Shown in pieces: positions 1 to 64,000 of a stretch of 64,000 nucleotides of DNA (within the stretch, counting starts at the first letter, position 1; every line of letters begins with the position of its first letter). The DNA is from Candidatus Hydrogenedentota bacterium. Lineage in GTDB: Bacteria; Hydrogenedentota; Hydrogenedentia; Hydrogenedentales; SLHB01. Both the position numbers and the translations under genes were made by a program. Location of the stretch: positions 160,001 to 224,000 of the forward strand of contig CAXXTH010000019.1 of the NCBI GenBank assembly GCA_963668025.2, read 5' to 3'. The notes under the pieces are model-generated. The model worked only from the letters and a program-made list of their open reading frames with translations. It was not told where the DNA came from and ran no database searches.

Positions 1-522
1 GAACAATGCGTGCTGCCCGTGGCGCGCGAGTGCGGCATTCCCTTCGCGATGATGATCGGCGTGGAGCGGCAGATTAATCCCGCCTTGCGCCTGGCGGGCG
101 ATTCCGTATGCAAGGCTGACATCCGCTCCGTGGAGCGCCTGTGCGCGCGCTATCCGGAAAATAAATTCATGGTGACCATGCTCGCACGCGAGAACCAGCA
201 TGAACTCTGTGTCGCCGCGCGCAAATTCCGCAATATGATGCCCTTCGGCTGCTGGTGGTTCCTCAACACGCCGGGCTTCATTGATGAGATCACCCGCATG
301 CGCCTGGAATTGCTGGGCTTAAGCATGACGCCGCAACATTCCGACTCCCGAGTCCTGGAACAAGTAATTTACAAGTGGGAGCATTCGAGGGCCATCATCG
401 GGCGTGTTCTAGCCGAGAAGTATGTCGATCTCGCCACCACGGGCTGGACCATCACGGAAGCGGAAATCCGCCGCGATGTGCAGCGCTTGCTGGGCGGGAA
501 TTTCTGGGAGTTCGTGAAATAG
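1..522 (+). CDS. Glucuronate/uronate isomerase, amidohydrolase superfamily (5'-truncated by window edge)
   Basis: Motifs FGCWWFLN, RLELLG and PQHSDSRVLEQVIYKW typical of BH0493-type uronate isomerases; the frame is open to the window start. Confidence 0.8.
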   Translation, partial: EQCVLPVARECGIPFAMMIGVERQINPALRLAGDSVCKADIRSVERLCARYPENKFMVTMLARENQHELCVAARKFRNMMPFGCWWFLNTPGFIDEITRMRLELLGLSMTPQHSDSRVLEQVIYKWEHSRAIIGRVLAEKYVDLATTGWTITEAEIRRDVQRLLGGNFWEFVK

Positions 523-571
523 CCGCCAGTTGTGAAGCCCTTGGAATGCTCGAGCATTTGGGAAACAAGCC

Positions 572-979
572 ATGTTCGCATACGCCACTACGATCAAAAT
601 GCGGGATGTGGACGCCGCGGGCGTCTTGTTTTATGGCCGCTACTTCGGCTTGGCCCACGACGCCTACGAGGCGTTCATGGAATCATGCGGATATAGCTCC
701 GCGCGCATCATGAACGATGAGCCGTTTATCATCCCCGTGGTCCATGCCGAAGCCGATTATCATATCCCCCTAAGGCTGGGCGATGCCGCCACAATCCAAG
801 TGCATGCCGATGAAGTAAAGCGCCGCGCATACCGGATTATCTGTGAAATGCGGACGCCTGAAGGAAAAATCGCCTGCATGGTCCGCACGACGCATATGAC
901 GGTCGATAAAGCCAAGAAAAAATCCATCCCGCTCCCGGAATCCCTCCGTGAGGCGCTACAAAAGCATGTAAGCGTATAG
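572..979 (+). CDS. Acyl-CoA thioesterase (4HBT hotdog fold)
   Basis: N-terminal RDVDAAGVLFYGRY motif, 135 aa. Confidence 0.85.
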   Translation: MFAYATTIKMRDVDAAGVLFYGRYFGLAHDAYEAFMESCGYSSARIMNDEPFIIPVVHAEADYHIPLRLGDAATIQVHADEVKRRAYRIICEMRTPEGKIACMVRTTHMTVDKAKKKSIPLPESLREALQKHVSV

Positions 980-1203
980 ATGCAAATAAGCACGCCCCAT
1001 CTCCCGCGCGGCCACGGTTAAATGAATTTGGCGGCCTCCATGGGAATCCTATAAAATGGGGGATTGTTTTTTCAGTGCTTTCTGGCATATGCTTACGCCA
1101 TTAGTTGTGTTTCACGCGCGTTTCATACACGCTTAGGAGTGCATAGTTCCAGCGCCTCCAAGGCGAAGAGCGCTACCATCATTACTCAGCTAATCGGAGG
1201 ATT

Positions 1204-1749
1204 ATGTACGAATCTATTTATTTTACAGAGCTAAAGGAATCTGAGATAGGCGAATCATTGTTCGTAAACTTCAATCGATATCAAGATGTGAAGAAATGTT
1301 GGCGCAAGGAAAATGGGAAATGGATATTAAAAGAGGTTGTTTTTACAGAACAATGGGGTTCTGATGAGTATAAAAAGCTGATTGAATGCTTGAAAAATAC
1401 AGTAAAAACGGGCGGCGCCCTATTTGCCGCCTTTTGTGGTGACATACTCGTTGGATTTGCTTCCATTGAAAGTGCGTTTTTTGGCTCACAAAAGGAGTAT
1501 TTGGAACTATCAAGCATTCATACATCTTACGAATATCGTGGGACGGGAATAGGGAAAAAACTATTTTCTCTTGTCTGCGAAAAAGCAAAAGAGATGGGAG
1601 CTAAAAAGCTGTATATATCTGCGCATTCATCTCAGGAGACACAGGCCTTTTATGAGACAATGGGCTGTGTGGAAGCTCTCGAATATAATGATGGATTGGT
1701 TGCGAAAGAACCATGCGACTGTCAATTGGAATATAGATTGCCAATATAA
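1204..1749 (+). CDS. GNAT family N-acetyltransferase (AT-rich)
   Basis: Acetyl-CoA motif [11 protein letters not shown] and AFYETMGC; SD GGAGG upstream. Confidence 0.88.
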
Positions 1750-1774
1750 CCATAATTTCAGGTACGGACCCTTG

Positions 1775-4681
<2,907 letters not shown>

Positions 4682-4703
4682 AATATGTAGTAGTTGTTTT
4701 TTA

Positions 4704-4793
4704 TTTACCACAAAGACACTAAGGCACAAAGGTATTACTACGCACAACCATTTGCTTGAAACCTCCTTGTGTCTTTGTGCCTTTGTGGTGAAA
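4704..4793. repeat. Palindromic intergenic repeat with ~9-nt periodic arms
   Basis: ACCACAAAGACACTAAGGCACAAAG ... CTTGTGTCTTTGTGCCTTTGTGGT. Confidence 0.7.
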
Positions 4794-4832
4794 AAACATA
4801 AAGGGTATAGCCACATGAATCACGAGTATGTG

Positions 4833-6202
4833 GGGTGTTCCCGCAGAATGCTAAAGAAATCCTCGTGTCGGGTCGATAAGTATGCCGGACCCTTAACGGA
4901 GGAAGACCGATGGCAGCGATGGTGACAAGGCGCGACGGCGACACGTTCGAGGTGAGTTTCTCGCTGAGGCTGCGTGGTTCGATGCTCGATATGGAGGAGG
5001 CGGTCCAGGAGGCCCTGAACGGGGTGGGGCGCGCAGTCATGGCCGAGGCCCTGGCCCGTTTCGACACAGACGGCTCGCCCATCCGCGTCGGCGCCACCAC
5101 CTTCAAAACCAAGGGGCGCTTCGGCCAGACCTACGAGACGCCCCACGGCCCGGTCCGCGTCGAGCGGCACGTCTACCAGAACACCGCCACGGGCGGGCGC
5201 ACCTTCTGCCCGCTGGAGCGGGACGCGCGAATGGTCATGAACGCCACGCCGCGCTACGCCCGGATCGTCAGCGGAAAATACTCCCGCATGGGCGCCGATG
5301 TCATGCGCCGCGACCTGCTCGAGTCGACAGGCCGCGCAATCTCGCGCGACTATGTGAAGAAGATCGGCGATTTTGTGGGCGCCCTGGCGCAGGCCAGGGA
5401 GGAGACGTGGGAGTACGAGCTGCCGGAATTGGACAGGCCGGTCGCGTCGGTGGCCGTGGGCCTGGACGGCACCTGCATGCTGCTCAGGGAGGACGGCTGG
5501 CGTCAGGCGATGTGCGGGTCCATCAGCCTGTACGACAAGGACGGGGAGCGGCTGCACACGATCTACGCGGGCGCATCGCCCGAGTACGGCAAGCAGACTT
5601 TCCTCGAGCGCTTCGGCCGCGAGGTGGAGCGCGTGAGGGCGAGGCACCCGGCGGCGCTGTATATCGGCCTGGCCGACGGCGCGCCGGACAACTGGAAGTT
5701 TTTGACGCCGCGCACGGACCGGCAGATGCTGGATTTCTATCACGCGCGGGAATACGTGGGGAAGGCGGCGGAGGCGATTCACGGTCATGGCGCGCGCCGC
5801 CGGGAGTGGGAGGCGGACTGGAGTCACCGGCTGAAGCACACGAGGGGCGCAGCCGGACGCTTGCTGGAGGAGATGAAGGCGAGCTTGCCAAGCGTGCGCG
5901 CCCAGGCTTGCCGCGAGGAACTCGGCAAGGCGATCACCTACTTCGGCAATCACCGCTCGAAGATGCAATACTGGCGGCACACGGCGGAGCGCCTTCCCAT
6001 CGGCAGCGGAGTGACGGAGGCGGCGTGCAAGACGCTGATCAAGCAACGCCTGGCATGCTCCGGGATGCGGTGGAAGGAAGCGGGCGCGAGCGCGGTGATC
6101 GCGCTCAGGTCGCTGGAGATGACCGAGGGCCGTTGGGACCAGTTCTGGCAACACGTGGCCCGCCACGGGGTCAATTGAGGTTATCATATTGAGGGAGCAC
6201 CC
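4833..6202 (+). mobile_element. ISKra4-family insertion sequence
   Basis: Imperfect TIRs GGGTGTTCCCGCAGAATGCTAA / rc GGGTGCTCCCTCAATATGATAA; 8-bp TSD AGTATGTG at 4825-4832 and 6203-6210. Confidence 0.9.
4910..6178 (+). CDS. ISKra4-family transposase
   Basis: Motifs LDGT, LADGA, LDFYHA and PIGSGVTEAACK...SGMRW. Confidence 0.92.
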   Translation: MAAMVTRRDGDTFEVSFSLRLRGSMLDMEEAVQEALNGVGRAVMAEALARFDTDGSPIRVGATTFKTKGRFGQTYETPHGPVRVERHVYQNTATGGRTFCPLERDARMVMNATPRYARIVSGKYSRMGADVMRRDLLESTGRAISRDYVKKIGDFVGALAQAREETWEYELPELDRPVASVAVGLDGTCMLLREDGWRQAMCGSISLYDKDGERLHTIYAGASPEYGKQTFLERFGREVERVRARHPAALYIGLADGAPDNWKFLTPRTDRQMLDFYHAREYVGKAAEAIHGHGARRREWEADWSHRLKHTRGAAGRLLEEMKASLPSVRAQACREELGKAITYFGNHRSKMQYWRHTAERLPIGSGVTEAACKTLIKQRLACSGMRWKEAGASAVIALRSLEMTEGRWDQFWQHVARHGVN

Positions 6203-6207
6203 AGTAT

Positions 6208-6996
6208 GTGCATGGTTACACGCCGCGCGAGAGCGAGCGGCTGGTGGATCAGGCGATGACTCTGGCGGAATTGTTGCACGCGGATACGGCGTATCCGACG
6301 GGCGCGCTGGTGCTCGAGGCGGGATGCGGAGTGGGGGCGCAAACCGGTACGCTGGCGCAAAACAGTCCCGAGGCGAGATTTGTCTGTGTGGATATCTCCG
6401 AGGATTCGCTGGCTCGCGCGCAGGCGGAGGCGGCCCGGCTGGGCTTGGCGAATGTGTCGTTCCAGCAGGCGGATCTTTTTCAGTTGCCGTTTCCGGACAG
6501 CCATTTCGACCATGTGTTCGTATGTTTCGTGCTCGAACACCTGGCCGCGCCCGAGGCGGCGCTTCGGGAGCTGAAGCGGGTGTTGAAACCCGGCGGCTCG
6601 ATCACCGCCATCGAGGGCGACCATGGCTCGACGTATTTTCACCCCGACAACGCCCGCGCACGGGAAGCCGTGGCATGCCTGGTGGAGATTCAGCAACAGG
6701 CAGGAGGCGACGCGAACATCGGGCGGCGCTTGTATCCCCTGCTGTCGGCGGCGGGATTCCTCGACGTGCGGGTGTCGCCCCGGATGGTCTATGTGGACGG
6801 CAGCCGCCCGGCGCTTATCGACGGCTTCACGAAGAAGACCTTCACGGCCATGGTGGAAGGCGTGGGCGGGCAAGCCGTGGCGCTGGGGCTTATGGACGAG
6901 GCGGCGTGGTCGGAAGGCATCCGCGCCCTATACCGCACGGCGGAGCCGGACGGCGTGTTCTGTTATACGTTCTTCAAAGGCGTGGCCCACCGGTAA
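6208..6996 (+). CDS. Class I SAM-dependent methyltransferase; native 5' end (ATG 4815) cut off by ISKra4
   Basis: VLEAGCGVG and LKRVLKPGG motifs; removing the IS and one TSD copy restores MNHEYVHGYT... Confidence 0.85.
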   Translation: MHGYTPRESERLVDQAMTLAELLHADTAYPTGALVLEAGCGVGAQTGTLAQNSPEARFVCVDISEDSLARAQAEAARLGLANVSFQQADLFQLPFPDSHFDHVFVCFVLEHLAAPEAALRELKRVLKPGGSITAIEGDHGSTYFHPDNARAREAVACLVEIQQQAGGDANIGRRLYPLLSAAGFLDVRVSPRMVYVDGSRPALIDGFTKKTFTAMVEGVGGQAVALGLMDEAAWSEGIRALYRTAEPDGVFCYTFFKGVAHR

Positions 6997-7017
6997 CATG
7001 TATATTAGGAGATATCT

Positions 7018-7287
7018 ATGGGCCTGGTTGTCCGGTTGATCATTTTTGTCGCCATATGCTGCGCCGCCGCCTATTTCGCCCCGGACGGTGGTAACGCTGG
7101 ACACGTGTTTAGCCTGCTTGTCGCTATGGGTGCGGCATTGGTTATCGCGTCGCCGGAAGGGGGCCAGTACCTTCATTGGGACGGTACAAGCGAGAACGTT
7201 CCCGGATGCGCGTTGGTGGGGCTGGGCATCTTCTTGTGGATCATCGCGTTAGTCGTGTATATCGTTGCGCTTCATGAGGCCGCGTGA
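7018..7287 (+). CDS. Small hypothetical membrane protein
   Basis: SD AGGAG upstream; three hydrophobic segments. Confidence 0.55.
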   Translation: MGLVVRLIIFVAICCAAAYFAPDGGNAGHVFSLLVAMGAALVIASPEGGQYLHWDGTSENVPGCALVGLGIFLWIIALVVYIVALHEAA

Positions 7288-7342
7288 ATATACAGAGAAC
7301 GATTCAAGATTTAATGCAATAAGATAATTAGGTTTGCCTTTC

Positions 7343-7394
7343 CCGTGGCATGGCCGTCCCGGCCATGCGCATGGGCGAGACGCCCATGCCACGG
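7343..7394. repeat. REP-like doublet (GTGGCATGG family)
   Basis: Two inverted hairpins; related copies at 20717-20740 and 60571-60621. Confidence 0.75.
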
Positions 7395-7720
7395 AAGTAA
7401 AAACATCGATAAACATTTATTTGTGTGTATGAGTGTTCATTCGTGGTCCAACATCCAGATCTTTTGTTGCGGCCATGACGCGCTGTGTCCTCGATGTTCA
7501 CAGCCAAACGGATATTCCCGACTTTTCCACATTCCAGCGGTGAGGCCACAATAACTCATCTTCTAAAAGAATGCTTTTGACAACTGAACTAGAAAACTTT
7601 ATAACTAGAGGTAATGAAAATATAATTCGTATGCTCAAAAAAGGGAGTCCCGTTACACCGTACAACCGTATCTTGAAAATTCTTCGATAAAGCTATAGAC
7701 ACGAAAGGAGGATATATTCC

Positions 7721-8827
7721 ATGTGTACACGAGTTCATCTCAGGATATCTTTCTGTGTGTTGTCTGTTTCCATGTTTGCGGTGGCAGCACATTCATTTGC
7801 CGCGAGCAATCAGCTAGATCGAGAGACGGTGTCCACGAGCCAGATGAGTACTGGTGACAGCTTCGAAAAAACGCAAACATTGAACAATGAGGAGGATCTC
7901 AAGCGACTCGGAACCACTGAGTTTGAGAGGGAATTCCTGGATTCGATGGTGAACCACATCGGTGAAGGGCTTATTCCAGTGTGCCTGCCGATGTGCGAGA
8001 GAATATTCCAAGATGTCGCAACACTCAATAAGGAATCACTGCCAATCAGCCTCTCTATGTTGTCAGAAGTGGAAATGTTCTATTGGCCGGGCGGTCAACC
8101 AGAAGACATGGCGGGTGTGATTCTGCCTTTTGGGAAAGAGATTGGGCAATGGGAGATTGAGGCCATTTGCAGCAATCGTAGGTTTTTGAAGGTGTGCCTG
8201 GAACTCGCCAGTTTGCCTAGAGATGAGGCGTCGAAACTAGTTGAGAATGAGATTGGCACGATTTTTCCAATATATCAAGATTTGTTCACTGAGACATGGG
8301 CGCAGGTTCAGAATACAAGAGCGAATTACCCTGTTGACAACCAGCAAACATACACTGTGGGGCCGTCATTACAAATTGGCAATAACCCCGATCATACGCC
8401 CACACTAGCGGGGGCAAGGCTAAAACTGTTCAGCCTACTTATGATTGCAGGCGATCTGCATCTTGCGGAGACAAGCGGCGCGTACAAGAAAGTGCTTGAC
8501 GAAGCCATTCGCCAACGCACTTACTTTTATGGCGATAATGGTTTGGAGGGAGATCGTTTTATGACGTTGAAAACGATCTGGCTGTATAACCGCCAGATAC
8601 TTGCCACCGCATTTCTTGGAATGCGAAATTCGCCGCTATGGGATGAAGAGCAACGCTGGACGGGTCATGAATTGACCACTTATGATGCCGTGTTTACTCC
8701 ATACGACTTACTAACGCGGCATCAGGGACCTCTCCCAGCGGATTTTACTAAAGGAAAGCAAATAATCAAGTTTCATGCGCCGCTGGATGATTCGGAGTTT
8801 GATTCCATCCTATCGAGTATGCGCTGA
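7721..8827 (+). CDS. Hypothetical secreted protein (AT-richer than flanks)
   Basis: SD AAGGAGG; N-terminal signal-peptide-like segment ending SFA; 368 aa. Confidence 0.75.
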   Translation: MCTRVHLRISFCVLSVSMFAVAAHSFAASNQLDRETVSTSQMSTGDSFEKTQTLNNEEDLKRLGTTEFEREFLDSMVNHIGEGLIPVCLPMCERIFQDVATLNKESLPISLSMLSEVEMFYWPGGQPEDMAGVILPFGKEIGQWEIEAICSNRRFLKVCLELASLPRDEASKLVENEIGTIFPIYQDLFTETWAQVQNTRANYPVDNQQTYTVGPSLQIGNNPDHTPTLAGARLKLFSLLMIAGDLHLAETSGAYKKVLDEAIRQRTYFYGDNGLEGDRFMTLKTIWLYNRQILATAFLGMRNSPLWDEEQRWTGHELTTYDAVFTPYDLLTRHQGPLPADFTKGKQIIKFHAPLDDSEFDSILSSMR

Positions 8828-8884
8828 AGCGTGCCCGTTCAAACAGATTCCAACGCCGACCCACCGGTAATGCCTTAGATGAAA

Positions 8885-8955
8885 TCTCTGTGTCCTCTGT
8901 GTCTCTGTGGTGAATGGTCCGGAATATCACCACAGAGACACAGAGGGCACAGAGA
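8885..8955. repeat. Palindromic repeat with 9-nt periodic arms
   Basis: TCTCTGTGTCCTCTGTGTCTCTGTGGTGA ... TCACCACAGAGACACAGAGGGCACAGAGA. Confidence 0.75.
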
Positions 8956-8982
8956 GTATTTGTTCAGTGCCAAAAAACGGGC

Positions 8983-9858
8983 TTATTTCGATTCGTTGCC
9001 CTTCAGCTTGGTCTTTAGCGTCGTAACCAGCATCTTGGGGTCGATGGGTTTTTGGAAAATACCCGCGAGGCCGAGGTCGCGCGCGTCGATGTTGTAGCGC
9101 ACTGTGTCGCCAGCGGAACTCAGGAGATAGATGGGGCCTGGGTATCCCGACTCTTTGAGTTTTTTAGCCGCTACCGCCCCAGCGTCGACCGTCTCCATCA
9201 TGAGGTCGATGACGACGGCGTCGGGATTGATGCGTGCGGCGATTTTAAGCCCTTCCTCGCCCGACGAGGCTTCGCCCACGGCAAACCCTTCCGCCTCGAG
9301 AACCATGCGCAAGGCGGCGCGGATATCCGGATCGTCATCGATAGTCAGTATGGTTTTCTTTATCGTGTTACTGCTTTCCATATTGCTTTCCCTCCACGTC
9401 CGAATGTTGTGCAGGACGAAGGCCAGCGCCTGTTCCAGATTATCCCTGGCCTGTGGCGACAATCCCTCTTTAAACTCGAACTCATAGCCGCGTATGCCGA
9501 GCACCCACGCCTTTGGCCGCGCCTGGAAGTGTTCTTCGCAGATGGCGAGAACCGAACCAGGCGACACGGAGTGGCTCGTGAAGGCTACTTCCGCCGCAGG
9601 CTCCAGCCGCTCGAAGATGAAGGATTCGGGGGCGTTCTTGCTTGCATCCGCGAACACGATTATATCATGAGATGCAAGCGTGGCGGCGTCTTCAATATTC
9701 AACTGATAATCCGCGTCCGTTTCCACCCCATCGAGCGCCAATTCTTCGATGCGGCGCGCCAATTCAGGCCCCAGCCCATCATCCCGCCGTCCGGGATTGC
9801 CATATCCCAGCACGAAAATTCGGGGGCGGGCGGCGCGTTTAGCCCCGGTATTGCTCAT
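8983..9858 (-). CDS. hoxW: Hydrogenase maturation protease fused in frame to a C-terminal response-regulator receiver domain
   Basis: VLGYGNPGRRDDGLG, FADA and SH motifs, then ILTIDDD...VIDLMM...LSS...QKP with no intervening stop; internal SD plus ATG at 9381. Confidence 0.85.
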   Translation of the reverse strand: MSNTGAKRAARPRIFVLGYGNPGRRDDGLGPELARRIEELALDGVETDADYQLNIEDAATLASHDIIVFADASKNAPESFIFERLEPAAEVAFTSHSVSPGSVLAICEEHFQARPKAWVLGIRGYEFEFKEGLSPQARDNLEQALAFVLHNIRTWRESNMESSNTIKKTILTIDDDPDIRAALRMVLEAEGFAVGEASSGEEGLKIAARINPDAVVIDLMMETVDAGAVAAKKLKESGYPGPIYLLSSAGDTVRYNIDARDLGLAGIFQKPIDPKMLVTTLKTKLKGNESK

Positions 9859-11293
9859 CAAGCACTTCGCCATCGGGCCCGACCAACTGCACGTGCAGGC
9901 GCATCTGCCCCAAGGCATGGGTGGCGCAGCTCAGGCACGGATCATACGCCCGGATGCCCACCTCGATGTGGTTGAGCAAGCCTTCCGTAATCTCCTTGCC
10001 ATCGAGATACTGGCTTGCGATCACCCGCACGGCCTTGTTCATGGCCTCGTTGTTGTTGGTGGTGGACACGATCAGGTTGGCCTGGGTGATCTGGTCCGTC
10101 TCGGGATTCACCTGGTAGTGGTGGAAGAGCGTGCCGCGCGGGGCTTCGATCCACGCCACGCCGCGTTCCTGCCGCTTGCCCGTGCGCACGAGTTCCGCGC
10201 CTTGCAGATCGGGGTCGTTGAGCAGCTCCTTGATCTTCTCGATGGAATGCACCAGTTCGATGAGGCGCGCCCAATGGTACGCCATGGTCGAGTTGATCGG
10301 CTTGCCGCCGCCGAGGGCCATAAAATCCTGGCGGGCCTTCTCGGCCAGGGGCGTATCGATATAATCACAGGCGTTGACCCGCGCCAGCGGCCCCACGCGA
10401 TACCACCCGGTTTCCTTGCCCAGCGACTTGATGTGCGGGAACTTCATGTAGCTCCAGGGGCGCACTTCCTCGGTGAGGTAGTCGAGGTAATCGGCGGGTG
10501 CGACCTGGTCGAAGATTTTTTTACCGTCCGCATCGATGGCGCGCAGATTGCCGTCGTACAAATCCATGCAGCCGTCCTTGCCCACGATGCTCACGTGGTT
10601 CGAGGGAAAGCTGCCGAATTCGAGCAGGCTTTGCCCGCCGGCCTTGGTGGTGTTGATGCACAGTTCGAGGCCGCCCATGGCCCATTCGGTCATCGTATCC
10701 ACGTCCTTGAGCAGGGCGTCGCGCTCTTCGATGCTCAGGTTTTTGTTCACGCCGCCGGGAATCGAGCCCGTGCCGTGGACTTTCTTGCCCGCCGTGGCCT
10801 TGATCACTTCCTGCCCATATTTGCGCATGAGCACGGCCTGCTTGGCCACCTCGGGAAACGCCTCGATGACGGCAATGACGTTGCGTTTCGCCACGGGCGC
10901 GTCGAATCCAAACAGCAGGTCTGGCGAAGCGAGGTGGTAGAAATGCAGCGCGTGGGACTGGAACGTCTGGCCGTAATGCATGAGGCGGCGCATTTTCTCC
11001 GCCGTGGGCGAGATGGCCCGCTCGACGCCCACGATCACGTCCATGGCCTTGGACGCGGCGAGATGGTGGCTCACCGGGCAGATGCCGCATAGGCGCTGGA
11101 CAATGACCGGGGCCTCCCAATAGAAACGTCCCTGAACGAAGCGCTCGAAGCCGCGAAACTCGATGATATGGAACCGGGCCTGTTCGATAACGCCTTTTTC
11201 ATCCACATGGAGCGTGACCTTGCCATGGCCTTCCACTCGGGTCACGGGATTGATGACGATCTTGCGTTTGCCAGTGTTTTCAGCCGTAGCCAT
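9839..11293 (-). CDS. hoxH: NAD-reducing [NiFe]-hydrogenase large subunit (group 3d)
   Basis: PVTRVEGHG, L1 RLCGICPVSH, L2 DPCLSCATH plus C-terminal extension. Confidence 0.95.
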   Translation of the reverse strand: MATAENTGKRKIVINPVTRVEGHGKVTLHVDEKGVIEQARFHIIEFRGFERFVQGRFYWEAPVIVQRLCGICPVSHHLAASKAMDVIVGVERAISPTAEKMRRLMHYGQTFQSHALHFYHLASPDLLFGFDAPVAKRNVIAVIEAFPEVAKQAVLMRKYGQEVIKATAGKKVHGTGSIPGGVNKNLSIEERDALLKDVDTMTEWAMGGLELCINTTKAGGQSLLEFGSFPSNHVSIVGKDGCMDLYDGNLRAIDADGKKIFDQVAPADYLDYLTEEVRPWSYMKFPHIKSLGKETGWYRVGPLARVNACDYIDTPLAEKARQDFMALGGGKPINSTMAYHWARLIELVHSIEKIKELLNDPDLQGAELVRTGKRQERGVAWIEAPRGTLFHHYQVNPETDQITQANLIVSTTNNNEAMNKAVRVIASQYLDGKEITEGLLNHIEVGIRAYDPCLSCATHALGQMRLHVQLVGPDGEVLDEQYRG

Positions 11294-11312
11294 ATGTTCG
11301 CCTCCGATGCAA

Positions 11313-11855
11313 TCAGTCGTATTTGACCAGTTCGTACGGCAGGTTCAAGGGTTCCCCGTTCAGGAGCGCCGTTATCGCCGCCCACAGCGTATCGCCGGAA
11401 GGCGGGCACCCAGGGATAAAGTAGTCGATCTTCACCACCTCGTGGCACGGATACACCTTGTCCAGGAGGATGGGAATATCCGGGTCGTTCGGAATCATGC
11501 CGCCATTATAAATGGTCGGGCCATTCAGATACGCCTCTTCGAGGCATTCCTTCAATGGCGTCGTGTTGCGCATGGCGGGCACGCCGCCCGTAATGGCGCA
11601 CGCGCCCATGGCGATGAGAATGGTGCAGTTCTCGCGGAACATGCGCAAAAACTCGACGTTCTCGTCATTGCTCACGCCGCCTTCGATGATGCCGATGTCC
11701 ACCGGGCGCGAAAAACGCTTGATGTCGTTGATGGGCGATTTATCGAACTCGACAAGCTGCACCAAGTCAAGGATGCGCTCGTCGATATCGAGCAGCGACA
11801 TATGGCAGCCAAAACAGCCGGTGAAATGGCCGGTTGCAATAATGGGTTTTGCCAT
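11313..11855 (-). CDS. hoxY: [NiFe]-hydrogenase small subunit
   Basis: GCFGCHMS, GACA and PGCPP motifs; short 180-aa form. Confidence 0.93.
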   Translation of the reverse strand: MAKPIIATGHFTGCFGCHMSLLDIDERILDLVQLVEFDKSPINDIKRFSRPVDIGIIEGGVSNDENVEFLRMFRENCTILIAMGACAITGGVPAMRNTTPLKECLEEAYLNGPTIYNGGMIPNDPDIPILLDKVYPCHEVVKIDYFIPGCPPSGDTLWAAITALLNGEPLNLPYELVKYD

Positions 11856-11873
11856 GACGGTTTCCTTTCCTTA

Positions 11874-12584
11874 TTACACTTGTTTGTGTTCGATTTCAGA
11901 GCCGATGGGAGCAAAATCGTATTTGCGCTTGCCCACGGGAACGCGGAAGCCTTCCCGTTTCACCACGATAGCGCCCGTCGGGCAAAGCGCGGCGGCGCGG
12001 TCGGTCTGGGCGAGCGCCGTATCGCCAAGGCCGTCGCTGCTGTCCACGGCCACGCGCTTATCCACGCCGCGCCCCTCGAATCCAAATACGTTTTTACCGT
12101 CGCAAAGCGCGGAGGCCCGCACGCAGCGCCCGCAGAGAATGCAGCGGTCGCGATCTAGATACACGTCCTTATGCGTCGCATCCAGTTCGCGCTTGCGGCG
12201 CAGGTAGGGTAGTGTCATGGCCATGAGGCCCAGGCGGTAGGCCATGGCTTGAAGCTCACAATTGCCGCTCGTTTCACACGCGGGGCAATAATGGTTGCCC
12301 TCGACAAACATCATTTCGACAAGGGCCCGCCGGTGCGCGTTGAGCTCTTCCGTATTGGTTTCGATGACGAGGCCATCGGCGACAGGGAAGGTGCAGGCGC
12401 TCTGCGGGCGGCCATTGATGCGCACCGTGCATAAGCGGCAATGGCCCACGCTGGGAAGGTCCGGATGGTAGCAAAGCCTCGGGATGTAGATGCCCGCCGC
12501 GTCCGCCGCCTCCATGACCGTTTGGCCCATTTTGGCTTGGACTTCAGCGCCATCCATGATTAATGTGACGGTTGCTTCGCTCAT
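11874..12584 (-). CDS. hoxU: Diaphorase Fe-S subunit
   Basis: IPRLC...CRLC, HYCPACETSGNCELQ, CILCGRCVRA and CPTG motifs. Confidence 0.93.
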   Translation of the reverse strand: MSEATVTLIMDGAEVQAKMGQTVMEAADAAGIYIPRLCYHPDLPSVGHCRLCTVRINGRPQSACTFPVADGLVIETNTEELNAHRRALVEMMFVEGNHYCPACETSGNCELQAMAYRLGLMAMTLPYLRRKRELDATHKDVYLDRDRCILCGRCVRASALCDGKNVFGFEGRGVDKRVAVDSSDGLGDTALAQTDRAAALCPTGAIVVKREGFRVPVGKRKYDFAPIGSEIEHKQV

Positions 12585-14359
12585 ATGTGGTGCTCCTCCA
12601 GCTCAGGTTTCCGGCCCGTGATGGCGCAGCCTTCTTGCATCGCCTTGGACAAATCGAAGGACGGGATGAAGTCATCCGGTTTGATCCGCGCCATATACAG
12701 CTCTCGAAAATTCTTCAGCGTCGTCAACACCGGATTCGCCGCCGTCTGGCCCAGGCCGCAGCGGCTCGTGACCTTGATGCTGTTTCCCAGCTCCTCGAGG
12801 CGCTTCAAATCGGAAGCCGTTCCATGGCCATCCAGGATTTTATTGAGCAATTCGAGCAGCAGCGTCGTGCCCACGCGGCACGGCGCGCACCAGCCGCAAG
12901 ATTCCTCGACGAAAAATTCGACTTTCTGCCTCATACAATCCAGCAGGTCGCGTTTCGGGCCAAAAATAATGATGGAACCGCCGGTTGGAAGGTCTTCGAA
13001 AGAAATGCCCTTGCCGAAGTCTTTTGGATGAAGGCATTGGCCCGAGGGGCCGCCCACTTGCGCCGCCTGGGCGTCGCCGCCGCCCACAATGCCTAGCAGG
13101 GTCTCGATGGATACGCCATACGGTAATTCATATATGCCCGGGCGCTCGCAATCGCCTGAAACACTCAGCACCTTGGTGCCGGTCGAATCCCGCGTGCCGA
13201 TCTTCGAGAACCACTCCGCGCCTTTCTCCATGATCCGGGCGGCGCAGCACAGCGTCTCGACATTATTTACCGAACTGGGTTCGCCCAGATAGCCTTTCTG
13301 CACCGGGAAGGGCGGGCGGTCGCGCGGAGCGCCGCGCTTGCCCTCGAGCGATTCGATAAGGGCGGATTCCTCGCCGCAGATATACGCGCCAGCGCCCAGT
13401 TGAATGCGGATATCATAATCGAAGTTTTCGCAGCCGCAGATATGCGCGCCCAAAAGGCCCAGGCTCCGGCGGCGTTCGAGCACTTGCTCAAGCTGGGGCG
13501 CGAGAAACTCGTATTCCCCGCGCAAATACATGAGGCCTTGCTTCGCGCCGATGGCGTAGCCCGCCACCGTCATCCCTTCGAAAACCAGGTCCGCCTGCGT
13601 GCGCAGAATATCGCGGTCTTTAAACGTGCCCGGCTCGCCCTCGTCCGCGTTGCAGATGACATAATGGGCATTGCCTTTCGCCTTGCGGCAAAAGTCCCAT
13701 TTCATCGCTAGCGGGAAACCCGCGCCACCCCGCCCGCGCACGCGGGCCTTGTTCATCTCGCCAATCACTTCTTCGGGGGGCATGCAGAGGGCTTTGCGGA
13801 TAGCCTTGCCGCGCTCCATCGGGGCGAAAATCACCTCGCCCTGCTGGCGGATGTTCACATCCACCTCGGCTTGCGGCAGCGAAGCAGGCTCCTTGCCTGC
13901 TCGCAATGCCTCGACAATGGCCGGGACATCCGCCGCGCGAAGGTTCACGAGCGGCACGCCGTTCACGAGCGCGCTCGGGGCTTGGTCGCTCATGCCCATG
14001 CATGCGGTGTGCTCCAGCGAGAATGCGCCATCTACAGTGGTTTGGCCAAAGGCAATGCCGAGGGCTTGCTCGAACGCCTTCCCCACTGCATCCGCGCCCT
14101 TCATGCGTTCCACCACTGCATTACAAAGGCGGATAGCCGTGCGGCCTTTAGGTTCGCGGGGGAGAAAAGCGTAGAAACTGACCATATCGCGCACTTCAAC
14201 GCGATGGATGCCGAGGGCTTCGGCAATTTCGCCGATGGCATCCTCCGTGATGCACCCCAGTTGGGCATGCACCGCACGCGCGATATCCATGAGCCGCGTG
14301 CGCTCCTTGCCGAATTGCTCGACAATCCTTCCGACGGTTTCCAACTGCGCCATAGCCAT
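12581..14359 (-). CDS. hoxF: Diaphorase flavoprotein subunit (NuoE-like plus NuoF domains)
   Basis: RGRGGAGFP, CNADEGEPGTFKDR, GAGAYICGEESALIESLEG and ESCGWCAPCRVG motifs; SD GGAGG before ATG 14359. Confidence 0.93.
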   Translation of the reverse strand: MAMAQLETVGRIVEQFGKERTRLMDIARAVHAQLGCITEDAIGEIAEALGIHRVEVRDMVSFYAFLPREPKGRTAIRLCNAVVERMKGADAVGKAFEQALGIAFGQTTVDGAFSLEHTACMGMSDQAPSALVNGVPLVNLRAADVPAIVEALRAGKEPASLPQAEVDVNIRQQGEVIFAPMERGKAIRKALCMPPEEVIGEMNKARVRGRGGAGFPLAMKWDFCRKAKGNAHYVICNADEGEPGTFKDRDILRTQADLVFEGMTVAGYAIGAKQGLMYLRGEYEFLAPQLEQVLERRRSLGLLGAHICGCENFDYDIRIQLGAGAYICGEESALIESLEGKRGAPRDRPPFPVQKGYLGEPSSVNNVETLCCAARIMEKGAEWFSKIGTRDSTGTKVLSVSGDCERPGIYELPYGVSIETLLGIVGGGDAQAAQVGGPSGQCLHPKDFGKGISFEDLPTGGSIIIFGPKRDLLDCMRQKVEFFVEESCGWCAPCRVGTTLLLELLNKILDGHGTASDLKRLEELGNSIKVTSRCGLGQTAANPVLTTLKNFRELYMARIKPDDFIPSFDLSKAMQEGCAITGRKPELEEHHI

Positions 14360-14479
14360 TCGATATACCTCCACCATTGAAAGCGGTTTTTTCCCGCCTA
14401 CGGTTTCCCTGAGGACTTAACGGCATATGCACCCAAGACGCCTTGGCTGAACGGGTATGTGAACTTCCTTACCCGCTAT

Positions 14480-14497
14480 TCGTGAACGCTATCACAA
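14480..14497. promoter_or_regulatory. Putative Rex (NADH/NAD+ sensor) operator upstream of hoxF
   Basis: TCGTGAA-CGCT-ATCACAA versus consensus TTGTGAA-N4-TTCACAA (2 mismatches); weaker half-match at 14457-14474. Confidence 0.6.
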
Positions 14498-14840
14498 TTT
14501 TTGCTCCAAATTCAACCAAATTTCCCGTCTATCGCATTATTAACCATACAAAAACTCCCCCACCCACATCAACAGGAATCCAAAACCGCCGGACAAGCAT
14601 CACCGTAATCTAAATTTCTTTATCTATTACTATAGCAATTCTATTGAATTGCCAGCCCCAGGCGCACCTGGGTAAAATAGCAGTAAAATCTGTCCGCTCG
14701 GATGCACTCTATTCATGCGCGCGGAAAAGGCGCTGTTAAGGCAGACTGCGGATAACATCCCCGCAAAAAGCGTGTATGACCATTCTACTTTTGGATACTA
14801 TAAAACAATAACGCGAATGAAGTAGGATAGTTGGATACAG

Positions 14841-17477
14841 TTGGCTGGCTACATATTAACCAGCAGGCATCTCCGTGAGTATGAGAATCGCCGCTCCATG
14901 AATGAAGGCAATCAGGGGAAAATACGATTCATGAGCGAAACGAAACAAAACGGCAAGGAACTCGAAAAACAACGTATTGCGGACGAAGCGGCGCCCGGGA
15001 TTATGCCCGCCAGCCAGCCAGGCTCGCCCAATGACGCAGGCCATGCGCAAGCACGCCAGGCGGAGCAACGCGCCGCCCATATGAAACAAACACTTCTGGC
15101 CATCCGTGGCATCAAGCAGCTAATGATCACCGAGACCGAGCCGATGCGCCTTATCGAGCGCGCATGTGCGAATTTGACTAGGACGCTTGGATTCCATCAT
15201 GCCTGGATTGCTCTGATGCCAGAACCAGGCCAGCATATAATGATAACTGCTTCTTCAGGCTTTAATGGCGAATTTGAAGCAATGCGCGAAAACCTCGAAC
15301 GCGGCGAATACGCGCCGTGTATTAGGCGGATTCTCGATCAAGAAGAATTCATCATCGTAAACGACCCGCCGAATGAATGCCCGGATTGCCCCCTGGCAAC
15401 ACAATATGCAAGCCACGCCAAGTTTTCCCACCGCTTATCTTTCCAGGGCCACATATATGGCATTCTTTCTGTATCCATCCCCCGCGCGTATGCGGGCGAC
15501 AGCGAAGAGCAGAACCTCTTTCGTGAAATCGCTGGTGATCTGGGATTCGCCTTGCGGAAAATGGAGGATGCGGAAACCCTCCGGCGGAGTGAAGAAAAAT
15601 TCGAGAAAGCATTCCAAAACGCCCCCCATGCGATAACCATCACGCGAGCGGAAGATGGAAAATTCGTGGATGTAAACCCAGCGTTTTCCACTATATTCGG
15701 ATACTCACGGGAAGAAGCTCTTGCCAATTCCACCGTGGGGCTAAACATATGGGCCGCCCAGCATGAACGAAACCAGGTAATTGCCCTGCTTCTGGCGGGC
15801 GGCGTTATTACAGGCCATGAAACGCATTTCCGAGGTAAGAATGGCGAAGAAATCGTGGGCGTATTATCCGCCCAAGTCATTACCCTCCATAATGAGCCTT
15901 GCCTTCTTTCCAGCATAGGTGACATCACCCGCCGCAAGCAGGTCGAAGAGGCGCTGCACGAAAGCGAGGAGCGGTTCCGTGCGCTGATCATGCAATCAGG
16001 GGACTGCTTGATATTGCATGATCTGCAAGGCGAAATCCTGGATGTGAATCCTTGCACATGCCAAACATATGGCTACGCCCGCGACGAACTGCTCGGCATG
16101 AGGGTTGGCCTCCTTGCGCCAGACTCCACCCGGCAAGAAGACAACGGGAGCGAATGGGAGCAACTTCGCCCCGGCGTCCCCTGCGTTTCCGAAACGGGCC
16201 AGAAGAGAAAAGATGGCGTGGAATTCCCCGTGGAAATCCGGCTTTCCCTCATCGAGCTGCATGGGCAACAGCTCGTGATGCGGCTATGCCGCGACATATC
16301 AGAACGCAAACAAGCCGAAAAAGAAAAAGCACGCCTCGAAGATCAATACCGCCAAGCCCAAAAAATGGAAGCGATTGGACAGTTGACCGGCGGCGTGGCC
16401 CATGATTTCAATAATCTGTTGCAAGTGATTGGCGGCGCGACGGATTTGGCTTTAGAGGATCTAGAGCAAGAGCACCCCGTCCGCGAGCAGCTCGAACAAG
16501 TCGAAAAAGCCTGCCAGCGCGCGGCCCGCCTAGTGTCGCAATTGCTGGCCTTTAGCCGGCGCCAAATCATGCGGCCTGAAACATTGCTCCTAAATGACAC
16601 CGTCGCGGACTTGCTCAAAATGCTGGGCCGTGTCATCGGCGAGCATATTCAACTGCAATGGCTTCCCAGCCCGCAGGCGGGAGCCATTCATGCCGACCGC
16701 GGCATGATCGAGCAAGTGCTCATGAATTTATGTGTCAACGCCCGGGACGCCATGCCGGATGGCGGCACACTCACGATCGAGACCCACGATGCGCTGGTTG
16801 ACGAAGATTTTAGGGTGCTTCACTCCTGGGCTAAGCCCGGGCGGTATGCCCTGCTGGGCATATCGGACACGGGCTGCGGGATGGATAAAGAAACCCTCGG
16901 CCATATTTTTGAGCCGTTTTTCACCACCAAAGAAAAAGGCAAGGGCACCGGCCTGGGCCTTTCCATGGTGTATGGCATCATCAAGCAGCATGAAGGCATG
17001 ATCCATGCCTACAGCGAACCCGGCAGAGGTTCTACATTCAAGCTCTATTGGCCGCAACATGAATCCCGCTCCCAAGCGCCAGAAGCGCCGGTAAATGCCG
17101 TGGCCTCCAATGGAACAGAAACCATCTTGCTGGCCGAAGATGATGAAATGGTGCGCAAACTCGCAAAAACAATCCTCGAACGTTCGGGATACACCGTGTT
17201 ATCCGCGGCGAATGGAGCCGAAGCCTTGGCGCTGTATGAACAGTATGCCCATATAATCGATTTGGCCGTGCTTGATGTGGTCATGCCCGAAATGGGCGGG
17301 CGCGAGGCCTACGAATGCATGCGTGTCGTCAATCCGGAATTGAAAGCGCTTTTCGCCAGCGGGTATAGTGAAAACGCCATCCATACCAATTTTATTCTGG
17401 ACAAAGAGCTGACACTTATCCAAAAACCGTTCACGACCGACACCCTGCTTCGCGCTATACGGTTCTTGCTAGACTAA
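14841..17477 (+). CDS. Hybrid sensor histidine kinase (GAF, 2x PAS, HisKA, HATPase, REC); true start may be 14898 or 14931
   Basis: [22 protein letters not shown]...GTGLGL motifs and C-terminal receiver ILLAEDD...LDVVMP. Confidence 0.93.
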
Positions 17478-17623
17478 CCGGTGAGGCTGGCATATACCGA
17501 ATCCAGCCCTGTACTACATAACAGCCAACTTTTTCTTGCGAAAATTTTCCATGTAAACCAAAGCATATCAATTTGTTACGTATAGCAATCCTTGCCGGAT
17601 ATTTCAATGGGATCCTCCCTGCT

Positions 17624-17643
17624 CGGTGGGGCAAGCCCCACCG
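17624..17643. repeat. REP-like hairpin (GGTGGGGCAAGCCCCACC family)
   Basis: Related copies at 29972-30024, 49157-49179 and 56095-56117, several with a GTAG/CTAC end. Confidence 0.7.
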
Positions 17644-17761
17644 CTGGAGTTTCTACCTTTTTTGGGCGAGGTGGACACGCTTTTTCTCTTGCCATCGCAC
17701 AGCTTATCGTCTTTGTCGTAGCTTCCCTTTCGCCGAATAGGCCGGTCATTGAAAATATATA

Positions 17762-17790
17762 TTGACATACCGACTCGTTTGCGCTACAAT
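17762..17790 (+). promoter_or_regulatory. Sigma70-type promoter of the IS701-like element
   Basis: TTGACA-17 nt-TACAAT, followed by SD AGGAGG and ATG 17819. Confidence 0.75.
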
Positions 17791-17848
17791 CTTGTTGGCT
17801 AGGCAGGAGGGCGGCGCCATGAATGACGAATTGCGTGACACGATCCTA

Positions 17849-19016
17849 GTGTATTGATTTATAATTAAGGCAACTTATTTGGTTTGAGAGGTATTCATCT
17901 TGTAGCGGAGGATGAATACGATGAAAGTCGCATGTGAAATCGTGTTGGACGAACAGGAACGTTCTACGCTCGAAAAGTGGTCGAAAGGCCGTATGACGCC
18001 GGTACGCGTGGTACTGCGCGCAAAGATTGTGCTGTTGGCGGCTTCGGGCATGGAGAACAAAGGCATTGCGGCAGCGCTTGGTATCGGACGCGATACGGTG
18101 GGACAGTGGCGGCGCCGGTTCTCTGAGTGCCGTTTGGCGGGGATCGTTAAGGACGCTCCCCGCGGCGGTCGCAAGCCCACGCGTCGGGAAGAGGTGACCC
18201 GGCTCATCGTAGAGCGCACAACGCAGGCCAAGCCTGCAAACGCCACTCATTGGAGTACCCGGACGCTGGGCAAGGAGTTGGGGGTGAGTCCGTCGATGGT
18301 TCAGCGTGTGTGGCAGGCCAATGGGTTGAAGCCGCACCGCGTCAAGACCTTCAAGGTGAGCAATGACAAGCAATTCGTGGAGAAGATGCAAGACATTGTT
18401 GGCCTGTATCTCAACCCCCCTGAACATGCGCTGGTGTTGTGCGCAGACGAGAAGAGCCAGATTCAGGCCCTGGACCGGACCCAACCCGGATTGCCCATCA
18501 AGAAAGGGCGCTGCGGCACGATGACCCATGATTACAAGCGCAACGGCACGACGACCCTTTTTGCCGCGCTCGAACTGGCCGAAGGCCGTCTCATCGGCTC
18601 GTGCATGCAACGGCATCGCCATCAGGAATGGATCACGTTTCTTAAGCAGATTGATGCGGAAACGCCTGAGGGACTCCATCTGCACCTGATTGTCGATAAT
18701 TACGCCACGCACAAACATCCCAAGGTCACCGCTTGGCTTAAGCGGCATCCCCGGTTCCATATCCATTTCACGCCGACGAGCAGTTCGTGGCTCAACCTGG
18801 TGGAACGCTGGTTCCGAGAGATCACAGACAAGCGCATTCGGCGCGGCGTCTTCAAATCCGTCAAGGACCTCGTTCAAGCGATCATGGACTACATTCAACA
18901 GCATAACGCCGACCCCAAAACATTCGTCTGGCACGCAAAAGCCGAGGACATTCTTGCCAAAGTCCGCCGGGCAAGAGCACGGCTGGATAAGATGGCAACA
19001 GCATGAATCAATACAC
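17849..19016 (+). mobile_element. IS630-family insertion sequence
   Basis: TIRs GTGTATTGATT; TA duplication at 17847-17848 and 19017-19018. Confidence 0.92.
17912..19006 (+). CDS. IS630-family transposase
   Basis: [23 protein letters not shown] and [11 protein letters not shown] motifs. Confidence 0.95.
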
Positions 19017-19320
19017 TAGAGGCTATGGAAAAAGGGCTTGAGGCGCAGCTTCGGGCGGTGCGCCGTCTGCGTAGGGGGGAAGAATCCAGGGAGGAGCCAC
19101 GACCCAGAACAAGTATGTCGCAAGTAGATATGGCATATGACATACTCTTGAGGGCCGCTCATCCCCTTCATGTCAATGAGATCCTGAGTCGCATTCATGC
19201 GGTCTTCGGCATTACGGTGGACCGGGAAAGCCTGGTGTCTTCCCTCACCAAAAAGGTGGCTCGGGAAGACCGCTTTGTCCGCGCGGACAAGAACACCTTC
19301 GGACTCAAAGGAGGCAAGCG

Positions 19321-20700
19321 ATGAGTCTTTTACACGAATGGCTCAACGTTACCGAGCGCTGGCGCGATGCTTTTGCCCAAGAGCGCACCACCGTGCGTGC
19401 GGTGCGGCAGGGACTTGGGTCACTGGTCTGTTTGGGGCGGCGCACAATCACGCGGACCCTTTGGGCCTGTGGTCGCGAGAATCTGCCGTGGCAGGCTGAA
19501 TACCACATGTACGGCCGCGCCAAGTGGGACCCCCAGCAGCTCTTCGACCCTATTTGGGAAGGAGCCCTGCCCCAGTGTGAAGACCCGCTTGTAGGCGTCG
19601 CCGTCGATGATACCAAGCTGCACAAGACCGGCCGGTGCATTGTCCAGGCTTTTCATCAGCGCGACCCCCTGTCCCCGCCGTTCCACACCAATCTCATTCT
19701 GGGCCTGCGTTTCCTGCAGGCCTCCCTTCTCGTACCGCTTCACCAAGGCGGCGCCTTTAGTTGCCGCGCCTTGCCCGTGCGTTTCGAGGAGCCTTCCCCC
19801 GCCAAGAAGCCTGGCAAGCGCGCAAGCGAGGAGGAGTGGATGGCGTACAAGCAGCGCCGTAAAGAGAAGAACCTTTCAACCCATTGCGTGGCGATGATGG
19901 ACTCCTTGCGCGCATCCCTCGACGCCGTCGGCGCCAGGGAGAAAACCTTGGTCATGGCCCTCGACGGCAGCTTTTGCAACCAGACCGTCTTCGACGCTGA
20001 ACGCGACCGCACCCACCTCATCGCCCGTGCCCGCAAGGACGCAGTCCTATGCTTTGGCGCTCCAGAGGGTTCGCGGCGTTTCTATGCCCAAGAAAAATTC
20101 ACCCCCGAGCAAGTACGCCAGGACGATAGCATCCCCTGGAAGACTACGAAGCTATTCTACGGCGGCAAACGCCGCAAGGTCCGCTACAAGGAAATCAAGA
20201 CCCTCTACTGGCAAGGCGGCGCGCGCCGTCTTCCCCTCCGCCTTTTCGCTATCGCTTCCACCCCCTACCGCAAGCGGAAAAGCAGTAAGCTTTATTACCG
20301 GCAACCAGCCTACCTTCTTTGTACCGACAGGGTTCACGCCGCACAGAGGCTGCTCCAGATCTACTTCGACCGCTGGCAGATTGAAGTCAACCATCGCGAG
20401 GAAAAGGACACCTTGGGCGTCGGACAAGCTCAGCTCTGGAACCCCAATGCCGTACCCAAGCAGCCCCCGCTTGCCGTCGCCGCCTACAGCGCATTGCTAC
20501 TGGCCGCCATAAAAACCTTTGGCCCCGAACGAAATAGTGCATACGCCCCGCTGCCACGGTGGCGAAAACACGCCACACGCCCATCGTGCCTCGCTCTCAT
20601 CACTCTATTGAGAAAAGAGATGGACGAACAGCCCCATTTGCTCCGTCCACTCGGCATAGAAACCTCCAGAGCAACAATGGCAAGCGCCGCGGCTGCTTAA
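19321..20700 (+). CDS. DDE transposase (IS701/IS4-like)
   Basis: VAVDDT, ALDGSF and YFDRWQIEVNHREEK (YREK-like) motifs. Confidence 0.85.
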   Translation: MSLLHEWLNVTERWRDAFAQERTTVRAVRQGLGSLVCLGRRTITRTLWACGRENLPWQAEYHMYGRAKWDPQQLFDPIWEGALPQCEDPLVGVAVDDTKLHKTGRCIVQAFHQRDPLSPPFHTNLILGLRFLQASLLVPLHQGGAFSCRALPVRFEEPSPAKKPGKRASEEEWMAYKQRRKEKNLSTHCVAMMDSLRASLDAVGAREKTLVMALDGSFCNQTVFDAERDRTHLIARARKDAVLCFGAPEGSRRFYAQEKFTPEQVRQDDSIPWKTTKLFYGGKRRKVRYKEIKTLYWQGGARRLPLRLFAIASTPYRKRKSSKLYYRQPAYLLCTDRVHAAQRLLQIYFDRWQIEVNHREEKDTLGVGQAQLWNPNAVPKQPPLAVAAYSALLLAAIKTFGPERNSAYAPLPRWRKHATRPSCLALITLLRKEMDEQPHLLRPLGIETSRATMASAAAA

Positions 20701-20740
20701 TAATGGAGAAACTCCAGGCATGGGCGTCCCGCCCATGCCA

Positions 20741-21517
20741 GTGCGACTGCGAGTGTACGCTGTCCGAGAGGTGTGAGTCCTCTTCAGGCATGCACGCTCC
20801 GGCCTGTAGCCGACTGTAACTGCGTCGCCGCGAGGCGGGGTGGAGAGCAACGGAAGGCGAACGGCCAGTCCGTAGGATACGAACTCGATTCGGCCTGATG
20901 TTCCGGCGAGCCTGCTGGCAAATGGCGAAGCCTAGAAATAACCGGTCACGCTAAGGGGTCGTGTGCAAAAGCGATGGCGGGGGAACATGGGGTGGTTGGA
21001 GACGGAATGGCCAGGAAGGCAGAGTACATGAAGCAGTGAGAGCCGCTTAGGGTAAGCAGGCAGAAATGCCACTGAGCGGCAGTCAGAGCCGCCATAGTAG
21101 CGAGGAAACGCCGTAATGGGCGTGGAGCGAAGGGCGGTAGGAAGGTGGATGGGTGAGTACGGAATGCGAGGAAATACAACCGTCACCAGTGAACCGCGCA
21201 AGCAGTTCTAAACATGCCGGAGATAACCGCCCCTACTGGAAGCGAGCGGTCCTTGCGTCTGGACGGAACCCATGTTGGCGGCCCTGAAACAAGGGGTGAA
21301 AGGAAGGCGATGGTTCAGCTTGATGGATAAGCAGACCATCAATACTGAGCTAATGCTTACTTTGGCGGCCATAGGTCTTTTCAGCTTACAAAAGCCTATG
21401 AAACCGCTCGCCAATCCTCCAAGAGGTAAGACCACCAACTGGAGAGCCGTATGCGGGAGATCTGCACGTACGGTTCGGAGGGAGGGGAGACCGGCCAACG
21501 GTCTTCCCTACCCCTAT
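20741..21517 (+). mobile_element. Group II intron with internally deleted intron-encoded protein (ORF-less)
   Basis: 5' GTGCG; domain V GAGCCGTATGCGGGAGATCTGCACGTACGGTTC; domain VI ending CCCTAT; only N- and C-terminal IEP remnants (ALKQGVKGRRWFSLMDK / GLFSL). Confidence 0.85.
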
Positions 21518-21543
21518 CGACACTCGATTGCCCTGATCTGCCA

Positions 21544-21580
21544 TTCACCGGTGCTGCGGCGTGCCGTACCATTGGCTGCC
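21544..21580. repeat. 37-bp direct repeat, copy 1 (duplicate of the GT2 gene 3' end)
   Basis: TTCACCGGTGCTGCGGCGTGCCGTACCATTGGCTGCC identical to 23437-23473. Confidence 0.9.
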
Positions 21581-21692
21581 GCATGGCCGATCTATTTGTT
21601 TTTTGTATGGACAAAATAGTTGCTTTATGGTATAGCTTATATGGAGCAGTTAAGTTTAATATTACGTACTTAACAAGCAAGGAGTAATTGTC

Positions 21693-22601
21693 ATGAAGAA
21701 GCTAGTGTTCTCTATGAGTGTTCTTTTTAGTCTCCTTTTTTCCTTAACCACATGGGCTCAGTTTTCTACAAACGATCTTGAGAATCCTAAGCCAGGTTCG
21801 TTTATTGCGAATCTAGTTGAACAAGAAGCTGGAATAGCCGCAAATGAGACTATGAGCGATAATGTCCGAAATCTATACTTTAAAGGAGAACTTTTTACTT
21901 GGTATTCACAGTTATATTTTAGTAGGAATTATGCTGCTTTCTTCAATAGCATAGAAAGAGTACCACGAATTCAAAAATTGATGCAGATTATCCGTACTGG
22001 GTCTTCAGACGAAAAAGCTAAATTGAAAGCATGTGTTATTGGCATGTGTAATTTTTACATAAAAGAAGCTCCTCTATTGCCTTCGTCTCAAAATACGGAT
22101 CCTGCCTCGGTCGCTTTTAATAATGAACCTTCGGCATTATTTCCAAAGGATGGAATTGCATATGCTTATTTGTTGAGTTATATAGATGAAAAAGGTGATA
22201 TGCTTCCATTGCTAGTAAAAATGCATGAGCGACAACAAGAGGCATCGTATGAGTTAGGAAAACTCATGCTTAGTAAGAATAACTCCGATAATGTTGAATC
22301 TACACCAAAGGTGTTTACTGCAACTATACATGGCGCAATTATTTCCTATGCATGCGGACATATTATGCGGGCGATTACTATAAATGAAGAAAAAAAAGAC
22401 TCTCTTACAGAGATACAGAAAAGTGTATTGGAGCGGTTTGTACAGCTTGAAGCAGAAAACCAAGCTGAATGGGAAAAAGATATTGCGGAAAACCTCCAAA
22501 ATACAGATGAACAGCTAGAGAAAAAAAGACCTGAATGGATGGATATGAATTCTCAGACTAAAATTCTTGCACTTGCAAAAGAGTACGTTTCAGCTATATG
22601 A
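21693..22601 (+). CDS. Hypothetical secreted protein (AT-rich)
   Basis: SD AAGGAG; signal peptide MKKLVFS...TTWA; candidate promoter TGGACA-17-TATAGC at 21608-21636. Confidence 0.8.
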   Translation: MKKLVFSMSVLFSLLFSLTTWAQFSTNDLENPKPGSFIANLVEQEAGIAANETMSDNVRNLYFKGELFTWYSQLYFSRNYAAFFNSIERVPRIQKLMQIIRTGSSDEKAKLKACVIGMCNFYIKEAPLLPSSQNTDPASVAFNNEPSALFPKDGIAYAYLLSYIDEKGDMLPLLVKMHERQQEASYELGKLMLSKNNSDNVESTPKVFTATIHGAIISYACGHIMRAITINEEKKDSLTEIQKSVLERFVQLEAENQAEWEKDIAENLQNTDEQLEKKRPEWMDMNSQTKILALAKEYVSAI

Positions 22602-22632
22602 ATAAAATCACAGCATAACTACACAAAGGGAG

Positions 22633-23334
22633 ATGTGTGTCATGAAAAAAATGAATGTAATTATGTTTTTTTTAGTGTTGTCTGCTTTTTGTGCAACCGC
22701 AGATGAACCTAACGGAACAGTAGACGACTTTTTTTGTACTGGCTTATATGAAGGAGGAGGAATTCAGACTATTTTTTTTAAATTAGCCAGGTATGAGATT
22801 CCTGATGCCGATGATGATGAATGCTATAATGGCGCAGATTGGTGCATATCTACCTCTACAGGAAGAAAAGTTGCACATTGGCATCTCGATACTTCCTATC
22901 GCTCTGATTTAACAAGCGAAGAAAAAGCTAATATGAATAGACTTTATGAGTATATGAATTCATGGGCAACTTCCCAGAATCGAATAGGTTATCCTTCAAT
23001 TGCATATAATTGTCATGCTTATGCGTGGGGACGAAACGATATCTTAATTTTAGGAACACCATATGGTGGAGATGGGATGGAGCGTTTATTTGCTGACGAT
23101 TGTGAACATATTAATAGTCAGCAATTATGTGAAACGGGAGATCTATTTAAGCATACTCCAAATCCAGGTATAGATCATACATCGATAATAGATGCAGGAA
23201 CATTAAATGGTGTCACAGTAATTGATAAGTTTCGAGGAAAAATGGGTTTTTATGGTATTTATAGATTGGATAGAGATACAGTTTTTGATGATGCATTAGG
23301 TAGTGATAATGGTGGTATTTTTCGAAAGGAATGA
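22633..23334 (+). CDS. Hypothetical secreted protein with a papain-like Cys-His motif (AT-rich)
   Basis: Signal peptide; YNCHAYAWG followed by DHTS and GKMG. Confidence 0.7.
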   Translation: MCVMKKMNVIMFFLVLSAFCATADEPNGTVDDFFCTGLYEGGGIQTIFFKLARYEIPDADDDECYNGADWCISTSTGRKVAHWHLDTSYRSDLTSEEKANMNRLYEYMNSWATSQNRIGYPSIAYNCHAYAWGRNDILILGTPYGGDGMERLFADDCEHINSQQLCETGDLFKHTPNPGIDHTSIIDAGTLNGVTVIDKFRGKMGFYGIYRLDRDTVFDDALGSDNGGIFRKE

Positions 23335-23436
23335 ACCCTAAAATATTAATGAATATTTCTAGTAGAGGATAATGCTTCGTCTAAACCGTAAACCGCAAAT
23401 ACGCTTGAGAAGGAGCTTTATCCTCTATTTTTATTC

Positions 23437-23473
23437 TTCACCGGTGCTGCGGCGTGCCGTACCATTGGCTGCC
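23437..23473. repeat. 37-bp direct repeat, copy 2
   Basis: Identical to 21544-21580; encodes the last codons and stop of the GT2 gene. Confidence 0.9.
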
Positions 23474-25756
23474 CGCGTGGTCGAGGTGGAGGGTGGGAAG
23501 GCCGCTCAGGCGGCGTTCCTGTCCGAAGCGCGCCCGCATATCGTTGCCGAATTTCCAGTCCGCACCCTCGAAGTGGTTCATCTCCTCGTAGCGCACGGCC
23601 TCGAAGCACTCCTTGCGCACGCATTGGCAAAAGCCGATGGGCACGCCTTCTGCCTCGGCCCGGCGGTATTCTCCTGGCCCTGCGAGCAATTCCTCCCAGC
23701 ACTCCCATGGCTGGATTTCACCTAGAAGAATGCGGGCCGTCGTGTCCGCCGGTAGCATTTTGCGCCCGTCTGGAATGGCGAAGGCCGCTTCAGGCGGCAA
23801 TGCGTCCAAGGCCGCGAAAAACGCGGGAGGGAGAATAATGTCCGCATCGAGCAAAACCACCCAATTCCCGGAGGCCATCCGCGCCGATTCGTTGATGAGG
23901 AAGCCCTTTGCCATGGCGAGGCCGTCCGCGAAAGGCGCGCGCACGATGCGCAAGGCGGGATGGGCCGCTTCGATGCTCTCGATGACATCACCCGTGGCGT
24001 CGATGCCCGGCACATACGCGATGATCACCTCGATGCGTTCCAGCAGTATGCCGCGCTGGTGTGCAATGCCCTGCAAGGCGGCCTGCAAGCGCCGCGCATA
24101 GCGCGTGCTCACGATCAATACGGAGTACTCCGCCTTGGTTTGGGATGCGCTGGCCTCTCCGCCCCGCCAGATGCTCACGCCTTGCGTGCCGATGACGCCG
24201 TCGATGTTCCAGATGGACAGGCGCGGTTCGAGGCGGCCACCGAGGCGGCTGGGCACGCAGTGCTGGCCCGCGAATTCCATGGGCTCCACCGACGCGCCAT
24301 CGCGCAACAGCACATAGCGCCCGTCCGCCTCGACATGGAGAATCATGCGGTGGGACGCGGCGATCATCGGGCACACGAGCCGGGCATGGCGGCCCAGGCT
24401 GAATCCTACATAGTCCGCGAATCCGCCGCCGAAAGTGGCCGCGAGCGTGAAAGGCGGTTCAAGCCGCGCGAGGGGCGTGCTGGTCTTCTCCGTGTTCGTC
24501 CAGGAGAACCAGCGCACGGTGCCCGCCAATTGCCAAGTCCATTGGCCTTCGATGCGATACGCGAAGGAATCGATCTCGATGTCCGGGCGGCGCTGCGCCA
24601 CGAGGGCGTTCGCGCGTGCGGCCAGTTCGACGCCCTTCGGGCCGCGCTCGCGGCGGAGTTGATCCACGGCATCGTAATAACGCCGCCGCTGGGCGGTGTA
24701 ATAATGGGGATCGCACACGTTTTCGCCTTCAATGCGCCGCACCTCGACGCCCGGCAGCCTGCGCCGCAACGCCTCGGGTGCGTGGTCGCAGATGCGCCGG
24801 AGGCTGCACGCGCCGCATTCCGGGCCAAGGGCCTCGGCGGACCCGGCTTCCCGCCGCGTGCGTTCCGCTTCATGCGCTTCCGGCGTTTCAACCAGCGCCC
24901 GGGGGGCATGCGGCAAGAATCGTGAATACCGGGAAACCTTGTGCCATGCCCACACCCGTGCGCGCGCCCACGGATGCTCGGTGAGCCACGGCAGCAGGAT
25001 GGAGTCAATGGGATTCGGATACGACGTGTAGCGCGCGAGAAGCATGAAGAGCACGATCCGCGCCCGCATGGGGCCCATGGCATGCAATTCCTGGGCGAGG
25101 GCGTAGGCGTTGTTTTCGTAGTGCTGGTGGTCGTGGTGGAATTGGGCCATGGGGACGCAGAAGGAGCGGGCCGCTTCCTCGACCCAGCAAAAGGGCATGC
25201 CGGGCAAGTTCGCTTCGATGCCGTGGGCGTCGAAAGCCAGCGCCAGGCGCGCCATGAGGTCAATCGTGGTGCGGGCCGTTCCGGCGTCCAGTGGCGGCGC
25301 TGTATTGCGGGTGAAGGGATCCGAAAAAGCCAGGTTCACGGCCATCACGCCGCCCGCCGCGAGGCGCGCCGCCTCGGCGTTAGGATTTAGGCCGGGCGCG
25401 AAGGGGGGAAAGACTTGGAGCCGCAGAGGCAATTTCGCGGCACGGCAGGCGCGGAACCAGGATTCCAAATGGTCCACATGCAGTCCGCGCACTTCGGCGA
25501 ATACATCGAACAGGCCTGCCGCCGCGAAAGCGCCCAATTCGCGCGGCGGGGCGTGCTCCGTGCGGAGGGAAATCCGTGCGTCGAGTTCACGCGCGGTTTC
25601 CAGGAGCGCGGGCATATGCCGCAGCCCCTCCGGCCCGGCCAGCACGTCGATCTTCTCCGTTTTGAACGCCAGCCTGCAAATGCGCATCCACCGCTGAAGG
25701 TCGGGCGCATGGAAGAGCTTGCCGCTGGCGTTATGCGTGATGACCAAGCCGCGCAC
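23438..25756 (-). CDS. Multidomain protein: radical-SAM-like N-terminus plus C-terminal GT2 glycosyltransferase
   Basis: C-terminal YSVLIVS...WVVLLDADIIL...GADW; N-terminal MPFC and CGACSLRRIC. Confidence 0.75.
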   Translation of the reverse strand: MRGLVITHNASGKLFHAPDLQRWMRICRLAFKTEKIDVLAGPEGLRHMPALLETARELDARISLRTEHAPPRELGAFAAAGLFDVFAEVRGLHVDHLESWFRACRAAKLPLRLQVFPPFAPGLNPNAEAARLAAGGVMAVNLAFSDPFTRNTAPPLDAGTARTTIDLMARLALAFDAHGIEANLPGMPFCWVEEAARSFCVPMAQFHHDHQHYENNAYALAQELHAMGPMRARIVLFMLLARYTSYPNPIDSILLPWLTEHPWARARVWAWHKVSRYSRFLPHAPRALVETPEAHEAERTRREAGSAEALGPECGACSLRRICDHAPEALRRRLPGVEVRRIEGENVCDPHYYTAQRRRYYDAVDQLRRERGPKGVELAARANALVAQRRPDIEIDSFAYRIEGQWTWQLAGTVRWFSWTNTEKTSTPLARLEPPFTLAATFGGGFADYVGFSLGRHARLVCPMIAASHRMILHVEADGRYVLLRDGASVEPMEFAGQHCVPSRLGGRLEPRLSIWNIDGVIGTQGVSIWRGGEASASQTKAEYSVLIVSTRYARRLQAALQGIAHQRGILLERIEVIIAYVPGIDATGDVIESIEAAHPALRIVRAPFADGLAMAKGFLINESARMASGNWVVLLDADIILPPAFFAALDALPPEAAFAIPDGRKMLPADTTARILLGEIQPWECWEELLAGPGEYRRAEAEGVPIGFCQCVRKECFEAVRYEEMNHFEGADWKFGNDMRARFGQERRLSGLPTLHLDHAGSQWYGTPQHR

Positions 25757-25801
25757 GGGGCGTCAACGGCGTTATGGTTTCATCGGGCGGCATACAGGCA
25801 G

Positions 25802-26845
25802 CTAATCCCCCAACAGCTCATTAATCACCTCGACCGGCAGGGCGGGGTGTTCGCGGTAGCGTTTTCCGCGCAAGGCTGCCCGGTATTCGGCCAGCCAGGC
25901 GCGCGCCTCGGCCTTGCCGCGTGCGCGTCCCAGCGCCTCCAAGATCAAGCGCGGGTCTTCCGGAGCAAGGCTGAGCGAGCGGCCGCCCCACACCCACTCC
26001 GTGGAGATGAAAATGTGCAGCAATCGCGCCGGGGATACATTGCGAAGCAGGCGGCGGCACGCAATGAGCTTGATGCGGGGGCTGGCGGTCTGGCTGGGTT
26101 TCGTCACGACGAAGTCGCCCGAGGCCACCTGCGGCATCTCCATGCATTCGCGCCGTTCCGGGTCATACGATTTCGCGATCACCTCGAGCATGCGGCCCTT
26201 GAGCAGGTCGGTCTGGGCTTTCGAGAATGACTGCGGCTGGCGCACATTCACGAAGAATTGCAGATTGCGGTCCACGCCCAATTCATGGTATGTCCCCAGC
26301 CATTGCGTCATATAGGCGTATACCGTGCGGTCCTTCTCTTTGCGATGGTAGCGGTCCGGCAGGAATACCGTGCCGCCGAGGAAAGGCCGCACGATGAAAT
26401 CCTGGTCGCGGCGGTACAAGATGCGCAGGTTCAAATGCTCGGCTTCCGCGAGGGTGCTGATGCTGCCCTCTTTCTTGGCCGCCACTAATCCGAAGACGCC
26501 CATTTTCCGCTTCACGTTCGTGGCTCGCACGCGAAAGATGAGTTGATATTGCCCTTCCTGGAACAGCTCGAACACGATATTCGTCAACGGCGCTGGCCCG
26601 AGCATTTGCTGGATGCTGGGCACGATGAACCGGTCGTTGCCCAAGACCATGCCCTCGATGGAGCTGCTGAGCGTCTCGACTTGGTAATGGCGCGGGATCT
26701 CCTTGCCCCAAAAATCATACATGGTGCGCAATCCAAGCCAGCGCACGCGGAGCGGGCCTTTGCGCACCACGTTCGTGCGCACCGGGCGTTTCTTCACGGG
26801 CTTGGCGGGTGTAGCGGTCTTCGTCGTTTTCAATGGCTGCCGCAT
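25802..26845 (-). CDS. Hypothetical protein, possibly protein-kinase-like fold
   Basis: 347-aa ORF with host-like codon usage; EGQY, VAAK, AEH and SGDFVV elements. Confidence 0.65.
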   Translation of the reverse strand: MRQPLKTTKTATPAKPVKKRPVRTNVVRKGPLRVRWLGLRTMYDFWGKEIPRHYQVETLSSSIEGMVLGNDRFIVPSIQQMLGPAPLTNIVFELFQEGQYQLIFRVRATNVKRKMGVFGLVAAKKEGSISTLAEAEHLNLRILYRRDQDFIVRPFLGGTVFLPDRYHRKEKDRTVYAYMTQWLGTYHELGVDRNLQFFVNVRQPQSFSKAQTDLLKGRMLEVIAKSYDPERRECMEMPQVASGDFVVTKPSQTASPRIKLIACRRLLRNVSPARLLHIFISTEWVWGGRSLSLAPEDPRLILEALGRARGKAEARAWLAEYRAALRGKRYREHPALPVEVINELLGD

Positions 26846-26943
26846 TCAATTCATCCCCTGGGTTGTACCGAACTGGCGTTATTATGACATCTTGCAATGG
26901 CTTGCGGGAAGCCCGAAGCGTGAGGCGCGCCCGGTATGCCGGC

Positions 26944-27864
26944 TCACCAAGGCAGCCATGCCGCCATTTGCGGCCCGTAATGAATAATCACGGTGCATGC
27001 GGCGCCCCATAAGGCGAGATTGAGTAGAAACGGGCGGTCACGCAAGATCAATTCCGCCGGGTTCCCTCCGTCATTCCGGTGATAACTCAAATACAAATAC
27101 CGGAAAACGCCATACAACACGAAGGGCACGGTGGCGATAAGGCCCCGCGTGTGGAACACTTCCGCCGTGCGCGCATCCACGGTATAAAGGATGTAACACA
27201 GCAGCGTCGCCCCCGTCGAAATGGACACCATCTGGTCCAGAAAATCGTGGCTGTAGTGTTCCAGCACCTCCCGGTGCGAATGGGCGCGCCCCTCGAGATC
27301 GATGAGTTCCGCGCGGCGCTTCGTGAAGCCCAAGAAAAGCGACACCGTGAGCGTGCAGAGCAGCAGCCAATGGGAGGGCGAAACTGCCGCCGCTGCCGCG
27401 CCGATGAGCACCCGCAAGATGAAGCCCACTGCTAAAAACATGACATCCAAAATCACGAGATGTTTTAAGTATAAGGAATACAACAAGTTGCTCAATATAT
27501 ACGCAATAAGCACCATCGTGGCAAACAGAGGGAGCATGAGCAGGGACAGCGCCAGCGCCGCCGCGGCTAATCCCAGCGCCATCCCAATGGCCGCGGATAT
27601 CGTAAGGCGGCCAGACGCCAGCGGGCGCATGCGCTTGACGGGATGCAGCCGGTCGCGGCGCAGGTCGATGAGGTCATTCATGGCGTATACGGCGCTCGAC
27701 GCCAGGCAAAATGCCGCGAAAGCGGCGAATACGGCCAATGCTTTATCAGGGACGGCAATCTGGCGCGCGAATAACGGCGCAGCGAACACGAAGCCATTCT
27801 TGATCCACTGCCGGATCCGCATGGCCTCAATAATCGTTTGAACATGAGTGCTTAGCAACACCAT
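26944..27864 (-). CDS. UbiA-family prenyltransferase (decaprenyl-phosphate phosphoribosyltransferase-like)
   Basis: RQWIKN, YAMNDLIDLRRDRLHPVKRMRPLASG and KRRAEL motifs; multiple TM segments. Confidence 0.9.
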   Translation of the reverse strand: MVLLSTHVQTIIEAMRIRQWIKNGFVFAAPLFARQIAVPDKALAVFAAFAAFCLASSAVYAMNDLIDLRRDRLHPVKRMRPLASGRLTISAAIGMALGLAAAALALSLLMLPLFATMVLIAYILSNLLYSLYLKHLVILDVMFLAVGFILRVLIGAAAAAVSPSHWLLLCTLTVSLFLGFTKRRAELIDLEGRAHSHREVLEHYSHDFLDQMVSISTGATLLCYILYTVDARTAEVFHTRGLIATVPFVLYGVFRYLYLSYHRNDGGNPAELILRDRPFLLNLALWGAACTVIIHYGPQMAAWLPW

Positions 27865-27973
27865 CGCCTTATATCCCTTTTGTACGGCTGTTTCGTGCGC
27901 GATCAACGGAGAAAGAATATCATATAGGCCTCGCGGCGCGCCTCATCCGCCTCGCATGTAGATAATCACATGT

Positions 27974-28122
27974 AACGCGGAGGTGCAGAGAACGCGGAGG
28001 TCCGCAAAGAAGAAAAGACCTATTCCTACAATTTCTGCGTGCATTCGAAAATGAACAGCATCAGTAGAAATAGAGCAGAATAGATTCTCTGCAAGACCCT
28101 GCATTCTTAGCGCCTCTGCATT
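27974..28122. repeat. Palindromic intergenic repeat (AACGCGGAGGTGCAGAG family)
   Basis: Inverted arms; similar to 41773-41855. Confidence 0.6.
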
Positions 28123-28340
28123 GAAATGACTCAACTCACCAGCAGGTGAGCCAGTGTTTCTCATGTCACACAGCAACCTTGCCTGCTTTTGTGAGCTAAT
28201 GCGCCTGCTTACCAGAAAATGATTGTTCTTGCCCGCTGATTAGCCCATGGTTGTGCATGGAATATGAATCTAAGTACAATCGCACCAATGAGGCTTCTAT
28301 CGTCGAGTAAAGATGGGCTTGCATACAGAGGAATCCTTTT

Positions 28341-29951
28341 ATGATGGCCAACAAAATACCGTGCATCTGGTTTCCTGCCGCATTAATCGTGCTGTATACC
28401 TCCATTGCTTGCGCCACGCCATTGGACGATTACGTGGCCGCGCCGGATTCGAGCTATGCCTATTCTCTCAACAGCGTCATATCTGGAACCGGCTACACGG
28501 GCTATGTCTATCACATGGCTTCGCAACGGTGGCGTGATACCCCGTCCGAGATTGACCGTAATCTGTGGGAGCATTGGCTGGTGATGGCCGTACCTGCGGT
28601 CGTCAGCCATCCCACAACCGCCTTGCTATTTATAGATGGCGGTTCTAATAGTGGAAATGCGCCGTCGGCAATAGAGGCCATGCTGGCGCAAATCGCTACA
28701 GCAACGCAGTCGATTGTCGTGGACCTGCGGATGATTCCCAACCAGCCGTTGGTCTTCCCGGATGAAACGGATCCCCGATATGTTACGGCTGGCCGTAAAG
28801 AAGATGAGATTACGGCATATGCGTGGGACAAGTTTCTGCACACGGGCGACGCAACGTGGGTTCCCCGCCTGCCGATGACCAAAGCGGTCGTACGTGCAAT
28901 GGACGCCATCCAGGCCGAACATCCAGGCATTACGAGCTTTGTCGTCGCGGGAGGCTCCAAGCGCGGTTGGACGGCTTGGACGACGGCCGCCGTCGATCCT
29001 CGAGTAATGGCCATCGTTCCGATGTCCATCGACATACTCAACATCAAAGCCTCGATGCAGCACCACTGGGACGCATATGGATTCTGGTCCAGCGCGCTCA
29101 GCGATTATGTGGACATGGGCGTCCTGGATTGGCTGAACACGCCCCAATTCGATGCGTTGATGGCCATCGAGGATCCGTATTCGTATCGAGACCGAATGAC
29201 CATGCCCAAGTATATCATGAACGCCACCGGCGACCAGTTCTTCCTGCCCGATTCCTCCCAGTTTTATTTCGAGGAGCTGCCGGGCGAAAAATACTTGAGG
29301 TATACCCCCAATACCGATCATGGGCAGAATGCGGAAGCCGTTCTGAATTTTCTGGCGTATTACACGGCGTTGTTGAATGGCGTGGCGCGTCCCGAATTCA
29401 CGTGGACAAAGGAAGCGGACGGCTCGCTACGCGTGCAAACCACCACATCGCCCAGCGAGGTCAACTTGTGGCAAGCCACCAATCCCCATGCACGCGATTT
29501 CCGAGTCGAAACCATCGGCGAAGCGTGGACCCGTTCATCCCTCACTGATCAGGGAGGCGGGCTTTATATCGGGCAGGTTCCTGAGCCTAGCGAGGGCTGG
29601 ACAGCGTTCATGGTGGAACTGGTGTATCCCAGCGGCAGTATTTACCCGTTGAAGTTCACGACGGAGGTCAGCGTCGTTCCCGATATTCTGCCATATAAAG
29701 ATTCCGATGGCGATGAAATACTCGATGGCGAAGAGGGAACAGCCGACCCCGATGGCGACGGGACGCCTAATTACCTGGACCTCGATTCCGATGATGACGG
29801 CCTGAGCGACCATTCGGAACGGTTCACCTGGAACACCGATCCATACGATCCGCTGCATCCCAATGCTTTTACGCTCCACGCTTGGCCCCTCCTGCTACTA
29901 TTGCTTCTGGCAGCCTGGAAGATGCAGCGAAGGCAGATTTCTTTGCAATAA
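28341..29951 (+). CDS. PqaA-like (PhoPQ-activated pathogenicity-related) alpha/beta hydrolase with acidic DxDGD repeats and a C-terminal TM anchor
   Basis: GGSKRGWT nucleophile loop, GDQFFLPD and PNTDH motifs; DSDGD/DPDGDG repeats. Confidence 0.85.
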   Translation: MMANKIPCIWFPAALIVLYTSIACATPLDDYVAAPDSSYAYSLNSVISGTGYTGYVYHMASQRWRDTPSEIDRNLWEHWLVMAVPAVVSHPTTALLFIDGGSNSGNAPSAIEAMLAQIATATQSIVVDLRMIPNQPLVFPDETDPRYVTAGRKEDEITAYAWDKFLHTGDATWVPRLPMTKAVVRAMDAIQAEHPGITSFVVAGGSKRGWTAWTTAAVDPRVMAIVPMSIDILNIKASMQHHWDAYGFWSSALSDYVDMGVLDWLNTPQFDALMAIEDPYSYRDRMTMPKYIMNATGDQFFLPDSSQFYFEELPGEKYLRYTPNTDHGQNAEAVLNFLAYYTALLNGVARPEFTWTKEADGSLRVQTTTSPSEVNLWQATNPHARDFRVETIGEAWTRSSLTDQGGGLYIGQVPEPSEGWTAFMVELVYPSGSIYPLKFTTEVSVVPDILPYKDSDGDEILDGEEGTADPDGDGTPNYLDLDSDDDGLSDHSERFTWNTDPYDPLHPNAFTLHAWPLLLLLLLAAWKMQRRQISLQ

Positions 29952-30135
29952 CATAGCCGTATGGTGGGGCTGGCCCCACCGTTCGAAGCTGAAAGCGTTA
30001 CCGGTAGGGCAAGCCCCACACTACTTTTCTTGGCGCGGTTTGTTGAGCAGGAGTTTGAGGCTGCACAGCAGCATCTCCCGCCCCTTCGACGAACCATAAT
30101 GTGTAGGATAGCCGTGAAGGCTATCAATCATCTAG

Positions 30136-32152
30136 CCCATTTTCCGCAGTAAGGCCGTCTTTTTTCTGGTTTTGAGCGTCTTTTCGGCTGTAAGTCCTTT
30201 GTTGGTCTTGCGTGCTGGTAGGATTTCCGTGTAGTGGCGAAAACCCCCTTGTTACGCGGGCCAGCGCGTGAGATCATGAGTGCCAGTTGGGAGGCTCTGG
30301 CATCGTGTTTCTCAAGCCGAATCGGAAGACCTTCGATGGCGTGACCTACGAGTATTGGTCGCTCGTGGAGTCGGTGCGCACGGCGAATGGGCCGCGCCAG
30401 CGGACGGTGGCCACCATCGGGAAGCTGCCGGGCCTGGATGAGGAAGCGCGGGTGGGCTGGGAGCACATCGGGGAGATCCTCGATGGCCGGGTGCATCAGC
30501 GGGACTTGCTCGAAGTCGAGCCGGAACCGCCGGCGTGGGCGACGGTGGACACGTCTCGGGTGCGGGTGGAACGGTTACACCGTTTCGGCGAGGTCTACTT
30601 GGGGCTGGCGTTGTGGCGGCGGCTTAAGCTGGATACGTTTTTCGACGAAGCCATGGCGCCAGGCCGCGAGGAGATCCCGTGGGGCGTAATGGCTTGTATC
30701 CTCACGTTGGCGCGGTTCTGCGCGCCGTCGTCGGAGTTGCACATCGCCGAGTCGTGGTATGGCAAGACGGCCTTGGAGGATATCCTCGACGTGGCGCCGG
30801 AGAAGGTGAATGAGGACCGTCTGTACCGGGCTCTCGACGCGCTGCTGCCCCACAAGGACGCGCTCTTCGGTCACTTCCAGAAGGTCTATGGCGAGCTGTT
30901 TGGCGCCACCTTCGACATCCTGCTCTACGACATCACGTCGACGTACTTCGAGGGGCAGGCGGGGGACAACCCTCAAGCGAAACGAGGCTACTCCCGGGAC
31001 AAGCGGCCCGATTGCGTGCAGGTCTGCATTGCGCTGGTGGCCACGCCGGAGGGACTTCCCCTGGCCTACGAGGTCTTCGACGGCAACCGCAGGGACGTGA
31101 CCACGGTGGAGGAGATGGTGGAGGCCATGCGCACGAAGTACGGCCACGAGCGCCGCACGTGGGTCATGGACCGCGGCATGGTGAGCGAGGACAACCTCGA
31201 GATGCTGCGCGAGGCCAAGGCGAGCTATCTCGTGGGCACGCCCAAAAGCATGCTCAAACAGTTCGAGCGTGACCTCTTGGAACAGGGTTGGGAGCAAGTG
31301 GAGCCCGAGGTGGAGGTGAAACTCCGCCCCTCGCCCGAGGACGAAGACGAGACCTTCGTGCTCTGTCGCTCGCGCGGCCGCATCGAAAAAGAACGGGCCA
31401 TACGCGAGAAACAGCGCGTGAAGCTCGAGGCTGAACTCAACCGGCTCAAAGCGCGCATCGACGCCGGCACACGCGCCCTGCGCGACCGCGGCGCCGCTGA
31501 ACGCCACGTGGGCCGGTGCTTCCAGAAGTACTCCCGCGCCGCCCGCTTCTTCCAAGTGGCCATCCGCGAACAAGACGACCCCAAACACAAAAGCGGCAAG
31601 CGCCTCGCCATCGCCATCACCCAAGACCCCGCCCATCGCGAATGGGCCGAACTTACCGACGGCTGCTACCTGCTGCGCACCAACCTCCAGAACCACGACC
31701 CAAAGCAACTCTGGAAAGCCTACATCGGCCTCACGCAGATCGAGGACAGCTTTCGCATCAGCAAGCACGACCTCGGCCTCAGGCCCATCTTCCATCACAG
31801 AGAACGCCGGACCCAAGCACACATCCTCGTGTGCTTCCTTGCCCTCGTGATGTGGCGGACTCTCCAGCAATGGATGGACGGCGCCGGCCTCGGCGCCGCG
31901 CCCCGAAAACTCCTCGAAGAGATGGCCGAAGTCCGTTCCTTGGACGTGGTCTTGCCTACCGGCCAAGGCACAGAGTTACGCCTGCGCACCGTCAGCAAGC
32001 CCGAGCAGCGCCTCGCGCTCCTACTCCAGAAACTCGACCTTCCCCTGCCCAATAAACCAAAGTCGATCCCAAATGTAGTGGCGAAAACCCGCCGAAATCT
32101 CCAATTTTCCTAGAAAACGCCAACCTCCTTTGCCTCAACTGCGGAAAATGGG
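30136..32152 (+). mobile_element. IS1634-family insertion sequence
   Basis: TIRs CCCATTTTCCGCAGT; CTAG duplicated at 30132-30135 and 32153-32156. Confidence 0.9.
30287..32113 (+). CDS. IS1634-family transposase (probable start GTG ~30305)
   Basis: LYDITSTYFEG, GYSRDKRPD, VMDRGM and IEDSFRISKHDLGLRPIFH motifs. Confidence 0.93.
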   Translation: MGGSGIVFLKPNRKTFDGVTYEYWSLVESVRTANGPRQRTVATIGKLPGLDEEARVGWEHIGEILDGRVHQRDLLEVEPEPPAWATVDTSRVRVERLHRFGEVYLGLALWRRLKLDTFFDEAMAPGREEIPWGVMACILTLARFCAPSSELHIAESWYGKTALEDILDVAPEKVNEDRLYRALDALLPHKDALFGHFQKVYGELFGATFDILLYDITSTYFEGQAGDNPQAKRGYSRDKRPDCVQVCIALVATPEGLPLAYEVFDGNRRDVTTVEEMVEAMRTKYGHERRTWVMDRGMVSEDNLEMLREAKASYLVGTPKSMLKQFERDLLEQGWEQVEPEVEVKLRPSPEDEDETFVLCRSRGRIEKERAIREKQRVKLEAELNRLKARIDAGTRALRDRGAAERHVGRCFQKYSRAARFFQVAIREQDDPKHKSGKRLAIAITQDPAHREWAELTDGCYLLRTNLQNHDPKQLWKAYIGLTQIEDSFRISKHDLGLRPIFHHRERRTQAHILVCFLALVMWRTLQQWMDGAGLGAAPRKLLEEMAEVRSLDVVLPTGQGTELRLRTVSKPEQRLALLLQKLDLPLPNKPKSIPNVVAKTRRNLQFS

Positions 32153-32215
32153 CTAGGTGACGAGGTAATGAAGATGTTTAGGGTGAGGTGAAGTAGATCC
32201 TGAAGGGGCAAAACT

Positions 32216-33166
32216 ATGTATAGTAGGTTACTTCATTCATCTGACCTTCCAGAATGTCTTTGGCAACCCGAGCAGGACTGCCTACATATTCCAGAAGTGA
32301 TTTCGAAAATCTACGAACAAATGCTGGAGGAGAAGGAATTACTAGAACTTGCTCGTAACGACACTTCAACGGATGGACCTGTTGGTGGTGTAACAGAAGA
32401 CGCTACAAACAAACACTTCGCAACTAGATTCTCGGCATCCGTCGCTAGAACGCAATTGACTATTCTTGATCCGAAAGAAGACTTGCGGAATGTCTCAGAT
32501 TTGTTCATCCAAGCTTTTTCTGGTGGTACTATAAGCTTATTAGACATCCCATGTGGAGCAGGTGCGGCTTCAGCTTGTTTGTTAGGGACGATTGCAGCAC
32601 TACGAGAAGCGCATGTTGTCCCGCGCCAGCCACTAATAGTCAAGTTGCTCTGCGGCGATCTCTCCTGGTATGCACGAGACTACGCTGAAAACTTGATAGC
32701 AGGCATGCAGAATACTCTTAGGTGCCAAGCGATATTCGTTGAGGCACGCTTTACTCCGTGGAATGTGCTCGATCCCTTCAGCACAAGCGGTCTGCTCTAT
32801 GATTGGATGGAATTCGCACGTGGATGCAGAGAGTATTTCATCGTAACTGCAAATTTTTCTGGATTCCTCCAGAAAGAGAATAAGCTTAATGAGGCTAAAC
32901 CTCAGCTGTCAGAGGTTTTTCGATGGGCTGAGAAACGCCGGTCTACTGTGATGTGGCTTGAACCCAAAACAAACGAAGCCGTAGAAGGACTATGGCCCCG
33001 TGTTTTCAAATTGTTTAAAGGTATTCTTCCACCCCTTTTTAGATCAGACCGAAAAGACGACAAATGCCTTCTGTCTTCAGAATGTCGATACAGGCACCCA
33101 ATAATTAGTAATTGTACTCCCAGGGTAAATCTGACCCTAACACGTCTAGAAGTAAATGAAAAATGA
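32216..33166 (+). CDS. Class I SAM-dependent methyltransferase-like protein, partner of the RT
   Basis: Motif I LLDIPCGAGAAS, acidic motif II LCGDLS, ANFSG and WLEPKT; stop overlaps the RT start (ATGA). Confidence 0.7.
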   Translation: MYSRLLHSSDLPECLWQPEQDCLHIPEVISKIYEQMLEEKELLELARNDTSTDGPVGGVTEDATNKHFATRFSASVARTQLTILDPKEDLRNVSDLFIQAFSGGTISLLDIPCGAGAASACLLGTIAALREAHVVPRQPLIVKLLCGDLSWYARDYAENLIAGMQNTLRCQAIFVEARFTPWNVLDPFSTSGLLYDWMEFARGCREYFIVTANFSGFLQKENKLNEAKPQLSEVFRWAEKRRSTVMWLEPKTNEAVEGLWPRVFKLFKGILPPLFRSDRKDDKCLLSSECRYRHPIISNCTPRVNLTLTRLEVNEK

Positions 33167-34881
33167 AAACTGCACCTGAAACAATAGCTGTTAAAGCAGT
33201 CAACCAATATCGTCGAAGAGACATAATCGGTTACTTAGGATTGCGACTTTATCTAGACAATAGTTGTGCCCAACGAAACCTCTGGAGTCACAACGTAGCA
33301 TGCCGTATCACTCTGCACAGCCCATCGCTCTACCATTCGTCATCACATTTCAAAGAACAAGATGCTGATACAGGAGACATCAGGCATAGGCGAATATGCG
33401 TCCCTACTCCAAACGAGATACTTGCTGAGACTGCCTTGCTTGTAGAGCTGTCCTCCACATCTTGTCTTAAGAATACTAGTAGCTATAGTTACAAGCTTGC
33501 AGATGCGAGAGATCGTGTTGGTATTTTTGCCCCTTATTTTCTGGGATTTAGAGAACGGCACCGCGCAATAGCTCAAGCTGCGAAATCCCATAATGGCAAC
33601 GTCGTTCTATATACGGATATCCACCGTTATTATCCATCAATACGTGCTGAACTCGCACGGAAAGTATGGTCAGAAGTAGCCAAATCTGTGAACTTGTCTC
33701 AACGGTTCAGGGATCTAGGAAACAAACTTCTGGACAACCAATCAACGGCTTGTTCAAGAGATGAAAATGGACTTCTAACAGGTCCCATGTTTTCTCATTT
33801 CATAGCCAATCGGGTACTTTTCGATGTCGACAAAAGAATGGAAGAATTGCTTCCAAACGGTTATTTTCGTTATGTGGATGATATTGCATTAGTAGGCCCT
33901 AAGAATCAGGTTCTAGACGCGGAGAAGCAACTAGAAAAACTTTTATCCGATTTGGGCCTATCTATGAACAAGGATAAGCGGCTTCTTATTTCGTCTTCTC
34001 ATTGGCTTGAAGGAGAACATGATTTTTCAGGCGATCCTAATAAGGTGTCCTGGAAGACTTTTATTGGGAAAATGAAACAGTTGCTCATCGCTCGCCCAAA
34101 ATTGACAAATTCAATTACCAATCTTCTAACAGATAATGGTTTCCGTCTAAAACCTTTAGATTACTCCGATGTCGTTAAGGAGCAACAGTATCAAAGTCGC
34201 TTGTTACTTCTGCTGAAAAATAATTGGTTTCGAGAATCTGTTCGAAATACCACTCCAGAGCTTATTTGTAAGGAGGGACTTGAATTACGCGCCCGATATC
34301 AAGAGAGTTTATTTGTGAATGCAAATGGAGCGGACCAGCTTGAAGGATATAACCGAAAACGAAGAATCTACCAGCTTCGACGATACGCCTCTCGCCTGAT
34401 TTATTTGGCTGATCCAGGAGAACTACGAAACATCGTACAAGCTTTGGAACAGATACCAGAAATGAGGCTTTTCACAGAAATATTCCGCGCTATCGATTCA
34501 CACGACGCAAGCCGTGTTGTCCAGTACGGCGCAAATGCTGCCCATGGTCTTGCTCAGGCTCTTCTTTCGTCTAAAATGAGTGTTTCCTGTTCGACACAAA
34601 ACTGGACAGACGCAGCTCGACAGGCATATTCAATCTTGGTTGCACACGGACTGTGTGTTGAAGGTAATAAGCCTGAAAATCCATCTGATATGGAATGTTT
34701 CTGCGATTGGGATAAATACTCCCATGATATTAGGGAAACGCCCGATAGCTATTTCAACGAGATATCTTGTTTACATGGTTTTGGCTCTAGGCGAAGGCAT
34801 GAAGACTGTCTGCTAAGGGCATTTGATGCAAACGAGGATATTATTAATGACATAGAGAGCGTACTAGAGCAGTCATATTAG
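33163..34881 (+). CDS. Reverse transcriptase, UG/Abi-like (non-retron, non-intron), with long C-terminal helical region
   Basis: YTDIHRYYPSI, GLLTGPMFSHFIAN, YFRYVDDI and LSMNKDK motifs; 572 aa. Confidence 0.9.
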   Translation: MKTAPETIAVKAVNQYRRRDIIGYLGLRLYLDNSCAQRNLWSHNVACRITLHSPSLYHSSSHFKEQDADTGDIRHRRICVPTPNEILAETALLVELSSTSCLKNTSSYSYKLADARDRVGIFAPYFLGFRERHRAIAQAAKSHNGNVVLYTDIHRYYPSIRAELARKVWSEVAKSVNLSQRFRDLGNKLLDNQSTACSRDENGLLTGPMFSHFIANRVLFDVDKRMEELLPNGYFRYVDDIALVGPKNQVLDAEKQLEKLLSDLGLSMNKDKRLLISSSHWLEGEHDFSGDPNKVSWKTFIGKMKQLLIARPKLTNSITNLLTDNGFRLKPLDYSDVVKEQQYQSRLLLLLKNNWFRESVRNTTPELICKEGLELRARYQESLFVNANGADQLEGYNRKRRIYQLRRYASRLIYLADPGELRNIVQALEQIPEMRLFTEIFRAIDSHDASRVVQYGANAAHGLAQALLSSKMSVSCSTQNWTDAARQAYSILVAHGLCVEGNKPENPSDMECFCDWDKYSHDIRETPDSYFNEISCLHGFGSRRRHEDCLLRAFDANEDIINDIESVLEQSY

Positions 34882-35294
34882 ATATTTTGTACTAGAGATT
34901 CTCATACAGCCATATGCCGAATCTTAGAACCACTTTCTCCGAGAAAAAACGGCAAACCTTGACGACAACAGCATCGGACACCATAGCGTTTGAGTTTTTC
35001 TTCAGCCGCTTAGGGTTTCTTGTAAAAATTGGAGATTGGATTCGGTTTTGACGAGAAGTGTTAATGGAGTCTCGACTATGCCCCAATCCTTCTCTCTGGC
35101 GTTGAATGGAGATGCTTAGGCAGCGTCAGTAAATAAGCTTTTCATTAACTATTTTATAAGGCGCTTGATCACGGCGCTTCTCGATGATCATTGCTAACCT
35201 TATTTGTGTATGCCGCCTTAGTTCAAAGCCGACAGCATTACCCGGAGCATCTGTTCGAGCTTGTCCTGGGGCGAACTATCGGCGGTTTCCATCG

Positions 35295-35657
35295 TCACAA
35301 CCTTTCCATGGCCTTTGCGGCTGCCTCGGCGGAGATTTCACCACGTTCCAGTTTATTCAGAATGGCGCGCTTGGCTTCCTCGTTCTTATGGAGCTTCTGA
35401 TAGGATTCGATGATATGGTCCAAACGGTTTCGGATGGCGACGTATCCCAAGCCGGATTCTTCGGCCAGCGCCTTGATGCTGAAACCGGCCAAGAGGTAAC
35501 GTTCGAGAAATTCCAGGTCTTCACTGGGCATGCGGGAAAACTGTGTCAGCCGGAACCGCCCCCGGATTTCCATCTCGCATTGGTCGCAATACATCGCCAC
35601 GGTGCGCATGGAACCGCCGCAATAGGGGCACTCTAGTTTTTTTCGTGTGGGTTCCAT
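35295..35657 (-). CDS. DUF2089-like zinc-ribbon/HTH protein
   Basis: CPYCGG...CDQC, SIKALAEESGLGYVAIRNRLD and C-terminal ILNKLERGEISAEAA. Confidence 0.8.
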   Translation of the reverse strand: MEPTRKKLECPYCGGSMRTVAMYCDQCEMEIRGRFRLTQFSRMPSEDLEFLERYLLAGFSIKALAEESGLGYVAIRNRLDHIIESYQKLHKNEEAKRAILNKLERGEISAEAAAKAMERL

Positions 35658-35663
35658 GAAAAA

Positions 35664-35692
35664 AGTATATACCAAACCGGATATTATGTCAA
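35664..35692 (-). promoter_or_regulatory. Sigma70 promoter, probably leaderless
   Basis: TTGACA-17-TATACT ending 6 nt before ATG 35657. Confidence 0.7.
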
Positions 35693-35941
35693 ATATATTT
35701 TTGGTATTTTGATAATAACCAAAATTTATTTAAAAACCGAGACGGCTTTTTCATGCCACTGAACGAAAAAAACAGGCTTCCATCCCGAAAGAAAATAGGA
35801 AAGCGCCGGCACTCCACGAAAACACAATACTCTTGCTCTTCAGATGGCCAGCCTGTTGCTCCTTTTTAAAATGCAATGCAACGGGAACTGTCCATCGTGG
35901 TATTATAGAGGCACGGCGCAGGTTAGCCAGGCACTAGGGCA

Positions 35942-38900
35942 ATGCAACCGAGTGGGGTACGCACCATGTTTTCCAGGATTCTCTCCCGCAATCGTCTTTG
36001 GTCCGTTCTATCATTGGCGGCCATTTGCTTATGCGCCGCTCTTGCTTTGCTGGAGGCGAAACGGCCTTCTTACGCCCAGGAGGCTTCCCCCGCTCCGCCT
36101 GTGGAAGCGGCTGCTCCAGCTCCAGCCCCAACGCCTCCTCAAGGCGGCCCGTACTTGAATGTAGTAGGCGCGGTGCCGTTACCGGGGGATTGGCTTACGA
36201 ACAAGATCATCGTGTTTTTCGACCAACCCATCCAGGCGCCCGGCGGGCCTTCATCCGTGCTGCTCGGTCCGGGCCTGCCCGCGGAATGTCTCATCGGAAG
36301 CAATTACGTGCGGGTTCAGTCGTCCCGCATACCGTCGGATCGTGTTGTGCAACTTGATCTCAGCGGCGTGCAATCAGCGGATGGCAAGCCCATCAATCCC
36401 GAACAGAAGATACAAACGTTTGCCGCCTTTGTGTTTGCCCCGCAACAGGTATTTTTTGTCCAGCGTCAAAATGGCCAGATCGAGATGGGTATGGCTTTTC
36501 CTACGGAGGTTAGAGCAGATGAGGTGCAAGCCCATCTCCGCGCTATGGACGCCAAGGAGCAGCCGGTTCCATTCACCGTGTCACCCGGCAAAGACGCAAA
36601 AATCGTACAAATCTCCGTGCCTGAAACCACGGCATGGCCGCTGCAATTGATTGTCAGCGCAGGCCTCAAGGACGCCTCGGGGTTCATAGCGCTCGCGGAT
36701 GAACACACTTTTTCGTATATGCCTTCCACGGATTTGGCCGTGTCCAAAGTCGAATGGGGAACCTTCAGCCCAGAACGCCAAGATCTCCACATCTATTTTT
36801 CGTCCCCGGTCTTGCCGGACGCCTTGAAAGAGCATTTGTCTATCACCGATGCCAATAGTGGCGAAGAAGTGGGATATGAACTCGATAACACGGAAGCATC
36901 GAGCGATCTGGTGATTGGCGTACATGTATCGGGCCAGGCGCAAGCGCAGATCACGGTAAATATCTCGCAAGGGCTCGAAAGCACGGACGGGATGGCCTTG
37001 GGTGCGGATTATACCGCGAATCTTGCAGGCCCCGAGAACCGATTAGCGATCCAGAACTATTGGTGGAATTATCCCGAGCGTGAAGGGCTGGCGTTGTATC
37101 TCCAGCTCAGCCAGCGCGTGGAGGCAAACCAGCTTAGGCAATATATAGCGGTCGAACCGGCCATCGAAAACCTGCGCGTCGAGTCCGAAGGGTACAATTC
37201 CTACATGGTGTATGGCGATTGGAAGCCGCAACAGGCCTACACCATCACCGTCAAGGCCGGGCTGCCGTATTGGGGCGGCCAAACCCTCGATTCCGACCAA
37301 AAGGCGGCTATCAAAACGGAACGCCTGCCCGCTTATATGGGTTTCGGGTATAAAGACCAATATTACTTCCCCCGGAAAGCGGGCATGCCGCTAGACATGG
37401 AAAGCAGGGGCGTTTCCAAAGTGAAGCTTACCCTCTACCGGCTGTTCCCCTCGAATCTGCCTGCTGCCGTGGAAGATATTAATAGTGGTAATGGAAGCTG
37501 GCGGTTCACTACCCAGTTTTGCGAGCAATTAGCGCAGACCGAGATGCCGGTGGCGAATGATCCCAGTTCGCTCGTAAAGACTCCCATTGATATCAGCGCG
37601 ATGAATCTCAATAACACACGCGGGGTGTTCTGCCTCGAAGCAGAGGGTAAAGTCAGCCAGTCCGGTGAAGAAGATGAAGGCTCGCGTTCCGGCACGAAGA
37701 TCATCGTATGGACGGATATCGGCGTGCTGGCCCACTGGCAGAACCAGGAGTTGGCGCTTTTTGCCCATGACCTGTATTCGCTGGCGCCCATCGCCCGCGC
37801 GAAGGTGACAGTGTATTCCGCAAAGAACCAGGTATTAGCCGAATGGACGACCGACGAGCAGGGCATGGCCTATCTTTCCGGCTTCAATCCCTCGCTGGGT
37901 GCGCCCGCCTTGGCCGTGGTCGAACACGAACAGGATTTCACTTTCCTTCCGCTACAACACAACGCCGATGACCCCGTGGCCTACGACGAAGGGCAGCCGT
38001 TCTATGATGCAAAAGGCTACGACGCTTTCATCTATGCCGACCGAGAATTGTATCGTCCCGGCGAAACAGCCCACGTGCATTGGGTCGTACGCCAACGCTA
38101 CGGCGACGCCGTGGGGGCGCTCCCCTTGCAGATGCGCATTCTCAAGCCCAATGGCCGCAAACTCCTGGAACAGGCCGTCATGCTCTCGGACACGGGCACG
38201 GGCGGTTTCGATTTCGTCTCGCAGCGCGCCTACCCGACAGGCAAATATACAGCGCAGCTTCTCTTGCCCGGGAAAGACAATCCCATCGGCAGCTATACGT
38301 TCAGCCTAGAAGATTTCGTGCCCAACCGCATCAAGGTGAAGCTCAACGCCTCCGAAGCGCCGCTCCGAGCCGGGCAGCCCGAGCAGGTGAGCCTCAACGC
38401 CCAGCACCTCTTCGGCGCGCCTGCGGCGGACCGCAAGTGCGAACTCAAGATCGCCTTGCAGCGCAAAGGCTTTAAGTCAAAACAGTGGGAAGCGTTCCGC
38501 TTTGACAACGATGCTGACTTTAAACCGGACATCGTGGACCTCGGCCAGCAGACCACTGATGCCGAAGGCAACGCAACCTTCGATTTCACCTACCAAGCCC
38601 CGGCGGAGGCCACCAGCCCGCTGATGGCGTCCTTAGTGGGGCGCGTGTTCGAGTTGGGCGGGCGCTCCGTAGGCGACGCCGCCCAGCGGGTGCTGTTCCC
38701 GTCGGACATCGCCCTCGGTATAAACGCAGCCGCAGCCGCACAAGGGCAAGGCGTGGATGTGCAGGTCGTGGCCATCCAGCCCGACGAATCGCCAGCGGCG
38801 CTTGACAAGGTGACGGTGCGCCTCGAAAAACAGTCGTGGAACTATTATGTCCGGCGCTATTACGGCCACCACGAGTCGAATTGGTCGGAAAGCTTCGAGA

Positions 38901-41755
38901 CCGTAGACACGAAAGAAGCGCCGCTCACCAATGGCCAAGGCGCGGTGAACTTCGCGCTCAGCGATTCGTACGGGTATTACCGGATCAAGGTTGAATCGCC
39001 CGCCACCAAGCAATACAGCACGGTCTCGTTCTATGCGTATGGCGAACACATCGAGGTCGTATCCGCACCGCGCCCCAGCCTGATCAAACTCACGTTGGAT
39101 AAAGACCGCTATGAAGTGGGCGAAACGGCCCAGCTCAAAGTGGAGTCACCCTTCGACGGCAAAGGCATCGTGGTGCTGCAAGCCGGAAACATCCAACGCA
39201 TGACGCCTATCGAGATCACGAATGGGATTGGCATGCTGCCCATCGAGGTCACCCGCGAGCAATTCCCAAATGCGTGGATCGAGGTGACGGTCATACATGC
39301 CTTTGATATAGGCCACAAACAGGTCTACCCCTTCTCGAGTTTCGCCATGGCCGGGCTCACGGTGCATGATAACAACCGGGAACTGAAAGTGTCTTTACCC
39401 GAGTTGCCCGCCGAGATCCGCCCGGCGTCGCAGGCCACGTTCACCGTCGAGACGCGCAACAGCGCCGATGCGCCCACGCCCGCCGAGATCACCCTGGCCG
39501 CCGTGGATGAAGGCATCCACCTCGTGACCAACTACGAGAATCCTAATCCATACAAATGGCTGAGCCGTACGCGCAGGCCCGACTTCCGGCGCAGCCATTA
39601 CTACGATAAAATCGCGTATAATTTCGACAAGCCGGATGCGGGCGGCGACCTCGACGCCCTCCTGGGCAAACGGTCCACGTCGCCCGACGAGAACTGGATC
39701 AAACCGTTGTCGCTGTGGTCGGGCGTAGTGAAGACAGACGCCAATGGCCGGGCTACGGTGTCTTTCGATGTGCCCGAATTTTCGGGCCAGCTCCGCCTGG
39801 TGGCAGTGGCGTCTTCTGACGCGGCCACGGGCGTTACGAGCGCCAATGTCTTTGTGCGGCGGCCCTATATGCTCCGCGCCAGCATGCCGCGCTTCCTGCT
39901 GCCGGGCGACCGCATCGATTGCAAGGTGGTGGTGTTCAACACCAGCGAAGCTCCGGTGAAGGCGGCCGTACGCTGGGCGGCTTCGGGGGCCATCGCCCAA
40001 GGCGAAGGCAGCCAAGTGCTCGATGTGCCCGCCAAGGGCGAGGCGAATGTATCGGCGGCGTTCACGGCGGCATTGGCCGTCGGGCAAGGGGCCATCCATT
40101 GGGAGGCCTCCATCACGGACGCGCAAGGCGCGGAGCTCGAGAAGCTGGTGCAAGACGCGCCCATACCGGTCCGCGCGCCCGCGGCATATCAATCGAGCCA
40201 TGAACTCGCCGTGCTCAAGCCCGGCGAGACGCGCTCGTTCCGCAATGTGAAGTTTGTGGACGACGGCCGCGCGGAGATGCTCGTGGACGCCGGTGCGACG
40301 CCGTTCCTCCGGCTGACCTCCGCCTTGCGCTACCTTATCGGCTACCCTCATGGGTGCGTCGAACAAACCACCTCGCGCCTGTTCCCGATGTTCATCCTGC
40401 GGCAGCAGATGGACGTGCTGGGCGCGGCGTTCGAGGAGAAGCCGAGGCAATATAGCGAAGTCGAAGTCAAGACCCAGGCCGATTTGGATGTGCTCATCCA
40501 AAACGGCATCTACCGCCTTTTCGCGATGCAGACCTCGGAAGGCGGATTGAGCTTCTGGCCGGGTGATTCGGTAAATTACGAATACGGCTCCGTGTACGGT
40601 CTGCATTTCCTCACGCTCGTGAAAAACGCCCGCGTACTCGATGTGCCGGATGACAATTACGCCGCCCTCCAGCGCTACGTGCGCGGCGTCGCCACGAATT
40701 GGGGGGATTCCACGGATCAGTCCAACTATTACCTGCGCGCCTATGCGATTTACGTGTTATCGCTGGGCGGCGACCAGGAGGCCATCGGCCAGATCAGCCG
40801 CTTCGACACCATTTCGATTCCCGAATGCGGGCGGTATCTGCTGGCGGCGGCCGTGGCGCTCACGACGCAGGATAAGGCCCGGATCAGCCTGTATCTGACT
40901 TCCGCGCCTAAAGAACCTTACAACATCACGGAACCGGACGGCACGCTCATTTCGGACATCCGAAACAAGGCTATCGAACTCATGGCCCTCCAGCAGGCTG
41001 GCGGCGAGGGCACGGACTTGGCGAAACGGGCGGACGCCCTCTTCGCTTACCTTGAAAAGCAAGACCACGGCACCACGCAGGAAACGTCCTTCGTGGTCGC
41101 CGCGCTGGCGCAATATATCGAGGCGCTCCAAGCGAACATCAGTACCACGTCCGCCACGATCACGGGCCCGAAAGGCGAACAAGCCATCCAAGGAAATGCG
41201 ATTTACAAAGACACACACGAAGGCCCCGGCGCTGCGTATACCGTGGCCAATACCGGCCAAGCGGACCTGTATGTCAACGTTACGACGCGCGGCGTGCCGA
41301 TGGCCCCGAACCTTGAAGCCGTGTCGAATAATCTAGACGTCGAGCGCACGCTTTACACCAGCGCAGGCGAAGCGATTGACCTGTCCAAGCCGTACACATT
41401 CGACCAAGGGCGGAGCTACGTCGCGCAAGTGCGGTTCAACAGCGAACGGGAGCTTAAGAATCTGGTGGTAGTGGACCTCTTGCCTGCGGGCTTCGAACTC
41501 GAAAATCCGCGCTTGGATGTAGCCGCCATACCAGGAGCGGCATTTGAAAACGCCACGACACCCTCGAATCTCGATGTGCGCGATGACCGGATCATCCTGG
41601 CCTTCAACAGCATCGAGGCGGGCACGCACTACGCCTATTACGTCGTGCGCGCCATCACGCCGGGAACCTACCAGCACCCACCCGTCGAAGCGGAGTGCAT
41701 GTATGATCCCACGGTAAACGCCTCGTCCGCACCTTCATCGGTGGAGGTGAAGTAA
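35942..41755 (+). CDS. Bacterial alpha-2-macroglobulin (YfhM-like)
   Basis: DRELYRPGE, LAAVDEG and thioester GYPHGCVEQTTS motifs; adjacent pbpC. Confidence 0.95.
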   Translation: MQPSGVRTMFSRILSRNRLWSVLSLAAICLCAALALLEAKRPSYAQEASPAPPVEAAAPAPAPTPPQGGPYLNVVGAVPLPGDWLTNKIIVFFDQPIQAPGGPSSVLLGPGLPAECLIGSNYVRVQSSRIPSDRVVQLDLSGVQSADGKPINPEQKIQTFAAFVFAPQQVFFVQRQNGQIEMGMAFPTEVRADEVQAHLRAMDAKEQPVPFTVSPGKDAKIVQISVPETTAWPLQLIVSAGLKDASGFIALADEHTFSYMPSTDLAVSKVEWGTFSPERQDLHIYFSSPVLPDALKEHLSITDANSGEEVGYELDNTEASSDLVIGVHVSGQAQAQITVNISQGLESTDGMALGADYTANLAGPENRLAIQNYWWNYPEREGLALYLQLSQRVEANQLRQYIAVEPAIENLRVESEGYNSYMVYGDWKPQQAYTITVKAGLPYWGGQTLDSDQKAAIKTERLPAYMGFGYKDQYYFPRKAGMPLDMESRGVSKVKLTLYRLFPSNLPAAVEDINSGNGSWRFTTQFCEQLAQTEMPVANDPSSLVKTPIDISAMNLNNTRGVFCLEAEGKVSQSGEEDEGSRSGTKIIVWTDIGVLAHWQNQELALFAHDLYSLAPIARAKVTVYSAKNQVLAEWTTDEQGMAYLSGFNPSLGAPALAVVEHEQDFTFLPLQHNADDPVAYDEGQPFYDAKGYDAFIYADRELYRPGETAHVHWVVRQRYGDAVGALPLQMRILKPNGRKLLEQAVMLSDTGTGGFDFVSQRAYPTGKYTAQLLLPGKDNPIGSYTFSLEDFVPNRIKVKLNASEAPLRAGQPEQVSLNAQHLFGAPAADRKCELKIALQRKGFKSKQWEAFRFDNDADFKPDIVDLGQQTTDAEGNATFDFTYQAPAEATSPLMASLVGRVFELGGRSVGDAAQRVLFPSDIALGINAAAAAQGQGVDVQVVAIQPDESPAALDKVTVRLEKQSWNYYVRRYYGHHESNWSESFETVDTKEAPLTNGQGAVNFALSDSYGYYRIKVESPATKQYSTVSFYAYGEHIEVVSAPRPSLIKLTLDKDRYEVGETAQLKVESPFDGKGIVVLQAGNIQRMTPIEITNGIGMLPIEVTREQFPNAWIEVTVIHAFDIGHKQVYPFSSFAMAGLTVHDNNRELKVSLPELPAEIRPASQATFTVETRNSADAPTPAEITLAAVDEGIHLVTNYENPNPYKWLSRTRRPDFRRSHYYDKIAYNFDKPDAGGDLDALLGKRSTSPDENWIKPLSLWSGVVKTDANGRATVSFDVPEFSGQLRLVAVASSDAATGVTSANVFVRRPYMLRASMPRFLLPGDRIDCKVVVFNTSEAPVKAAVRWAASGAIAQGEGSQVLDVPAKGEANVSAAFTAALAVGQGAIHWEASITDAQGAELEKLVQDAPIPVRAPAAYQSSHELAVLKPGETRSFRNVKFVDDGRAEMLVDAGATPFLRLTSALRYLIGYPHGCVEQTTSRLFPMFILRQQMDVLGAAFEEKPRQYSEVEVKTQADLDVLIQNGIYRLFAMQTSEGGLSFWPGDSVNYEYGSVYGLHFLTLVKNARVLDVPDDNYAALQRYVRGVATNWGDSTDQSNYYLRAYAIYVLSLGGDQEAIGQISRFDTISIPECGRYLLAAAVALTTQDKARISLYLTSAPKEPYNITEPDGTLISDIRNKAIELMALQQAGGEGTDLAKRADALFAYLEKQDHGTTQETSFVVAALAQYIEALQANISTTSATITGPKGEQAIQGNAIYKDTHEGPGAAYTVANTGQADLYVNVTTRGVPMAPNLEAVSNNLDVERTLYTSAGEAIDLSKPYTFDQGRSYVAQVRFNSERELKNLVVVDLLPAGFELENPRLDVAAIPGAAFENATTPSNLDVRDDRIILAFNSIEAGTHYAYYVVRAITPGTYQHPPVEAECMYDPTVNASSAPSSVEVK

Positions 41756-41772
41756 GGTAAGCACGTTTGATA

Positions 41773-41978
41773 AACGCCGAGGCGCGGAGAACGCAAAGGT
41801 GCGCGGAGAATAGAAAAAACTCTGCGACACTCCACGTTCTCAGCGCCTCTGCGTTGGAATCATAACGGAAGTTTTTTAGACAGGATTTACAGGATTCTAC
41901 AAGATTCAGATAGCCGCTTATAAAGTCAGAGATTCCATCCGAATCTCTCCAATCTTCATCTTGTAAATCCTGTCTAAA
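41773..41978. repeat. Two adjacent palindromic repeats with periodic arms
   Basis: AACGCCGAGGCGCGGAGAACG...CAGCGCCTCTGCGTT and TTTAGACAGGATTTACAGGATT...TAAATCCTGTCTAAA. Confidence 0.7.
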
Positions 41979-42011
41979 GAAGCCCGTGCTTTAACCGGAT
42001 AGAGATGGGCA

Positions 42012-44354
42012 ATGGTTGCATATATCTCACAAGCATGGCGGCATGTTCGCGCCCGTTTCTACCGCTGGGCGCTGCGCGGTCTCCTCGCTGGCCTGCTCAT
42101 CACCGTGTTGGGTGGGATTGCCGTGTTCGCGTGGCCTATGGACGCGGAGGCGTATTTGCACGCACCGGCGTCGGGCGAACTGATGGACCGCGCTGGGCGG
42201 CCGATGTATGCCTATCTGAACCCCGCACAGCAATGGTGTTTCGTGCGCGAGCTGGACGCCATCAGCCCGTGGCTCGTGAAGGCGACACTGGCCGCCGAGG
42301 ACCAGCGGTTCTACTCCCACCCGGGCGTGGACCCCATCGCTGTCTTGCGCGCCTTCGTGCAGAATGTGCGCGGAAGACGCATCGCTTCGGGGGCCTCGAC
42401 CCTCACCATGCAGGCCGTCAAAATCGCCCAGCCTGCGCCGCGCGGATGGTGGTCGAAAGTGCGCCAGGCCATCAACGCCTTGCGCCTCGAACGGCATGCC
42501 TCGAAAAACCGCATCCTGCAAGCCTATCTGAACGGCGCACCGTACGGTATGAACCTTGTCGGATGCGAGGCGGCGGCGCAACGGTATTTCGGGCGCCCGG
42601 CGCGCGAACTCACGTTGCCCGAGGCGGCCCTTCTCGCCGGGCTCCCGAAAGCGCCCACGAACTACATGCCTCTCGAACACCGCGAGCGCGCCATGGAACG
42701 GCGCAGCCAAGTCCTTGAACGCATGCGCGCCGAGGGCTTCATCACGGAAGCGGAATGCGCGGAAGCGCGCCAAGCGCCCCTGGGGGCGCAATGGCATGAT
42801 TTCCCGGCGCTGTCGCCCCACCTGGCCATGCGCCTCGCGCCCGAGGCGGCGCGGCAAGGCGGGCCCCTCGCCACCACGCTGGACGCGGGGATTCAGGCCA
42901 TGGCCGAGCGCCTCGTGTCGCGCGCCACAAAAGGATACGATGGCGAGATCACCAACGCCGCCGCCATTGTCATCGATACGGACACGGCGGACGTGCTGGC
43001 GCGGGCAGGCTCGGCCAATTTCTACAATACGCCCGGCGGCGGCCAAGTGGACGCCACCCATGCGCCACGCTCCCCCGGCTCGACACTGAAACCCTTCACC
43101 TACGCCCTCGCCATGGAGCGCAATTGCCTGTATCCCGAGGAGTCCTTGTATGACGGCTCCCTCGATTACGGCATGTATAATCCGTTGAACTACGACGGCC
43201 AATACCGCGGCCTTATTCCGGCCTCGTTTGCCTTGCGCCGCTCGTTGAATGTGCCTGCCGTGACGGTCCTCGACCGTGTAGGCGAAAGCGAGGCATACGC
43301 CTTCCTGCAAAACATTGGCCTGACCACCTTGCATTATTCGCCGGAGCATTACGGCCTCGGGCTCACCCTCGGCAGTTGCGAAGCCTATCTCGATGAACTG
43401 GCGGCGGCCTACGCCATGCTGGCGCGCTTGGGCGAATACCGGCCGCTACGCCAGCTCGCCAGCGATCCCGAAGGCCCGTCGAAGCGCGTCCTGTCGCGCG
43501 GCGTCTGCCTCAGCCTATACGAAATGCTCAACCAGGAACTCCCCGGCGAGCCCGCCCAGGAATTGGTGCGCGGCGGCGGCGTATTGCCGCGCGTTTGCTG
43601 GAAGACCGGCACCTCGACCGGCCACCACGACGCTTGGGCCTTCGCCTATAACCAGCAATATGTCGTGGGCGTCTGGATGGGCAACAACGATGGGAAATCT
43701 TCGAAATGGCTCGCAGGTGCGCGTTCGGCACTGCCGCTGGCCCGGCGTATTTTCCGTAGCCTGCCCCCGCGCAGCACGCCTTATTGGCCCGAAGCGGGCA
43801 ATGACTGGCGCGAGATTGAAGTCTGCGCCGTGAGCGGGCTTCCCTCCACGCCCTGGTGCCGGCACACCCGCACGGCCCACATCCCCAGCAGCCAATACTC
43901 GACCCGCCGCTGCGACGTACATTACCCCGCGCCGGATGCGCCCGGCGGCGTCCTCGAACGCTGGCCTGGCAGCGCGCGAAGCTGGGATCTGGCGCGTATC
44001 GATGCGCCTGTCACCATGGACGCCCGCGATGGAGCAAACAACGCGGCGCGCGCGGAAGCACTCCGTATTCTCGAACCGTCCGACCAGTCCGAATTCGTCC
44101 TGACGGGTGAGCCGCGCGGCGACACCGTGCGGTTGCGCACCTCCCTCGACGCCCAATCAAACGTCTATTGGTACCTGGACGACACCTATCTGGGCGTCTC
44201 GACGGCGGACAAGCCCCTCATGCTGCCCTTGAGCGAGGGCGAGCACAAACTCACCTGCATGGCGGGCGCGGATTCAGCCGTCCCTTCCGGCGCCACCCAC
44301 ACCGTCCAATTCCGCGTCGAATCCCCCAGCGGCGCGCCCAGCTTCAGGCCGTAA
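42012..44354 (+). CDS. pbpC: Penicillin-binding protein 1C
   Basis: EDQRF, GASTLTMQ, SxxK (GSTLKP), SLN and KTGT motifs; C-terminal domain; follows A2M. Confidence 0.93.
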   Translation: MVAYISQAWRHVRARFYRWALRGLLAGLLITVLGGIAVFAWPMDAEAYLHAPASGELMDRAGRPMYAYLNPAQQWCFVRELDAISPWLVKATLAAEDQRFYSHPGVDPIAVLRAFVQNVRGRRIASGASTLTMQAVKIAQPAPRGWWSKVRQAINALRLERHASKNRILQAYLNGAPYGMNLVGCEAAAQRYFGRPARELTLPEAALLAGLPKAPTNYMPLEHRERAMERRSQVLERMRAEGFITEAECAEARQAPLGAQWHDFPALSPHLAMRLAPEAARQGGPLATTLDAGIQAMAERLVSRATKGYDGEITNAAAIVIDTDTADVLARAGSANFYNTPGGGQVDATHAPRSPGSTLKPFTYALAMERNCLYPEESLYDGSLDYGMYNPLNYDGQYRGLIPASFALRRSLNVPAVTVLDRVGESEAYAFLQNIGLTTLHYSPEHYGLGLTLGSCEAYLDELAAAYAMLARLGEYRPLRQLASDPEGPSKRVLSRGVCLSLYEMLNQELPGEPAQELVRGGGVLPRVCWKTGTSTGHHDAWAFAYNQQYVVGVWMGNNDGKSSKWLAGARSALPLARRIFRSLPPRSTPYWPEAGNDWREIEVCAVSGLPSTPWCRHTRTAHIPSSQYSTRRCDVHYPAPDAPGGVLERWPGSARSWDLARIDAPVTMDARDGANNAARAEALRILEPSDQSEFVLTGEPRGDTVRLRTSLDAQSNVYWYLDDTYLGVSTADKPLMLPLSEGEHKLTCMAGADSAVPSGATHTVQFRVESPSGAPSFRP

Positions 44355-44470
44355 CACGGCTACTGCAACAAGTTGTGATTCGACTGCAAAACCACATCGA
44401 TATCGAATTATTTAAAACGGATCTTCCAGCAGACGCCGCAGTCAGTTATTGTTGTAAGTCATAGTCATTA

Positions 44471-44742
44471 TTGAGTCTTTCTGTGGCCGGTCAGTTTTTT
44501 CTTCGTGGCTACCGGGATGTGTTTTCGAGGAAACGCGGTGGGGACGCTACGTCCGCGACGGCGTATAGGGCCGCTACGGAGGAGCGGGGTTGGGGCACGG
44601 TGAAGCAGGCCGCGCGGCCGGGAAAATGGAGTTCGATGGCGCACAGGCTGGCCAATTGTATCAATCCTTCTTCCACGGTCAGATCCAGTTCAGCCCAAAC
44701 GCGGGCCAGGATGCAGTGCAGCAAATAGGCGAGCATGACAGA
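44471..44742 (-). pseudogene. 3' remnant of an IS1634-like transposase
   Basis: MLAYLLHCILARVWAELDLTVEEGLIQLASLC resembles IS1634 C-termini. Confidence 0.6.
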
Positions 44743-44910
44743 GGCCATTGATGGCTACAATCAATTCCTCAAGTTGGCCGAGGAATATGCCGACGAAATC
44801 ATCCGTCGTACACGACAGGAGCAAGGCAAAAACAAAAAACGAAAAAGAATGGCAGGACAAGCTATAAACATCTGATATAGAATCCTGCATTATTAGATGC
44901 GTCCGCCATG
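44743..44910 (+). mobile_element. Remnant of an ISAs1-type element end with a fragment of its small accessory ORF
   Basis: AIDGYNQFLKLAEEYADEIIRRTR matches the C-terminus of ORF 63557-63856; end rc CATGGCGGACGCATCTAATA resembles CAGGGCTTACGCATCTAATA at 63494. Confidence 0.65.
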
Positions 44911-44946
44911 AAGAAAAAGGAGGAACCCTCTTTCGAGGGTTCCTCC
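44911..44946 (-). terminator. Rho-independent terminator of the MCP gene
   Basis: GGAGGAACCCTC-loop-GAGGGTTCCTCC followed by a T tract on the minus strand. Confidence 0.8.
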
Positions 44947-44968
44947 CAATGGCTATATCGCGATTTTT

Positions 44969-46990
44969 CTAGAAATCGCTCAGGTCGTCATCATCCAACG
45001 GAAGCACTTCTTCTGCTTTCACGACCCGTTCCCTGCCTGTAGGGGCGGCTGTTCTTTGCCCACTTTGGTGGGCAAGCATGCGGGGCGCGGGGGCTTTAGC
45101 CGCAGGCTTCTTGGGCGAATGGTCCCGCTGCGGCATCGATGGACGGTGCAACGAGGCTCCACGGCGCGAACCAGAGGACTTGGCGCTTCCGCCGACCATG
45201 GCCGAGAGCATCTCGACGACATCATTCATTTCGTTGGCCTGGGCGGATAGCTCTTCACTGGCCGAAGCCGCCTCTTCCGAATTAGCGGCGTTGGCCTGCG
45301 TCACCTGGTCCATCTGTGCTACGGCGGTATTGACTTGGTCAATGCCTTGGGCCTGTTCACGGGCGGCGCTCGTCACTTCTTGCAGCAGTGCGCCCACTTT
45401 GCCGGCGCTGTCATTGATCTCGTTGAGCGCCTTCGCCACTTGCCCGGTCACCTCGACGCCATTGTCCGAATTGCGCTGCGACTGCTCGATGAGCTGGGCC
45501 GTGTCGCGGGCCGCCTCGGCGCTACGCTGGGCCAGATTACGCACTTCTTCGGCCACCACGGCGAAGCCTTTGCCCGCCTCGCCCGCGCGGGCCGCTTCAA
45601 CGGCCGCGTTGAGGGCCAGCAGATTCGTCTGGAACGCCACTTCGTCGATGGTCTTCACGATGCGCGCCGTTTCATCCGACGATTTCTTAATCTCGCCAAT
45701 GGCCGCCGACATCTGCTGCATGGATTGGCGCGCCCGCGTGACAATGTCCGTGGTCTCTTTCATGAGCGCATTGGCCTGGGCGCTGTTGTCCGCCGTCTGC
45801 CGTGTCATGCTGGCCATTTCCTCGAGCGAAGCCGAGGTTTCCTCGAGGCTCGATGCCTGTTCGCTTGCGCCTTCCGCCATGGACTGGCTGGATTGCGCCA
45901 CTTGCTGCGACGCGGATGCCACCTGATCAGAGCCGCTGGTCAGATTCGCGATCACGGCGGTGAGCTTGCGCGTAATACTCCTCGTGATCCAAACAGCCAG
46001 AATTAAGCCCAAGAGAAGAGCCACACCTAAGACAATCCACATGATGTACGATGCTCTGTTCAGGGATGTATTGGCGGCCTCTGTCACTTTGTTGGTTTCA
46101 TCTACGCCCGTTTTCGCGATTGATTGAGCCGCATCGCGCAAATTATTTACGGCTGTGAGGCGCACGCCGGCAAGGGTGTCTAAATCTCTCCAAGCTTTAA
46201 CGAAAGCGGCTATCGCATTCTGATAATCTACGGTACTGGTGCGGATGATCTCGATCTGCTTCCGATTCGCTTCCTCGCGCGTGACAGCATCAAGAGCATC
46301 TAATAGAGGATTTATATCTTTGAATATTTCCAGCGCTTTCTCAACATCACCCACCTTGTTCATTTTTTGCGCGACCCAGATATTAAGGCGGATCATATTG
46401 AAGGACTTTTCTATTGCGTTCGCATTTTTGATCTTCGTCATACGTTCTTGGAGTCGGGCGGCGTCCGCGGCTTGCGCGATTTCATCGTTTGCGATTTTAT
46501 ACTGGCTGTCGATGTATGCTGCGCAGTTTTCCGCAATGGCAGATGATGCGACGCCACAGTCGGCTACCCTGGCGGCTTTATCAGCAAATAACTTCTTTGT
46601 ATCTTCGATCTTCGTCATATAGTCTTCAAATTTAGTTCGCGCGTCCGTGGACTTTTCTTTTAAGTTTGTAAGTTTTTTTGCTTTATCCGCCAAATCGTCG
46701 AGTTCTTTTAAAGAATTCCTCACTTCTTTCGCGTTTTCTTGTCCTGCGGTATAATATTTATCCTCTTCACTGATGCTGTATCCGCGCATTTCAAACATGA
46801 CCAGAAGGACATTTCGTTCCAGAGCATTGGCATTTGTCACTTCCGGCATGTATTCTGTAGCCAAATCACTGACTTGGGTTTTGACGCCAGACATGGTCTT
46901 AACCGCATACAATCCCAGAATTGCGGCGAGTAGAATAAGCACCGCAAACCCCCATCCAATCTGTTTTCCAAGTGTCAAATTCTTTAGCAT
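44969..46990 (-). CDS. Methyl-accepting chemotaxis protein
   Basis: Two TM segments; [34 protein letters not shown] signature. Confidence 0.95.
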
Positions 46991-47418
46991 TGGCGCTCTC
47001 CTTCTCTTACCGGTCCCCACCACAAGTAGTTGGATGCAAAAGCCCGCGTTTTGCTTCGGCTGCCTTCACAAAATACATGCCGAGTGCTTCATTATGTACA
47101 TATTTTCAAGTAATATTCGTATTTTACCATATTAGCGGTGCTAAGTCTACAGATTTTATTTGATTTGGCCGGATTTTAAAACAGGTTCCCCTCGTCTGCT
47201 TGCGGGTATTTACTTGACGGCTTTTCTTCTTTCTCATGGAGCGATTTTCTCATCAATATAGGGTGCAGCTCTATCACTATTGCTCCATTCGTCTTGCTGA
47301 GGGATAGCCACAATTTATTGCGAGCCGTTTTTGAGCGCGCGAATGAACCAAAATACATGGCGGATTTGCTTCACCACCTAATAGCATTTGTTGTGAAAAA
47401 AACCGTAAACTACCTTGT

Positions 47419-47484
47419 TGTCATTCCCGCGAAAGCGGGAATCCAGTGCAAATTATCTGGATCCCCGCGTTCGCGGGGATGACA
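47419..47484. repeat. REP-like doublet GTCATTCCCGCGAAAGCGGGAATCCA
   Basis: Two hairpins in inverted orientation. Confidence 0.8.
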
Positions 47485-47590
47485 GGTAGGCGGTTTTACG
47501 TTATTTCTTCAATACATACGCATGATATATTCTTCCGGGAGCGGTAATAACAGAACTGCATCCTTAATAAAGACGCCAGCATCAAGCGAT

Positions 47591-49078
47591 TTATTTCTGG
47601 TGTTTTATTGCGCCAGCCAGGAGCAGTATGCCGGCCAGGAGCCCTAGAGGCGCAGGCAGACTGGGCGGCGGCCCCTCGGGAATCAGCGCTACATTCAAAA
47701 ATGGCGCGGAGCCGGTGTCCGCTACGGTGGCGTCCAATTCCATGGTGTGATAGCCTGCCGCTTCGATGGTGGCCGTATAGGTTCCTGGCAACAGCATGCG
47801 GTAGAAATCGCCGGTTTCGGGGTCCGTCGAAACCGCTTGCGTGTTGCCTTCGATGGTGATGCGCGCGGATACCGGTTCACCCGTATACGCATCCGCCACC
47901 ACGCCGCTCACGCCCCAGAAGACGGTTTCAAGGTAGCTCAGCATGGACTCGCGATTGTTTTCCCACATGGCATCCAGCGTCGAATATGTAGGCGCAAAGC
48001 TGTTCGAGATCTCGATGGTGACTTCATTGCAGCCCGCATAACGGTAATTCCAGTCTTGCATGCCGCCTGAGATGGAGTACCATTCCGCGCCGTTGGTGAT
48101 GCCGTGGGTGAAGAACGCGCTGGCGTACATCGGGGCGTTATACATGGAATATTGCAGGGAAATCGCCGCGAAGAGCGCCTCATCGGGCGAGGGCGAATAG
48201 ACGCTGCCCATGCCGTCATCGTCGTAAGGGTAATTCACGACGATGCTTCCCGTATGGAAATTCGCAGACAAGACGAACCGGTGTGCGGCGGTCCATTGCA
48301 TAATCGCCGCCACTTCAGGCTCGCGGCACGATACATCCACGGCAGCGCCTTCCGCGAGCGCGCCATCGAATTCCGAGGGCCACTCGGGAAAGGAACGGTT
48401 CAAATCGTATCCGTTGCCGTTGTAGCGGCTGTTCGCATTGAGCCCGTCGGGATTCATCAGCGGCACGACCCAGATATCCGTTGCATCGACCAGCGACGTG
48501 GCGCGCTCGATGGTTCCGTAATTCTCGAGCAAATAGGCGATGAACCGCAGGCACATCTCCATGCCGGGCGGTTCATTGCCATGCATCGAGCCGATGTATT
48601 TAAACTCCGGTTCGCATTCATCCATGTTTGGGTTGTCCGTGATGCGCAATGCCCAGAGCTCCCGGCCTTGCACGGATTCCCCGAGGCTTTCCAGGCGGCA
48701 TATGGATGGATAGGCGTCCGCGAAATCGTTGAGCGCGGACGTGAGCGTGGCGTAGGTATGGTATCCCGCCACCGCGAGGGGGGCCTTAGATGGTTCGGAT
48801 AGGATGGCCGCGTCCACCCCCGCGCTGCGCAAATTCGCCAGTTCTTCGGCTGTGGCGTAGAGCGTGGCGAAGCCGGGGCGTACGCTATCGACATCATAAC
48901 CGGCTTCCGCAAGCCGGTGCGCCTCTTCGGGCGTGGCGCAGTCGGCCTCCACCAGGTAGATATTTCCAGTGCGCGGCCCCGCGCCAAGTCCTGGCGGAAA
49001 CCATGCGTCTCCTATTGCACCGTAACTGAACAACCATCCCGCCATCATGGCCAAGGCTATTCGATTCAATATATCCAC
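47591..49078 (-). CDS. M14 zinc carboxypeptidase with CarboxypepD_reg domain and C-terminal TM anchor (start approximate)
   Basis: HGNE, NPDG, DLNRSF, NFH and GGMQDWNY...EIS motifs. Confidence 0.9.
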   Translation of the reverse strand: MDILNRIALAMMAGWLFSYGAIGDAWFPPGLGAGPRTGNIYLVEADCATPEEAHRLAEAGYDVDSVRPGFATLYATAEELANLRSAGVDAAILSEPSKAPLAVAGYHTYATLTSALNDFADAYPSICRLESLGESVQGRELWALRITDNPNMDECEPEFKYIGSMHGNEPPGMEMCLRFIAYLLENYGTIERATSLVDATDIWVVPLMNPDGLNANSRYNGNGYDLNRSFPEWPSEFDGALAEGAAVDVSCREPEVAAIMQWTAAHRFVLSANFHTGSIVVNYPYDDDGMGSVYSPSPDEALFAAISLQYSMYNAPMYASAFFTHGITNGAEWYSISGGMQDWNYRYAGCNEVTIEISNSFAPTYSTLDAMWENNRESMLSYLETVFWGVSGVVADAYTGEPVSARITIEGNTQAVSTDPETGDFYRMLLPGTYTATIEAAGYHTMELDATVADTGSAPFLNVALIPEGPPPSLPAPLGLLAGILLLAGAIKHQK

Positions 49079-49246
49079 TCCTGTACCGCTAACACCCGAA
49101 AAAATTAGTTTGCGAAGATTTACCAGGGAAACCATTGTATAGGTGTATCCCATGAACGGTGGGGTAAGCCTCACCCTACAAATTTTCGTGTATTTCGTGT
49201 ATTTAGTGGTCTCGTATTCCGGCTCTTTGGCTGTGGCCATGTCATG

Positions 49247-52205
49247 TTAAGGTTCCTGATGCTCCCTGGGAGTGGCCAAATGTGCAATGGCCTTAGTGTA
49301 GCCGAACGCGACGGCCAGAAGCACGCCTCCGAGCACGGCAAACGCGCCCACTCGAGGGAAAGCGTCGAGCTGGCGCGTATCGATGAACACGACGCGCACA
49401 ATGGCCAGGGCGAAGACGCCCAATCCCGCGTAGCGGTAGAAGCGCTGCCGGAACGCGAACGATACAGCGAATAAGGCCGCTGCCAGGCCCGTCCAGCATA
49501 TGGTGAGGTAGTAGTCACGGAGCGCGGGTATCCGGCTGCATAAAATGGCCAGCAGCAGGGACGCCAGCGCCACGGCGCTCCCGGATGCGGCGAGGGTTTT
49601 ACGGCCTGCTTTTTTCGAGAACGCCAGCAGGCGCTCGATGGCTATCCAGAACGCCGCCGCCAAACCCAGGGCGGTGATCACGGCGTGTGCATACAGTTCG
49701 GTGGGCGGAATGAGCGGCAACGCAAGCAGGAAGGCCGTCAGGGGAATGGCCGCCAGCAGCGAAAGCAGGAACGCGAACGGCGTCCGTAAAGCCGCGCCAT
49801 ACGCCAAATACAATAAGGGAACCGCCAAGAGATACGCCGGCATCCAATCCCAGTCTGGGGCGAGGTAGCCGCCATACCGGAGCGCAACACACCAGGAAGC
49901 CAGCAATACAAGCCCGCCAGGCCCATTGGCGTGGTGTTTGCTCTTGAAAAACCCAAAATACCAGCCGCCCGCCAAGCCCGCCGCCACGAAGGCCATGATC
50001 AGGCGGTTGTACCACATGCCAGCGGGCAGGAACGCCGCAGGCAATCCCGTTGGTTCGATGCTCAAACAACAATTGGCGGCAACGGCATATAGGCCCGCCG
50101 CCGACCATGCCAGCGCGGCTGGGTGCAGCACATGCATCAGCCCGGCCAAGGCCAATGCGGTGAGCGACATCAACACCACGTCGTCCATGGCCTCGAAATG
50201 TTCAAGCCAATAGAGCGCCGTGAGCCACGCGGCGGCCCCATACAGCAAGTAAGGCGCAAGAGGGGCTTGGTGAAACGCCAGGCCTTCCCGTTTTTTCACG
50301 TATTGCTGTTCACTCGCCAAGGCCGTGAGCGCCAGCGCCGCCAAGCCGCATGCGCCCAGCCATGCGGGTGCGGAGGATTGCCCGGCGCTTGCGCCGAGTG
50401 TGCCGCCCAGGAGCGACGCCGCCCCGCACGCCAGGGCCATCAGGCCCATGGGCTTCGACCGCAGCACCCATGCGCATGCCGTAAGCGCGAGAGCGCTCAA
50501 GGCCGCTGACGGGGGAACGGAAGGCGTATCGATGAATCGATGTAAATACACCATCAGGAGCAACGTTCCTGCGAACGCATACCCATACGGGAACAGCAGC
50601 CCGTCAAACGGTTTTCGGCTGCGGCCTTCCGGCGCTTCGGTTACCAGGTCGAGATTCCACAACAGGGCGTTCAAGGCTATTCCAAACGGCAATGTCTGTG
50701 TGGAGCGTGTGCGCCAATCCGTGCGCTGGTAGAAAATAGACGCGATATAAAACACCGCCACGGACACCGCCCCCGCCGCGAGGGCGTGTCCGAATCCCGC
50801 ATCCGCATAAGCGAGCACGCCTTCGACACAAGCCGCATACAGCCCATGGAACAACGCCACGATGGCCATAACGAAGGCCAGCACGCGGGTCGAGGCGAAT
50901 CCGGATTGGCGTGAGGCGTACAGCAACGCCACCATCTCGATGGCGAGCCAGGCCGTGAGCATATCGCCGCTGAACCATGCCGCCAGCCCAAGGGCCACGG
51001 CGGCGGCTCCCTTCGCGGCATAGACATTATGGAGGGGATCCCGTTCGCGCAGCCAGGCGTAACCGGCGGCGAATCCAATGAGCGCGGCCCCGAGCGCCAG
51101 GCGGAACACATGCTGATACGGCTCGGTGAACGGAAAATCCGCCACGAGCAGCGTGCCCAATGCGAAATAGCCCGCCGTGTTCGCAGTCACGAATAGCGAG
51201 CGGAACCATAACGGCGCGGCGCGCCGGAACGGCTGCGGGGAAAGGATTTCCGCCCCGGCGAAGAGGACATAAAACAGCGTGAGGACGCCCATGGCCGCCC
51301 AGAAATCCAGCGACGTCCCGGGCGTGGGGTTTTTCACGAGCCAGATGAAGTAGTTGAGATAATTGCCCGCGCTCCCGATAAACGCCACGGCGTACCAATG
51401 GTTGCGCCATAGGAAAAAGGCGCTTCCCACGCATAAGACCACCAAGCCCGCCACGGCGAACCGGCTGGGCATTTCGAGTGTCAGCGTCGAGAGCAGCACC
51501 GTCAGATGGCCAAGCACGGTCACGAACATCGCCATCAGCCGGGACTGCCGCCATTGAGCCACCCCGGCCCATGCCGCCACGACAGCGGCCAGCAACAGCA
51601 GCGTGGGGGCGGGATTCGTGAAGATGCGTGTGAAAGGGATGTAGTGGGTGGCGAAGGTGACGAAATAGGCGGAGGCGAATCCGCCGCTATACAGTACGCG
51701 CGCATACGCCGGGTAGCGCTTTTCCAGCCAGCGGCCCAGCCCCAGCAATCCCGCGCACAGGGCGTAACCCGATCCCACGCGCAGCGGCGGCGTAAAAAAA
51801 ACCGCCCCAATGCTGAACGGCGAACGTGAAGAAAAACGCCAGCGCCGCCAGCAGCAACAGCATGCCGATCCGGGGCAGCCAGACCGTTCCCACGAGGATC
51901 TCCCAGCTCAATCCCGAGTCCAGTCCCGCCCAATGGCGCAGCCGCCCCGCTGCCTGCTCGAATGCCCCAGGCCCGGCAGGCGCTTTGCGCGCCGCGATGG
52001 GGGTACGGGGCGGCATGGGAGGCAGCGGCGGGGGCGCGGGTGCGGGCGGCACATACGCATCGAAGGCGAAAGGCGTTTGCGCCGGTTCCGGCTTGGCGGC
52101 CGCATCCTGCTCCAAGCGGCATAAACGCTGGTCAATGCGCCGGGCCTGTGCGAACACTTCGGCCAGCATCGCCCGGAGTTCATGCAGTTCATCATCATGC
52201 GCCAT
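49247..52205 (-). pseudogene. DUF2339-like large membrane protein, frameshifted at a T8 tract
   Basis: WEILVGTVWLPRIG N-terminal motif and many TMs; deleting one base at 51794-51801 joins the two ORFs. Confidence 0.75.
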
Positions 52206-52817
52206 GGCCCGCCTCCTATATGCTAAGTGAACATGCAACAGGGAAATTATACACCGGCATATAGTTCATATGCAAACAGTTTTTTGGTGAACAATATGGC
52301 TGCTGGAAAAGAATGTGTTTTTACAACAAACCAGCCCATTGGCTTATTTTCCATTCGTATGGAAAACAACTGGATCGTAACGATTGTATAAGGAAAGCCT
52401 CGATTCAATAAATGTGCTTTTTTTCTTGAGCCGATGAAGCAAGGGCTTGCCTTTTCACCAGATGCGCGCCGCAGGAAAAGCTTATACGATATCAGTATTT
52501 AGCACAGTCATACGGATTCGGATAGGCAAAAAGGCCCACAATGGCCTCATGTTAGAAATAATACTATTGCCTACAATAATCACTATGTACTTTTTACGCA
52601 CTTTGTGTTATTTTGTTATTGAGGGAAGGCGGCCCACATGTCGGCCCGGTACGTGTTTGGGCGCATCACATGGAAATGCGGATGCCATAGCGCCTCAGGC
52701 AGAAAGGGTGTCACATTGTCGAAGGAGAACAAAGCGGGATTCGTGTGTATCTGGCTTCGCGGAGGGTCAACGGCCGGGAACGGCTAAAGCATTGGTCACG
52801 AAAGGAGTGAACATCCC

Positions 52818-53874
52818 ATGAAAACTTCAAGACAAGGCATAGTTATTTTCTGTTGTATGACACTTCTTCTCTTGGCGGGATGCCAGACTTTACAAAGGGC
52901 GGATAGGTTGAGTGTTACGCCAGTTGTGCCAAAAGAAAATGAACAAATAGTCCGGGACCAGTTGATTATTCTCGTAGATGAAACGGGCTCCATCGGTTCC
53001 ACCAGTATATTCGAAAACGAAAAAATACTGGTGCAAGCATTCACGGAAGCCATGCCAGACGGCCAATACGAGTCTGGTATCGATTCGTTCGCAGGAGTGA
53101 AAAAATGCCAATGGCTCAGGCAGCCCTTAGCGCCGTTCAGCCGGGATGCAATGGTTGATGGGGCATCCAGCCTGAAGCCGCTGGGTTCGCTGACGCCATT
53201 AGCGCGGGCTATTCGCAGCCAAGAGGTGGAATTTAAGACTCGAGAGGGGCGCGCCGCGCTGCTGGTCTACTCAGATGGCCAGGTACGCGATCCGGAGGAT
53301 GTCCTTCAAGCCTGCAAGGAACTCAAAGCCGCGCATAACGGAGAGCTTTGCATCTATACGGTGCAGGTGGGTGATTCCGACAGCGGCACGAAACTGCTGC
53401 AAGATATGGCTGCCGTGAATGGCTGTGGCAAGTTCTATGATGGCGCATCGCTCCATTCCGCCGCCGCGATAGACGCCATGGTCCGGGATATATTCCTCGG
53501 TCCTAAAGAGATGCCCAAATGCGTTCCCCCCCGCAGTAGCCTGGAAGCTCCATATCATTTATTTCGACAATGACAGCGCCGTGGTGCTGCCGAAATACGA
53601 CGCCGAGCTGGACGAAGCAGCGGCGATCTTGAAGAATACTCCTTGCATGCGCATCCGCTTGGAAGGGCATACGGACTCCAACGCCTCCACACAATACAAC
53701 CAGAAACTCTCCGAGAGGCGCGTGGAAGCCGTGAAAGCGGCCTTCGTGAAACGTGGTACGGATGCATCGCGGTTCGACGCGGGCGCTTTCAGTGAAAACA
53801 AGCCCGCCGCGCCAAATGACACCAAGGCCAATAGGCAATTGAACCGCAGGGTCGAGCTTATCGTGATTAAATAG
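52818..53874 (+). pseudogene. VWA plus OmpA lipoprotein, frameshifted at a C7 tract
   Basis: Lipobox LAGC, MIDAS-like DETGS, TPL and SDG; OmpA EGHTD...NQKLSERR...NRRVE; deleting one C at 53526-53532 restores IYFDNDSA. Confidence 0.8.
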
Positions 53875-53895
53875 CATTTCTATTTGCGAGCCGTG

Positions 53896-53922
53896 AAAGC
53901 GGGGCTTCGGCCCCGCTTTTTT
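53896..53922 (+). terminator. Rho-independent terminator
   Basis: AAAGCGGGGC-TTCG-GCCCCGCTTTTTT. Confidence 0.85.
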
Positions 53923-54065
53923 GTCATATGCCGCCTTGCCTGAGCAAACAACACACCAAATACGCCGCAACAAAAATCGACGGAATGAAACTATGCTGGC
54001 CGTACAGGAATATATGCATAAGGGGTGAAATGATTATGAGGGCCACAACCATACTGGAGTGAAAC

Positions 54066-56051
54066 ATGAGAACTGTTCCCATCATCGGATCATTATTCGT
54101 CTTCTGTGCATTGTCTGCCGCTGGCGCGGATGAGCTGGGGTATCGCGATCTGTATCCGGACACCTGGGTGGCCACGGACGCACTCGGCAGAACCATGCCG
54201 GATGATGCAGCCGCAGGGCCAGTCAAAAGTGACCAACGCCGCGTGGTGGGCATCTTCTACATCACCTGGCATAAGCAAACGAGCAAAACGCCCTATTCCG
54301 CTGATGTCACGAAAATTCTGGCGGCAGATCCCAATGCCCGCCTGGACGCCAAGCATCCCTTATGGACGGATAGCAATTATCATTGGGGCGAACCCGAGGC
54401 CGGGTATTTTTTAAGCACGGACGAGTATGTGATCCGCAAAGACATGTCCATGCTCGCCGACGCGGGCGTCGATGTGCTCGTGATGGACGTGACGAATGCC
54501 GTTCTGTACTGGGATGAATGGGAGGTCACATTCACCACCATGCTGAAGATGAAAGCCGAAGGCAATAAAGTGCCGCAATTCTGTTTCTGGGCGTTCAATG
54601 GCCCCGTGATCACCGTCGTCCAAAACCTGTTTGACCGGATTTACAAAGAAGAGAAGTATAAAGACCTTTGGTTCTACTGGGACGGCAAGCCCCTTCTACT
54701 CTATAACAATACACCATCGGTGGATGCGAACGGCAAAGGAATGAAGCACCCCAATCCCCATTATGACCCTGCAGCCAAGATTGATGCGGGCAATCCACAT
54801 TATCAAGATCCGTACTATGCGGAAGAGTTCTATGCGGACTACACGGATGAAGTGAAGAACTTCTTCACGCTACGGAATATGTGGTGGGGATACTACAAGT
54901 GGAACGACAGCCGATTCGTCGGCACGGAAGACAACTGGAGCTTTGGTTATGAGCTTGGTGATAAACGCGTGCGGGAAATGAATCCGAATGATTTGGTCTC
55001 GACACATAATGGCGTTCGGGAAGAAGCGGCGGTCACGCCAGCCCAGCATCCAAACAGCCTCACCGGAAAATCGTGGTCCAGAAAGACGCTCGAACCGGAA
55101 CTCAACGAATACGATCTACCCGTACCCACGTATGTGCCATGGCTCGATAAGGTCGTCGAGCATCCAGAGGGCTACGGCATCTACTTCCAGGAACGCTGGG
55201 ACGAGGCCCTCGCCGCTAATCCACAGTTTGTCTATATCAACGACTGGAACGAGTGGAGCGCCGGTAAATACCAACCCGGCGAAGGCAAGACTACGAAGTT
55301 CATGCGGCGCGAAAGCACCTATTTCTTTGTTGATCAATACAACTCGGAATTCAACCGCTGCATCCACCCCATGAAAGATGGGTATACCGACAATTATTAT
55401 ATGCAAATGGCCCAGAATATTCGGAAATACAAGGGCATCCGGCCTATTCCCGAATTGAAGGGAGTCGCCAAGATTCGTATAGATGGCGAGTTCGCGGACT
55501 GGGCTGGCGTTGATGTGGAATACCGGGACACGACAGGCGACACGGCTTGGCGCGATCATGATGGATACGGCACGGAGCATTACATCAACAAATCCGGACG
55601 TAATGACATTGTCACCTGTAAAGCCGCCCTCGATGCGAAGAACGTGTATTTCTATGCGGAGACAGCAGCCCCGCTCACGCCCTCGACGGATCCCAATTGG
55701 ATGCTGCTCCTTATTGATGCGGATAAGAATCCCGGCACGGGCTGGAATGGATATGATTACCTCGTCAACCAGAAAATCGTGGATGAAAACACCACTACGC
55801 TCATGCGGTATGACGCCAGTTCGCCGGACTCCCCTTGGGTGGAGGTGAAGAAACTGCCGTATCAGTGTGCAGGCAAAGCCGTCGAGCTGAAGATACCCCG
55901 AAAGCTCCTCGGCCTCAGCAGCGGCGCGGTGTCCTTTGATTTTCACTGGGCGGATAATCCCGCCGATCTCAAGGATCCCATCTCGTTCTGCATCAACGGC
56001 GACAGCGCCCCAAACCGGCGCTTCAATTATCGATGTATCTGGAATAAATAG
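54066..56051 (+). CDS. Secreted glycoside-hydrolase-like protein (GH99/GH71-like barrel plus C-terminal beta domain)
   Basis: Signal peptide; YHWGEP.GY, AGVDVL, GKPLL, WNEW and IDGEFADW motifs. Confidence 0.7.
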   Translation: MRTVPIIGSLFVFCALSAAGADELGYRDLYPDTWVATDALGRTMPDDAAAGPVKSDQRRVVGIFYITWHKQTSKTPYSADVTKILAADPNARLDAKHPLWTDSNYHWGEPEAGYFLSTDEYVIRKDMSMLADAGVDVLVMDVTNAVLYWDEWEVTFTTMLKMKAEGNKVPQFCFWAFNGPVITVVQNLFDRIYKEEKYKDLWFYWDGKPLLLYNNTPSVDANGKGMKHPNPHYDPAAKIDAGNPHYQDPYYAEEFYADYTDEVKNFFTLRNMWWGYYKWNDSRFVGTEDNWSFGYELGDKRVREMNPNDLVSTHNGVREEAAVTPAQHPNSLTGKSWSRKTLEPELNEYDLPVPTYVPWLDKVVEHPEGYGIYFQERWDEALAANPQFVYINDWNEWSAGKYQPGEGKTTKFMRRESTYFFVDQYNSEFNRCIHPMKDGYTDNYYMQMAQNIRKYKGIRPIPELKGVAKIRIDGEFADWAGVDVEYRDTTGDTAWRDHDGYGTEHYINKSGRNDIVTCKAALDAKNVYFYAETAAPLTPSTDPNWMLLLIDADKNPGTGWNGYDYLVNQKIVDENTTTLMRYDASSPDSPWVEVKKLPYQCAGKAVELKIPRKLLGLSSGAVSFDFHWADNPADLKDPISFCINGDSAPNRRFNYRCIWNK

Positions 56052-56219
56052 CTGGATTTTTAGACCACTAAATACACTAAATACACTAAAATCTGTAGGG
56101 TGGGGCTTGCCCCACCGTGGAAAAAGACCAGCGAGGGCGCCGGTCCCACACATTGTGATAAAACATGCACGTTATTTTTAGTGAGGCCCGTTTGGGGTGG
56201 CATGATCAGGAGAAGCAGA

Positions 56220-57737
56220 ATGAAATGGAGAATCCTTTTTCTAGCAGCATGCATCACATTTGCAGGCCTATCCGCGCATGCCGCAACCGCAAAGGGCGTC
56301 GTCTTTCATGACGCCAACGGCAACCAAGTGCGCGACGCCGGTGAAGCAGGCATCCCGGATGTCCTCGTCAGCAACGGCGAAAAAGTCGTCAAGACCAACG
56401 CGGAAGGCAAATACCGGCTGCCCGTCGGAAATGACACGATCCTGTTCGTATGCAAGCCCGAAGGATGGATGACGCCTGTGGACGAGAATAACGTTCCACG
56501 GTTCTATTACATCCACAAGCCTAAAGGTTCGCCAGACCTGAAATACAAGGGAGTCGCTCCCACGGGTCCGCTTCCCAAGTCCGTGGATTTTCCCCTAACG
56601 CCCCATCCAGAGCCAGAGCAGTTCACGGCCTTGTTCTTTGGCGATACACAAGTGAAGAATCAGACCGAGGTGGACTACACCTCCCATGACATGCTGGAGG
56701 AACTCGTGGGCGTGAATGCGGCCTTCGGCGTCACACTCGGAGATATCGTTGATGAAGATTTATCCGTGATGGAAGGCATGCGCGACGCCATGGGCCAGAT
56801 AGGCGTGCCATGGTATTACGTGATAGGAAATCACGATGAGAATTTCGATGTCTCGAATGACGCTCTTAGTGATGAAACCTTCGAGCGCCTGTTTGGACCG
56901 GCGAATTACGCCTTTCAATACGGAAAAGTCCATTTCATTGCCCTAGACAATATTGTGTGGACAGGGAAGGATTATCATGGCGGTTTCAATGGGCAGCAGC
57001 TCGCGTTCGTTCAAAACTACTTGGCATATGTGCCCAAAAACGAACGCATCGTCATGATGATGCATATACCCTTATCGGACGTGCCGGATGCGCCGAAGTT
57101 GCTCGCGTTGCTCGATGGACGGCCTTCTTTTACCGCCTCCGCCCATGCGCATCTCCAATTGCATCTGTTTCTAGGCGAAGAGCCTAACGCCCATCATCTA
57201 TGGGTCGCGCCTACGGCCTGCGGCATGTGGTGGAACGGCGCGAAAGACGAGCGCGGCATCCCCCACGCGACCATATGCGATGGAAGCCCGAATGGCTATT
57301 CGTTCGTTTCCTTCAACGGCGCGGATTATGCGATCCGATTCAAGGCATCGTCACGCCCAGCGGACTATCAGATGAACATATACGCACCGGATACGGTCGA
57401 ACGCGACAAGCTAGGTGAAACGCCGCTGCTGGCCAATATATTCGCGGGTTCGAAACGCTCGAAAGTGGAATACCGTTTGGATGGCAAAGGAGATTGGACG
57501 CCCATGGAATGGGTGGAAGGTTTAGCGGATCCAGCTTACGTGCGCATGAAAGAACTCGAACAGAAGATGGATGAATCCATAGGCCATGAGTCATGGGAGC
57601 CATTCCCGAATGTGCGGCATATGTGGCGCGCCAATCTGCCCGGGAATATCGCATCGGGTACGCACTGCATCGAGGTGCGCACCACGGATATGTTCGGGCA
57701 AGTGTTCACGGGATATCGGGTAATGGCGGTCGAATGA
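56220..57737 (+). CDS. Secreted calcineurin-like metallophosphoesterase, paralog 1
   Basis: GDTQ, LGD, GNHD, HIP and HAH motifs. Confidence 0.9.
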   Translation: MKWRILFLAACITFAGLSAHAATAKGVVFHDANGNQVRDAGEAGIPDVLVSNGEKVVKTNAEGKYRLPVGNDTILFVCKPEGWMTPVDENNVPRFYYIHKPKGSPDLKYKGVAPTGPLPKSVDFPLTPHPEPEQFTALFFGDTQVKNQTEVDYTSHDMLEELVGVNAAFGVTLGDIVDEDLSVMEGMRDAMGQIGVPWYYVIGNHDENFDVSNDALSDETFERLFGPANYAFQYGKVHFIALDNIVWTGKDYHGGFNGQQLAFVQNYLAYVPKNERIVMMMHIPLSDVPDAPKLLALLDGRPSFTASAHAHLQLHLFLGEEPNAHHLWVAPTACGMWWNGAKDERGIPHATICDGSPNGYSFVSFNGADYAIRFKASSRPADYQMNIYAPDTVERDKLGETPLLANIFAGSKRSKVEYRLDGKGDWTPMEWVEGLADPAYVRMKELEQKMDESIGHESWEPFPNVRHMWRANLPGNIASGTHCIEVRTTDMFGQVFTGYRVMAVE

Positions 57738-57836
57738 AGTTTGACTCATGAAAAATCAACCAATCCTGATATAACAGGAACTAATGAGTCACATAACTGG
57801 ATGTTTAGTTTCGATGATGCAACCGGGAGTAGCAAA

Positions 57837-59378
57837 ATGAAATGGAGAATCCTTTTTCTAGCAGCATGCATCACATTTGCAGGCCTATCCGCGCATGCCG
57901 CAACCGCAAAGGGCGTCGTCTTTCATGACGCCAACGGCAACCAAGTGCGCGACGTCGGTGAAGCAGGCATTCCGGATGTCCTCGTCAGTAACGGCGAAAA
58001 AGTCGTCAAGACCAACGCGGAAGGCAAATACCGGCTGCCCATCGGAAATGACACGATCCTGTTCGTATGCAAGCCCGAGGGATGGATGACGCCCGTGGAC
58101 GAGAATAACGTGCCCCGGTTCTATTACATCCACAAACCGAAAGGCTCGCCGGACCTGAAATACAAGGGAGTCGCTCCTACAGGCCCGCTTCCCAAGTCCG
58201 TGGATTTTCCGTTGATGCCCCATCCCGAAGCCGCCCAGTTTAAAACCTTGTTTTTTGGCGATACCCAGACACGAAACCAGGAAGAGATAGACTATACCGC
58301 CCACGATATGGTGGAGGAGCTTGTGGGCACGGATGCCGCCTTCGGCGTCACGCTCGGAGATACTGTGTTTAATGACTTGTCCGTAGCGGAACCGCTAATC
58401 TCCGTCATCGGTAAAATCGGCGTGCCGTGGTATCACGTACTGGGAAACCATGATGAAAACTACGATCTCCCAGGCGACATCTACAGCGATGAAACCTTCG
58501 AGCGCTTGTATGGACCAGCCAACTATGCATTCCAATATGGAAAAGTCCACTTCATCGCGCTGGACGATGTGGTGTGGGTCGGGAAAGACAAAGTACATTA
58601 CGTAGGCGGTTTCAACGAGCAGCAGCTCGCGTTTGTTAAAAACTACTTATCCCATACTCCGAAAACCGAGCGCGTGGTGCTGCTGATGCATATCCCGCTG
58701 ACTGAGTTGAAAGACGCCGCTAAACTCATCGATTTGCTCGAAGAACGGCCTGCTTTCACCGCCTCCGCTCACTTTCACCAGCAATTGCATGTGTTCATGG
58801 GAGAGGGGCCGGACGCCCACCATCTCTGGATCGCCCCCACAGCGTGCGGCATGTGGTGGAGCGGAGCGAAAGATGAACGCGGCATCCCCCATGCCACGAT
58901 GGACGATGGCAGCCCGAACGGCTATTCGTTCGTATCTTTCAATGGTGTAGATTATGCCATTACATTCAAGGCCGCGTCGCGTCCAGCGGATTATCAGATG
59001 AACATTTACGCGCCGGATACCATCGAACGCGCCAAGCTGGGTGAAACACCGCTGCTGGCCAATGTGTTTGCTGGCTCGAAACGCTCGAAGGTGGAATTCC
59101 GTTTGGACGGCAATGAGAATTGGATGCCCATGGAATGGGCCGAAAATGTCCAGGATCCAGCCTATGTGCGCATGAAAGAACTCGAACCGAAACTGGACGA
59201 CGCTTTTGGCCTCAAGCTGCCGGAGCCCCTCAATGTTTCTCACATGTGGCGCGCCAATCTGCCTGCGGATATCACACCGGGCACGCATTGCATCGAGGTG
59301 CGCACCACGGACATGTTCGGCCAAGTATTTACTGGCTATCGAGTGATAACCGTCGAAGTAGATAAGGATACAAAATAA
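57837..59378 (+). CDS. Secreted calcineurin-like metallophosphoesterase, paralog 2
   Basis: Same motifs (GDTQ, GNHD, HFH); tandem duplicate. Confidence 0.9.
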   Translation: MKWRILFLAACITFAGLSAHAATAKGVVFHDANGNQVRDVGEAGIPDVLVSNGEKVVKTNAEGKYRLPIGNDTILFVCKPEGWMTPVDENNVPRFYYIHKPKGSPDLKYKGVAPTGPLPKSVDFPLMPHPEAAQFKTLFFGDTQTRNQEEIDYTAHDMVEELVGTDAAFGVTLGDTVFNDLSVAEPLISVIGKIGVPWYHVLGNHDENYDLPGDIYSDETFERLYGPANYAFQYGKVHFIALDDVVWVGKDKVHYVGGFNEQQLAFVKNYLSHTPKTERVVLLMHIPLTELKDAAKLIDLLEERPAFTASAHFHQQLHVFMGEGPDAHHLWIAPTACGMWWSGAKDERGIPHATMDDGSPNGYSFVSFNGVDYAITFKAASRPADYQMNIYAPDTIERAKLGETPLLANVFAGSKRSKVEFRLDGNENWMPMEWAENVQDPAYVRMKELEPKLDDAFGLKLPEPLNVSHMWRANLPADITPGTHCIEVRTTDMFGQVFTGYRVITVEVDKDTK

Positions 59379-59404
59379 AGCGATAACACCCGATAACCGA
59401 AGCC

Positions 59405-59704
59405 TTATTTACTATTCTGGCGGCACTCTTCCATTACTCCAGGCGGGATAAGGCGCAAGGCAAGGATGATCAGGGCCGGTATGATGATCACATCATCCAA
59501 GTGCCCTATAACAGGCAGAAAATCCGGGATGAGGTCAAAAGGCAAGAAAAAATAAAAAAGCGCGGCGGCAAGGAGGATTCGTGCGAGCCAAGGGGTGCCG
59601 GGGTGCCGTATCACCTTTCGATATACTTGAAGCTCGCTACGGATCCTTGCCGCTTGTTGCTTCAATACACGTGATATGCCGCGGCATGTGCGCTTGTACA
59701 TCAT
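59405..59704 (-). CDS. YkvA/DUF1232 membrane protein
   Basis: PFDLIPDFLPVIGHLDD motif. Confidence 0.88.
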   Translation of the reverse strand: MMYKRTCRGISRVLKQQAARIRSELQVYRKVIRHPGTPWLARILLAAALFYFFLPFDLIPDFLPVIGHLDDVIIIPALIILALRLIPPGVMEECRQNSK

Positions 59705-59731
59705 GGATGCTGTTTTTCCGCCGGCATGCTT

Positions 59732-60526
59732 TTATTCGCCGGGCAACAGAACGGACATGTATTCCTCGTGCAACAGGCCATTACTGGCGATCAGATCACA
59801 GGTCGAAGTAAGCGGATATATGGGAGCGCCGTTCACACGGGTGACGGCGCCTCCCGCTTCTTCCACGATGATAAGCCCCGCCGCCAAATCCCACGGTTTC
59901 AACGAGCTGCAGAAATACGCATCTACATCGCCGCTGGCTATCGAGCACAGGCCGATGACCGCCGCGCAATGGCAGCGTATTTGGCCCGCCTTGTGCATCA
60001 AATCATGCGTGGCTCGGACGGTGAATGGGCGCTGGGCCGGGCCGCTAAAGTCGATCTCGACACGCGCCACATCGAGTTTCGCCACATCGGAAACATGGGT
60101 GCGGCGGCCATTGCGGAATGTGCCCTCGCCCCGCGCGGCAATAAATAAATCGTCCGTGACCGGCATCATGACGCCGCCCGCCTGAATGCGGCCTTCCGCC
60201 ATGAAGGCAAGCGAAATGCCAAAGGTGGGATACATGCCGCGCACGAAATTCTGCGTGCCGTCGATGGGGTCCATGATCCAGCACCGGCCGGATTGGTCTT
60301 TCGGCAACACGCCCAACCCTTCTTCTTCTGCGATGAACAGATCGCCCGGAAATGCTGCTGCAATCCGCTCCGCGCCCATGTGTTGCACGGCGAGGTCCAC
60401 CTCGGTCAATTGATCGTTGGGATTCGATTTCGAGCCGACTTGCAGGCCGCTACGGTCCGCGTATTTTGACCGCACGAAAACCGCCAGCTCCCGCAAGAGC
60501 GTTTCGATGAATGCACTTTCTTTCAT
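59732..60526 (-). CDS. Inositol monophosphatase family protein
   Basis: AEE, WIMDPIDGTQNF and WDLAAG...EAGG motifs. Confidence 0.92.
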   Translation of the reverse strand: MKESAFIETLLRELAVFVRSKYADRSGLQVGSKSNPNDQLTEVDLAVQHMGAERIAAAFPGDLFIAEEEGLGVLPKDQSGRCWIMDPIDGTQNFVRGMYPTFGISLAFMAEGRIQAGGVMMPVTDDLFIAARGEGTFRNGRRTHVSDVAKLDVARVEIDFSGPAQRPFTVRATHDLMHKAGQIRCHCAAVIGLCSIASGDVDAYFCSSLKPWDLAAGLIIVEEAGGAVTRVNGAPIYPLTSTCDLIASNGLLHEEYMSVLLPGE

Positions 60527-60712
60527 CGGATACCTTTCTATATAAGGTCTATAGGAATGATGCCAAAATCCCGTGGCATGGGCATTCCGCCTATGCACAT
60601 GGCCGGGACGGCCATGCTACGAAAAATGCCTATCTCTTATCTGGCGCTTCGGGTTTATTCAATATGTATTTTTATATGAAAATCTTGTCTAAAGAAGATC
60701 TCTTCCTAGCGG

Positions 60713-61372
60713 TCATTCTCCGAATCGGATCACTCCGAAGTATTTGGGCTGGTGAAATAACAATTCTTCTCCTATCGGAGACCACGAGGCCCAATGGGGA
60801 TGGCTGCTCTTCTCGGCGCATTTGTAAAAATTCGCGCGCCATTCTTTTCCCGCTGGATCGCCAACCGGCTCAGTATAACGCTCGAGCAACTCAAAAGGAA
60901 CGAAATACGCCACTGTCCATTCGAGAGGCCCGGCGTGCTCTTCCTCCATCGGGCCAGGCAAGGAATGATATACGCGCATGCCCGTGGCGGCTTCACTCGG
61001 AACCGGCTTGAACTTGCGCTGCGCAAAGTCCTCGATGCAATACAATAGCAACGTGCCGATGGCGTTCATCTCGAAATTTAAGTAGTCCTTGTCCGGGCAG
61101 GGCTGGACGAAAAACTCGACGCAGGAGTCCTCGCAGACGGGGCTTTGATATTCCGTGAACGTAGCCCGCACATAGCGATCTTCGACGTAAAACTGGATAT
61201 ACAGCCCTTGCGCATCGTAGAGCATGCGGGCCTGCGCCCGGGGGTGATGCGCGGAGCTTTCGGGATGGAAATGGCTTATAGAGAGGGCTTCCGCATCACG
61301 CCAGCCCGGCCCATTCCAGCCCGCGTCCAGCGCGGGCGGCTCCTCCACACGTCGAACCGTATACGAAAGCAT
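60713..61372 (-). CDS. CBM9-like/DOMON carbohydrate-binding protein
   Basis: EDSCVEFF, YLNFEMN, WRANFYKC and FHQP.YFG motifs. Confidence 0.85.
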   Translation of the reverse strand: MLSYTVRRVEEPPALDAGWNGPGWRDAEALSISHFHPESSAHHPRAQARMLYDAQGLYIQFYVEDRYVRATFTEYQSPVCEDSCVEFFVQPCPDKDYLNFEMNAIGTLLLYCIEDFAQRKFKPVPSEAATGMRVYHSLPGPMEEEHAGPLEWTVAYFVPFELLERYTEPVGDPAGKEWRANFYKCAEKSSHPHWASWSPIGEELLFHQPKYFGVIRFGE

Positions 61373-61456
61373 TCCAGCACTTCCCCCTGCCTTGCGTACA
61401 TGTAAAAACCGGGGGCGGCTGCATTTTGCGCAGCCCGCCCCCGGTTAAGGTTTCGA

Positions 61457-63355
61457 TTACTTTCCGGCCATCTTCTTGATTTTGGCCAGAATGCTGTCGG
61501 GATCAAGGCCTTGAAGCGGGATCTGCTCGGAGATGCCGCCAAGGCCCGGCTTGTGTACGCCGATATGGCTATATTTCGGGGCATAGCCGCTGGACAGCAG
61601 CCATGAACCATACCGCACGCCCAGCCCGTTGATTTCGTTCTGGTCTTCCACCACCAGCACAAACGGCGCGGAACCGGCTTTCGCCAGCATATCCTGGTCG
61701 ATGACGTTCAATGTGGGCTTATTGATCAGGCCGACATCGATGCCTTCCTTGCGCGCGCGTTCGACGGCGTCAAGGGCGCGGTACAGCATGTCGCCAAACG
61801 CCACCACATAACCGGCCTTGCCTTCGCGGATGACCTCATCCTTGCCGGGGACGAATTTGTAGCAGTCGCCGTAGAATTTCGTGCCGTCTTCCTTGAGGAT
61901 GAACGGGGTCTTCGAGCGGTTCGTGAAGACATACCGGACGCCTTCATCCTTCCAGATGGTTTCGACGAGCGATTTCAATTGAAGCGCGTCCGCGGCGAAA
62001 TACATGCGGGTCTTGTCGCCTTCTTTCAAGGCCGAATCCGCCAGGAACAGGTTGATGCCGAAGTGGCAGGTGTTATCCGCCATCTCGTCCACGCCCGCGT
62101 GGGAGAAGTGGCAAATCACGTTGGCGTCATTCAAGCGCGCCATCGTGGCTTCCGAGATGATCATCTCGAGAAATGCCGAGAACGTGCTGAAAATGCCTTG
62201 CTTGCCCTTCGCGAAACCGAAGCCCGCCGCCGCGCTGAAATTACCGCGCTCCTGGACGCCGCCATTGATGCAGACTTCCGGGTGGGCTTTCATGATATTG
62301 TTGAGGCCCGTCGAACCGGCCAGGTCGGAATCGACCACCAGCAAGCTTGCGATACGCTCTTCCTTGCTCATGCCATCGAGAATGCCATTGACGATATTAC
62401 CGAACTCGGAACGGTTGGCCGCCATCTCCGGCGTCGAGCCTTGGAAGGAGACCGAGGTCTTGTCCACCTTGACGTTGTTCAAGAACTCGACGGCTTCCGT
62501 ATAGCCTTTGGCCGTCAGATAGTCGATGGCGAATTCTTTCTTAATGACATCATGGCCCGAATTTTTACCTTCGATGCCCGGCACGCCCGGAGCCATAAGG
62601 CGGTGGTTCACCACCGCCACCGGGCCCGAAACCGTCATGGCCTTCTGCATGCGGGTGAACAACGCATCCCAATCCTCGCCCTCGCCCGCATCCACGGTGA
62701 GGCCATGGCCCGCAAGGGTCTTCGCGATGTCGTAACCGGGGAGATAATCCTTCGGATGCCCGGAGATCGTCACGTTGTTATCGTCGATAACGAGCTTGAT
62801 GTTGATGTTCTGGGCGACCGCCAAACGCGCGGCTTCCGCATCATCGCCTTCCATCTGCGAGCCATCGCTGCCAAACAGGAACACGGTCATATCCGGATTG
62901 GCCTTCGCGACGCCGTTGACGAACGGCCACAAGTGGCCCAGGCGGCCCGAGCTGAACTTCACGCCCATCTTCGGGTCATATTCCGGATGGCCGAACAGGC
63001 CATGGCCATATTCCCGGTAATGGAGCAATTTCTCGAACGGCAACTCGCCATTAAAGGCCATCATGGCGTATTGAATCGCCACACGGTGCCCGGCTTCATC
63101 AAAAAACGCTGGGTACACGGACTTGCTGCCGTGCATAAACCCATCGGCGATACACACTTCCGGGACAATGCAATACGCGCCGCCCGTGTGGCCCGCCAAC
63201 CCTTTGATCCCGGCGATAGCCGTAAAAAAGACGAGGGTGTCACGCACGATTTGGATATTCGTGTGCAGTTGCGCCTTATCTTCCGCCGACAATACTGCCT
63301 TTGCCGGGTCCAGCGCCAGCGTCTTGTACTTGCTCACGTCAATTGGAAAACTCAT
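61457..63355 (-). CDS. Transketolase-like ThDP-dependent enzyme
   Basis: GHTGG, GHPE, SSGRLG, ThDP motif SDGSQMEG...DDN, DSDL and GVQE. Confidence 0.85.
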   Translation of the reverse strand: MSFPIDVSKYKTLALDPAKAVLSAEDKAQLHTNIQIVRDTLVFFTAIAGIKGLAGHTGGAYCIVPEVCIADGFMHGSKSVYPAFFDEAGHRVAIQYAMMAFNGELPFEKLLHYREYGHGLFGHPEYDPKMGVKFSSGRLGHLWPFVNGVAKANPDMTVFLFGSDGSQMEGDDAEAARLAVAQNINIKLVIDDNNVTISGHPKDYLPGYDIAKTLAGHGLTVDAGEGEDWDALFTRMQKAMTVSGPVAVVNHRLMAPGVPGIEGKNSGHDVIKKEFAIDYLTAKGYTEAVEFLNNVKVDKTSVSFQGSTPEMAANRSEFGNIVNGILDGMSKEERIASLLVVDSDLAGSTGLNNIMKAHPEVCINGGVQERGNFSAAAGFGFAKGKQGIFSTFSAFLEMIISEATMARLNDANVICHFSHAGVDEMADNTCHFGINLFLADSALKEGDKTRMYFAADALQLKSLVETIWKDEGVRYVFTNRSKTPFILKEDGTKFYGDCYKFVPGKDEVIREGKAGYVVAFGDMLYRALDAVERARKEGIDVGLINKPTLNVIDQDMLAKAGSAPFVLVVEDQNEINGLGVRYGSWLLSSGYAPKYSHIGVHKPGLGGISEQIPLQGLDPDSILAKIKKMAGK

Positions 63356-63556
63356 GGTTCAATTCCCCTTATGGCCGAATGGTTTTGGACTGGGCTTACA
63401 GGCAGCCCTGCCTGCGGTTTTGCCTTTGGACGCAAAGGCCAAGGAAGTATAACAAACTTCCTCGTAGAATTTCCTCTTGCGCGAAGAATGATGCAGGGCT
63501 TACGCATCTAATAGTGCTCAAGAGTCGATTTATCCTGTTGTGCATGATTTTTTCTG

Positions 63557-63856
63557 TCAACGTGGCCTGGGATTTTTCGCTTGGGGGAAGGTCTTTGCGC
63601 GCTCACGGCGGGTTTGCTTGACGACTTCGTCCACGTAGCGTTCAGCCAGCTTCATGAAAGCCTGGTAGCCATTGATGGCCTCTTTTAGGAACTCGGTTTC
63701 GCGCGCCGGCACATAGCGAACCACGTTCTTCTCGTTCTCCCAGCTCTGGTGGTTAAAGTGGGGACGCCCGCCCATTTGACAGAGCTTTCCGCGCTCCATC
63801 CGCTCAATCTGCGCCATGCGCTCCAGCAATGCTTGCATCTTTTTGGTGTGCTTCAT
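63557..63856 (-). CDS. Small IS-associated accessory protein (DUF6788-like)
   Basis: MERGKLC...SWENEKNVVRYVP...AINGY; promoter-like TTGACT-18-TATATT. Confidence 0.7.
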   Translation of the reverse strand: MKHTKKMQALLERMAQIERMERGKLCQMGGRPHFNHQSWENEKNVVRYVPARETEFLKEAINGYQAFMKLAERYVDEVVKQTRRERAKTFPQAKNPRPR

Positions 63857-63927
63857 GGATTTTAATATATAGAATTCTATATACTAGAGTCAACAGTGCT
63901 TCGGCGCATGAATGAAAGGAGCACCCC

Positions 63928-64000
63928 ATGACCGCTGAAAAGAAATCCCTGCCCAAGCCCAAGCCTATTATCGAGTGTTTCGCGGGCCTGCCTGATCCCC
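63928..64000 (+). CDS. ISAs1-family transposase, N-terminus only
   Basis: SD AAGGAG; MTAEKKSLPKPKPIIECFAGLPDP resembles the ISAs1 FxxLxDPR start. Confidence 0.65.
   Translation, partial: MTAEKKSLPKPKPIIECFAGLPDP

Follow-up and report, generated by a model that had tools for sequence, protein, structure and literature searches.

The locus analyzed here raises the question of what a methyltransferase (MTase) gene and a reverse transcriptase (RT) gene that share four nucleotides do together, and whether such a pair stands outside the catalogued RT-based defense systems. Gene 1 lies at positions 32216-33166 (+ strand, 316 aa) and gene 2 at positions 33163-34881 (+ strand, 572 aa) of the window, which is the whole 64,000-nt stretch of DNA that was analyzed. 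The stop codon of the former and the start codon of the latter overlap as ATGA at 33163-33166 (+ strand). The cassette has a GC content of 0.437 compared with 0.561 for the window, and among 307 sliding windows of equal length just 5 are as low in GC. An earlier sequence-only reading had described an AT-rich two-gene unit with this overlap in a GC-rich host and had proposed an uncharacterised defense module; the description was borne out, while the novelty was overrated, since the family is already catalogued as UG36. The same reading had guessed that a methylase neighbor might have been recorded for a UG clade, and rightly so: Mestre et al. 2022 (PMC9226505) define UG36 as RTs associated with genes for methylase domains, and their account gives the defense role as a prediction made without experiment. 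Experimental studies of UG36 members were searched for in the literature and none was found.

Identity of the two proteins

The product of gene 2 was identified as a UG36 RT using PADLOC, Pfam, AlphaFold2 (AF2) and Foldseek. The PADLOC model RT_UG36 matches it over its full length (534.4 bits, E = 9.7e-161, residues 5-571 against profile positions 2-555 of 557), and the second-best PADLOC RT model, RT_UG35, scores 69.3 bits. Pfam RVT_1 covers residues 123-276. A UG/Abi-type RT had been proposed, to be abandoned if the protein belonged with retrons or group II introns; the corresponding models score far below their cut-offs (retron_St85_RT, 53 bits versus 235; the group II maturase model TIGR04416, 37 bits versus 300). 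All RT motifs named earlier were found (NQYRRRD at residue 14, DIH at 152, GLLTGP at 203 and YVDD at 237-240), and the retron signatures NAxxH and VTG are both absent from gene 2, as had been stated. The catalytic core runs from D152 of motif A to Y237-V-D-D240 of motif C (33616-33882, + strand). D152, Y237, V238, D239, D240 and K272 are each kept in at least 97% of 123 distinct RTs.

In the AF2 model of gene 2 (pLDDT 88.1), residues 98-124 form a coil loop. The helical C-terminus that had been suspected is seen as an all-helical domain (residues 297-572; 34051-34878, + strand) with about 16 helices between residues 297 and 569. The best Foldseek match is DRT6 (2.8e-09), followed by AbiK, DRT4, Abi-P2 and AbiA, with alignments of 541-666 columns but TM scores of only 0.30-0.45; the structural matches also include DRT9 and DRT2. 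DRT6 is the best PDB match by sequence as well (9e-14). The UG36 RT resembles protein-priming Class 1 enzymes, and by analogy it may share their mode of action. DRT4 and DRT6 are described as making ssDNA by protein-primed, template-independent synthesis, with the products kept low by a host 3'-5' exonuclease (PMC12783706). If the UG36 RT were primed in this manner, the best candidate for the priming residue would be Tyr110, which forms part of S109-Y110 (33487-33492, + strand) in the fingers loop. Among the 123 RTs, Y110 is present in 122, Y24 in 120 and Y125 in 117, and S109 is kept in at least 97%. Y125 is a less likely candidate because 5 of the 123 have F there. Note that the alignment of the UG36 RT with DRT4 by hhalign, using three DRT4-like genes, includes residues 147-277 only and so falls short of the region onto which Tyr125, the priming residue of DRT4, would have to be mapped.

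Gene 1 encodes a UG36-associated class I SAM-dependent MTase, as judged from its open reading frame, AF2 fold and Foldseek matches. Its AF2 model (pLDDT 89.4) has a seven-stranded Rossmann-type sheet (strands 104-110, 140-148, 173-181, 206-212, 244-250, 285-293 and 303-311). All the class I motifs that had been listed are present (DIPCGAG at residue 110, GD at 147, ANF at 212 and LEP at 248), and homologues form 424 cluster representatives at E ≤ 0.001. In the glycine-rich SAM-binding loop of motif I (DIPCGAGA, residues 110-117; 32543-32566, + strand), the residues D110, P112, G114, G116 and A117 are nearly invariant, at 98-100% among 121 distinct partners. All 121 have D or E at position 148, which holds the acidic residue after strand 2. 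In the motif IV region after strand beta4 (NFSGF, residues 213-217; 32852-32866, + strand), every one of the 121 partners has N213, and 116 have F214. Motif I, D/E148, W182, N213 and W247-x-E249-P250 are kept in 96-100% of these proteins, and G57, G58, S75, R78, W247 and E249 are as invariant as N213. Judged from this conservation, the active sites of both the RT and the MTase are under strict selection.

The substrate of gene 1 was approached through its nearest relatives. Foldseek returned MTase folds, with Dot1L as the best match (1.1e-05; TM 0.32-0.39), and the folds closest to it belong to enzymes that methylate proteins, small molecules or RNA (Dot1L, GNMT, BCDIN3D) rather than DNA; Dam appears at rank 45 with a probability of 0.47. 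Gene 1 shares with Dot1L and other class I SAM MTases the seven-stranded Rossmann fold, the glycine-rich SAM loop and the acidic residue after strand 2, but at 12-13% identity and such TM scores the substrate class of the Dot1L-type enzymes is not transferable. No family was matched in Pfam at E ≤ 1 or in NCBIfam, which leaves the earlier hint of an Rsm22-like enzyme without support, and a PDB profile search gave nothing below E = 0.5. As had been claimed, gene 1 contains no (D/N/S)PP(Y/F/W) motif. Kinship with the DNA methylases found beside related pairs was considered and is not supported, as hhalign gave probabilities of 4% for HsdM, 1.4% for DrmMI and 0.5% for N6_N4. The sole PADLOC model that matches gene 1 is UG35 (E = 1.8e-05, residues 99-177 against profile positions 80-152 of 938). 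We conclude that gene 1 encodes a divergent class I SAM MTase that is the constant partner of the UG36 RT. DNA, the RT, RNA and protein are all candidate methyl acceptors only.

Conservation of the pair and a predicted complex

Linkage of the two genes was assessed in 80 genome loci and 80 metagenome loci. The MTase gene lies directly upstream of the RT gene in 76 of the former; three of the four misses have no upstream DNA, and in the remaining one (L067) the RT is split. The count for the metagenome loci is 70 of 80, where the misses comprise eight loci that have no upstream DNA and two with truncated RTs. In all, 146 of the 149 related loci that have upstream DNA carry the MTase gene directly upstream of the RT gene, as the proposal of a linked pair called for. 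The two sets are not fully independent because some loci are identical (L006/L094, L032/L144, L039/L168 and L048/L141). All metagenome loci have at most 41% identity, and relatives at 57% are found among the homologue matches. Of 68 intact pairs, 54 have overlapping genes, and in 44 the overlap is of 4 nt as in the window; no gap exceeds 11 nt. Given the many full-length homologues, the conserved pair and the recurring 4-nt overlap, the two genes form a real unit, beyond what chance would produce. No third gene is constant, none occurring in more than 8 of the 80 genome loci. Pairwise distances of the MTases and the RTs correlate with r = 0.882 over 109 distinct pairs (maximum of 500 permutations, 0.156), which indicates, at the level of sequence, that the two proteins co-diverge.

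Modeling of the two proteins together gave an ipSAE of 0.91 in three runs, compared with 0.00 for the best of three controls. Contacts agree to at least 89% and the pLDDT of the partner is at least 83. Of 80 solved complexes, 58 came up to this mark, as did 2 of 110 mismatched pairs. The lowest-error contacts are made by MTase loop 133-141 (VPRQPL; 32612-32638, + strand), which forms the center of the predicted interface and in which P136 (100%), R137 (91%), P139 (95%) and L140 (98%) are conserved. Residues 523-540 in the C-terminal domain of the RT are part of the same predicted interface. From the topology of the class I fold and the AF2 and complex models, the interface is predicted to face away from the SAM pocket, so that the MTase active site would not be set at the polymerase. 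Only 4 of 28 MTase residues and 4 of 30 RT residues of the interface are kept at 90% or more, which is not clearly above the rest of the proteins. The MTase and the RT form an obligate unit, one that is probably physically bound, as the model suggests. An apparent fusion of the two in L035 was rejected, since a change of frame some 30 residues short of the end of the MTase accounts for its single reading frame. No fused forms of the MTase family were seen among longer proteins, which is weak evidence.

Neighboring genes, flanks and an insertion sequence

Restriction-modification (R-M) and DISARM genes are present at related loci, in keeping with the defense setting that had been anticipated. 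The pair reads in the same direction as genes for HsdS, DrmMI or N6_N4 methylases, and in R-M operons it follows hsdS or precedes hsdR. At least 28 of the 160 loci have R-M or DISARM genes and 132 have no R-M gene in the flanks fetched; counts of these genes are lower bounds, as they were obtained by BLAST with seven single queries. Many loci leave no more than a few bases between the pair and the other genes on either side of it. In eight loci a gene for a DEDDh 3'-5' exonuclease lies directly downstream, which fits an ssDNA product because a host exonuclease controls those of DRT4 and DRT6. The 64,000-nt window itself holds no defense genes flanking the pair. Distribution within the phylum is patchy (2 of 135 genomes, including the one analyzed here), and no UG36 RT was found in plasmids at E ≤ 1e-20 or in phages at E ≤ 1e-10.

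Upstream of gene 1 the window retains two pieces of another gene. The left piece (30036-30135, + strand) is part of what decay has left of the 3' end of a DNA methylase gene, the ancestral upstream neighbor. In a related locus (L001) a PF01555 methylase gene precedes the pair; the left piece is identical to its end at 58 of 76 nt, and the translations match that gene in two frames. The right piece (32153-32191, + strand) reads LGDEVMKMFRVR-stop and is identical to L001 at 25 of 32 nt. Between them lies an insertion sequence (IS) element (30131-32158, + strand) with a DDE_Tnp_1 transposase gene at 30287-32113, identified with Pfam and by its other copies; it ends approximately 60 nt before gene 1. 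Its ends were fixed using three other copies in the same genome (99-100% identity), and it has 23-nt terminal inverted repeats with CTAG at both ends. In L001 the PF01555 methylase gene is itself coupled to the MTase gene through ATGA. By sequence comparison, then, the IS element split the remnant of an upstream methylase gene. The IS junctions are the same in contigs of three runs, with no IS-free joint among those. A search of the DNA from the end of the IS element to gene 1 gave no sigma-70-like site.

A noncoding RNA (ncRNA) was looked for on both sides of the pair. Rfam gave no match at E ≤ 1 and no intron RNA family over positions 29900-36200. The gene-free stretch 3' of the RT gene is 413 nt long (34882-35294); it folds no better than shuffled sequences (z = -0.28), has no blastx match and has no similarity to 106 other downstream flanks. 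These searches speak against an ncRNA in this spacer. A comparison of 117 upstream and 106 downstream regions revealed no conservation beyond close kin or neighboring genes, although an RNA conserved in structure alone would escape it. The flanks in the window match other loci only through the methylase-gene remnant, which matches L001. The idea of a conserved, structured leader or ncRNA ahead of gene 1 was rejected, since the lone similarity there is to the PF01555 methylase gene of L001, at its 3' end.

Proposed function and relation to known systems

We consider the locus to be a horizontally acquired UG36 RT-MTase module that acts as an antiphage complex, with protein-primed, untemplated ssDNA as its product and the MTase acting in cis; the probability of this reading is roughly 60%. 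The two proteins would be co-produced through translational coupling and would form a stable heterocomplex, in which the underside of the Rossmann fold of the MTase is predicted to dock on the N-terminal helices and the C-terminal helical domain of the RT, with the SAM face free. By analogy with DRT6, DRT4 and AbiK, the RT would prime DNA on a residue of its own, with Tyr110 the best candidate, and would synthesize ssDNA using no RNA template. This ssDNA could be an infection-sensing or toxic intermediate of an abortive-infection defense. The MTase, which appears catalytically competent, would act on the cargo of the RT, most likely on nascent RT-linked DNA and less likely on the RT, and the module as a whole may be a second line of defense beside R-M or DISARM. 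Products of defense-associated RTs are very diverse and include de novo genes, random ssDNA, homopolymers and protein-templated repeats. A tentative and rather doubtful extension is that UG36 is the first RT immune system to need a methyl donor, with a SAM-loaded MTase docked on a protein-priming, template-free RT and either marking nascent RT-linked ssDNA, to give a chemically modified signaling or toxic DNA, or reading the supply of SAM, so that the module would fire once a phage disarms R-M or DISARM. If so, a methylated RT product or an RT switch that gauges SAM would amount to a new principle. With an MTase that is just an accessory, the locus would be one ordinary member among others of a catalogued family.

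The free SAM face of the model and the strictly kept catalytic residues would also suit an arrangement resembling that of retrons, in which the MTase is an effector or toxin that acts in trans on host or phage RNA or protein, and the RT and its DNA restrain or trigger it. The nearest folds and language-model neighbors of gene 1, which are protein or RNA MTases (Dot1L, BCDIN3D, FtsJ and TTHA1280, with MTS-type clusters as a lead), point the same way. Fold matches with TM scores of 0.3-0.4 are weak, however, and in the loci examined the MTase is never found apart from the RT, with which it evolves in step as a subunit would. We know of no MTase effector in abortive-infection or toxin-antitoxin systems, and we regard this arrangement as unlikely. 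In other RT systems the effector is a fused or adjacent partner, as Mestre et al. 2022 (PMC9226505) describe, which counts in its favor. The placement of many pairs inside type I R-M and DISARM operons, co-directional and often with overlapping stop and start codons, the invariant SAM-binding residues and the methylase-gene tail kept in the window would fit a guard of SAM-dependent restriction. Here the MTase fold would serve mainly as a SAM sensor and would unleash the RT when a phage destroys SAM or blocks R-M or DISARM. Invariance extends equally to N213 and to residues outside SAM binding (G57, G58, S75, R78, W247 and E249), which fits catalysis better, and most loci (132 of 160) have no R-M gene in the fetched flanks, bearing in mind that BLAST finds give a lower bound. 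A guard function is accordingly judged very unlikely.

Two further explanations concern the template and the present state of the cassette. The RT might copy a short template in an adjacent ncRNA, as DRT2, DRT9 and DRT10 of Class 2 do, with the MTase modifying the RNA or the cDNA. The matches to DRT9 and DRT2, the gene-free stretch 3' of the RT and the unclassified standing of UG36 in the account of Mestre et al. 2022 (PMC9226505) leave room for this, but Rfam and the spacer fold speak against it, as do flanks whose similarity elsewhere tracks neighbors or kinship and the many loci in which genes abut the pair on both sides; we think it improbable. The cassette could instead be a silent passenger that operon truncation and the IS element have severed from its promoter, and that has no present function in this genome. 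Only a decayed 3' tail of the upstream gene is left, the IS element lies 60 nt before gene 1 with no promoter-like site in between, and the window offers no defense neighbors. Against this, both reading frames are intact with every invariant residue kept, transcriptional read-through is possible because the transposase gene is co-directional, and the insertion is recent, given that the IS copies are 99-100% identical. Loss of function is thus held to be quite unlikely.

In its position, the module is comparable to the PrrC anticodon nuclease, a second-line abortive-infection gene that lies co-directionally between the genes of the type Ic EcoprrI R-M operon. The placement among R-M genes is alike, but the proteins are unrelated and the loci studied here give no sign that the nearby R-M enzyme silences UG36 or that UG36 senses it. 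In its domain order, the UG36 RT follows the Class 1 UG/Abi RTs (DRT6, or UG12; DRT4, or UG15; AbiK; Abi-P2; AbiA), in which a helical domain comes after the RT at the C-terminus. Those RTs, whose ssDNA is protein-primed and template-independent, work with no methyltransferase, whereas the UG36 pair has one. UG35 and UG25 are RTs with a methylase domain fused at the N-terminus, as described by Mestre et al. 2022 (PMC9226505), and have the same order of methylase and then RT as the UG36 pair, whose parts are separate proteins. Linked to UG35 is a UvrD-like helicase, and linked to UG25 is DUF1848; neither is a constant neighbor of the UG36 pair. As far as the description of the UG36 group in that source goes, which leaves the group unclassified and with no evidence of an alphaRep domain, nothing places the present pair outside it, as gene 2 matches the model end to end and a methylase-domain gene is associated. 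To this description the analysis adds a near-universal upstream partner with 4-nt coupling, a predicted heterocomplex, a helical C-terminus that aligns with Class 1, the finding of no ncRNA in the searches made, and a frequent embedding in R-M or DISARM operons. Together, UG36, UG35 and UG25 represent a branch of RTs joined to a methyltransferase.

The two-gene unit and its distribution

The sequence-only reading had described two co-directional genes sharing an ATGA, and ORF calling returned exactly these: gene 1, a methyltransferase (MTase) of 316 aa at 32216-33166 (+), and gene 2, a reverse transcriptase (RT) of 572 aa at 33163-34881 (+), with the stop/start overlap at 33163-33166 (+). All RT and MTase motifs that it quoted were found where it had placed them, and a motif check agreed that NAxxH and VTG are missing from the RT and (D/N/S)PP(Y/F/W) from the MTase. 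The unit is indeed AT-rich in GC-richer surroundings, with a GC content of 0.437 versus 0.561 for the whole window; just 5 of 307 sliding windows of that length match or undercut this value. The genes around it in the window have housekeeping functions or belong to mobile elements; they encode a PhoPQ-related protein, an alpha-2-macroglobulin together with a PBP1C-type protein, UbiA, a glycosyltransferase and transposases.

Among PADLOC models, gene 2 matched RT_UG36 best (534 bits, E 9.7e-161, residues 5-571 aligned to positions 2-555 of 557), bearing out the earlier UG/Abi-type call; the runners-up were RT_UG35 (69 bits), RT_UG34 (60) and Drt6 (57). RVT_1 alone reached threshold in Pfam, and the NCBIfam retron, Drt2-4 and group II models scored far under their cut-offs.

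Related loci were taken from genomes (one per species; 80 loci, many phyla) and from metagenomes (80 loci), the two sets sharing a few identical loci. The two genes proved closely linked: in 76 of the 80 genome loci the ORF immediately 5' of the RT, read in the same direction, matches the MTase profile, the exceptions being three without upstream DNA (L030, L045 and L071) and one in which the RT is split (L067). In the metagenomes an upstream MTase was found in 70 loci, upstream DNA was missing in 8, and the MTase was absent in 2, where the RT matches are N-terminally truncated. Where genome loci hold one intact copy of each gene (n = 68), the genes overlap in 54, the RT start and MTase stop overlapping by 4 nt in 44, and the gap never exceeds 11 nt. 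When flanking ORFs were clustered (n = 1758), even the commonest family reached no more than 8 of 80 loci, and the UG36 system therefore consists of two genes. Pairwise distances of MTase and RT were correlated (r 0.882 over 109 distinct pairs; best of 500 permutations 0.156) with equal mean divergence (0.62 and 0.63), showing that the two proteins are inherited together, though not that they co-evolve in the strict sense.

A weak search among longer proteins found no fused MTase-RT form. One candidate (L035, 4753-7725, a single 991-codon frame) was rejected; its frame changes about 30 residues ahead of the MTase end, which is a sequencing error or recent mutation and not a domain fusion. Protein P0056 (663 aa) may resemble this case.

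The system is patchy: within the phylum it was seen in 2 of 135 genomes (the window's own included), and within the family in 0 of 53 other genomes; plasmid and phage collections yielded none at the thresholds applied. Note that the window's own genome (G000) also holds about 17 RT-like open frames, mostly of 544 aa and matching in the palm region only (39 bits), for example at G000:C10:217924-218313 and on contigs C17, C18, C22 and C23; these are probably a multi-copy element of group II intron type. A separate RT on contig C12 (26222-26845, L082, 77 bits) may be another UG/Abi-type gene.

The methyltransferase and a predicted complex

Gene 1 matched no Pfam or NCBIfam model, and its sole PADLOC match (residues 99-177, E 1.8e-05) was to the fused RT_UG35 model, in that model's N-terminal part. 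The AlphaFold2 model (33-homologue alignment, pLDDT 89.4, pTM 0.90) has the seven-stranded sheet of a class I MTase. Foldseek against the PDB returned methyltransferases, Dot1L best (1.1e-05, TM 0.32-0.39), followed by GRAS domains, glycine N-methyltransferase, BCDIN3D and others, all at 7-15% identity, and the substrate class is not readable from such relatives. A PDB sequence profile search gave nothing significant, leads from the protein atlas were generic class I MTase clusters, and profile-profile comparison with methylases of neighbouring genes (HsdM 4%, DrmMI 1.4%, N6_N4 0.5% probability) was not significant. At E<=0.001, 424 of 1.84 billion representatives belong to the family, nearly all of those listed being about 300-330 aa.

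For conservation, the partners encoded at related loci were compared (121 distinct sequences). The SAM loop (D110, P112, G114, G116, A117) is conserved at 98-100%, and the residue following strand 2 is D or E in all 121; W182, N213, W247 and E249 are invariant, F214 is kept in 116, and an N-terminal block (G57, G58, S75, R78) in 120. Because of this conservation, gene 1 is, judged by sequence, almost certainly a divergent but active SAM-dependent enzyme.

Two-chain folding with alignments gave an ipSAE of 0.91 in each of 3 runs (best of 3 controls 0.00), with contacts agreeing to at least 89% and a partner pLDDT of at least 83. In calibration, 58 of 80 solved complexes reached the mark for a complex, as did 2 of 110 mismatched pairs; the model supports binding of MTase to RT. 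Predicted contacts involve RT residues 29-53, 83-84 and 523-540 and MTase residues 3-10, 95-105, 133-141, 169-174, 205-206 and 242. Pairs with the lowest error cluster around MTase loop 133-139 (P136 100%, R137 91%, P139 95% conserved); interface residues altogether are not clearly above the rest in conservation, at least 90% being kept at 4 of 28 MTase and 4 of 30 RT positions. The MTase contact residues sit just ahead of strands 1 to 5 in the model. In class I topology this side faces away from the SAM pocket. Since the predicted contacts thus lie opposite the pocket, we infer that the RT would leave the MTase active site open instead of covering it.

Genomic context and history of the cassette

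In other loci the pair often lies co-directionally within defence operons. The order DrmMI - (DUF2326-like) - MTase - RT - ... - DrmA occurs in L006, L059, L066 and L151, and DrmMI is also upstream of the pair in L019, L022, L032, L039, L095 and L130; HsdM - HsdS - MTase - RT occurs in L040, L107 and L159, with variants in L023, L077, L101 and L106. R-M or DISARM genes were detected by BLAST in at least 28 of 160 loci (19 of the 80 genome loci), a lower bound from seven single queries, taken without a background rate. A DEDDh (RNase T-type) exonuclease gene directly follows the RT, co-directional and at -36 to +22 nt, in 8 loci (L027, 7739-8416; L028, L031, L037, L121, L122, L126 and L158); 4 of these are cyanobacterial genomes, giving a three-gene variant in a cyanobacterial clade.

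Further neighbours were noted in passing. A 500-aa gene with an NYN domain (RNase-type) lies directly 3' of the RT in L106 (4754-6259), L115 and L116, its stop-to-stop frame starting 17 nt past the RT stop in the first two and overlapping the RT end in L116. A 650-aa DUF2326-like gene stands between DrmMI and the MTase, or directly 5' of the MTase, in five loci (L019, 2965-4938; L066, 1694-3691; L151, 1-1968; L137; L138). In the window, a DUF2089 zinc-ribbon/HTH gene (35295-35675 (-), GC about 0.47-0.49) has a promoter-like near-consensus site, TTGACA-17-TATACT, at 35692-35664; no such gene was found beside UG36 pairs in other loci.

The flanks of the cassette are similar only to L001, the closest genome relative (RT identity 46%), in which the stop of a PF01555 DNA methylase gene overlaps the MTase start. 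Window positions 30061-30133 (58/76 identical) and 32153-32184 (25/32) both match within the last 110 nt of that gene, and translations agree in shifting frames: LHSSISRPFDEP-stop versus LHSAVSRPFDKP, RIAVKAINHL versus RIAVKVINHL and, at the end, LGDEVMKMFRVR-stop versus LGDEVMKVFRV-stop. The segments 30036-30135 and 32153-32191 are thus the frameshifted, decayed 3' end of a PF01555-type methylase gene whose intact homologue precedes the pair in L001. It follows that the cassette brought along the tail of a methylase gene of R-M type, since decayed; this remnant delimits the acquired DNA on its left side. Inside it, about 60 nt 5' of gene 1, sits an IS element (30131-32158) that encodes a 608-aa DDE_Tnp_1 transposase, is bounded by 23-nt terminal inverted repeats and shows CTAG at each junction; three further copies, 99-100% identical, lie on contigs C21 and C17 of the same genome. 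A REP-like hairpin pair was also seen at 29959-30024, just past the PhoPQ-related gene, with similar stretches (60-75 nt, 75-83% identity) on contigs C9 and C10.

Proposed mechanism and comparison with known systems

In the AlphaFold2 model of the RT (pLDDT 88.1), three helices at the N-terminus precede a core of fingers and palm, and residues 297-569 form a wholly helical domain. The best Foldseek matches of this model were Class 1 UG/Abi enzymes over 541-666 columns (DRT6 2.8e-09, AbiK 8.2e-09, DRT4 3.3e-08, then Abi-P2 and AbiA); DRT9, group II, DRT2 and retron RTs aligned over a shorter 340-470. TM-scores were low (0.30-0.45), and kinship is therefore distant. DRT6 was also the top PDB sequence match (9e-14).

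As stated in the relevant passages of published work, DRT4 and DRT6 make ssDNA without a template or nucleic-acid primer, covalently attached to protein; the priming residues are Tyr125 in the palm of DRT4 and Tyr44 of AbiK and Tyr61 of Abi-P2 in fingers loops; and a host 3'-5' exonuclease degrades the product until a phage SSB-like protein shields it (PMC12783706; 10.64898/2026.10.27.754916). The DEDDh neighbour fits an ssDNA product of which an exonuclease would control the amount. The UG36 tyrosines best kept outside catalytic motifs are Y110 (122/123), which is adjacent to S109 within a coil loop, and Y24 (120/123); Y125 is replaced by F in 5 of 123. When the UG36 alignment was compared with three DRT4-like proteins by hhalign, only region 147-277 aligned, and the DRT4 priming site lies outside it.

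In our preferred reading, MTase and RT would form a complex, the RT would make protein-primed, untemplated ssDNA as do DRT4, DRT6 and AbiK, the MTase would be an active subunit working in cis, most likely on nascent DNA, and the module would act as a backup by abortive infection, in many cases coupled to R-M or DISARM. We put this frame at about 0.6 and its details lower. The main counterpoints to DNA as methyl acceptor are the protein and RNA methyltransferases among the fold matches and the fact that gene 1 has no motif IV of the DNA-MTase kind.

That the MTase is instead an effector acting in trans seems unlikely; the putatively open active site in the predicted complex would favour it. Somewhat less likely still is that the pair is a silent passenger in its own genome. 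No sigma-70-like site was found between the IS end and gene 1, which would favour this reading; transcriptional read-through from the IS is, from the gene arrangement, possible because the transposase gene is co-directional. We regard as improbable an MTase that gauges SAM and so guards SAM-dependent restriction, a reading favoured by the conserved SAM loop and the R-M genes near some pairs. Synthesis templated by an ncRNA is given equally little weight. In tests that would miss a purely structural RNA, Rfam at E<=1 over 29900-36200 returned nothing, flank comparison (117 upstream, 106 downstream) gave matches only among close kin or at shared neighbouring genes, and the 413-nt spacer 3' of the RT folded no better than shuffles (z -0.28) and matched nothing in a similarity search. 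Many loci have other genes within a few bases of the pair on both sides. A structured leader RNA upstream of gene 1 was considered and rejected, that region being the IS-split methylase-gene remnant.

The locus is a further member of the catalogued UG36 kind, and its interest lies in the mechanism rather than in the existence of the pair. In their passages on these groups, Mestre et al. 2022 (PMC9226505) list UG36 as an unclassified UG/Abi group whose associated genes carry a methylase domain (clusters 169 and 2186) and predict its defence role from individual loci, with UG36 outside their tested systems; full-text literature searches found no later work on UG36, and DRT11 is listed as UG5. 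The same passages of Mestre et al. 2022 (PMC9226505) call UG36 reminiscent of UG25 and UG35, in both of which a methylase is fused to the RT N-terminus.
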